A DNA stretch of 53,745 bases, the filler included, from Basidioascus undulatus (lineage: Eukaryota), in NCBI GenBank assembly GCA_000826855.1. It is 3 parts of 3 records of this genome, joined end to end, with 100 filler letters (N's around TTAATTAATTAA, not from the genome) between each part and the next. Parts side by side here need not be neighbours in the genome. Positions count along the whole stretch, not along the records: positions 17,971 to 35,808 come from JTLS01000506.1; 2 more parts are not named here. One strand, given 5' to 3'. The position numbers and the translations under genes are program-made. Shown here in pieces: positions 1 to 53,745 of the stretch; the first letter of the stretch is position 1, and each line of letters opens with the position of its first letter. The notes under the pieces were generated by a model. It did no database searches. It saw only the letters and a program-made list of their open reading frames with translations, and was not told the DNA's origin.

Positions 1-956
1 GATCTAGAAGTTTTGTTGAGGGGCGCACTGGGGCTTGGGGAGAAGCGGACTCCGAGCCGCGTCGTCCAGCATGTCTTCGTCGCCTAGCGAAGCGGTCGGA
101 GGGGCGTCCTCGTCGTCTACTGCCTTCGCAAGCGTCTGCGGCGAGCGGGTGGGCGAGGTGCTGTGTGCGGCGGGAAGAGACTTGTTCAGTGCCTCGTCCT
201 CGCGAGAGAGCAAGTGACTGTGAGAGGCGCACCTAGAGGCAAAGAGCGAGCCTGACCCGAACGCGCCCCCGCCGGTGGTGGACGCCGACGCGAAGCGCAT
301 GGTGGGCGACGACGCGCTCGCGCGCGCCGGGGACGTCCAGTCATTCTGGGCCGCCGCGCCTCCGGCACTTGGGGACCCATACCCAGCCTGCATCCGTGTC
401 CCCCTCCAATCAGCTTCTTGCAGGAAACCCAAGAAGACAAACATCAACGCACCGTCCCGCCCCTCGCCGCTGAGCTCAGATAGCCCGGGAGGTAAGTCTG
501 CACGCCCGCGCCCCCGAACGCGTCCTGCTGCTGCTGCTGCTGCTGCGGGTGCTGGAGCGGGTGCATCCCCTGCTGGGGAAGCGTGCCCTGCACACCGGCG
601 CCGTACGCGCCCATGCCACCTTGAGGGGTCCCAAACGCGCCCGGCGTCCCCGCCCCAGCACCGTACGGCGCCTGCCCCTGCTGCTGCGGGCCGTATGGGC
701 TCCCCGCTCCCCAGTACACGCCCGGCGCGTACTGCTGCGGCCTTCCCAGTTCAGAGGCGGACAGCGGCCCGCCGGCGCCGGCGCTGTAGGGCGTTTGGGC
801 CCCGGGCGTCCCGAACGGGGGCTGCTGCTGCTGCTGCTGGTGTGGTTGTTGCTGTTGCTGCTGGGGCGTGAAGGAGCCCGGCGCGGGAGAGCCGCTGCCT
901 GACTGGCGCGGCTGGATCGGCGTAGATGTGGGCGGGGGAGGGAACCGGAAGGACAT
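1..956 (-). CDS. NUP53: Nucleoporin Nup53/Nup35-like protein, 5' part (multi-exon, runs off the window start)
   Basis: ATG at 956. Low-complexity Q/G/P N-terminus followed by the YLPGYL and DAPPTASLGD motifs typical of the Nup53/Nup35 N-terminal region. GTGCGT donor at 452. The RRM domain is not in the window. Confidence 0.6.
525..863. repeat. Two (CTG/CAG)n microsatellites encoding polyQ tracts of the Nup53-like gene
   Basis: (CTG)7 at 525-545 and (CTG)6 at 822-839 followed by degenerate TTG/CTG triplets. Confidence 0.85.
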
Positions 957-1707
957 TGTTGGGAGGATGGGGAGGTGAGGAGGGTGGATGTTGTCCTTGT
1001 TGAGGTTGAGGCTTGAGTTCTGTCGGAGATTACGCGCGTACGCGGCGATAACGTATTCTTTCAAATCCGCAGTCTGAGCGGTCAGCTGCAGTCTCTTCCA
1101 TTTTCGTACTTTGCCGAGTTTCGCTAAGCGTACTTTCGAGCGTTGTTTATAGATGAGTAAAAAAACTTTCAAGAAACGTTGAGTAGACCGACCGGAAGCT
1201 TGGAAGCCTTACTTGCTATCCCAACCCGCACCACCCTGCAGCGGTGCTTTCATCTATTCCTGGGGCGATCAGTCCTTCTGGCATATACATATCAGCAAGG
1301 AATAACAATTAACCAAAGTTATCAGACAGTATCATTAACTCAAGAACCCGTCCAGCAGACGCAAGGATGGCAGTGTGCTGAACAAGAGAGGCAGCTGAGA
1401 TGGCATGAGCTGTCTGAACTGAACCCTGCGGACCTCGCTAGCACACATGTCTGGGGAAAGCTCCGGTTATTCTCTTCCCATATCCCCGTTTGATCACTGC
1501 CAACTTGTCAAGGCGCGAGCCTGCTGAAAAGGGCAAAACCAGGCAAAACACCCCGGCGTGGAACTTGCTGAGTCTGCTCGGCCCGCTGCGACGTCGGCCT
1601 TCTCGGCAAGGGATTTCCACCTGGTCTTCCTCGTTCACCCTTCCTCTACCCACTCGTTCCATCTTCTCGCCACCACTCGCTTTCCGTGTAATTTCCCAGT
1701 TTTTGAC

Positions 1708-2604
1708 ATGGCGTCTCTTAACCCCTGGCTCGCGCCCGTCTACGCCACTCCGGAGCAGAATCCGCAATTCGCGACGCTCACGCCTGAAGAGCGGGAGAAT
1801 GCGCTCCAGGTGCGCACCGTCCTCTTTCCTCGCCCTTGCCTAACTGAAGTATGGCTGAGCACGTCGGATTGGACTCCCGCAGATGATCAAGTACCAGAAG
1901 CTCGCCGCGATGGCGATGGAGTCGTGCCCGGTGAAGATGGGGCTCTCCGCGGGGGCAGGGTTCGGCCTCGGCGCATTCTTCTCGCTCATGTCGTCCTCGT
2001 TCGCGTACGAGGACCCGCTGGGGCGCGCGGCGCAGATGAACAGGCAGCAGAAGATCCGCGAGATCTTTGCCGACATGGGGCGCGGGATGTGGCGCGGCGG
2101 GAAGGGTTTCGCCATGGTCGGTGGGCTGTTTGCGGGGACGGAGTGCGTGATTGAAGGGGTGAGTTGGTTCTTTCTTCGGTCGAGGGTGGGATGCTGACGT
2201 AGGGTTGGGGGGCTCTCGCAGTTCCGCGCGAAGCACGATATCTACAACGCCTTGACCGCTGGGTTCCTGAGCGGCGGCATTCTCGCACGCAACGCCGGGC
2301 CCAAGGCGATGATCGGTGGTGGTTTGGCATTTGCGGCGTTCTCTGGGGCGATAGACTACTTGTGAGCTCGATTCTCGCTTTTGTGCAGCCTGACGGTGAA
2401 TGTAGACTAACGGTGGCGCTCCGCTTCTTTCACAGCATCAACCGCGAGGTATGAATTCTGTGAATGGTCTGTGAGACATGAACTGACCCTTGTCACTAAT
2501 TCCTACAAGTCTGCCGAGTAAGTTCGAGAAGTCATGTCTCGTACGACGAACGCGGAACTCATGTCCCCCACCCCCCCTCTTGCAGCGACGATTACACCCT
2601 CTAA
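1708..2604 (+). CDS. TIM22: Mitochondrial inner membrane translocase subunit Tim22 (6 exons, including 13-nt and 8-nt microexons)
   Basis: [25 protein letters not shown]...[67 protein letters not shown] is the Tim17/22/23 family with the Tim22 conserved Cys pair. The spliced end reads INRESADDDYTL*. Confidence 0.93.
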
Positions 2605-3144
2605 GCACCAAGCGTCCCCGCTCTGCACTCCCTCTCCATATTAAATTAAGTCCTCATCCTCACCGGCACCTTCCGGCTCCTCGCCGCTCTTCTACTCCGC
2701 TCGGATCCGTCTCTTCTCCCGGTCTTGCGCTCGTCGACCGCCAGGCCCGGGCAGAAGACGCCGTGGTAGAGGCGTTCGCTGCCTGAGGATGGGTGGGATT
2801 GGAGGGGAAAGGGCATCGCCATCATAGACGTCACCCGCTAGATACCTTGCATAGACACATGATACCCCTACTCCGCTCGACGCATCCCATCTTTGCGCAT
2901 CATTGTCGACGTGTGAGAACACGTTTGCGTGCCAGGGCGGGCGCCTACGACCTTCCAGCGCTTTTCATCTAGTGATACTAGGCAAATCTGCATCGTTTCT
3001 CAGTATTGTGTTGCTTCGCGAGGGCAGCGTCTTACAAGAAACTGTCAGCTGCATAAATCGCACGTGACTGCAATCTCGCTGGCAACGCGGTCGCATGCAT
3101 CTCGACTTGTTGCTTTCACTCCCTGATCTCAATTCTCAACCATC

Positions 3145-5460
3145 ATGTCCTCCCACCCCAACACAAACCACCATCCATACCAATCCTCCCCGATCCCCAT
3201 CCGGAGCCCCTCGCGCACCGACGCCGCGCTGCCCTCGCTTGCCGTCCCGCGCCTAAGCAGCAGCGCGTCTTCCTCGGTCTTTGACCTCCCCATCTCGAAC
3301 CCCGCGCTCGACGCGCTGTCCGGATCCGGATCCACACCGGCCGCAGCTGCCCCGGAGAGGAGGCCGAGTATGGTCTCCCCGTCCGCCGAGCGTGGGAGGA
3401 GGGACGCGCTGAGCTATGTGGTTGTCAGCGGTGGGACGGGGTGCAATAACCTCGTTGAGGCGTTTCCGGAGGATACGACTTATGGTGCGCCCCGCCTTTT
3501 TTTTGCGCTTCTCATGTTACCCTTGTCGTTTAGCTGAGAGAGGAGGTTCAGTCCTGCCCATAAGCGACAACGGCGGCTCCTCCTCCGAAGTGATCCGCGT
3601 GATGGGCGGCCCCTCAATCGGCGACATCCGCTCGCGCCTCATCCGCCTCATCCCAATCTCGGACCCCGCGACAGAGGCGATTCGCGCGCTCCTCGCGTAC
3701 CGTTTTGATCCCCGCAAGAGCGAGGAGGAGGTCAAGCTTGAGTGGCGCGAGGTGAGCTCGTTGCGAACGCCGGGTGAAAGGACTGCGGGACGTGATGCTG
3801 CGTGCGGGTGGGAAGGTCGTGGAGGGTCGGAGTTGGCTTTGGCAGGGCGTGCCGAGTGATAGGATGGAGGTCGTGCGAGGTGGGCACTTCAGTCCGCCTT
3901 CCCGTCTGCCACACAGCTGAAGATCTGACTTGCTCACCATCCAGGTTTCCTGGTCCACTTCGAGTCCGAGCTCCTTCGACGCGCGCACAAGGGCTTCTCG
4001 TTCCGGAACGGCTCGGTTGGGAACTTCTTCCTCTCGGCTGCGCTGCTCTTCTTCCGCTCCCTGCCGTCCGCGATATTCCTCTTCTCGAGCATCGCAGGGA
4101 GCAAGGGCAATGTCGTGCCTGCTATCTTGACGAACCATACAGTTACCATTTCGGCGGTGCGTTGATGAGATCCGCTCAAAAGTGAGGAAGCCCCACACTG
4201 ATGGCAAGGCGGGAACGCGTTGCAGGAACTCGTACGCAACCGACCATACATACCTTCTGCCCATTATCCAAGCTAATCGACCTACCACAGGCAGACGGCT
4301 CCGTCATAGTAGGCCAGAACGAGATCTCGCACCCCTCTCAGCTGTCCCCCGCGCTCGCGCGCCGTCGGTCCTCGCGTTCCGTCCACGCGCACTTCTCCTC
4401 AGGGCGTCCCCTCAAACCCTCCTCCCCCACGCCTCTGCCCTCCCTCCTCCTCGGCGACGAGATCGGCACCGCCTCCGAGCTGAACGTCGGGTCGCCCGTG
4501 GGCGTGTCCGGGTCGAGCTTCGGCGGGTGGGAGGATCGCTTGCGCGGCCCTGCTGGGGGACAACAGGCGGTCGGCGCGAATGTCGTTTTTGATAAGAGCG
4601 GGGAGGGGATGGAGCTTAGCGCGAGGATAGAGAGGGTTTATTACATCAACATCTATGTGCGTTGTCCATCTGGTTTTCAGGCGAAGAACGATGCTGACGC
4701 GAACCAACAGGGCAACGAGATTTTCCCCAGTCCTAACCCAGCGTTCGTGCACGGGCTGAAGGAGAAGGACGTGCTCGTATATAGCTGCGGGAGTCTGTGG
4801 ACAAGGTGCGCCTTATCTCAAATGTGTCGTCCTTCCTCCCATCTCTTTGCTGACGCCGGCTCGAGGGCGGTAGTATCATCCCTTGCCTGGCGCTCCTTGG
4901 CGTCGCGTCGAGCATCGCGCAAAGTCCCAGTCTGAAGGCGAAGGTCGTGCTCCGTACGACATTCCCCATATCGTCCTCCCTCCTGTCTGTTGAACCTATC
5001 GGCTCATTTCTATTCCGCAGTCAACTCAAAGAACGACCGGGAAACGACGGGCTACAATGCCCTCGACTACCTGAAGTGTCTCCCGCCGTTTCCGTCCGTT
5101 CGCTCATCCTTGACGCTGACTCTTTTACCCATTTGCATGGAGCGCCATCGCCTTCACCCTCAACCGACACGACGCGCTCCCGAACTCTCAGAACGCGCGC
5201 GAGACGCCCTACCCTATCAGCGCACTCGTCTCGCACGTCGTCTACCTGGACGGAGGGAGCGTAGATGTCGATGAAGAAGCCTTAGAGGTGCGTTTGCGGT
5301 GGCGACGAAGCTTTTTAAGATATAGCTAACGTGGCATGTTGCGATGCAGGAGCTGGGCGTCACGCCTGTGCGCTTGAACGGGGGAGAGACAGACAAGGTG
5401 CAGTTTGACGCGGACCTGGTAGAGGAGGGGCTGCGCAGAGTCCTTCGAGAGATAGATTAG
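3145..5460 (+). CDS. CofD/YvcK-like (UPF0052) protein, yeast YNL011C-type, multi-exon
   Basis: VVVSGGTGCN, VLPISDNGGSSSEVIRVMGGPSIGDIRSRLIRL, NGSVGNFFL, IVGQNEISHPS, RIERVYYIN, LVYSCGSLWT, NSKNDRET. Stop TAG at 5458-5460. Confidence 0.85.
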
Positions 5461-6100
5461 ATGGCGTTCGTTTAGATGTGTTGTAGACTTTATAGTCTTG
5501 AGAACCTTCAGCGGCGCTGGCCAAACTTCACCTCTACCTCCGAAGTGAGTGTGCATCACATGCCGTAGCGGCTGCGAAGTTTTGCCCCCGTACCTCGCTT
5601 CGATCATGGAGTGAAAGCTGGACTCATTATGTAGTATCTTTGGCAAAGTTGGTAAATGATACCGTTGTAGCGCGGTGGAGAGGTAATCCGCAAAGAGGAA
5701 CAACAGGCGAGGGATATTCGAATGGGACACAACTGTGCTGTCCGGTCCAGTGTTGAGCAGAGTACAGCTTACTCTTTTTGTGCAGGTTGACCATACTTCC
5801 ACTTTGTCCACCTTTAAAAAGAAAGTTGCTGGCATGAGAAAAGCACTTGTACAACATGCCCCAAAGCGTATCGGCAGCCTCCCCCCTCGGAACGCATCTG
5901 TTGCGCCAGAATCAGTAGTATTGGAGACATAGCCAAAGGCAGGCCCTGTGCAAACTCAAATGCAAACCATATACTTCCGTCGATCGACAGGCAAAGCCCA
6001 CTTCTTTCTCACACAGTGTTCGCATGCTCTCCCAGCAGGTAACGACACACTTTTGGCATAGAGTACCGAGAAGTTTGTATAATGTCTACATTTACGATCG

Positions 6101-7100
6101 TCAAACGGCTCCCGTAATCAACCCCGTGTGCCCGTTGCGCAGACAAATGCCATCGGATGAGAGCTTTGTACCAACCACGTCTGCCTCTTCCCAAAGGACC
6201 GCGAGGAAGTCCCAATCCCATGAGGCAGAATCATAGGCCTCTACCTCGACGGTTTGCAGGGCGGGCACAGTATGACGGATGAGCGGAAGTAGCCCCAGAA
6301 GCCGGACTTGCAGTGGGTCGTCACGTCCATGAATCGACACATGCATCTTTCGGGGCGACCGCGGAAGAGCTCTGATGAGCCCACTTTCTACACTGGGGAG
6401 CTGTATTCCGAGCTGCTGGGGTAGTGGGCAGTAACAAAGCAGTGGTACCCATACGGCGTCATCATCGAAAAACACGTCACCCAAGCGAAGCAACCGGGAG
6501 CCGTGGCGAGTCAAGAACTGATGGAGCGCATGGAACAATCGTGGTAAAAGACAAGTTTGAATACATCCAAGGATGGAAAGGCGGATCGCGGAAATGCGCA
6601 TCGCGAACGGAAGAGCATGATGGCTTCCTGCTCTATACGTATGAGGCTGGGCAGTTCGAGTTCGCGCAATCGCGGTAACTCGAAGGGTTCTGTCGCAGAG
6701 AGCGACGCCATCCCGCGCTCGCCCAGGGAGATGAGGGAAATGTCCAGTTCACGAAGCTCTTTGAAGGAAGACTACACAAAGTATCGGGGTGCGATAGGTC
6801 GAGCTGTACGTCGAGAGTTCAGAGAGTACAGCTGCTGGAAGCGAGGGCGTGAAGAGAGGGCGCCCCGAAAATGGCGGTAAGTCACGACTTCTTTGAGACG
6901 ACTCGAGAAGGAAAGGACGTTCGAAAGGGAGCCCTGGTCAGCTTGAGTGTCGTAGGTAATCGTAATCGTTCGAGAGCGAAAGGGCTTTCGTCGGGCGACA
7001 TGGAGGCGACTGAGCAAGCGCTCGCAGGCATCCACGGCCCCGTGCCCTTCGAGTCGAACGGAGCGATACCGGAACGGCTCGGAGATTATCTGTGCCAGCC
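6101..7100 (-). pseudogene. Possible degenerate RNI/LRR-like (F-box-associated) gene
   Basis: Leucine-periodic fragments in different frames (FKELRELDISL, FELPRLRELELPSL, AFPSLDVFKL, VPALQTVEV) separated by stops or frameshifts. Boundaries approximate. Confidence 0.3.
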
Positions 7101-7349
7101 ACACCTCTTTAGTACACCAAGATATTCCACATTCTCAACAAACCGGGGCGTACAAGCCATAACTGGCAAACGAGCGGAATCGACGTCAGCTGAGGCAGCC
7201 GTCAGTCCTTTTTGTAACTGTCTTCGTACGCAAGCTCAAGGATGCGCGCCCAGATCTCTTGGGAGCAAGGGTAGAAGTGCCAGAGACAGGGGAAACGAGA
7301 ATGCTTATGAAGAAAAGAATATGGTTTCCTCATAGAATGAGGAAATGAA

Positions 7350-8324
7350 ATGGGGATGAAGGGAATTGCTCCGTCTGGAGCCCGTGTTTGGCAGCTGATT
7401 CAGAGGAGCTTCGGGTCCTCCATGGCCACCAGCGGGGATGGACAATTCTATTGGAAGGACCTCAATGTCTTGAATCAACCTGATTCAAGTAGCAGTAGTG
7501 GGCGGGTTACTGCCTTACAAGGTTATTACGGAAGCAAACATGGTTGTTTGGGAATTTACAGAATGCTACAGAACTAGGAGTTTGCCAGCTTCAAATACCT
7601 TGGCATCTGGGGGAAGCTGAAGTAATGATCTTCTCGCCAGAATGTGGATGGTTGGTGCGTGAAAGTTGCTGTGCCGCATGCCCAGTTGCAAAGACGGATA
7701 TATGTCTGCGGTGCTTCTGACAACGCTGGAACAAAATGATTCTCCTGACTGTAAATCTAACCCTGCCTAAGTAGAAGGGTGAGAGGAGTTCAAAGTCCGT
7801 GGACTTTAACCGGGTAGAAAACCGAAGCTACTTGTACACGTGAGGATTGAATCACATACACCCGCACACAGTGACACACCTTGTGCCTGCATCCTTGGGT
7901 TGATCAAGTGACCAGCACTGCAGAGTTGAGCTCAAAGGGTAGTTCCAGATTGGCTTTGAATCAGCAAGACAGAGATCATGATCTTGTGAAAGATGGCCAT
8001 CATGCTGCCGTTTTCATGCGAGCTGATGCTCCCACATCTATTATGCGGCTGACATTATGCCCTGCTGTGAACACTGGGGGCTCTCTTGCCATAGGATTGG
8101 GCCTCTGTTTTGGCAGTCAGAAGATAGATTACCATTATCCTTCTCTTTTTGTGGCTGCGCCTGCGTCAGGTTAGCCGCGCTGTACAATGGCCAGCCTGCC
8201 GCATAAAGTACCGGAGTGAGGCCCATCAGCAATTACAGGGTACCCTGACAATGATAGGAGGTCACCACTAGGGTAAGCTTACCCTATGCCTCTGAGGGAC
8301 AAGGGTACCCGCGTTCCGGCACTG
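7350..8324. mobile_element. Possible degenerate transposon relic ending in GGGTA/TACCC palindromes
   Basis: Non-genic, compositionally distinct stretch that ends in three palindromic GGGTA(AGCTT)ACCC-type motifs (8236-8310). No transposase motif recognised. Confidence 0.2.
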
Positions 8325-11300
8325 CATGGTCGTGATTCTGCTCTACCTCTGCTCTACCGTTGCATCTTCCCACAGAAATGTTTAACAAAACAGTGATTAT
8401 ACATGGTATTAATTATTATATTGGTCGGCTCACGGACCTGGATAGAAATACAATAGGAAAAAAAGTAAAGAGCACCTGAACAGGCTGAACACACAGCTGT
8501 TCATAATATCGTTGTGTGGCTTCGGCCACCAAGCCACCGACACTTGAACAGCCAATCATAAGCCAGCTTTACTCGTGGACAAGGCCGGCTTACATGGACA
8601 AGGCGGGAATTGGGCATCACGTTCGCATAGACATTCACACAGGGTGCTCTCCCAAGTCGAGCGAAGGTTCGACTTCACACGATCCGTAATCGAGAAACCC
8701 AGGCTGTGTGCGCCAATCAACACCATCAAGTTATAACGTTTCACTGGGTCAAGCCGTCTCAAGTGGTAGTTTCACAGCATGTCTGCACCGGCGTCACCAG
8801 AATGTAACTTACGCGTGTGCTGAGGGCCATGCAGCATCGACAGCGGCCCTCGACGCAACGCACCATGCCAGTTGAAGGGTCACATTTGAGGTCAAATTGG
8901 GGAAATTCATGCGCCAGAGCGGTTTCTGGCGTGCAGTTAACAGCGTACAACTGTCCGTTGGTTCCATTGCAACAGGGTGACTGCTACTTTGCAGCGCAGC
9001 CAGCCCATTCAGAGCTGTGCCGTGCACCGACTTTGAATTGCAGCTATCTCGAAGAAACGACTTTGATCCAGAATCCGGCGAAGTGAAGTTCTGAAGTAGA
9101 CAAAGCAGGTTACTTTGCCAACGTCACATCGAAAGGTAAGGTGGAGAGCATAGATAACCATGAGTGTACATATACGACGGCTTGTACACACCTCTTGTCC
9201 TTGCGCTCTCACTCTCAAGACCTTCAAGCAAGCACGGGCTCAAAAACACGTTCCCTTGCTAGTTCTTCTCAACAAGCAGTCCGGCGTGGTCGAGGAGGCC
9301 CTCGAGCTCGCCAACTTCAGCGCACGCATGAGCGCCCAAGAGCCGATTGAGTACGCCGATCCTCTCGTCCGTCGTCACAAATCGTTCACCTGCGTCTCTG
9401 GCTGCCCTCCCAGCTGGAGGGGGGGTAGGGTCGCCATCCAGAGACTGATGGACGCTCAGAGGGCCGGCACCCGCGCAAGCTCCAGCTGCACCCTCCTCCT
9501 TACCATTGGCGATGCATCGCGGACCCTAGCGCTCGCCGTCCTCGCTGCACAAGGGCAGTCCGACATGGGCGTTCTGCCACTCTACCCCTCCCAGCTTCTC
9601 AGCCATAGGGAATACGACCCTCAGTTCGTAGCGATTCACAAGGTCTTGCTCCGATCGCCGCCTTTTAGGTACGGCAGGGTGGTGCTTCTTCGGGACGAGG
9701 TGCGCCTGAAAGGTTTGGCGCTTATAGATTATATTTGTAAAAGCTGAGCTGACGAAGGGAAGGGATATCGCTCTCCTCCAGGATCAAGCCTGTCTCGAAG
9801 CCGAGGATGTTCTCATAGGCCATTTTGCGCAGTTCTATTCGTCAGTCTTCGACACGCCGGACTTCTTCCTTCAGGCTGTCCCGCCTGTGCCTAAGGTAAG
9901 CTACCCGGTCCTGTGATAATTGAGTTGTATGGACTAAACTTACCACCTGGAGAGCACAGGAACTGGACGAAGCGAACTACGCTGCCGAGGTGGAGAGACG
10001 GTTCCCGTTCACTGGCGAGCATGTGCGGCCGTTCCAGTGGCCCAGTCGTCACGCATAATTAGCATTTTTCTGGCCGTCCTGGAAACTATGACAATTTGGG
10101 TGGCCTGGATCTGCCTGGAGCATCAAATCGAGCTGTATTGCACACAATGCAGTGGAACCCGAGCAGTAGCAGGCGACGACCAGCTGTGTTCTTGGATTCT
10201 GTCTGTCGTAAAAACGTTCCTAGGTCCTAAATCTGAACCTGCTTCGGCTGAATGTCTCAATTTACATAATCTTTCCTTCTCCCGCTACACGCGGACTCAC
10301 TCAGCTGGGCGCTGCTTCCCCACACCATCGAAGTCATACGGCTATGGAGCTAAGAAGGGCAGTGTCCGCTTAGTGGATGGAACCTCTTCAGCATACCGGT
10401 AATGGAGAGGTCGGGAGACATGAATATGATCCGAAGGCTGCTCTAGTGCGTTTTGTTTGAATAGATCTTCGAGTGGGGGACGTGGCCTAGGTGAAAGCTG
10501 AGCAATGCGCAATGCGCGAACCCTTTTTTTTCGGGTGACAAGTCAGTCAGTTGACATTGGTGGTGTTGGAATGTTTCCGATGGCACTGATGCGATTTCAC
10601 CTACGGTTCTGTAGCGAGGTTCACCATGCTGCACGCAAGTATGCGGTCGAGTTTTGTCCGAGTTACTTCTGTGGCCTCTGACCGCGACCCCAACGTCCGC
10701 ATGAGCCTCCGTCCAGACCTGGTCTTTATTTTTTGCTGTTGGTGTTTGGTGCATATAAGATCTTTCAATGATGAAATTAACTTTTGGTGTGCAAGCTTTG
10801 ATAAGTTCGTGGATATCAATCCGTCGACTCGACGACCTATGCGGGCAGTCGCCCAAGAGGTATTGTGCACGACTACTCAATCCGTTAATTACAGGAGTAG
10901 TTATGCCTGTGAGATTGTGGGGTAAAAGAACGGTTTGGCAATAATTCGACAACACAGACCGCCGCTGGCGTGCCCGTCCTTCACCGCGACGCCGGGCCAG
11001 TTATATCTCCCCAACGACCACCTCTTGTTTTTGGTCCTGGACAAGTCCACAGTTATTTACCGTCCTTCTTCAAGAACACCATATATTTTCAACATCTAAC
11101 ATCCATCTCCCCGACGAGGTCCCGCTCCACATTCAGTCGGCCATCCCGCTCCTCGCCGCGCACGTCTCGTTCTCCCAGACCTGCTCCACCCTGCCGCTTC
11201 TACGGCGGGGAGTCCTTCTTCCACCACGCTTGCCTCAAACCGGTAGCTCCACAGCGTAGCGCGCGGAAAACGGCGAGCTCCCGAGCTGGACCGCACACGC

Positions 11301-11329
11301 AGCCGCCGTTGTCCGGCACGCCAAGAGTG

Positions 11330-12520
11330 CGACCTTGAGGTCTGCAGGAAAGCGGTGGACCTGGACCTCAGTACGTCATTGTAGAGACTCTGCTCTCCCA
11401 GATTTGAAGGGTAATTGGCTGAATGAGGGCTCGGATCCTTCATCTCAGCGGTTGCTCGCCTTCGTATCATCGTCACGCCGAACTCAGCCCGCATCGGCAA
11501 GATCCCCGTCGAGATCCACGATCACATCTTCGAAATATCACGATGTTTTGCGCCTCCGACCCTGACCAAAAATACGTCCTGGCCTCTTCCCCTGACCGCT
11601 CCGACGCCTCCAAGGCCGATTTTGACAGCGACGTCTCCAGCAACTCCGATGCGAGCTCCGGCGACGGCGCGTCTACGCACGACCCGTACGCCGACCAGAC
11701 GCCTTTCGTGGACCACATCGGAGCCATGTCCCGCTTTTCGACCACCGCTCCCATCAGCATATTCGAGCTCGTCGGGGAGGACGCCTTTGGGGATGAGATC
11801 GGGACGGCTGTGCGAAACGACGAAGGTATTACGGCCTGGGATGCCATGACGGCGGTCTGCAACTAGTGCACCTTGCCTGCTTTCACCAGCCAGTCTTCCA
11901 GACACTGACTTTCCCTGGAGCCTCGAAATACTGCTGAAAAAGGCGGAGAAGAAATGGCTTCTCCGGCACGAGCTTGAGCAGTGGGAGCAGTGGGGGCCGG
12001 ACAGCGACGATGAAGGGGGGGCGGAGACGCGTGAGGAGGTCATCAAGAGGCTGAAAAAGAACATGAATCGTGCCATGCTGGTGAGTCCGTTCTCATGGGA
12101 CGAGTACAAGGACCGCATATCTGACCACATCCACAGGATCAAGTGGCTCGTAGCTACCGCTTCTCGGTCTAGGCAAAAGAAGCATCGCTGACTGACCTCG
12201 CCCCGCACGGCAACAGTTCTTTCCAAGGATTCGCCGAGATGCTTTCGGGCAACCTAGTCGCGGTCGCATGCTTTGAGGAGGAAAGTGAAGCGACGACCGC
12301 CGTCCCTTTCGGAGGAAGGGTCGCTATGGTTTAGCTGTACGGTCAGATAAATACGCGATGTTCGAGTCCATTGGGAGGTTTGCCGCATGGAAAGTACTCG
12401 AAATGCTTTCAAAGAAATGAAGATCAACCACTTCTCCTTGCGAGGTTAACTTCGCTGTATCCATCAGTTCCCTCGGCAGCCATGCGACAACAGCCAGGCA
12501 ACGCGAAGCGCTGCCTGTAT
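11330..12520 (+). pseudogene. Unidentified, probably disrupted gene with an F-box-like motif
   Basis: KIPVEIHDHIFEI (about 11499-11540) resembles an F-box. Downstream exon-like, GC3-rich blocks are in other frames and flanked by GT/AG sites. Confidence 0.3.
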
Positions 12521-12652
12521 CGGGACCGCACGTTGTTGGATCGTGCTTCATCTGAGGCAGAAGATCAGGCAACCGCTTGCACACCTACAACCAGCACAAT
12601 GACATCGAGTTTTCATCACAATCCATCTATCGCGCACGCTCGGCGCCAGCGC

Positions 12653-15600
12653 CTACTCCCCCTCGCTCCTCCCGTCCACCCCCTCCTCATCGTCCCACTC
12701 CTCCGCACTCCCCTCCTCATCCTCATCCTCATCTCGTCCCGCAGCACCCCACATCCGCCCTAGCGCACCGATCACCTGCCCCAGCACGCCCCGCGCCTCC
12801 TCATCATCATCCTCTTCCTCGTCGGTCGAGAACGCCTCGTCCGCCACAATGGCCGGCGCTGCGGGGTCGTTCTCCACGTCGACGGGTGCGCCGCCCGGGA
12901 ACGCCCCAGGTGGTTGGCCATCGGCGTTCGCGCGCTCGAGGTTGTGGAGGTGCTGGACCTGCCAAAGGGGAGCGGCGGTCAGATGGGCTTGGCAAAGTCC
13001 GGTTGCGAGCGAGAGGAACGCACCTGTTCAGCGATCATGTTCCGCGTTCCCTCATCCAAACCCTGCAGCTGCTCCATCCCGACCTCGCCGCGCATAAGCA
13101 TCCCCAGCAAATCCAGCAGCTCGACGGCCCTGCCCCGCCGGCCCGCTGCCGCACCCGGACCGTCGCTCCTCATCCGCACGCCGCTGAAGTATTCCTCCCC
13201 GTACGCACTAACGCCCGTCTTGGGCGGGAGCGGATCGTACGCGTCGCCGGTCTGGCCCCGCTGCGCGAGGGGCAGGAACGCCAGGAGGAGCGGCACGTCC
13301 GCGACGATGAGGTGGCGCGCGTGGGAATGGGGCACGCCTGAGGAATAGGTCGCCTTTTGCGCGGGGGTGAAGGCGGGCTTGGAGGGGAGGGACGGGTGTG
13401 CGAGGGAGAGAGCGGAGGGGAGGAGGGTGGACAGCGGGATGGAGGGGTCTTTCCAGATGGGGAGGGAGCGGTCGACGTAGAGGTGCGAGAGGAGGTGAAT
13501 GGGTAAGAAGGGGTCGGTGGATCTGTGTGTGTGGTATAGTTGAGCAAAGGTTCGGACGTTGCAGGGAAGAAGCAAGACGTACTGCGAGGGTGGGTGAATG
13601 TTGAAAGCTGGCTGCGAAAGGAGGTCGTTGTCGAGCGAGATGCTGAGCTTGTCGGCGAGGAGCGGCAAGATCTGCGGGAAGCGCAGGATAGCGTCCTTGA
13701 GCGCCTCCTTCGCGCCCTCATATTCCTGTCCGTCGTCGCTCATCAGCTTCAACTCCTTTGCGATACCTCCTCCAATCACACCACCTACCTTCTTCCCCTC
13801 CCCCTCCTCGATCCACCAGATCGCCAGCGCACGACTCCACCACATGCCCGGCAAGTTCTCCATCCACTGCGGGCCGTCCGTGCCGCGCTGGGAGGGGTTG
13901 TCTGCGTTCGGGCGCCACGGCCAGTCGCGCACGAGGTCGACGAGCCACTGGAACTGCCGCGTCTTGACGGCGAGGAAGTCGAGCCAGAGGAGCGCGCCGT
14001 GCGGGTCGGTGAGCGGGTCGAGCGAGAGGAGCAGCTTCGAGAACTCGAAGGCGGTGCGCCAGCAGCCGCGCTTGGTCAGATACCTGGAGAGCGAAGGCCG
14101 TGAGTGTTGGCACTCCATGCCGTAGAAGAGGTAAAGGAGAGCCAGAATAAAAACGCACTGCACGTTCCGGTGGATCGCAAGCCACAGCGGTCGGTTCTCG
14201 ATCCGGTCAAAGTCGAGCCGGCACGCGCCACTCGTGACGTTGAAAGTGATCGCAAACGCGCGCTCGTACGCGAAAAGGGCGCGCTCCACAAAGTCGCCGG
14301 ACATGCTCAAGTCTATTGTGGCAGGGGGACAAGGGAGGCGTTCGTCAACATGAAGAGTTGGGCAAAATGGGTGGGGATTGAAAGGGGCCACGGACCGCCT
14401 TGTTGCTTGGCGACTTCGGAGAGTTGCTGAGGGAGCGAAGAAAGAATTAGGAAGATATGGAAGAAAGGGTGGGAAAGGGACGAACCAGGAGCGTGTCGGT
14501 GTGGTACGGGTAGACTTGCAGGAGCGCCATGAGCGCTGTTATGCGACCGTCCAGTCAGTATCCCCGTTTGCCTCTTAGAGCGCGCGTTCGTCGAACAACG
14601 CACTGTTGGGATCTGGCATCCTCCTCCGTCAGACACTGACCAGTCCACGGAACCTCAACACAAAAACTCACCAAACGACCCCACGCACTGCAAGAACTGC
14701 GCCTCGACCTGGCGGTACCCCATATCATGGACGAAGGTCCACCACCCTCCTCGTCCGCCCGCGCCGCTCCCGCCCATCTGCACGTCCTTCCCCTGCAGCC
14801 CATGCCGCGCCTCCCACTCCCGCACCTCGTCCTCCGGAAGCTCCTCCATCCCCAGCCCACTCCGCGCGTGCGCCGCGGGCGCCCACGTCGCCTTGGGGTG
14901 CGCGAGGTACTGCCGCGCGAGGGGCCGCCGACTGCTTCCGCCTCGGGAGGAGGAGGAGGCGGAGGAGGCGGACGCGGACGCCACGACGCGCGAGCCGAAG
15001 AGCTTGCGCAGCTCGACGGCGGGGTCGAGGTGCTTCGGGTCGATGGAGAGGAGGGACCTGTTCGACCAGGCATGGTTGAGCAGGGTATGAGAACAGTACG
15101 CTGAGGAGGAAGTAAGACCCACCGCAAAGCTGCATTCGATCCTTTTCCGCTGGCTTCCCCGTCCGCACCTCTCGCCGCCGCCTCAGCCTGAGCCTGCATG
15201 TCCGGGTACCTGCGCGCCTCAAGCCTCCATGAGCCTTTGCTCCCTCTGCATCCTAACACCACACCGTCCAGCCGCGGTTCAAGGAAAGTACGCACTTGAC
15301 AGACAGCTCCTGCAGCGCGCGCTCAAGCTCGTCCAGGCCCTTCGCCTTACGCTTCGCAAGCTTGGCCTTCTTCAGCGCCGTCTTGGTCGCTTTTGGGGTG
15401 GGTTCTGCTGGCGGTTCGACGGGTGGCGGTGCAGCTGCCGGTGCTGGTGACGGCTCGGGAGGAGCGGCCGCTTCGGCGGCGGCGTCGACGGCGGGGGCAG
15501 AGGCGAGCGGAGTAGCAGGAACGGGAGAGGTAGCCGAAGCCGCTTTGGACTTCTTCTTCTTCTTCTTCGATTTAGACTTCTGCAAACGCGTCCAAGCGAG

Positions 15601-15886
15601 AAACAATCAGCGCTCACACGACCATATCACCACTGCGCGGCACGCTACGCACCTTGCTCTTCGCCGCCTGGATCTGCTGCTCTTCCTCCTCCTCTTCCTC
15701 CTCCTCCTCTGCTCCACCCTCATCACCCGCCCCGAGCGCCGCAAAAGCGTTGAACGCCTTGGAAGGCTGCGCAACCTCCTCGATGTCCTCCTCGTCTTCG
15801 TCTGACGCTGGTGCCGCTGGGGCGGCCGCGGAGAGCGCGGCGAGCTCCTCCTGCTCGCGTATCTGGCGCTTGCGGCGGGCGTTCAT
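12653..15886 (-). CDS. RQC1: Ribosome quality control subunit Rqc1/TCF25, multi-exon
   Basis: MNARRKRQIREQEEL acidic/basic N-terminus, LLSIDPKHLDPAVELRKLFG, DFVERALFAYERAF, RLDFDRIENRPLWLAIHR, KRGCWRTAFEFSKLLLSLDPLTDPHGALLWLDFLA, AYDPLPP. Confidence 0.92.
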
Positions 15887-16123
15887 ATCGTGTGTAATGA
15901 AAATCCGTGAAAATGAGGAGGAGTGTCGATTAGAGATGGTGGTTGGGAGAGAAGACCCGAAATGAGCTTGCCTTCGATGACGTACGAAGGCCGGCTGAAT
16001 TCCTTGGACAGTCCGAGGACCGGCAACGGCCGCTGATCTCACCTCCCGTTCCCCAGGTTCGCCTTCCCTTCTCCCTTATTCTACCTTCACTTTCGTTTTC
16101 CTTCTTGCACCCAAACCATCACC

Positions 16124-17401
16124 ATGTTATCACGGCAGCTTTTGCGCTCTTGCGTCCGCTCTCAAAGCGCCTTCTCCAAGGCAGGCCGACCGAGCCTCAT
16201 ACCTCCCTGCTCGATCAGCAGTACCTGACCAGCGTCTTCCCCCTTCGCCAGGCCATCTCTCCGGCCTCTTCTCTTCTCGCACTCGCCGCTGCGACCTCCC
16301 CCTCCCTGAGGGCAGGCTCGAGGCTTCCCCAGCGACGATGGCAGTCAAACACGCAGCGGGACAAGGCTGCAGTCGGCGTGCGTCTTCCTTTCCCTTATCT
16401 TACCCCTTCACCGAAATGCTGAGCTCCAAACTCGCTCTGCAGCCCTTCACGTGGAAGGCCGCCGCTCTGTTCATTATCACTGGCGGGGGACTGTATTACT
16501 ATTTCCAGCGGGAAAAGGAGGCTGTGGCTGAGCGGAAACGTGCGTCTCCTTCCTCTTACCCCTTGCCCTTCACACATCTACGGTTCCCTCTCATCTCGCG
16601 CCCACAATCAGGCGCCGAGACCGCCGCGGCCAAGGTCGGGCGCCCGCGCGTCGGTGGGCCGTTCAGCCTGACCTCGCACGAGGGCAAGCCGTTCACACAC
16701 GAGGACCTTCTCGGCAAGTTCGTGCTCATCTACTTTGGCTTCACCAACTGCCCGGACATCTGTCCGGAGGAGCTGGACAAGATGAGCGCTGTGGTGGAGA
16801 GCACGGGTGCGTCAATCATCGGACGGGCGGAGGGGAAGGGGAGGTGAGAAGGCTGAGATGGTGGGGGAGCGGGCAGATAAGAAGCTTGGGGGAAAGATCA
16901 TCCAGCCTGTGTTTGTGAGCTGTGACCCCGCACGGGACTCGGTCGAGCAGGTAAGGGAGTACATCAAGGGTGCGCCTTGCGTCTTTCTCTGCTTCCGGCG
17001 CTGCTGTTCCTAATGCTGGGGCCGCGACGCAGACTTCCACCCGCGCCTGATCGGCCTCACGGGCTCCTACGACGACGTTAAAGCCGCCTGCAAAGCCTAC
17101 CGCGTGTACTTCTCCACCCCACCCAACGCGCAGCCGACTGACGACTACGTGCGTCTTTTACCCACTTTACCCTTTCCCACGCCCATCCCACATCCCCCAT
17201 CGCTTCCCTTCTTCTATCCTCGGCAATGGGAAACTGACACTCAAGGGGAATCCACAGCTCGTCGACCACTCGATCTACATGTACCTCATGGACCCGCACG
17301 GACAGTTCGTCGATGCGTACGGCAAGAACGTCGACGTGGACGCGATGGCTGAGAAGGTCGGGCAGGCGATCGAGGAGTTCAGGAAGCTTGGGGACCATTG
17401 A
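16124..17401 (+). CDS. SCO1: Mitochondrial copper chaperone Sco1, multi-exon
   Basis: Arg/Ser-rich presequence, [10 protein letters not shown] transmembrane segment, [26 protein letters not shown] (CxxxC), [36 protein letters not shown] at 17399-17401. Confidence 0.95.
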
Positions 17402-17581
17402 GCGGTTGACGGCGGGAGGAGAGGGGGAGAGGGACCAGGAGGATTGATGAGACGCACACTGTGCGATATGCGATTGTAAAGATTCACAGCTCATACTGAT
17501 TCTCTTGGTGTGCGTGTATTAAAGTGTAAGACTGCGCGGATGGAAGTTGCCGCAGCGGGACAACAGCATCTGGTTGGGGCA

Positions 17582-17724
17582 GCCCGACAGACCGAGTGGG
17601 AATGTTGGACCGTTTGCAGCGCGCATTGACTGTTCGCCCCAGTCTTTCCCCCCACTTCCATCCACCCACAGCCTTGAGATTGACTACGTAAAAGCTCACG
17701 CTCTTCCAATTGAGCTAACCGGGC
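17582..17724 (-). pseudogene. tRNA-Lys(UUU)-like sequence with intact 5' two-thirds and interrupted T arm
   Basis: Minus strand reads GCCCGGT TA GCTC AATTGGAA GAGC G TGAG CTTTTA [CGTAGTCA] ATCTCA AGGCT GTGGG. There is no TTCRA loop. CCCAC and GTCGGGC reappear 64 and 76 nt later. Confidence 0.6.
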
Positions 17725-17870
17725 TGTGCGAATGAAGGTAAAACGGTCCCCCGAGTCAGGCAGCAAGAGCACCCATGATCCGGCACGATGTTCTCTGGCC
17801 AGCTTAGGAATGGGTTCGCTGAATGTTTCACTTGTTTCGGAAGCGTGTTTATGATGGGTATTTGCTGGGA

Positions 17871-17970
17871 NNNNNNNNNNNNNNNNNNNNNNNNNNNNNN
17901 NNNNNNNNNNNNNNTTAATTAATTAANNNNNNNNNNNNNNNNNNNNNNNNNNNNNNNNNNNNNNNNNNNN
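17871..17970. other. Assembly gap linker N44-TTAATTAATTAA-N44
   Basis: 100-nt N run with a central all-frame-stop 12-mer at 17915-17926, identical in design to 35809-35908. Confidence 0.97.
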
Positions 17971-20148
17971 GAGGGGCTGAGGGTCAGGAGGGTGTTTGCT
18001 GCTGAGGGGGAGGCGGGAGCGGGGGCGGGTGTTGGGAGCGGGTGAGATCGAGGCGGCAGCGCTGGGAGCCTCGCCCCGTGATTTGCTGTATCGCCTTCGC
18101 AGACAGGATTGATGATGATTGAGGATCCTCCGTTCGCAAGTCTGGGTGTGGGGGCGTGCCAAATGCCGTAGGACACGTCTAGGTAGCTTGGCCATGAACA
18201 TTCTGCACCAATACGGGCGGCGTCTAGGCTGGATCTGCGGTGGGTTCGCAATCGAGAAACGCTACGGCGGAGCGCAGCGTCGCCGGAACTACTTCGAGCA
18301 TGCTTGCTTGCACACCGATACTGTACGTCCTCGCAGCTTTGAAGCTCATTATATGCCTTTCACTCAAGCATTCTAGGTGAACACATTGGTCTTCGCATCG
18401 GGCTAAGAGCAGATAACTGCACCAGCAACGGTACCCTGGTTTCTGTCGTGTCATTTACCACGTTCTCAAGAGGCCGTTGCGATTGGCGTGAGGATTGAAA
18501 ACCATTGGTGCGGAGACAAAGGAAATGAAGCAGAAAAAGCCATGTTGGTCGCATGGCCTAGGATGGACATGGCAAGGAAAAGTGCGACTCAGCGCATTGA
18601 CAGACGTACTGGACAGAGACTCCTTCATCAGACGCCACCAACAAAGAACTCATACGCCACTGAATCATGCAATCTGTAGCTTCCACGTACGGATTGGGTC
18701 TAGTCTCGGAAGGGTATGGCACGGGGGATGCCTGCCTTCGTCTCGCATCCAACATCCCGATCGCGCTCCTTGTCCTTCTACTCCTTCCGACATGTCCTCT
18801 TGGGTAGAAAAGTTCTGCACTCGCTCCTTCTCCCCAAAGACAGGCGACCCATATGAGGAGGAGGAAGGGGGCGAGTCCCCTCTCCCCATCATTCGCTTTG
18901 ACCTGGCGCCCATCGCCGACGCGCTCGGCGTCACGAAGGACGAGGCGAAAGCGATGATGATTCCCACTCTGCGTCTTTGACCGGATAGGTCTCTGCATCG
19001 TGGCTTACTGGTGTATCACCTTCCCATCTCAGACGCAGGCCGTCGTTCTCCTTCGCTCCGCCGGCTTCGATCCTCGTTACACGTTCCGGACGCAGCCCGA
19101 CTGCGAGCAGGCAGCCGCCTACGCTAATTATATGAGGCCTTCCCTTGAATATCTGAGAAAGCCTTTCTGAAAATCCAGGTTCGGGATGTAGATGCGCCGA
19201 CTTCCCGAGGTTGAAGATGCCGGACAGAGTGGAGGAGGGCGACGGCGTCCTGCAGGGGAATATTTACGTCCTGGAGCGGGCGCGGAAGGCAGTCGAGGAC
19301 TGCAAAGTCGTTTGATGGATGTATCACTTGGGTGAGGGATCCCAGGTGTCTGCGTTGGAATGTTATTCCTCAGTAGTCTGTAATGCTGTGATGCTGTTCG
19401 CCAACAATCGACTTGTCACAGTGACTCGTCGTTCAAAAGCCCACGCTTGAGGTTATTTGGTCGAGTAAATTAACACTTTGGAAACTATGTTAATACGCTT
19501 AGACCTTAAACTTGCTTGAGACTACCTAATGGAGACGTGGAGGCGTGTCGAGCCTCACTTCAGCTTGAGACGCCGCTGCCCTGCCAGCGATTATCTCATG
19601 CACTCCAGGAAAGCTCTACTTGAGGGGTTAAGGAGGCAATGATAATTAATATAAAACCTGCGCATCCTCCCCCTTCTGTATAATTTAACCGTACAGTCCG
19701 CGAGTTCCGACTTAGAAGGGTGCATGCATCTCGGAAGACGTCAGCAGCCCAAAAACGCAGAGCCATTCAACTCCTTTTCTGCGTTTACAAATGATAAATA
19801 TAAGAAGATGCGTCGGGCTTCTCGGATTGCAGGGTATGCCCGCCGTGCTCCTGGAAGCAGCCACCGTACTGACCCCCATTCAGTTGGACCGCGCCGTGAC
19901 ACGACAGCCCAACCGGCAGAATCTCTTCACTTCTCCACCTCACCGAGCCATACAAATGTCGATGTCCTCTCAGAGGAGACGCAAGGTCAAACTGAGAGAA
20001 TTTTGAAACGTATAGAAGGTGGAGCTCCTGTTACCCCTGGTAGGGACAGACAGGTACCGGGCCTCGTAAGGTGGAAGAAATTCGGTCGTTGAGGGTTGAG
20101 GCCCGAGGGAACCAAGGTACACCGTACCGCGGCGTCTGGGTCTTCCGG

Positions 20149-20156
20149 TATAAAAA
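20149..20156 (+). promoter_or_regulatory. TATA box followed by a CT-rich tract
   Basis: TATAAAAA at 20149 in a GC-rich context, with a pyrimidine-rich stretch at about 20178-20235. Confidence 0.4.
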
Positions 20157-22233
20157 GGCACGGCGAGGTTGTGGCCGTTCTTCTCAATCTTCCTCACCGT
20201 CTCTCTGTCTCTTCTTCCTTATCTTTTGTTCCTTTAACCCGGGCCCGCACACATCGCTCGTCGTCTTGCCTCGTATTCCACCAGCCGGTGCCCGTCATGC
20301 CCGCCCTTCCTCGCTTGCAGCAACCCACGCTCTTTTTGAACTGGTTATTTTCCCCGTCTCCTTCCCAAAGTTAAGCTTTATTTACCGTTTTATTTCCCAC
20401 AAGGGTTATCCTGATCACGCGAGGGTGTTTGCCTGGTAGACGACGGGGACTACTCTCGTCGGCCTTCTCGGAACCTCCGTCAGCCGTTCTTTCGTTTGAT
20501 ACCCGCTGGCTGGTAGTATTTGCGGTCGCCTTCGGTAAGAGAAGCCTCTGATTGTCTTCTACGGGAAATTTCAGGCCACTGCGCATACTTACAAGGCCAT
20601 TTTCGTCCAGCTTCCCTGGTGCTCCTCTTCACCCTCCTCCTCTCTGGCATCGAAATCGATCTTCCTAGTCAAAACAATGGGCCCCTGAGGCCATTCGGGA
20701 TGTCTAAGACTTACTCAAGGATCCGTCGTCGTCCCCTACAAGGCCGCGCCCTGCCTGCTACGCCAAGCAATCTCGCCTGCAGCTCGGAGACGATGACACT
20801 GCCCGCATCCCGATCCTGCCAGAGTGAACCGCCTTCCCCTTATAGCAATCATTGTCAATCGTTTAGATATATATTTAAACACTTTCAATTGTTCTTCGCC
20901 TAGGGTGTCTATATCATAATGCTGTTTGTCGCGCGTGGAACAGACTGTCGGGAGGCAAAAAGCTATGCAGGGTGCAACTGCCACAAGGCCTTCTCTCATT
21001 CCATCTCCCTCCTAGTACGTGTTGGCAGGATGAGTTGAAGATAAATAAATGTTTAAATTAAGTTTATCGGGTAAGGTCGGACCGACTTCGGCGTCTTACC
21101 ATCTTCTGGGAGTGCTTATGGCGGAGAGCGTCGATTTGTGCTCGAAGTAGCTGCCTGCACACACCACAGCATAGGAGTGGCGAAGACGGTTGATTGCACA
21201 GTCTCTGCGTTGACTTCAGGCTCATAAATCCAAAGCTCCAGTCATATTACAAGTGTCATAAGCTAGATCGAAGGGTTCAGACATCCAGATGCGCGATGAA
21301 CCCTAGATGCTAGAAATTCTGGCTGAGGTCACATTCCAATCGTCAATAAGTCAATGTTAGGGAGAACAGAGACAAACTAACACTCACAATCTGATTAATG
21401 TACCTTAAGTATGATTGATTGATGATCACTTCGACTTGTAGTGCGCCTCGCCGTCGCGAGGTGAGGTGGGCGATGGTAACGATGCAGTGGCTTCAAGAAA
21501 TGCTTGGGGTGGGTCGCACTCGACTAGAGCCGCACAGATTGACATGTTCAACCTTATTATCTCTCTAAAACTACAGTGAAAATGAAGAGGGCAACAGGGA
21601 CGCGCTCACGCACCAGGGTCCCCACGAGAAGCCTTGCCACGGTACCGTCCAAGCTGGATCAACCGCTCGTCCCGCGTTCCCGAAGCTCTGTCGGATTTAC
21701 CCTCATTTAACCAAATCCATACTCTGTAAATTGCCTCAGAAGCACCATTCTTATAGTCTCCCAGCCTCACAGCAAACAACCGAACTCGCCCTCGCCAGCA
21801 GTAGGGGTATCCAAGCTCTCTCAACGTGCACCATGCACTCATTATTCTTCTTCTCTGGCAGAAGGCAGTGACGGCTCTCCTCAAACCCAGGGCGCATAAC
21901 CATTCAGCTGACGGGCCCATTTCTCCCATCTTGCCCGTGGACGGTACCCTAGGGTGGTACGACCTGGGACACCCAAGTCAGTATATGTCTCTTCAAGCTG
22001 TGTGTCAGGGAAGCACAGGAAATTCATGCGGACGTCGACGGGCAGGACGCGACTGGTTGCTCGACCTGATTCCATACTCTGGACCATTGTCCTCCCAGCT
22101 ACAGACCACATCCAGGTCTAGTTTCTCTATTATGTAATATCGTATAGTAAGTGGCACCTTGAAGTCCATGAAGCACCTTTTTGTGCTTGACTGCACAGAA
22201 TTTTGAAAGCTCACAGGGCCATCACTGTCTGCT

Positions 22234-22244
22234 TGTCCAAGCGG
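22234..22244 (+). promoter_or_regulatory. Pol III A-box-like element upstream of the permuted tRNA
   Basis: TGTCCAAGCGG matches TRGCNNARYGG at 10/11 positions and ends 26 nt before the B box (GTTCAATCC, 22271-22279). Confidence 0.5.
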
Positions 22245-22255
22245 TTAGTTGCGAA

Positions 22256-22337
22256 ATGGTGAGGTCGGTTGTTCAATCCAGCCAGTGGGCAATGACATGG
22301 TGCCCGCTTAGCTCAGTGGTAGAGCGCGCCACTCGTA
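22256..22337 (+). tRNA. Circularly permuted tRNA-Thr(CGU): 3' half 22256-22291, 10-nt spacer, 5' half 22302-22337
   Basis: The rejoined halves give GCCCGCT TA GCTC AGTGGTA GAGC G CGCCA CT-CGT-A|A TGGTG AGGTC GGTTG TTCAATC CAGCC AGTGGGC A. All four stems pair fully (Watson-Crick or G-U), with canonical loops and invariant bases. Confidence 0.85.
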
Positions 22338-22340
22338 CTA

Positions 22341-22350
22341 TTTTCATTTT
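22341..22350 (+). terminator. Pol III terminator-like T tracts
   Basis: TTTTCATTTT starts 4 nt after the 5' half of the permuted tRNA. Confidence 0.55.
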
Positions 22351-22658
22351 GACGAATGAAGCGGCAGTGTTGACCAACCTCTGGCTGACTGCCCCTTCGC
22401 GCCTCAGGTCACCCTGACTTCTCAGACAAGCCAAAATGCCTTGTACAACAAGGAAAGTTCATGAGGAGCATCGCCAAGTGAAGCTGGAACGTCAGTGGAC
22501 GAGGAAAGCTGCTGCAGGTCCAAGCTCATCCGCACCCGTTATACCCACCAGAATATGTGAAATCTTGAGCTCCTGTTTCCTCGGCGACCAACACTGAGCG
22601 ATGGAATGTATGGAGCTCCATCTTTTGGATAGAACTTCAAGGCAAATAGAATGCTGCA

Positions 22659-23647
22659 TCACTTTACCTCCTCCTCCGCCTTCTTTTGTGCCTCTTCCGC
22701 CCGTCGCTTCTCGTTCCGCTCCCTCCCCATTTTGTTGGCCCATCGCCTGACAGCCTTCCCGATCGCCGCATATCGCGCCAAATCCTCCGGTGTATACTTC
22801 ATGTCAGCGCGCCGATGATCGCAGTCAAAGGTCTGCTTGATCTCCCGTAGCCGCGTCTGGATCGGTCGTTCTGGCACCGCACCGCTCAGCAAGTGTCAGT
22901 CGCATACAAGCGAGAGAGGAAACAGAAAAGGCACACTCCATTCCGAGGCGGTCCCGTCCATCGACGCGCCCACACGCTTCCGGAAGCCCTCCTCGACGTC
23001 CATGTCCGCCGCAGAATCCTGCAGGTCGATTTCCTCCTCTTGGCGACGCTCGCGCGCGCGCCGCCGCCGGAAGATAGTCATGCTGATGTGCTCGGGTTGA
23101 GGCTTGAGCCGCGGCAAGGGCACGTTGAAGAGCGAGGGCGGGAGGAGCTTGCCGGTCGCCTTTGGAGGAGGGAGCGTGGCTATACGTGCGGCTTTCTGTG
23201 TAGGCATCATCGCAGGCAGATTGACAGGGATGGGTTCAAGGAGTAAATCGTATGAATCCATGACAACCGTATAAGACCACGCACTTCCTCTGCCAGCCGA
23301 CCCAGACGCGCAGCTTTCCTCCCTTCCCGGTCCCTCGCCGCCCCGACAACCGCCTCCCACCGCGCCCTCCCCTCATCCGTCCCACTCCGCAGCGCGTTGA
23401 GCATTCCCTCCGCTTCCTCCAGCCGCAGCTTTGTCGTCGCGGGGCTCGTCAACCCTCGGCCCCGCCGGAAGGCGCGGCGGACGACATCCTTGTCTGCCTT
23501 GGGCGCGAGACGGAGCAGCGGGCGGTACAGTGCCCAGAGCGTCGGTCGGCGGTGCTCAAGGAGTCGGAAGAACGGGACGGGGTATCTTCGTGATCGCGCT
23601 AGACGGGCTGAGCGGATTGCCAGCTCGCGCGGAGAGAGGGAGGACAT
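22659..23647 (-). CDS. LYR-motif protein (Complex1_LYR-like), probably mitochondrial, multi-exon
   Basis: TLWALYRPLLR...VRRAFRRGRGLTS...LEEAE fits the LYR-F pattern, followed by PSLFNVPLPRLKPQPEHISMTIFRRRRARERR. GT-AG introns join ORFs 23207-23674, 22896-23360 and 22659-22892. Confidence 0.65.
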
Positions 23648-24546
23648 AGATGGATGAGTGTTGGGGGCAAGCAAGAGAGAAGACGCTCTCCCGGATGCAA
23701 TTGGGCCCTGCTCGAGTTACGGGCGCAGTGTTTGCTTGTCGTCGTCTTCACAGCTTCGTATTGTCCTGAAAATTTGACCTCTGCACATAAAACATTTCAG
23801 TATTTGGAGAATTTGTGCTTCACAGAACTACTGAGAGCCCACGTAAATACTGTGTGCCGCAGAAAACGTCGCGCTGATGCTACACTGGGAGGAGTCTTTC
23901 TCCGATTGGCACGTCCCCCACTGCAGAATGTTGCCCACAACAGATAGGACAAGGTCAGCAGGTGCTATCAAGCAGGTAAAGGGTGCGACAGAAACTGCAA
24001 ACTAGAAAGTCAGCCTGTTGTTCCGACTCTTATGTCTCGCGGGCAGACCCCAGTACGGTCAAACCCGGTGCGACTCTCTGCTTGTTTATCTTTTCGTCGA
24101 CTGAAGCCGCCTTCGGCTTTACCGCAACGAAGGAAACTCAAGGAGTATCTGTTGAGCGGAACGCACATAGGCCAGTATATCACCAGGGCGCTGAATTTTG
24201 CTTTGCATAGGCCTGTCTGCAGTGCCCGACCAGCTTCTTGCGACGGTCTGCATTGACAGCTCGACCAATGTACACATTTTCATTATCACTTGAATCTCGG
24301 ATTCCATTCTGTTCTCTTGCTCGGGCGATCATCAGAGTTTTCCCATCACATTACACCCCTCATATATGGTGCAGCTGCAATCGGCGATTATGGAAGGTGG
24401 GCAGGGGCGCGAATTCACCGGCACCGAAAGGCTCTGATGTCGGCGGTGGGATCCGCTCTCGAAATTCCCGGCTTTCTCCACAATTCACGTCCTTCACTTT
24501 TCGACTTCACAGCGGCTTTCCCCGCGTATCCATACTTTCAGTTGCC

Positions 24547-25093
24547 ATGGTCAAGATCGAGGAAGTCCCCGAGAAGCAGTTCGGCCTCTCCCCCTCCGAC
24601 GACGAGTACACCGACGACGACGAGTCCGACGCCCTCTCCGTCTCCTCCGTGGCCGACTCTGAGGTCTCCGACACCGACCCCTCGGAGGAGACGCTGTACG
24701 AGCGCATCGTCGCGCTCAAGGACATCATTCCCCCCGACACCCGCCGCGAGATCAGCGAGACCGCGGCCCGCACGGCCGAGTGGGTCAGCGTCGGCGCGAA
24801 GGCCGTCGGGAACGCCGTCTGGATCGTCACCACCAGCGCCCTCCTCGTGGGCCTGCCCTTGGCGCTCGCGATTGAGGATGAGGCGCGGTTGACGGCGGAG
24901 GAGAAGGCTTTCCTGGCGCAGCAGGCGGGGGCTCAGCAGGTGCGTTACGTGGAGTTGGAGATGAAGTGATGGAACCAACGGAAGGCCCTTCTTCCTTACA
25001 CCTCTCTCCTTTCCTTCTTTCCAGATGCTCGCCCCTAGTCAAGCTCCTGGTCAACCCACGCCTCAGGGCCTTGTTCCCCCTGGATTCGCCTAA
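24547..25093 (+). CDS. TOM22: Mitochondrial import receptor Tom22 (2 exons, intron 24940-25024)
   Basis: MVKIEEV, acidic N-terminus, ETLYERIVALKDIIPP, WIVTTSALLVGLPLALAIEDE. Confidence 0.95.
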
Positions 25094-25273
25094 ACGCGCT
25101 CTTCCACCTGCCCCTCTACTCCACACACCTCACCGACCCCCGACGCCCAGCAACAAGACCCTCACTCCACCCTGCCGGCCCTTTGGCCTTGTACAAAATG
25201 CATTTTCGAATCCTGGATGAGGGAGAAACTTTGGGCAGATTTATGTACTGATTGGCTTTAGCCGGAATCCTCT

Positions 25274-25336
25274 TCGGCTCTTGCACCTCCCTAAACCACA
25301 TCTTTTCTCGGCTCTTGCACCTCCCTAAACCACATC
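25274..25336. repeat. Perfect 29-bp direct repeat, period 34
   Basis: TCGGCTCTTGCACCTCCCTAAACCACATC at 25274-25302 and 25308-25336. Confidence 0.9.
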
Positions 25337-26213
25337 GTCACCTCGAGCGGGACCGTTGCCTCCATCGCGGTTCTCGATTTTCGGCTTTCTCGTATAGCGA
25401 AAATTGCTCGATCGAGACGTCTCCGTCTAATCCTCCACGGAGGCTTCCATTGCCTATCTTCTGTCTTACCTGCGCCGGGCTCGACCGAGCGTGCTACCTC
25501 CCTTGGAACCCCATCGGTCCTTTCCATGATACTTATCCTCGGCCGCTCGTCGTCTACGACGGCCGCGGTAACCAGGACCCGTCAACCAACGACGTTGGCG
25601 TGCATCGGTGGCGGGGCTCGCGTGCGGACGGGCGCCTGCGCGAGGGCGACGGCTACGCAGGAGATGCGGATTGCGCTATGACTCGGGTTCGCGGTGAGGG
25701 CACAGCAAAGTGGAGCGGACGATGTGGGTAGCGCGGAGAACGGGTGCTGGGTGTAGCTGTCTGAGCTGAGTCAGTGGCGAAAGCGAGCATGAAGAAGCCT
25801 TCTGTTCGACTTTGGCGCACTCCCGTCGATCCTTCCTCTGAAAACATCCCGGGCAAGCCATCTAGTCACGCATTGCGGTACCAGCTCGTTAGCTAACGCG
25901 GCGATAGGCACTGATTCCCTGTGCAGGCCCATAAGAAGACTGGACGCAGTTGAACGCTTGCGGTGAAGAGAGTTGTGATGTGCGCGAGGTCATGCATAGT
26001 TCTCCATCTTGCTCGATGACAAACGGAATCGCAATGCACCTAGATATATCAGCTCGACGGTCTCGCCACGGTAGCCACTCTCGGAACGAGCGTCTCTTCA
26101 CGCCGACTTCTGAACTCGGCCTGACATTCGGCGCCACTGGCAACTGTCCATGCAGCAGCCTCACTTCGTGCGAAATAATTCAAGCGAACGCGCGATGCAT
26201 GTCAACCGCAAGG

Positions 26214-29191
26214 TCAAGGCACCACCTCGACCCTTGCAGCCCTGACGAGCTCCTCTTCCCTGTTCCGCACGAAGACGAGCCCGTCCAGCCTGCCCTCCGC
26301 CAGCGGGCTCGCCGTATCGCGGCGCAGCAAGTCTAGTAGCTTGCCGGCAGAGACAGCGCCCACCGCGTGTCCCTTGCCCTGCGCGAGCGCGTAGTTGCCC
26401 AGCAGAACGCGGCCGATCTCGGTCGAATCGGGGGGAAGCTTGGCACCGAGCTGGTGTGAAGCGAAATATTGGAGACGTCAGTATGCTGGAAAAGAACATG
26501 ACGGCGAGCCCGAAGCAAGGGGGAAAACAGACCTGCGCCAGTTCGTCGTCCGACATCTTGCTCTTGCCCTTGAGCGCCTTGGCCCACACCGCGCGCTGCT
26601 CCGTCGACGGCGCATAGATGAAGGCGAGGTCGTCCGGGTTGCCGCGGCCGAGGATATTGACGGAGACGCGCAGGACGGCGGAAGCGAGTGCGGGGGCAGC
26701 AGTCAAGGCGGGAAGGCCGCGCTTGGCGCGGAACGCGTTGAGGGTCTCTTCAAGCGGCTTGGCAGCGCCCACGACCTCGGACACCAGCCCTCCTTCAATC
26801 AGCCACGGCTCCCGCGCGGCCTCGGACCCGACGAGCTGCGCCCAGTCCGCCCTGAACGGCGTGCGCGTACCCAGCGCCTCCCAGTTCGCGCGCTTCGCGG
26901 GAGGCTTCTTCGCCCACTCTTCGATGCCCGCCTTCTCGCGCTCTGCCGCGGCGCGCTCGCCCGCGGGCGTGCACGGGTAGCCGAAGTCCGGAAAATGCGG
27001 TGCGCCCGCGGCGTAGTGCTGGAACGCGACTTGATCGAGCCCGGCGATGCGCGTGCCCGTGTGCGTGAGCGACGTCCAGAAGGGCATGGCCCAGCCGGAC
27101 GGGACGATAAGCGTCCAGCCGTGCAGGGCGCGGGAGGACGACGTCGGCGACGGGGAGGCGAGCGTGCGCTGAATGAGGAGGATGGGAACGCGGTCGTCGG
27201 AAGGGGTAGCGGTGAGGGGGGTGCCGGGGACGAGATTCTGTGTGGGGAGCAAGCGCTAAGTAAAGTACGCACGGACTAAGCGATGTCTCTGGCAGCTTAC
27301 CTTTTCACGACGCTTGTCCAAGTCTATCTTCTTGTACGTAGGCTTGGCGATCTTGACGCGAGTCTCCTCGTCCCACAGCGTGCTTTGTGCGAGCGTCGCG
27401 CTTGGGCTGAGATCGTGTGCGGACGTGTCCTCCGACTCGGACAGTTTGCTGTTGGTGGGCGGAAACCTGCTCGGCAAAGGGTATGGGTTCAGCTATGTCA
27501 TGCGGGGCGCAGTTGAAAGCGACAACGTGATCTTACGAAAGACGCGGGTCGTCCACCAAGAACGAGCAGACGACGCCGGTAGGGAGCGAGCCCGACGTGG
27601 CCGCCTTGGAGATCTTGTGCCAAGCCTGTTCGCAGAGTGATCAGTCGAAAACGTACTGAGATCGTGAAAACGTCCTCAGATCGTTATCTACATCACGACT
27701 CACCAGCCTCGCTGCCCGACCACCGGGCTGATCCTTCGCCAGCTTCAGCGCGCCCGTGATGACTTGGCTCGACCGAGGGCCCATCATCTCGAACACGTTG
27801 AAATGACCGCGCAGGTCTTGAACCTCCACGCCGTCCACGCTCGCTGCTGCTTCCCGCACGGCGGGCAGGACCTCTGGCCAGCCCGCGGGATGGACGCGGA
27901 GCCAGACTTGGCGGATCGGGTCGGATGAGGACGAGTCGGGGTCGGATGAGGGAGGAAGCGGGCGCCAAAGGAGCGAGACGGGCGCGAGAAGACCGAGCGG
28001 ATATGCGGACGGGCGGTGAAGGCTGAAAGGGAGGGTGCGGGCACCGGAGAGGTACCTGCGCAAGGTAGTTGTGTCAGCAAGCGACGAGCCATCGGTTGGA
28101 GCGGGCAGGTACGGACCGAGGTGAGGAAGGCGACTCGGACGATGGGTCCGCCAGCAACGCGAGTACACGCGATAGCGCGTTTTGCCGCCCACGGAGCTCG
28201 ATCGTCGCCATGTACGACGCGTCGTGGATGATGGAGCCCTGGGCGGCAGCTCTATAAGAAGGGCGATGAGACTTCTCGGTCGGGTGCTTGGCCTGCACGC
28301 CACACGCCGCTATCAGCTCGAGCTTAACCGCGCTCTGAAGGAAGCGACGAACCAGACGGTGGACCCAGATGTTGATCATCTTCATCCGCTTCGCGTGCCA
28401 GATGTGCGTTTCCAGCCACGTCTTGTCGACTGCATGTCACGCAGCTAAGCCAGGGTCACTGCTGATCCTCACTCTGATCAAAACCGCACCTTGCCGCGTC
28501 AACAAATCCGTTGTCCGCGCAGGCGCGTTCGCCTGCTTGGATCCGCCCTTCTTGCGTAGCTTCTTCTTCGAGTTGCGGATCTTGGTGTTGTCGGTCTTCA
28601 TCTGGACACAGCGTCTCTCTATATGAGAACTTTAAAGCCGTGCACCATGCAAAGACGAAGCGCACCTCGGCAATGGCCTTCTCTCGCAAGCGCAGCGGAA
28701 TGCGGTTCGGGTTGTGGGAGGCGGCGCGGCGGCGGAGGTGACGAGGAAGTGACTGAAACGCTCGCTGAGCTCCCGCCCCGCTGTCCACCACCTCCGTATC
28801 AGCCCCAATAGCTCATTCTCTCAATCACTACACCAAGTCAAAGTAGGCGCACCGAGCATTTTCAATCGCATTCTCCATCGCGGTGATCTCGAATGCCCGA
28901 GCCTGAACCACTCTGCCTCAGCTTCCGTCTCAGCCCGTGAGTTCGTGTACGCGTACATTGGCGAACTTCTCGACATCGATCGATCCCGGCAGGGTGACAT
29001 TTACTAGGAGGGAGCAGAGCAGTCAGCGCAGCGGAATTTCGGCAGGTGGACTCGCACGCACCCGACTTGCCCGCCGCCGCCGTCGCCGCCGTCGCAATAG
29101 TCCGCGCATCGCGCGTTTTGGCGCGCTTGCGATCTCGCCCCGATAACGGCTGAGGCGTCGTTCGTTTGGAGGAAGAAGGTGCAGAAGACAT
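26214..29191 (-). CDS. POP1: RNase P/MRP protein subunit Pop1, multi-exon
   Basis: QRAFQSLPRHLRRRAASHNPNRIP, WLETHIWHAKRMKM, PTEKSHRPSYRA, HDASY, GWTLIVPSGWAMPFWTSL, WAKKPPAKRANW, VFVRN. Confidence 0.93.
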
Positions 29192-30725
29192 TACGCTTTT
29201 GGTGGGAGGAGGGAGAAGCCTGGGCGAATGCAAGTTGCTTCCGGGCTCAGATCTCACTGTTTCGGTGGGTGGGAAATAAGCAATGCCGAAAGGAAGCCAG
29301 ACCCGTGATGCTGGTACTCCAAAATGTTGCCAATTAAGCAAGGTGGACTCTCGACATTTTAGGGTTTAGTCAGACTTTAAATGCGTAGGGAATTAGAGCA
29401 GAGCGAATTGATTCAACTATCGACTGGCCGGCACTGTTATGATATTGGGAATCTGCGACAGAGCTCAGTACTGCGAGGACATGCGAGGTCCGAGTCAGCT
29501 GCTCCAGCTGTGTTCCAGCCAGCTTAATACGATTATTGTAAAACTATCCAGGGTTTTTTTAATCAAAATTCCGTTGGTGGAAAGACATGCACGGGCTCAT
29601 AGGGCGGCGAAGAAACTCGCGAGGAATGTGAAGAGGACTTTGCAATCCCGGACATACATTCGCTGATGCCGCAGTCCGCAAGTTACTTAACATACAGGAA
29701 AGGCGTGACCGCTAGTAATGAGGCCTCTAATGTGCGTCCGGCGACAAACCAGCTGAGCAGGCACGCCCCATTCAGTCGTGCCTGGAGACGTTACGCGTAC
29801 GTTCCGACCTGCTAACCCTTCCTCTTGGACCTCCGCCACCATCACACACTCACACCTACAACACCTACAAACCCATTTGGAAACTATCCCTCATACCCAA
29901 TATTCTGGAGTTCGACTCCACCTGGATCAAAGAGGTGTTCAACATCGACCGCTTCTGCGAGCTCTTCCGCGACGTCGAATCGGACGCGACGTCGGACATC
30001 CTCGAGACGGTGGCCCGCGGTATCCAGTGGGAACTGTTCCTGCTTCTCAACTCCAGAGATGATACATTACCTATCGTGTTTGCTCCACCGCGCGGCGTAT
30101 CCGGCCTACAACGTAGTCGTGCTGCAATCGAGCCACCTCTCGAAGCTCACCTCGCACAAGCAACCTTGCGCCCTGCTCTCGTTCGACCTACGCGTCACGC
30201 CTGAGACGCTGTGGGACTACAGAGTGCATATCTTTGTCGGTCGCGGTACGTTTGCATCCGCCCACTCATACGAAGCGCCACACTGACTGTACCACACTGC
30301 GTCGCGCACGCAAGGTAAAATTTGCGAAAACAGAACTGGAGTGAGGGAAAGCAAGTCGATTCTTTGTACGTTGAGCTGACTCAACGTAAGGTACAGCTGT
30401 GACACCTTCGCAGGGTTCGGGGCACACGAGCTAAAGGACAGGAAGGTGGTCTTCGTTCCTCCTCAAAGCGAGGAGCAGGTGAAAGAAGTGCGCCTGTGCG
30501 ACTTGGATTGATGAGGGAGGCAGTTTGGAGGAGATAGTTACATGTCTTGGGAGCTGTGTAGATCAGCATGGTCCAGTCAAGTGTATTGTGCCGTAGCCTA
30601 AGGGGCAGCTCAAGATCTGGATTACCTGGCCGCTTGCGAGCACTCGGCGCAAATTCATCGCTATCTATATTTCTGCATCTTGGTACAGGACTTCCGAATG
30701 GCCGGAATTTCCGTTCCTTACTTCT

Positions 30726-31811
30726 TCACTTCACGATAAGGACGGGCATGCTGGCGTGGGCCAACACGTAGGACGACACGCTGCGAATGCGGATGGGTCA
30801 GCGTTGCAGTTTGAGTCCCTGAGAACTGTTACATACCTTCCCGGCCCGAGCCAGCGCTGCATGCGGGTGCGGGTCCGACGGCCTGTATCATTGCCCGGGT
30901 CAGAGCTCTCCTGCTGGTGAGAACGAGAACGGAACGACATACCGAGGACGACGAGGTTCACATCATGGTACTCGGCTGCCCGCGGCAAGACAAACTTCGC
31001 CTCGCCATGCAAGACATGCAAGGTGGTCGTAACCTTTGAGAAGTACGCCTGGGTAAGCAGTCCGGATTCACTGTCGACGCTTCCCGAGAATACACGTACC
31101 CCCCTATCTTCGACCTTCTTCGCCTCCTCCTTCAACTTCTTTAACGCGTTCTCGCGCCACTTGCGAAGAGAGGTGAGATCATCCTCAGGGTTGCTTGGCG
31201 GTACGTAGGCCTTTGTAGACCCGCACCAAAGTAGGCAGAAAAGATCAAAAATCCGGTAGAGAGATGAAAGACCGGCTTACCCAGGCTGTGGTCGCGTCGA
31301 ACATGATTGCGGGGAGTGCAGATACGAAAAAGACACTGCATTGACGCGAACGTGAGTGGGGCAACGATAACGAAGAGGATAACCGTCACATACTGGTCGT
31401 CCAGGAGAAGGAGCTTCTTCAGGTAGCTGGTGGCGGAATCCATTTCAGCGAGGGCAGCGACGGACAGGGCGAACCATGTGCAGAGCTCACTATTCCAGCG
31501 CAACGTTAGAAGAGTCATCCTGTAGAAAAACCTTCAATGCTGGAGTGCAGTCTTTTGTTTACATTGTCTTAAATTGGCACTGACCTCCCAATCGAAAGCA
31601 ATCATGACCCGGCGTCCATCCTTCTGCTTTGTAACGTCCGGGCCTGCAGGGCCCAAGACCTCCTGGAGTTCGCTCTCCGGAAGCGGCGTGTGCTTCGCCT
31701 CTGCCTCAGAAAGCAGGTCCTAAGTGGGCCCGTTGGAATCGTCAGAAACGTCTATGGAGCAACGCGGGACAGTGCCATAACCTTTGTGACGAGAGTTTCT
31801 GTGCTTGACAT
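30726..31811 (-). CDS. Universal stress protein (Usp domain), multi-exon
   Basis: Spliced product includes GRRVMIAFDWE|DDSSNVALEY|YLKKLLLLDDH|VFFVSALP...LHVLHGEAKFVLPRAAEYHDVNLVVLG|RRTRTRMQRWLGPG|SVSSYVLAHASMPVLIVK*. Confidence 0.85.
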
Positions 31812-32265
31812 GTTTGTGTGGGAAGATGGAGATTGGGAAGATGGGGATCCGGTGGGGAGATGATTAAGGCAACAAGATCTTTATAGTTTTGGGACAGTGC
31901 AGCGAGGTTCCGAGAACGGAACGTTCATTTCCGAGATGTCCGTGCGGATCAGCCGGATCAGCCATAACGGCTTCGGGAACATGAAGCGGGGTTGAACTTC
32001 CCATTCCTTCTCGTCCAAAGGCCCATTCAGATGCAGCCATCCTTTCAAAGTACACTATCAAGTATGATATTGATTAATGATGTGTTTACTATTTATTTGT
32101 ATGCGCTCATCGCCGAGAAGAATGTAAAATACGGCGGCGGCCGACTGACAGCACGCGTTGGCGTCCATCAGGGCCTCTCGGCCGTCCTGCACGACAAGCG
32201 GGCACCGTTCACGAGATACGTATCACAAAATGGTACAAATCGCTCCTCGCTCCTCCAGGATACGG

Positions 32266-33285
32266 TCACTTGACCACGAGGAGAGTGGCCGATGTAGTGG
32301 CCAAGACGTGTGATGAAACGCTGTGAAAGCGTCTAAATCAGCGACTGCGTGCACTGGCACCCGGCATGCAGGGACGCACCTCCCTGTACCCACTAAGCGC
32401 GATCAGGAGTGCTGGCCCCGTCCTATTAAGAGTGGAGATGGGTGTCAGTGGGCGGGACACCGAGCAGGTTTAACTTACCCGTCACTATCAGGTCAATGTC
32501 GTGATACTGAGCGAGCCGAGGAGAGCCCACGCAGGGTCCCCGTGCAGGACGTGCAAAGTGCTCTCAAGCTGTTCAGACTCATGGGTCAGAATAGTCAATG
32601 CTTTGGGAACTAATAGGATCGTGAGAAGCTCACCCCTCTCTCCTTAGCTATTTCAGTACTTCCTCGAGGCTCTCCTTGGCCCACGTCCGGAGGTCCCGGA
32701 GGTCCTTGAGAGCCTGGTCGGCGTCGCGCAGAGACCAGCTTCCTTCAAACAGCTTCCTTCAAAGGCTGAGACGTCGGGGACAACAGCTGGGACGACAGAA
32801 CCCAAAAAGAGATTGCCGACATGAGGCTGGTTTCGGGCGATTGATGTGAGGTCTGCGTGGTGGTCGTCAGGTAAAAAGAACCCGCTCAGGTAGCTGCGAT
32901 GTGAAAGCCAGTAGTATCTGTAAGCTGTTGGTGACAAAGGATAGAGCAAAGGAACTCTGCTTACTACTCGAGTGCAACTCTCGCTGGAGGGTCCTGATCC
33001 TCCTGATTCCGATTCCCAAACTTCGCAGGCAGATGGGCTATTGTTGATACCTACCTCATAGTCATAAGAAATCATCACTTTCCGACCATCTTTAATTTTT
33101 GCCACCTCTGCGCCGTGAGGGCCTTCGATGTGGTGGAGCTCGGTATGGTGAAGAGGTGTCAGCTTCGCCTGGCCTCCGGGAGGACGTCCTGCACGTCCAC
33201 CGTCCCAAACCCAATCAACAAACACTGCTGGGAGTGAAGGGCGTCAAGAAAATGAAACCAACTTCTTTCGGGATGCCAGGGTCAT
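32266..33285 (-). pseudogene. Tandem Usp paralog, pseudogenised
   Basis: Same exon layout as the neighbour (DGRKVMISYDYE|DPPARVALEY|YLSGFFLPDDH...LHVLHGD...QYHDIDLIVTG|...SVSSHVLATTSATLLVVK*). Lesions: 1-nt frameshift near 32520, in-frame TGA at 32403-32405, lost splice sites. 5' end approximate. Confidence 0.8.
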
Positions 33286-34079
33286 TGTAGAGCAAGATGA
33301 AGTCGTGGGTGTGTTTGTTGAGGTCAAGGAGTGACCGGTGGCGGCTTTATAAGTACTACAGTCAATGGTCCGGCCTAAAGCCGCGAGTGAGACGCCGCGC
33401 TGGAGCGAACTTCGGTGCACTTCTTGGCTAGCTGCGGCCATATTCACATCATATCAAGTAGTACATACAGCTTCGAGAACGTGTAGGGCGAGCGTGGAGC
33501 AGTTGTCTAGGCTTGTAGCGATGATGCCGCCGACTGGAAGAGCCAGGAAGCTGCATGAATGCGTGCTGGATGACGGTTCACTTCGTCCATGGTGGTGTCT
33601 GGCTTGGTCCGCCTGAGCTATAGACTTCCATAGACCATTAACAGTCGAGGAGGTTAAGGACGGGGTTTCCTTTGTAGATATCTCTCTCTCGAGCGTTATG
33701 CAAGAGCCAATTTCTCACAACGTAGCAGGAGCCGACAGTGTGCTTGCGCAGTCAAGACAGACCGGCACACTACTTCTTTGTCCCGCCTTCGAACTTCTGC
33801 GCATTTGTCGAGTTCAATATGGGTCACTTTAAATGTTTCGCTGTGCTGTCTTAGTGCCTGGATTCAGTCACGAAAACATAAAAGCCAGCAGGAAAGGTAC
33901 CTTGCACATCTGCCCGCGCCAAGGCTAAGGCACAACAAGATTGTTATCCGAGTGATTCAGATCTTTCGGCTCCTGGTAAGAACGGTGCAAGATGCTACAT
34001 AGCATTGACAGCACACGGCAAACAACTTCTGAACCAGCCTGATCACTGCATATGTCGTCTCAGCGTCCACTCTCAATAT

Positions 34080-35400
34080 ACTGCCTCGCGCACGCCCCAA
34101 TTCGATACAAAACGGCTTATGGCGCTTCCAGTCCCTGTAATCATCATCAACCAGATCAGCGCTCCCGGATCAGCGTTCTCGCCTGTACCCAGCTCCCAAT
34201 CTCGGGAAGGCACGTTCTCTGGTGCTCCGCACAGCAATACCGAATGCCCTTGCACCTGCTGTAGCGCTTCGCCGCCTGCGCCTCACATTCGGAAGGCCAC
34301 AGACACTGCTCCCGCGGACAAGCGTGAGGAGCTGGCCCCACGCCGCGGAGGCCGACTTGTCGGACTGCCTCGCGGAGGAACGCGCCCCAGTCGTCGTCGC
34401 GGCTCGTCGTGTTCGAGAGGATTAACAGCATGCCGAGGAGCTGCTCGCGCGCGTCTGTGCGCTGCGTGGCGATGCAGCGCCAGAGGTGGTCGAGCGTGTC
34501 TTTGAAGGGCGCGGCGTTGAGGAAGCGCTACACTGCGAAGTCCCGCGTGGACGCGTCCGCCTTCACTTCAGAGCTCAGCATGTAGTCAAGCGCGCGCGTG
34601 GGTCAGAGGACCTCCGGGGAGGAGGGAGACGCGGGAAGCCAGACGTGCGTGAGGAGCGGGATGGCGCACTCGGAGTTGGCGAAGCTTTGGGTGGGGGATG
34701 TCAGCGAACAGATTGCCGGGAGCGTAAGAACGTGCGTGACTTACACTTGAACCGCATCAAACACGTAAAGCCCCCTGGCATAGATCACGAAGACCGCAGT
34801 ACGAATGCCAGAGGCCCACTCGCTGTCGACCTGGAGGAACGCTTTGTTCTCCCAAAGCTTCGAAGGTACCTGTCAGCCTTTTTGGTATCGTGTTGCTCGT
34901 GGAAAACATATATGCTTGAGAAGTTATGGACAAGCCTCGAGAAAGGCTCGTCTCGTCTCTGCGGTGAGCGTCCAATCGCTTGGTTGGCCCTCGAGGAAGA
35001 CGCCGAGCGCCTGAAGCGCGAGCGACCACGGCGGTTGCTGTGGCTGCTCAAGGAACTATTTTAAGCGCGCATTTCACTCAAGCAACGAGACTCCATTGAA
35101 GACTTACTGCGTTGCTTTCCGATAGACCAGGCTGCCGTCGACGACCCGGTCGACGAGGCTCCTCGCAGTGAGGATACGCTCTACCAAAGCAGGAACGAAT
35201 CCAACGCCGTCCAGGACTGTCTGAAAATACGATGGACCAGTACTTCAAGAACTTCAAGAAGTACTTGGACAACGCACCGCGCCGGGCGGCGACTCGATAA
35301 CGGCCTCGAGCACATTGTAGAGGAAGTCGTCGTCGGCTGAGTCTGTGGGAATCTTGCGGAGTCGCTCGATGGTGGAGCTTGGGTATTGTCGAATGCGTGC
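34080..35400 (-). pseudogene. zf-MYND domain gene, probably disrupted
   Basis: CLWPSEC...KRYSRCKGIRYCCAEHQRT|DWKRHKPFC, where one expected Cys is Tyr. An upstream exon-like frame has stops at 35056-35058 and 34924-34926. Confidence 0.65.
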
Positions 35401-35617
35401 TGCTTTGAGCAAAATAAAGTGTGTGTTTATGAAGAGGCGAAGGTGAGTCGCAGCAAGTCGCAGCGGCAGCGTGCTTGCGCAGCAGTCGATTTCGCTATTG
35501 CCGAAACCCACCGGCTTGCCCGCCCGCCCCTCGGTTCGTCACTCACATCTCTCGCTGTGCCTCTCACTACCATCGCCCTTGCCGCCGCTACCCAAATCAG
35601 CAACCTCGCCATTGAGC

Positions 35618-36169
35618 ATGGGCTCCTCACAATCACGCCCAGCGCCCGCCGCTGCACGACCCGCGCCTGCGCCTCCCGCCGCCTCCGCGCGCGAGAAGGT
35701 ATACGACAAGGAGGCTGCGCTCTCCCCGCCCTTGACCCATACGCCCTCCTTCGACTCGCGCCCACCCTGGACCGGCCCCCTTACGTTCCGAGGCACCGTC
35801 CCCGCGACNNNNNNNNNNNNNNNNNNNNNNNNNNNNNNNNNNNNNNNNNNNNTTAATTAATTAANNNNNNNNNNNNNNNNNNNNNNNNNNNNNNNNNNNN
35901 NNNNNNNNGGGTTCACTATGAGCCCGGACATGGCGGAGCGCTGGGCGGGGGCGGTCGTGCAGGGCCGGCTGGACGCGCTGGCGGGTCGGTGGATCGGGGA
36001 GGAGGACGAGGAGGTGAAGAGGCTTGCGGAGGGCGAGGATGCGGGCGCAGGTTCGCATGAGGCGCCGGTGGCGGGGAACGTGCTGGTGAGGAGCCCCGAA
36101 GCCGACGAGAGGTGGAAGGAGCGCCGGGAGAGCTGCTTCGACGCGGTGTCGGTGAGGACCCTGGGTTGA
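35618..36169 (+). CDS. Hypothetical protein(s) interrupted by the assembly gap; N-terminus MGSSQS
   Basis: GC3-rich coding-like frames on both sides of the gap, ATG at 35618 after a CT-rich leader, TGA at 36167-36169. Confidence 0.5.
35809..35908. other. Assembly gap linker N44-TTAATTAATTAA-N44
   Basis: Same artificial linker as 17871-17970. Confidence 0.97.
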
Positions 36170-36572
36170 GGTGCAGGGCTTGGGGGGAGGGGGTGTTAGT
36201 GCTTTATTCTTCTTGGTCTCTTTTTCGCTGTAGCCCATCGCACAGCGAGTAGTCATTGTGTTGTGTTTCGCTGCTACCCTACATCCCGTTTTGCACTATC
36301 ACATTCATTCGTTGTCTCACATCGCTTGCATACAACTTCCCAACGGTTGTAAGAGTGATTGTTATTTTGAAGCTGGCAATGTACAGTTATGAAAGATCTC
36401 AAGCGTCCTCGAGCGTCCTTGAGCATCCCATCGGAGGTCGGCCCGCTGAGGCTGACTCGACGCTACAAGCACGCACGCGAGCTCACCATCTTGACCAGTG
36501 ACCACCACCATCTCCATAGAACGCCAGAATTTCTACTCCCTGTGCCAGATACCCATTAATCCTCCTCTCGCA

Positions 36573-38336
36573 ATGGCCGCCGCTGTCCTCCCGCCGCTCC
36601 CCTCGCGCACCTCGACGCCTGCGGACTTCCACCGTCTCCCGCCCACGGTGCCCCTCCTCCCGACCTGGCAGACGCAGCGCATCGTCGGGTTATTGGCTTG
36701 TCAACGTGATGCCCTGCTGCGCGAGGTCGACGCGACGGTGCTCAAGATCGAGCCCGTAGACGATCTGCCGGTCGTGGGGAAGGCGGTGCAGGAGAAGCAG
36801 GGGAAGGGGAAGGGGAAAGGCGGGAAGAAGGAGGAGACGAAGGGTTGGTGGGCCGTTGAAACGGATGATACGGTGCTCTTTCCTGAAGGTGTGTCTTGAA
36901 TTTGAAAGTCTTGATGGGCGTGGTTCAGCAGCTGAAGAAGACCGTACTGAACAGGCGGCGGTCAGCCGACGGATCACGGCACCATCACTTCCCTCACGTC
37001 TTCGTCGTCCGAATCGTTCCCCGTCAAGCACGTCTATCGCCTCGACCTGACAGCAGTACACTACCTGCCCGCTACCTCCTCCACTCCGCCGCTGGCTCCC
37101 GGAGACCGTGTCCATCTCACAGTCGACTGGGCCCGCCGGGTCGACCACGTCCGTCTTCTTTTCCCCGTCTTCTGACCCGTTCTACTTGGCTCGGTGTTGC
37201 TGACTCCGCTTTACCTTATTTTCACCATTAAGCAGATCCAGCAACACACAGGGCAGCACCTGCTCACCGCGCTGCTCGAGCGGCTCCCCGAGCCCATTCC
37301 GACCCTGTCCTGGTCGCTCACCGCGCAGCCCGCGCCGAACTACGTCGAGCTCCCTCGGGCGCCGACGCCGGAAGAGATTGCGCAGGTCCAGGCGCGCGCA
37401 AACGATCTCATCGCTGAGGGCCGGAAGATCTGGGTGGACGTGGATGTTGAGGCGCCGGAGGGTGCGCGGACGGGACGGACACTCCCGGACGACTACCAGG
37501 GTGGCGGTGCGTCTTATTCGCTGTTCATCAGCACTCAGGGTTATTTATCAGAATACTAATACGGTAAACTGCAGTCATCCGGACCATCTGCATCGACGGC
37601 GTCGACCGCAACACGTGCGTCTTACATTTCCCATGCCGACCGAAAGCGGCTGACGGCCGGTGCTCGTGTTACGCTGAACAGATGTTGCGGCACCCATCCT
37701 CCCTCGCTCTCCCTCCTCTCCTCCCTCTTCATCCTCCCGCACACGCAGTCCATCCGGGGTACAAACGTCAGGCTCTTCTTCCTAACGGGCGGGCGCGTCC
37801 TCTCGTACGTCTCCAGCGCGCACACCTCCCTGCGTGCAGCCGCGTCGCACATCGGCTGTGCGGTGGACGAGGTGCCGGGGCGGGTGGAGGCGTACGTGCG
37901 CGGGTCGAAGGAGTCTGCGAAGCGCGAGCGCGCGCTGCTGGAGCAGCTTGCGCGGGGTGTCGTAGAGCAGCTCCGGGGCTTGGGAAAGGCCGCGCACCTC
38001 CACAGGGAGGGCGAGGCGACGGAAGGAATTGAGTTCCTGGCTCTGGTCTCGCAGCTCTTTACCCCGCCCGAGGAGTGGAAGGGGCCCTACATCGCTGCGG
38101 TTACTACGCCAGGCGCGGCGATCGTCTTTGGGTCCGTGGACGCCGTGGCGAAGGCGCAGGAGTGGATCAAGGAGGAGAAGTGGTTTAGCGGGAAGGTCAG
38201 GGGCGGCGGTGGGAAGGGGAGGTGGCAGGGCAAGGTGGTCGGAGGGACTTTGGACGAGGCGGACAAGACGAAGTGGGGGAAGTTGGTCAAGGACGTGATC
38301 GCTTTGACCGAGGAGAGGCAGGAGGAGCAGAAGTAG
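36573..38336 (+). CDS. AlaX-like alanyl-tRNA editing protein (AARSD1/YNL040W type, tRNA_SAD domain), multi-exon
   Basis: VGLLACQRD, DTVLFPEG|GGQP, VDWARRVDH, QQHTGQHLL (HxxxH), IDGVDRNT|CCGTHP (CxxxH), KVRGGGGKGRWQGKV. Confidence 0.9.
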
Positions 38337-39880
38337 AAGGACTAGGAGCAGTTATTCATTCATAGATTTTTCGCAATATGAACATGGATTGCAGTTTTCG
38401 CGCGCACTGTCGCCGCAGCCGCCCACTGCGGGGCTTCAGCGTATGGCGTTGCTTGCTGTAGGCGCTCGAACCATTCCAAGCTGCCCACACGCCTGAACTC
38501 AATCGGCATCGCTTTTGCCTTCGTTGCTCTCGCTTCCAATACACTACAGCGGCTGAGCGTTTTCTCAACGCGGTCTAAGTACTCAGCACTCATAGTGTGA
38601 AAGGGCACTACACGGGCAAAAGCTCCGCCGCCAGGACGCATTCATGGTACTGTGCAACAGGTGCATCATCATGTCGCGTGGAATCTCATCGTTCACAGCG
38701 CCGAACTCTCCAGCTCCAGGGCAGAGAGTGAGCAACTCTGGAAGGACGATATCTGTTCCGAGTGCTTGTTTCGGCAATGCGGCGGAACGTGAACAACCGC
38801 CGACGCCGTGGATGAAAGAGAAATGCTGGTTTGTTGAAAGGGTGTCAGCGACGCAGGTGAGACTGCGGTTATATTTAGTTATACTGCATAAGCTGATACG
38901 GGCGCGACTGGGGCCTCGTAGGGCGGCGGCGGTGTTGGCGAAGAGGAGGAAGACTCCGAAGAGGGACCTCGTTGAGCTGGGCCAGCTCGGCCTCGAGTTC
39001 GACTGAAAAAGAAGCTCCCATTGATCAACATGCCTGGATCACATAAAAGCCTTAGTCGGATGTACCAACTTTGCGCTCCAGAACCATTCCTCTTACTTCC
39101 TTCGCTGCGGCCATACAGACAGACGCGCGGTTTGGACGCGCAGGCTCCGCAGACGGGTTTCGTCCCGTCGCACTTCTGTATGATTCCTTCCTTATTGCGA
39201 TGAGAGTCCGTATACCCAGTTAGCCATACAGAATACGAGATACTGCCTTACGACTTTCAGAAACCGACATGGCTGGCAAGCTTTGCCATGCTGCAGCCCC
39301 CACAACAACGGTCAGTCCAAGTGTCGCACCTTGACACCGACCGGACTGCACCTTGAGGTTCGAAGGAGAGCGTGATGCGATGGTCGACGACTTGCAGGAA
39401 ACCGAAGCGTTCAACATATTAGCAATGTTGCGAAGGTGATGGTCCCAAGGCAAGTTGCAGTTGGGCAGGTGCATGCTGTGATGCCGATGGCCGCACCGGC
39501 GCGCTCGGCATTCCCTCTCTTTGCGCGAGGGACCACGTTTCTGTATAACAAACAGTTTTGTCCTCTGAGCCCGTTAGCAGCACCATGCACAAGCATTGAA
39601 AAAAAAAACGGCCAATCCGCAGGACAGAGCGAGCATCGCCGCTGTCCTCCATAGGCAAAGCAAGCATTGCATCGAGTCCATCTAAAAGTATGCGCAAGGA
39701 GGTGGGGCTGTAATACACGAGTTACATAATGATTTGTTGGGAAAACAGGGGTATCAGGGTAGCAAGAAAATTTTGTGAAAGTCGGGGGAGGGAGAATGCA
39801 AGTAGTGAACGCGCGACGGAGTGGAGGACGAAATGTGCGGGGTTGAGAGGAACGAAAAAGCAAACGAAGAAACGGAAGTG

Positions 39881-42800
39881 TCAGAATGCGTGCGGTCGGT
39901 CGTCAAAGCTCTGCCACGATGTGTGATGATCTCGTCGTTGCGGCAGGGGCTCTTGTTGAGCAGCGACGTTATCCCACACCCCGGCCCCCGAGGCACTCGC
40001 GTCGGACGGGTACCGGTCCTCGTGAGCTGTTTGCCACGACCCCTGGCTCGCCTGACTGTTCTCCGTCATGTGTGCCACGGCGAAGTCAGGCGGCGGCGCG
40101 GAGTTGACGTACAGCGCCGGCTGCGACGGGGGCGCGTAGCCGGAAGGGCTCGACGGCGCTGAGCCGTATGCCGAGACGGGGCTGGTCGGTTGCAGAGTGT
40201 CGTTGGACGACGCCCGCTTGTCGACTGCGCGCCACGACGGCTGAGGGGAGGCCAGGCGCGGGGAGGTGTAGGCGGCGTCGCCGTAAGCGTTGTCGCGATG
40301 AGGAGAAGATGGGATAGGAGCCGGAGAGAGCGGGGCTGGAGGTGGAGATTGGAAGGTGTCGGGGGATGCGGCAGATGGCGAGGGAAGGTTTGATGGGTCA
40401 TAATATGAGAGGGGACTCGGCTGCGGAGGCTGATATTGACGTGATGCGCGGTTGGCAGAAGGGTTCGGGGGGTACTGGGCGGGCTGATTGCGCGCATTGC
40501 TGTTCGGGGGGTAGGTGGCGCGGGCCAACTGCGGCGAGGAATCCGGGGTGGACGCGTTGGAGTACGCGGTCGTCGGCGGGAAGTACGAGCCGTCGAAAGC
40601 GGAGTCCTCGGACCCCGCCGTCGACGCGCCTCGCTTACGTGCGAGCGGCTTGACGAACGGGGAGTTCTCCGGATCACGGTCACGGTTATCTGATCAAGGA
40701 AATGATTTATTAAAAGGTGACGAAGGGCGGTGCGATGGACAACGTGACGAATGCTGCTCACGATTGAGGTCGCGGCGGTGCTTGATGCCGAGCTGGTCTT
40801 TCAGGTCACCGGCAACCCACTGAGCAAATGCAAAGTCAGACTGCTAGCAGAGTATGAACACGGCGTCAAAGCAAACGCACAGCTTCGCGGATGATGTCCT
40901 TGTCCATCGGCCAGACCGTGGTGGAGATGAACTTGATGAGGAAACGCGGCGCGAGGGCGAATGTCGCAGCGATGACGATCGTGAGCCAGAAGTCGGCCGA
41001 CGACGCAAGCTTTATGATCTCGCCGTAGAAGAAGAACGTGTGGAACGCCGAATAGCTGAACGTCGCCAAGATTGCTCAGTAACGGGCCCGGCCAGTCGGA
41101 AGCGGACAATACTCACATGGCGGTCCAGACGAACACCAATAATGTGCTGATGACGACGATGACCCAGACGAGCCACGTCCAATAGCGCATGTTGAGGCCG
41201 ACGTAGGCGTTCGCGCTCAGCACGGCGGTGCAAGCGAGGGTCGCGCCGAAGTCCCAGAGCGCGTTGTTGTCCCGGCCACTCCAGGAAGTGGATGTGCCGC
41301 CGTCGTACACCTGCGTGGCTGTCAGCTGGGCTGCCAAGTATGCTTGTACAGGACAACCGACTCACAGCATAGCAGACGAAGAAGCAGACCGCCGACTGAT
41401 ACACGCCATCGATGACGTACAGCCAAAACTTGAGTCGCGTGTATTCGAGCCCCTTGATTCCGCGGACGTAGAGTTGGGGGAAAGCGAGCGAGGCGGCGGC
41501 GTTCGTGTCTTGGTCGAAAGCTGCGGACAGGGCGGGTCAGCTCGACGCAGCAGTATTAGAGTGTGTTGGATGCGCACCGCCAAGAACGATGACCGGTAAG
41601 GACGTGAAGATCAGATTATAGAGCATGATGTACGCTGAAAGGAAAGCCCCAGTTAGCTCTGGAAATGACAGAACAAGCATTGGCTATTATACGCACTGTA
41701 TTCTGCGCGATCGCGGAGAAGCCGCAGGTTAGCGTCAGCTTCTTATACAGAATTGCGGCGAAGAGTTGCGCTCAGCATACCGTAAACGTAAGTGGCGTCA
41801 AAGCTGGTATGATTGAAGTCAGTTAGCACCTCGGAAGGGAAAAAGAATCAGAAGGAGACGCACTGGCTGAAGCACAGGAAGAAGAACATCGAGATCGTCC
41901 AGATGACTGTCGAAACGGGTCAGCTCCGTGCGAGCCCCACAAGACTGCGAAAGACGCACTGTTCTTGTAGAAGAAGTTGGCGTGCATCTCTGCCACGCGG
42001 TTGTAGGACCAGCGGCCGTGGACGAGCAGGAGACGAGTAAGGACTGCGATCGGGTCTGTCAGCAGGACGAACAGGGAAGACCCGGAAAGGTAGGTTGACT
42101 AACAGCGGAATTGACCGATAGCGTAGTCGGCTGACATGGACGCCTGAGCGCCCTCGAGACCGGCGATACCGACGCCGATGTTGGCTTCCTGGATCATGGC
42201 GACGTCGTTGGCGCCGTCACCGATAGAGAGCGTCATGGCGTTGCGACCCTCCTTCACCTGTTCACACCACCTGCAGTTCAGTCGCTCGTTCTGTTAAGGC
42301 AGTCTTGGGTAGCTGCATGTACCAGCTTGACCGTCAAGGCCTTCTGCGCTGGGGAGACACGGCAGCAGACGACGGTTTCGCACTGGGTGCCTAGCGCGAG
42401 GAAGAGCGGCTTGAGCGCGGGGTCGAGCGCGTACCGGAGCGTGTCGCCGTCGATGACGACCGCGAAGCCGGCTGCGGGGTTGGGCGTGCCGGGGCCGTAG
42501 ACCTCCTTCGCTGCGCCAGTACGAGGAACGCCCGCGACGGACGCGATCTTGTTGAGGCCGGCTTCGATCTGGGCGCGAGCGGCTTCCTCGCTGTCCGCCG
42601 AGAGGATCATCATCTCCATATCGTTCGAGAGCAGGTTGCACGAAAAGCCTGCAAAGAAATGACTGGATGTTCAATTTCGGCACAGCCAGCGAAATGTTGC
42701 GCAGAAAATGATCGCACCGATCTCGATCGCCGTTTGCAGCTTGTCGCCTACAATGTGTGCAGAAAAACTTCAGTACCGATAAAACGAAAGGGGATAGCAG

Positions 42801-45800
42801 GCGACGAACCAGTCAAGATCCAGAGCTTGATGCCAGCCTTGTGCAGCGTCGCGATCGCATCCGGCACGCCGACCTGGAGCTTGTCCTCGAGCGCGGTCGC
42901 GCCGAGAATGATGAGCGAGTGCTCCATGAATTCGCACGCCTTGTCGATCTCCTCGTCGCGGTCCTTTACCGCAGCCGCCGCGGCGTCGTACACGCGCGCC
43001 CAGTCGAAGTACTCTTGCTCAGTGAGCGGGCGGTAGGCGATGCAGAGCGTGCGCAGGCCGGCATTGGCGAACGACTCGAGGTCGCGCTGCGTCGACGACT
43101 TGAGCTCCTCATCGTGGTCCTCGCGCAGGCGCTGGTAGATGACGGAGTCTGCGCCCTTGCAGATGAGGAGGAGCTTGCCCTCGGGGTTGCGGACGATGAC
43201 GCTCATGCGCTTGCGGGACGAGTTGAACTCGAGCACGCGCAGCGGCACCCAGTGCTCGACCTGGCCCATGACCTCGATGTCGATCGACGAGTTGCTCCGG
43301 TTGACAAACGGGAAACCGACGTCGCGCGCGGTGGCGACGAGCGCGGCTTCGTCCGGCGACTGCGCCTTGTAGTCGATTTCGTACGGCTTGGAGTCGTCCG
43401 AGACGGAGGCGAGGACGTCGTGGCAGAGCGCGAGAGCGCGGAAGAAATGCGCGATGCACTCGCGCTGCGGCGAGGTGCGGTCCGCCATGTCGCGCGCAAG
43501 ATTCGGCGCGACGAGGGTGAGCTGGTCGACGCGCATGTAGCGGTTCTTGAACGTCCGGCCAATCTGGCTGACCATGTCCTCCTTCTGGCGCGCAAGCGTC
43601 GCCTCTTGCTCCTCCGGGTCGAACGCCATCTCCCGCCCTTCACGCTTCGCAGCGCCGAGCATCGCCTCGGTAATGCCCTCGCCGTAGGCGATGCCGTGGA
43701 TAGAACATTTCTTGAACTCCATGACCTATCACCGCGAAGAGCGTCAGCTGTATACACACAGGCACATGGACGAGATGCGCACATTCTGCGTGAGCGTGCC
43801 GGTCTTGTCGGAGAAGATGTACTCGATCTGGCCGAGGTCCTGTAACACCACACTGTGTCAGAGAATATACAGCGTATTCGAGTGGAAAGACCGCCTCACG
43901 TCGGAGATGTTCCTGAAGCAGAACATGTCAGCGCAGGATTCCACATCAAATATCGGAATCGGCGTACCAAGTCTTAGGAACGCAAGGGTGGTCGAGCGGC
44001 GCGTAGTACATCTCAATGTCCTGTAATCACCATCAAAAAGTCAGTGACAGCGCGCTTCACGCGAAACGATGCTCGCACGAACCTGCCAAATGAAGAACGC
44101 CTGAATGGTCTTGACGATCTCGATCGAGATGTACAGCGAGATGGGGACCTGCAGATGTGTCCGTCAGACGAGAACGACGAGCAAAATACAGCCTGGACGC
44201 ACGATGTTCTGGAAAGCGATAAGGCAAGCGCTGCGGGAATGGGAGTGGTACTACGTCAGCCGGCCGCTGCGTATACTCTATGCACGAGAGCGGGCACGCA
44301 CCAGAAGGTGATGACCGAGTTGAGGACTATGTTCTCGTCCTCCATGGCGCCAATCTCGTACCAGTGCGCGCTCGTCTCGGTCCTCGACCAGAAGATGCCG
44401 TTCGCGATGGCCGAGACGAGACAGAGGACGATGAGGATGACGAAGTTCATGACGACGTTAAAGTTTGTCTCCTTCTCGATCTTGCTGCGCTTGCTCGGCG
44501 TGTCGCCGCCGTTGAGCATGATCTTGGTGTCCGCGCCGGTGAAGACGACGAGACCGATGATCCAGTTGGTGTTGCGGACTGCGCACCCGCGGAGGAGGAG
44601 CTCATTGATCGTGACCGGCTCGATCTTTTCCTCGGCGGGCGCACCCGCCTCGGTCGGACGCGCGCGGTAGCGCAGCACGCCGTTGTACGTGTAGAGGTTG
44701 GCGTGCGGCGGTTCCGAGTCGATGATGAACCGCGCGTGCTCGATGTCCTCCTCCGACGCGAGGCCGGCCGTCGCGCGCAGCGACTTGCGGACCTTCAGAT
44801 TCGTCTCGCCGTCGAGGTTCTTGGTCTCGACGTAGGCGAGGCCGTCCGCGTCCGAGGTCGAGAGGATGACGATGTCTGCCGGGACCTGGTCGTTCTCGCG
44901 CAGGAGCACGACGTCGCCGACTTCGAGCTTCTTCCACAGCGTGCGCTCCCACCGCGCCGTCCCGGGCGCTTGGATCGCGTAGTCGACGACGCCCACGGCA
45001 GACGCAGAAGGGGCGGTGGATGGCGCGGTGGAAGACTGGATGGTGTTGGAGCGGCCGCGGGAGGAGTGGAGGACGGGGACGATGGGTTCAGGCGAGGAGC
45101 GTCCTTCGGACATGATGTCGCTCATCGGGTAGGTGCTCTCCTCCGTCGTCATGCTCGCCGCGTCGCTCTTGCGCCGCCCACCGGACGCCTTCCCGATGGG
45201 AGGAAGCGCGGTCAGGCCGGAAGCCTCCTTCTCGCGCAGGCGTCGTACACCCTTGGACGGGCCCTGGTTGATGCCGAAGAGCTTCTCGAAGAAGGAGCGC
45301 CGGTCGGTCGGCTGGTTGACGTTCCGCCATCCGCCCAGCTTGGTCGTCGCGCTGTTGTTGACCTGCTCGTCGATGACGGCTCGACGGTAGTCCTCGATGC
45401 CGTCCTTGATGGCGGTGATGGTCAGGATCGCGACGAGGGGAAGCATCGCAACCTGCGGAGCGGCTGCGCCGAACATGGGGAAGACTGCAAGCCATGAAAG
45501 ACGTTGGGTGAGCAGGCGGCCTGGCAGGGTAGCGAATTGAGGCGGACCTTGGAGGACGACAAGGGCCAAGAAGTAGATATTGGCGACACGCCGGAACTGC
45601 TCGAAGAGGTTCTTGGGGATGAAGGTGACGATAGTGTATTCTGGGCGCGGATGGGGCAGCTTGGTGAGTTCCTTGAAGTGAGGATTGATCCTACGCACCC
45701 TCGCACATCCTCCGACCATAACTACCACCTCCCGAATAAGAACGCGATACTCACTGCTTGTTCGGACCTTATTCCTCGGATAGCTCGCAATCGGCTCGCC

Positions 45801-46169
45801 CTTCTTGAGCTCGTTCTCGGGCAGCGGGAGGTTAACGTAGACGTTCCTCCTCGCTCCCGGCACGAAGCCCTTCTTGACGCCGTCTGCCTCGCCGCCCGCC
45901 ATCTCCACCTCCCCTTCATCCCCGAGCGACTCCCTGCTCTCCTGCTCGCGCTTCTTGCGCCCAAAGAGCGAGCCTCCGAGCGGATGGCGCTTGCTGCGGC
46001 GCTTACGGCGCGCGTCGCGGCGCTCTTCGGTGCGGATGGACTCCGCGATGGAGTGCGACGCGGTGCGGACGGTGCGCAGTCGGAGGTCGGGGTCGATGTT
46101 GGCGTTCTCATCGTCGTCTGTATCTACGTCGTTGTCGAGCGCCGGGTGGCGGCGCGGAAACAGGGGCAT
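39881..46169 (-). CDS. DNF1: P4-type phospholipid-translocating ATPase (Dnf1/Dnf2-like), many exons
   Basis: [129 protein letters not shown]. Confidence 0.93.
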
Positions 46170-47949
46170 CGCTGGTCACGGCTGCAGCCCGACGTCGGCT
46201 GAGACCGGCGTGGAAGTCGGGGTCGGAGATGCGGTCGGGGGAGGAGGCGGGCGGTGGGGGGAGGGGATAGGGGAATGGAGGGTCGATGGACGAGGAGAAG
46301 CACGAGGTGTGCACGGGTGCCGGCTGTACAAGACGCGAATGAAAACGTGAGAGTGTAAGACCGGACTCGGCGTTGCAGCTTCAGATGAGAGAGGGGTTCG
46401 TCCGGTCGGCGGGCGCGATCCGCTCTGCACCGAACCTGTATTGCCCTCTCGGGCCATCAGCACAGCGTCCGAGAGCAATGTTTTCGGAGATTTTACCTGT
46501 GTATCGCCTGCTAGGATATGAATCAGTCGAAGCGAGTGTACGAGGAAGACTTTGACTCTCGAGTCGGGAGAGCGTGTAGACCGTCGGTGGGCAACCCGCG
46601 ACGGCGACGGCGGCCTCAGCGACGCGCGATGCCTGGCGCTGCCTCACCACAGCCTGTTCTCGGGAACAGCCCCTGGAACTGCGTTCTCTTGGCTAGCAGT
46701 GCTAGTGCTCAGGCCGCACAACAACCTCTACAATTTAAATAGGATGCACTAGGCTTTTACCCCTGTCTTCTACCTCCTGATAGTCTGTAAGGCCGGTATA
46801 CCGACTTACAACGCGCAGAGAGATCTACACATTTATATTGCCTGTCTCGCTTGACATGTGCTGACACGACACGTGCGAAAATATGGCGGTCAAACTCAAA
46901 AACTTTGGTGGTTGCTTGATAAGCCTTGGATCTCGGCCGTTTCTCACGATAGTGGACTTGTCGGAGTGACCGTCTCTGCGGTCTGACCGTACTTCCCACT
47001 TCCTGGCGCAGTGCGGATAGAAGGTACTCCTTGCCTTAGAGACCGCTGAGGAAATTGAAAGCACTATAAAACGATTATTAGAAGGTCTTTGTAGAAGTTA
47101 TAATGCCAGTTATGCAGAGATACTGAGCAAACGACCCAAAACCTCCATGGTTGTCAGCAGGTCTGACAGCAAGGGACTGTCAGGCTGACGGGACAGCTGC
47201 GTGGGAAATCTGACCCTTCTGCTTTGCACAATTACTTGCTCGCCTCCCACTAAAAGGGAGCGTCTGTGGTTTCAGTGGTAGACAGTAGATATATAGCGCT
47301 ACAAAACAATATATGGGAGTCTTTCGTCAAATCAGTTGCGAAGCTACATGCGACTTTTTCTTAAGGGGACGGTCACCCCGACGAGTCCACTATCGCAACG
47401 TTTCTTTTGAACAGAGTGTCTTTCGCTCGCTGCTTCATTCGCACACTCGTGAGTCCGCATTTCTGCAGAAGTTTCTGAAAATATGCCCTCGAGGGCACCA
47501 AAGTATGTAGGTAGAGCTAGAGCCTAGGGCAACGAACCGCCGCTGTTGATGGTCCCTGACCGCAGTAGCAGTCCTGAAACATCACCGCCTTCTGTTGCCT
47601 CGCCGGTGTTGCTTGAGGAAGACGCCGACCTCACGCACTATAACCAAAGAAGAAGAGAAAAGGAATTTTCTGCAGAAGTTGGCACTTGAGCTCCAAAGTG
47701 CTCGTAGGTAGCAGTGTCGAGTTGTTGGCGTAAACGGGTTATTGCAAGCTGCCGGCATGAAGCAAGGTATGATGTAAATTACTTCATCGCTGTATGAACA
47801 AATCGGCCACTACCTGGTCGCTTCCGAACCGCCCATCTCGATACTGTCGTCCGCTTCCTGCTCCGGTAGCGAACATTGTTAGCTCCATGCCCGCCCTTCT
47901 TAGAGTCCGGACTTGCAAACTGAATGAACCGAGACGTATCCAGGAACTA

Positions 47950-50460
47950 CAGTCTACAAGAGGACCGTCAGGCTTCTATTTCTAAGCTGGTAAAACGTCT
48001 ACGACTTACCACGTACCACAACACGAAATTGGTGCCGAGGACGCCAAGTAGCGAGACACTGTCGTTGCCGTTGAGGCCGTATCTACCAGCGGCACCTGCA
48101 GGGAGGTGTTCGTTCAGTTTTTGTGTTTACATATGTTGGATACCTCAGCGGAAGCCGAACATACCTAGATTCTCGATTCCGCGGAGAAGCCAGCGAGGCT
48201 CACAGTATCCTTGGGATCGGCCGAAAGGTTTGCAATGATACAGTATAGCTGGATAGAGACAGCGCTTCAGTGAAGGGACGGAATGAAGAGTACTTTGGAC
48301 GCACCTGATTCTGAAAGGTGTAGTACCTGGGTCAATTCAAAGAAATTCTGCAGTCAGTGAACCGTAGTTCCCCCGCGTGGGCGCAAACACCTACGCCGAC
48401 ATATAAACCAGATAGAGCGCCCATCCCCTGTCAAATATGTGTCCATCAGCCCATTCCAGCTTGGGCTCGGATTTGAGGTACTCGTTCTGCTCTCCGAACG
48501 CTGGGTAAGCCAGAAGCGCAGGTCGTTCAGGAGTGTCCGCCACTGCGCACCTGAATGACCGTGCCCAGATCCACATGGCGCCATTCACAACGACAAAGAA
48601 GAGGTAGCTGGTCCAGGGCCCGCATTCGCTTGGAAAGACGCGTCCAGTCGAGGAAGACTCCGAGTGCGAGGTTCCCTAGTACGCTGAGGATGGCGACCAG
48701 GAGCGAGGCGAGAGCCCGCTAGCGCACACTAAAGTAGAGGGAAACGAGCGTCCCGGAACTGTAGGTGCCAGTCAGTATCTCCTTGGGATAGCAGGAAAGG
48801 GAATTGGAAACCGACTAGGAGGCAAGCCAGTTGCTATACAGGGTGACCGGCATGCTGAGGTGAGGCTTCGTCAGTCAGGTTACCACCTTGACTATAATAA
48901 CGAGAACCGTACGTACAGGAGGAGCATCTCTTTATGGATCAAGCACCTCCAGTGTTCTCCATATTGACCGCCGTGCCGTCTTTGCGTTGGATCTTGCTAG
49001 GCGCTGAAGGGACATTTGAGGGGTGTTCGTGTTCAATGTCCAATCAGTTACAAAACGCAGAGCTGCTTGAGGCTGCTTACGCGATAGAAGCACAGCAACA
49101 AACGGAGCGAGGCATTCTGCAACGGTGGTGAACAGTATGTGAGGTGCCGTGCCCGTTTACACGGAGATTCCTCCGGCGTTTGGCCTACATCAGCCTCACG
49201 AATATTCGCCGCCAACCCCAAGAGCTCGAAACACTCACATAAGTCTTACTGGCTGACCGACCCAGCTGTGCTCGTGTTGACGTTCAACGCGAAGTTGATC
49301 TGTATACAAGTTTTGAGCAGCTTAGTAGCCACGAGAATAGAGATGCACAAAAACGTACAGCGCCACCAACGATAGAACCGGCGGGTTTAAAACTGTAAAC
49401 AAGATGCTTGATTAGAGTCGTCTCCTGGACTCAGGGACGACTGACTGCACGTACCCAAGCCACATGCCCAGGTACCTTCCAACTTTGCGAGGCTCGGGAT
49501 CTGGAGCTCGTGAGATAAATGTCTGTGCAACGTCTCAACCGATGAAGCTTTAGAACTCGCAACCCATCATGATGGCGCCTGCGAACATCAACCTCAGCAT
49601 ATCATCTAGTAAAGCTGGCCAAACGCCTCACCTTCGGTGCACCTGAAGATCCCACCAAAAACCTGCACATGGAAGAGCCAAAGTAAATCAGCCATGTGCT
49701 GCCGTTTACCTTGTTGTCGTATAGGCTGCGTCAAACGCTACTCAGTGCCAACATCTTAGTATCAAGAAGGTCGATACACCCACCCTGCGGAGTAGACTGT
49801 AATGTGCAACGCTCTGAGTAACCTTTATAAAGCGTACTTCCTCTCACCATGATGAACCACCCACGTACGTGCGTAGCCCTGCCGGGAAGGATGTGTTCAG
49901 TGAGCACGCTCAGGACTTTCGTGACTGACAAGCTTACGAGTGTTCCGTGACAAGGGACCACCGGAAGCCAATCAGCTTGAACAAAACCCTAATGAAGGCT
50001 TAGTGTCAGCTTCGCGGTCCGATATTTGCTCAGTATGACGTTGTCGCACCGCCGACAATGTAGGTCACCGTCAGAACAGCGTAGAGAATCGCGTCCGCCG
50101 CATTGACAAGATACGGTGACTGAGCGCCTAATGAGTGAGAATTTATGAGTCAGAAGTATTGTATATTGTCTAAATCAGATGCCGCTCACCTCCAGCGTCG
50201 GTTGAGTTCATGCTGGAAAGCCAGTTCAGCGTAGTCACAAGTCAGGATCGCGACGATCAACATTTACCTGTTCTAGAGTCCTGTCAAAAACCATCTGCGT
50301 CAGCTCAATTATAATGAATCATTTTCAATACATGCTTACTGGGGCCAGAAAGGTGCACAGTCCCACAATCAAAGACTGAAAGAGCGGTGTACGGAAGAAG
50401 TTCCGCTTCCAGGGCGGCTGGGCTGCATCGAGCTCATCGCCTACGACGTATGAGAGACTT
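47950..50460 (-). pseudogene. UNC-93-like MFS transporter pseudogene, many small exons
   Basis: Collinear fragments FRTPLFQSLIVGLCTFLAP, GAQSPYLVNAA, LIGFRWSL, SLYDNKVNGSTWLIYFG, GGIF.CTEG, PEPRKVGRYLGMWL, INFALNVN, PSKIQRKDGT, YFSVR*RALASL (TAG at 48719-48721), LRGIENLG. Several frameshifts. Ends approximate. Confidence 0.8.
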
Positions 50461-51033
50461 ACATTTTTTTATTGTCTACATATGCTTCAGTAACTTCGGG
50501 GCTCGGGTCTGCTGCTGCCATGCCGGAGAGTGTGATAGTGTGTGGTCAACACGCGTTGAAAGGGGGGCGGGGGAGCAATGCAGTGAGTGCGATCCGACCA
50601 AGTCGGCTCGGTTTTGTACCTTGAAGTCCTGTGGGGTCCCGTGATAAGCACTATAAAGATCATAACGACAGCCATAAGGTCATGTAGCGGTGTGGCAGCA
50701 ACAATGCCGCCCCCGAGGCCGCCCCCACGCGAGAGTGGGGGCGGGACAGTGGAGGCGGCGACTGGTCCGACGGAGGACGCACTGCTGATAACGGGTGGGG
50801 GTTGGCAGATACGGCTGACTCGTTCCTGATGAGATCCGGGACAGTGAACCTTGCGGTTTTCCAAGAGGGGGCGCGCTCGATACGACTGATAAAGCGAGGC
50901 TGCCTCGCGAGAGCAATAAGAGTAGGCAATACACAAAGCATCATCTCCCTGAAGTGCCCCTTATGGTCTACTGGTAGCCGCCCAGCTCAGGCGCAGTGTG
51001 AACGCGCCCTAACGCTTCTCCTGGTCTTGATAG

Positions 51034-52241
51034 GCCCGCTGGCGAAACTCCCGCCGAAGGCTAGCCAGTCGTGTACACCATTCACGGTGGTTTGGCTCCG
51101 CTACCTTTGAGGAGGCCAATACCCGTTTCTGCACAGCGAAGGCGGCGTCGTTTCCCCCGAGTACCGAATGGCTCCGGAAGCCCGTGAGTCTTCAGGACTG
51201 CCCTCCAACCACTTTCGAAACGCTTTCCAGCTTTACCCCGCAGCAATTGAGGACGTATGCTGCATTTTGGACTTCGCCTGTCGTGGAAGACCGTGCTGAA
51301 CCTGGAATGGTCGCAGTGCTGGGAGGTCCTGTTGTGGATCTGGGAGCAAGGCAAGCAGCTTCTCCAGGTAGACCTTTCACGCATGTGGGTGTTACTCTCC
51401 CGCTCCCAGTGTATGTTGAAATCGCCAATCTAGAGTGTTTAATACACTCCAGTGTCATTGGCGGCGCCTCTGCAGGCGGGCATCTGTCGTCCACCATGAT
51501 CAACATGCTCCTTGACGAGCTCAACGCGCCGAAGAACCTCAAGTTCCGCCTGAATCTGATGAGCGTTGTATGTCTAATGAGTAACTGGAGTCTCCGCTTT
51601 TTCCTGAACTGGCCGGAAGTCCCTTTCGCCAGCCTGTCGTGGACAACACCGCAGCCAAGCCCGGCCGGGGCAGCCCGACCTGGAACAACTACCCGTCCTG
51701 GGAAGAGAACAAGGACGCGCCGGCCTTGCCCAAGGAGAAGATGCTCTGGTACCGCAACCTGTTCATCCCTTCGCCCTCTCTTTCGTGTACGTCCCTGCTG
51801 CGTTCCTGTTCCCGGTCATGTCGGCTGATGCCACTTTGCAGCTCGACTGGCGCGCCAGCCCGATTCTGGCTCCGGAGGAGTTTTGGGCACAACGCAAGGA
51901 ACTACTCCCCAATATCCTGTTCCGATATATGAACAAATCACTTACATTCTATTTCTCGACAGACCCTCCCACCTTGGTCAGGGTCTGCGACCTGGACGTG
52001 CTTCGGGACGAGGGGTGAGTACTTCCGCCGCGTCCCGATTGCGTCTTGCATCCATTATACAAATCCGGCACCTCACAGCTTGGCCTTTGCTGCGAAGCTC
52101 AAGAAGGCGGGCGTGCCCGTCAAGGTCGAGGTGTACAAGGGCGTCCCCCACTCCGCGATCCCGCAGGCCGCCGCGCTGGCGGAGGGCGCGCGCTTCCAGG
52201 ACGACTGCATCGAGGCTGTCAGGGCTGCGCTGTGGGACTGA
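51034..52241 (+). pseudogene. HSL-family alpha/beta hydrolase (Abhydrolase_3), 5' part disrupted
   Basis: G*PVVYTIHGG (TAG at 51062-51064), frameshifts after HGG, VVSPEYRMAPE, YPAAIED, IGGASAGGHLS, MLWYRNLF, ASPIL, DLDVLRDEG, YKGVPH. TGA at 52239-52241. True start not located. Confidence 0.75.
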
Positions 52242-53295
52242 GGGGTCTGTCAAGTGATTGGGTATAGAGCTTGTCGTATATCATCTTCGGTACTATTCTG
52301 TGGGGTCACTTCATTCACCTTCCTTGCATTCGGGCATTGTCGCGGGTTGGGCTGCTTGCGCTGGCGTGCGACTGCCGCGAGCAACCGTTCCTCCAGTGAC
52401 TTGTGCTCTAGGCTCAGTGAAGTACACTTCCGGCATTATGCATGAGGGACCTCTGAGCTTTCTACGTGTTTTTGCTCGTCAAATCCGCAGGGGCTCAGAC
52501 ATACCTCAAACCGCCATACCACCAACGCACTCTGACCCCCACCTTCGTCTACTTACTTCGAGCTGGCTCCCCAGCAGCCCCATACCTAAGATCTTGCTAC
52601 GATGGATAGAGCTCTGCGAACCACTGTCCGGCTTGCTTATCAGTCCAAGTCAGTCCCTGCGGAAGGACTGCCACGCGAAGCCGGCGCAATCACGTTACCA
52701 GGCGCCCCAGAAGCTCACGGGACGTTCGGTTATTCCGTCGTGTCAGAAGGATCGATCGAAGAGGGGTTCGGGGACGGCTGGGGGTACGGCGCGCGTGCGA
52801 GATCGAACCGGCACCCGCCCCGCGAGCGAGGGGCCGTGCAAGGACCCGGAACCACGTGCTGGGAAAGAAGGAACGACACGCGGAGAGACTCGACGTCCGC
52901 TTAAAATTGAAGTGACATCGAGAGGCAGTGCGAGCTGCAAGCGAGCGATCGAGTGTCGTGTACGATGCGACGAGGCCTGCGCGATCTCGTCAATGAGTGT
53001 GCGTGCGTGCGTGGCGCGCGAGAGCTCGCGGTTCAGTTTTAGTTTCAGCGATGAGATACAAACACGGAAGACGGTCATAGAACGTGAGCCTCACCCCATC
53101 TCCATCCCCATCCCCAACCCAGGCCCCCGGCTGAACGAGCGCAGCCCGGCAGAACGAAAGGTGGTGAGAGGGAAAGAAAGAAAAGGGAGGACCGGCCCTG
53201 GTGCCTCCGATCATCGATGGTGTATCCAGCATCCCCCCTCCTTCATGCGCTCACGCCCCCGGCCGCCCTCTACCTCCCTCATCCGACGCGCCCCC

Positions 53296-53745
53296 TCAGT
53301 TGACCTCCTCCAGCTTGGACTCCTCCTTCTTGTCCTCCTCAACGTCGAAGTTCTCCACCTGCGCCACCAAGCCCTGCACGTCAGCCGGACCGGAGAGAGA
53401 TAGGGGTGGAGATAGAGAAGGGAGGGCGAGGGGGAAGAGGGCAAGGTGGGTTGGGGGAAGAGGAAGGGAAGACGCAACCAAGTCCGGCACGTCATCGTCG
53501 TCGTCCTCATCCTCCTCGCCGGCCGCGCCGCCGGCCTGCTGCTTGCGCGCGGCGGCCTGCTGCTGGCTGTTGAGCGCCTGGTACGACTCTGCGAGCTTGC
53601 GCAGGTTGGCGAGCGAGTCCGCGCCGAGCTGGTTCAGGATCCCGGGGACGAGCTCGGTGAGCTCCTTCTCCTGCGAGCGCCCGTAGATCGCAAAAGTGTT
53701 GGCGTTGATGGCGGCGTGGACTGTGGAGCAGGGGCGGGGGAAGGG
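53296..53745 (-). CDS. EGD1: Nascent polypeptide-associated complex beta subunit (BTF3), 3' part
   Basis: [47 protein letters not shown]...[12 protein letters not shown]. Confidence 0.93.

Follow-up and report, generated by a model that had tools for sequence, protein, structure and literature searches.

The locus at 22256-22337 (+) is probably a working type II (37/38) circularly permuted tRNA-Thr(CGU) gene, and comparison with other contigs of the same organism suggests that it is one of a multi-copy family in a basidiomycete nuclear genome. The window, which is the whole analysed stretch of 53,745 nucleotides, contains at this locus a tRNA 3' half, followed by a 10-nt spacer and then by the tRNA 5' half, as seen by sequence inspection (Table 1). 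The halves meet at position 37/38: the 5' half stops at A37 (22337) and the 3' half opens with A38 (22256). CCA is not encoded; ATG comes after A73. Mapping of T-runs revealed no run of four or more T residues across 22205-22340, spacer included. The 3' half, the spacer, the 5' half, the 37/38 break and the T tracts reported in the earlier note all match the sequence in coordinates and letters.

Table 1. Features of the permuted tRNA-Thr(CGU) locus and extent of its unit in other contigs, in window coordinates.
Feature	Position (strand)	Length	Evidence or remarks
Putative 5' leader	22205-22255 (+)		T-run-free, from T4 at 22201-22204 up to the 3' half
Leader hairpin	22229-22244 (+)	6 bp + 4-nt loop	Minimum-energy and centroid folds
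A-box-like 11-mer TGTCCAAGCGG	22234-22244 (+)	11 nt	7/9 specified consensus positions; overlaps leader hairpin
Leader end	22246-22255 (+)		Pairs with anticodon loop and trailer in the predicted fold
tRNA 3' half (positions 38-73)	22256-22291 (+)	36 nt	Swap + ARAGORN, circular-tile scan; anticodon stem 3' strand, variable loop, T arm, acceptor 3' strand, discriminator A73
True B box	about 22270-22280 (+)		Inside T arm of 3' half
Spacer ATGACATGGT	22292-22301 (+)	10 nt	Loop capping the acceptor stem in the fold
tRNA 5' half (positions 1-37)	22302-22337 (+)	36 nt	Swap + ARAGORN; acceptor 5' strand, D arm, anticodon stem 5' strand, loop, A37
True A box	22309-22319 (+)		9/9 consensus positions; D arm of 5' half
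Anticodon CGT	22334-22336 (+)		In 5' half
Trailer	22338-22350 (+)		CTA, then T4 at 22341-22344, second T4 at 22347-22350
Unit in records 2 (X1) and 10 (X2)	22249-22338		Internal to contigs of 12,390 and 28,968 nt
Unit in records 3 and 11	22250-22337 (record 3), 22250-22335 (record 11)		At contig end, about 10,860 nt
Unit in 88-nt unitig (X1)	22252-22337		About 2.6x single-copy depth

When the halves are swapped in silico, ARAGORN calls a tRNA-Thr(cgt) of 72 nt with a full cloverleaf. The cloverleaf comprises an acceptor stem of 7 bp and a T stem of 5 bp, each with one G.U, and a D stem of 4 bp. The anticodon stem of 5 bp, with one G.U in the ARAGORN drawing, carries a 7-nt loop holding CGU. 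The minimum-energy structure of the swapped sequence in RNAfold is likewise the cloverleaf, at -26.6 kcal/mol. Both programs thus recover the complete cloverleaf that had been proposed for the rejoined halves. Direct reading found the eukaryotic consensus bases U8, A14, G15/C48, G18G19, U33, T54-T55-C56, A58, C61 and A73.

The native order is invisible to standard searches, as had been anticipated for default scans. ARAGORN found no gene in the 53.7-kb window, and Rfam gave no match in it at the gathering threshold. With E values up to 10, Rfam returned five weak matches in the whole window, none of which is a tRNA and none of which lies near the locus. As a control, the window was divided into 5364 overlapping tiles of 110 nt, and each tile was run by ARAGORN as a circle with an intron allowed. 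Seven of the 5364 tiles were positive, all at the permuted locus, and none of 5364 shuffled tiles was. The permuted tRNA layout is far more than chance.

Neither a 5'-half-like stretch in the 120 nt upstream nor a 3'-half-like stretch in the 120 nt downstream was detected; the local alignment scores were 12-14, against shuffle means of 13.6-14.0, and were matched by 1864-2772 of 3000 random window pieces. The statement in the earlier note that no 3' half follows the 5' half holds for these 120 nt, which align no better than shuffles. Two candidates picked out by eye were rejected with scores at the shuffle level: AGCTCA at 22208-22213, which resembled the decayed remnant of an upstream 5' half, and a stretch at about 22357-22384, which resembled that of a downstream 3' half.

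The contig is of nuclear fungal origin, as had been assumed. It encodes TCF25/Rqc1-like, SCO1, Tom22, POP1-like and P4-ATPase proteins. The named proteins among the best 120 matches of the TCF25 exon are all fungal, mostly from Basidiomycota, at ~30-39% identity. Those among the best 120 matches of the P4-ATPase exon are all from Basidiomycota, at 44-52% identity, and are distributed over Agaricomycetes, Dacrymycetes, Tremellomycetes and Wallemiomycetes, with a few from Ustilaginomycotina. These protein matches indicate that the contig is from a basidiomycete of a lineage with no close annotated relative in the searched collection.

Contigs from three DNA runs of the same organism (X1, X2 and X3) were compared with positions 21800-22800. 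X1 and X2 are possibly the source data of the assembly itself. Besides the contigs of the window itself, further contigs of X1 and X2 carry the whole permuted unit (22249/22250-22337/22338); they correspond to at least three other loci. The long paralogous contigs belong to this genome, because their depth equals that of the single-copy flanks in both runs (16.7-17 versus 17.2-18.2 in X1, and 45.4-47.6 versus 43.9-51.9 in X2). Similarity to the window begins at 22249, 22250, 22252 or 22253 and ends at 22337/22338. Since the flanks beyond 22249-22253 and 22337/22338 are unlike the window, these copies are considered to be other loci and not alleles. The number of permuted copies in the genome is estimated at about five or six.

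The letters of the paralogues were reconstructed by hand from summary tables, using depth signatures. Among the differences listed, all are confined to 22285-22307, a stretch of acceptor stem and spacer; none of those listed falls in the tRNA body at 22256-22284 or 22308-22337. In the hand reconstruction, nearly every spacer position differs between copies, and the spacer length is 10-12 nt. In records 3 and 11, recognised by their depth signatures of 17 and 47.6, the acceptor stem consists of the 5' strand GCCTCTT and the 3' strand AAGAGGC. Compared with GCCCGCT/AGTGGGC in the window, the pairs 4-69, 5-68 and 6-67 are changed on both strands, while the pairs 1-3 are kept. These changes are interpreted as covariation across the permuted junction, although the compensatory stem may not have evolved in place and could be a legacy of another parental isodecoder. 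The identity of the tRNA bodies could likewise reflect recent duplication or gene conversion instead of selection. The variant in the 88-nt X1 unitig implies a C5/A68 mismatch.

Outside the halves, at least GAA before A38 is common to all copies. The leader positions -2 to -5 read GCGA in three copies, ACGA in one and TTGA in one, each of which can pair with U33-U36, and the G at -3 is kept in all copies. Soon after position 37, T-runs are present both in the window and in two or more of the other copies, and the trailers are otherwise unrelated. No joint where a 5' half runs directly into a 3' half was seen in the X1-X3 contigs, which is a weak hint that the genome has no ordinary copy of this tRNA.

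The native precursor was folded from 22228 to 22344 (117 nt). Both the minimum-energy and the centroid folds are permuted cloverleaves with a helix between leader and anticodon. They consist of the leader hairpin, the T arm, the spacer-capped acceptor stem, the D arm and an extended anticodon stem. In this fold, 22251-22254 pair with U33-U36 in a 4-bp helix, and 22246-22249 pair with A37 and the first three bases of the trailer. In the minimum-energy fold, a 2x1 internal loop contains the 3' cut; the 5' cut is within a helix, facing a bulged U. An alternative register has a G22253:C32 pair and a 3-nt bulge at the cut site 22255/22256. A pair of this type between position 32 and the intron, the anticodon-intron pair, is used by eukaryotic endonucleases (Soma 2014, PMC3978253). 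The predicted junction departs from the textbook bulge-helix-bulge and is a relaxed form of it; a clean 5' bulge should be dispensable for a eukaryotic enzyme of the ruler type, which reads the intact mature domain. The folding energy of the precursor is not significant (z-score -1.37, with 21 of 200 shuffles folding as well).

The promoter of such a gene poses a problem. The true B box precedes the true A box, an order that is wrong for TFIIIC and that holds for all permuted genes (Soma 2014, PMC3978253). Sequence inspection found no TATA-like element in 22206-22255, the 50 nt before the 3' half. An AT-rich block at about 22129-22150 is unlikely to be a polymerase III promoter, with a T5 (22178) and a T4 (22201) intervening. 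The A-box-like motif in the leader begins 36 nt upstream of the B box. Its score of 7/9, like the 9/9 of the true A box, refers to what we take to be the A-box consensus, and 4.9% of random 31-nt window pieces reach it. Five leaders are reliable: those of the window, three paralogues and a 263-nt X3 contig. By eye, four of the five score 7/9 and the fifth 6/9. The binomial probability is 2.7e-5 on the assumption of independent leaders, which paralogues are not. As a secondary and weaker proposal, TFIIIC may be able to set an upstream start by using the leader motif together with the true B box, which follows it at normal spacing. Such a surrogate A box would solve the promoter problem of the inverted boxes. 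At the other end, the two T4 runs in the trailer are likely to be RNA polymerase III terminators. T4 is a weak terminator by yeast standards.

These features would fit together as follows if the locus is a working permuted gene. RNA polymerase III would start at a point within 22205-22230, in the leader or immediately ahead of it, and stop at the T-runs from 22341, giving a transcript of leader, 3' half, 10-nt spacer and 5' half. The precursor would fold like a tRNA, with the spacer loop capping the acceptor stem and with the pairing of leader, anticodon and trailer lengthening the open anticodon stem. The tRNA-splicing endonuclease (Sen2/Sen34/Sen15/Sen54) would read the mature domain and the 37/38 site and remove leader and trailer. 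Trl1 with Tpt1 would then ligate A37 to A38 into a circle, from which RNase P and tRNase Z would excise the spacer before CCA is added. Splicing with ligation and spacer removal could occur in either order, because the halves remain paired.

The pathway through a circular intermediate is established in Cyanidioschyzon merolae (Soma 2014, PMC3978253). In Cryptococcus neoformans, 132 of 143 tRNA genes have an intron at 37/38, and fungi ligate tRNA exons by Trl1 and have no RtcB/HSPC117 (Yoshihisa 2014, PMC4090602). A more far-reaching version can be put forward tentatively: a deep-branching basidiomycete lineage may encode tRNA-Thr(CGU) solely as permuted genes, matured through a Sen/Trl1/Tpt1 circle and transcribed with the help of a surrogate leader A box. 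If so, every such ACG-decoding tRNA would have to pass through the Sen and Trl1/Tpt1 circle. Opisthokonts would then have their first permuted tRNA pathway, which would also be the first of its kind to need a 5'-phosphate ligase.

Among the other explanations, the one that survives best, unlikely as it is, is a family of non-functional permuted tRNA pseudogenes, with ordinary Thr(CGU) genes doing the decoding. Such relics could have arisen once, either through a tandem duplication that lost its outer halves or when an intron-containing pre-tRNA, cut at one splice site and misligated or circularised, was reverse-transcribed; segmental duplication or retroposition would later have spread them. 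The possible origins of permuted genes listed in Soma 2014 (PMC3978253) include the reverse transcription of pre-tRNAs that are circular or permuted. The shared leader end could then be the 3' end of a parental intron, and both the C5/A68 mismatch in one X1 variant and the lack of an identified proper promoter at the locus would suit a decaying copy. Decay does not easily explain, however, that both halves have no listed differences in at least three copies whose spacers and flanks have diverged past alignment, nor that three acceptor pairs are changed on both strands in one copy, which is not expected from drift. The T-runs directly after position 37 also recur among copies with unrelated trailers. 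The absence of any contig with the ordinary half order argues in the same direction, weakly.

Comparison with metagenomes bears on another explanation. A strict pattern for the same layout, in fungal or other relatives, gave no match in metagenomes. A relaxed pattern gave 101 loci, comprising 67 pairs of adjacent ordinary tRNAs, 15 loci with a tRNA on one side and 19 with neither; no fungal relative was found among the 101. Among the 19 uncovered loci, the clear permuted genes are L090 and L101 only. Each is a tRNA-Cys(GCA), with the break at 37/38, a 10-nt spacer and a T9 two bases after position 37, and ARAGORN calls a tRNA when their halves are swapped. Their recovery indicates that the relaxed scan can detect permuted genes. 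For the remaining 17 loci, ARAGORN names a tRNA in 14 after a cut at a fixed position, and by eye they have no proper anticodon stem. Rfam at the gathering threshold found only ordinary neighbouring tRNAs at the 19 uncovered loci.

The production of a non-decoding small RNA is a distinctly improbable reading of the window locus. One form would be a 5' tRNA half of ~45 nt, begun in the spacer through the true A box and ended at the T-runs; with its 9/9 match, that box would put the polymerase III start in the spacer, by the geometry that we take to hold in yeast. The other form would be a capped tRNA-like RNA whose acceptor stem is never opened, comparable to bacterial and phage tRNA mimics. 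Capped tRNA-like RNAs do exist, because 17 of the 19 uncovered metagenome loci look like modules of T arm, acceptor stem and D arm with a closed acceptor and no recognisable anticodon arm. The window locus has, on the contrary, a complementary anticodon stem and a normal CU-CGU-AA loop split at 37/38, which neither a mimic nor a lone half needs. Its 3' half is conserved equally with the 5' half, and the spacer is not conserved. A YrlA-type capped mimic in particular was rejected, as a 5-bp anticodon stem and a 7-nt CGU loop are restored on swapping. A tRNA-derived SINE was rejected as well: the shared unit is only ~88-90 nt and ends at the half boundaries, where flank similarity is lost at once.

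The half order seen in the window was also compared with read data. It is borne out for the paralogues by the X1 and X2 contigs, and not for the window's own copy, whose spacer is absent from the X1 and X2 contigs compared: every one of them differs from the window at 22296. Inside the halves, the window's own contigs have a break between 22278 and 22315, which is taken as graph simplification at a repeat. That the order is an assembly artefact, from a misjoin in tRNA sequence whose halves occur repeatedly in the genome, is highly improbable despite the unseen spacer and these breaks, as contigs of 10-29 kb from two runs show the order of 3' half, spacer and 5' half at other loci, a misjoin between copies would still yield a permuted unit, and contigs drop variants, so the coverage gap proves nothing.

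So far, permuted tRNA genes have counted as an oddity confined to one archaeon and a few unicellular algae. If the working gene family is real, it would extend them to fungi and opisthokonts, through an independent origin in a lineage where most tRNA genes probably contain introns. The pathway would enter a group in which Sen, Trl1, Tpt1, RNase P and TFIIIC are genetically tractable, and the question of the inverted A and B box promoter would become directly testable. A surrogate leader A box would be a new answer to how a back-to-front TFIIIC-dependent gene is transcribed. It would also follow that tRNAscan-SE, ARAGORN and Rfam silently undercount the tRNA sets of some fungal genomes. Further isotypes may be permuted in the same genome and missed by standard annotation.

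The catalogue in Soma 2014 (PMC3978253) contains 34 permuted tRNA genes, whose hosts are either unicellular algae or Thermofilum pendens, and Table 1 there agrees with the distribution quoted in the earlier note. A green alga, Auxenochlorella, was added later by a 2025 preprint. Searches of PubMed Central and bioRxiv, with subscription journals outside their coverage, turned up no report of a fungal permuted tRNA gene among the papers listed, as judged from titles and the opening lines of abstracts, in line with the earlier note, which knew of none. According to Soma 2014, most eukaryotes have no permuted tRNAs, and nothing in principle bars the 37/38 type. Type II is dominant in green algae; its hosts include Ostreococcus, Micromonas, the Bigelowiella natans nucleomorph and C. 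merolae (Soma 2007; Maruyama 2010; both via PMC3978253). The intervening sequence is 1-74 nt over all types and 5-64 nt in type II (Soma 2014 Table 1, PMC3978253).

The window locus shares with the algal and nucleomorph type II genes the order of 3' half before 5' half on one strand and the exact 37/38 break. The spacer is short (10 nt here), CCA is unencoded in both, and in both a T-run follows the 5' half and none lies within the unit. The pairing of the leader with the anticodon loop and the relaxed, possibly hBH-like junction predicted here may also resemble algal type II. Even the isotype is shared with C. merolae, where a Thr(CGT) gene is permuted as type II (Soma 2014, PMC3978253). The host here, in contrast to the algal and archaeal cases, is a basidiomycete fungus, an opisthokont, and the locus is multi-copy, unlike algal type II. 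In C. merolae a TATA-like promoter lies within ~50 bp, whereas the A-box-like leader motif takes that place here. Some green algal permuted genes have an AT-rich upstream region (Soma 2014, PMC3978253). The TATA requirement is a trait of the algal hosts' transcription and not of the permuted layout. The expected ligase differs as well: Trl1 with Tpt1 would act here, against an RtcB/HSPC117 type in algae (Yoshihisa 2014, PMC4090602). The circle itself is established in C. merolae, whereas here it is predicted from the DNA sequence.

The ordinary intron-containing tRNA genes of Basidiomycota have the same splice position and the same expected Sen complex, Trl1 and Tpt1. Two traits of the leader at the window locus recall the 3' part of an intron: its predicted pairing with the anticodon, and a G that precedes the 3' splice site by three bases. 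Unlike in ordinary intron-containing tRNAs, ligation here would give a circle, because the exon order is reversed, and the tRNA ends must be cut from inside the molecule. With YrlA-type Y RNAs, the locus has in common the T arm, the closed acceptor stem and the D arm in permuted order; those RNAs lack a decoding anticodon arm, whereas the locus has a complete one, split at 37/38. The metagenomic L090 and L101 have the same layout as the window locus, but they are of another isotype, from another organism, and have a stronger terminator. By eye they have no A-box-like leader motif, unlike the window leader. Type II Cys(GCA) genes are listed for Ostreococcus and Micromonas (Soma 2014 Table 1, PMC3978253). 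In comparison with these systems, the layout is of a known kind; what is new is the host group, the presence of several copies, the promoter arrangement and the Trl1-dependent circle that the locus implies.

The AT-rich block upstream of the permuted tRNA-Thr(CGU) gene resembles a TATA element, and two T tracts, T5 (22178) and T4 (22201), lie between the block and the gene. Part of a POP1-like protein, one of the protein subunits of RNase P/MRP, is encoded on the same contig. Opening the proposed circular intermediate of the permuted tRNA would fall to RNase P. The closeness of the exon to the permuted gene is probably a coincidence.

Locations of the features discussed here
Feature	Location	Strand	Distance from permuted tRNA-Thr(CGU)
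AT-rich, TATA-like block	window 22129-22150		~105-125 nt before the 3' half
POPLD-domain exon, POP1-like	window 26161-27252	-	~4 kb from the gene
Permuted tRNA-Cys(GCA)	match at ~301-357 of each of L090 and L101 (metagenome contigs)		

Variant sequences matching the permuted gene were observed in the DNA runs compared with the window. In run X1, an 88-nt unitig spans window 22252-22337 at a depth ~2.6 times single-copy. It has C at position 5 against A at position 68, which results in a C/A mismatch. At position 68, five contigs of run X2 have G and none has A. The A in X1 may reflect strain variation, an error or decay of the copy. In run X3, a 263-nt contig of low depth ends in a 3' half (matching window 22256-22291), with three positions different. 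Before this half stands a different leader, in which a hairpin is again present together with an A-box-like motif. The contig may belong to another isoacceptor or have come from a related organism present in that sample.

The relaxed permuted-tRNA pattern scan of metagenomes matched a different kind of module at 17 loci (L008, L020, L022, L023, L027, L052, L055 and ten more). Their order is T arm, acceptor stem and D arm; the acceptor stem is capped by a 3-12-nt loop, and there is no convincing anticodon stem. A GGTTACTTCG-like motif precedes several of them. None of the 17 is named by Rfam at the gathering threshold, and they may be capped tRNA mimics. Ordinary tRNA genes surround five of these loci (L010, L062, L069, L081 and L087).

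The same scan matched a permuted tRNA-Cys(GCA) in two metagenome contigs. In both, the break is at 37/38, the spacer is 10 nt, and T9 begins two bases past position 37. Once swapped, the halves are called as a tRNA by ARAGORN. Soma 2014 (PMC3978253) tabulates type II Cys(GCA) genes from Ostreococcus and Micromonas.
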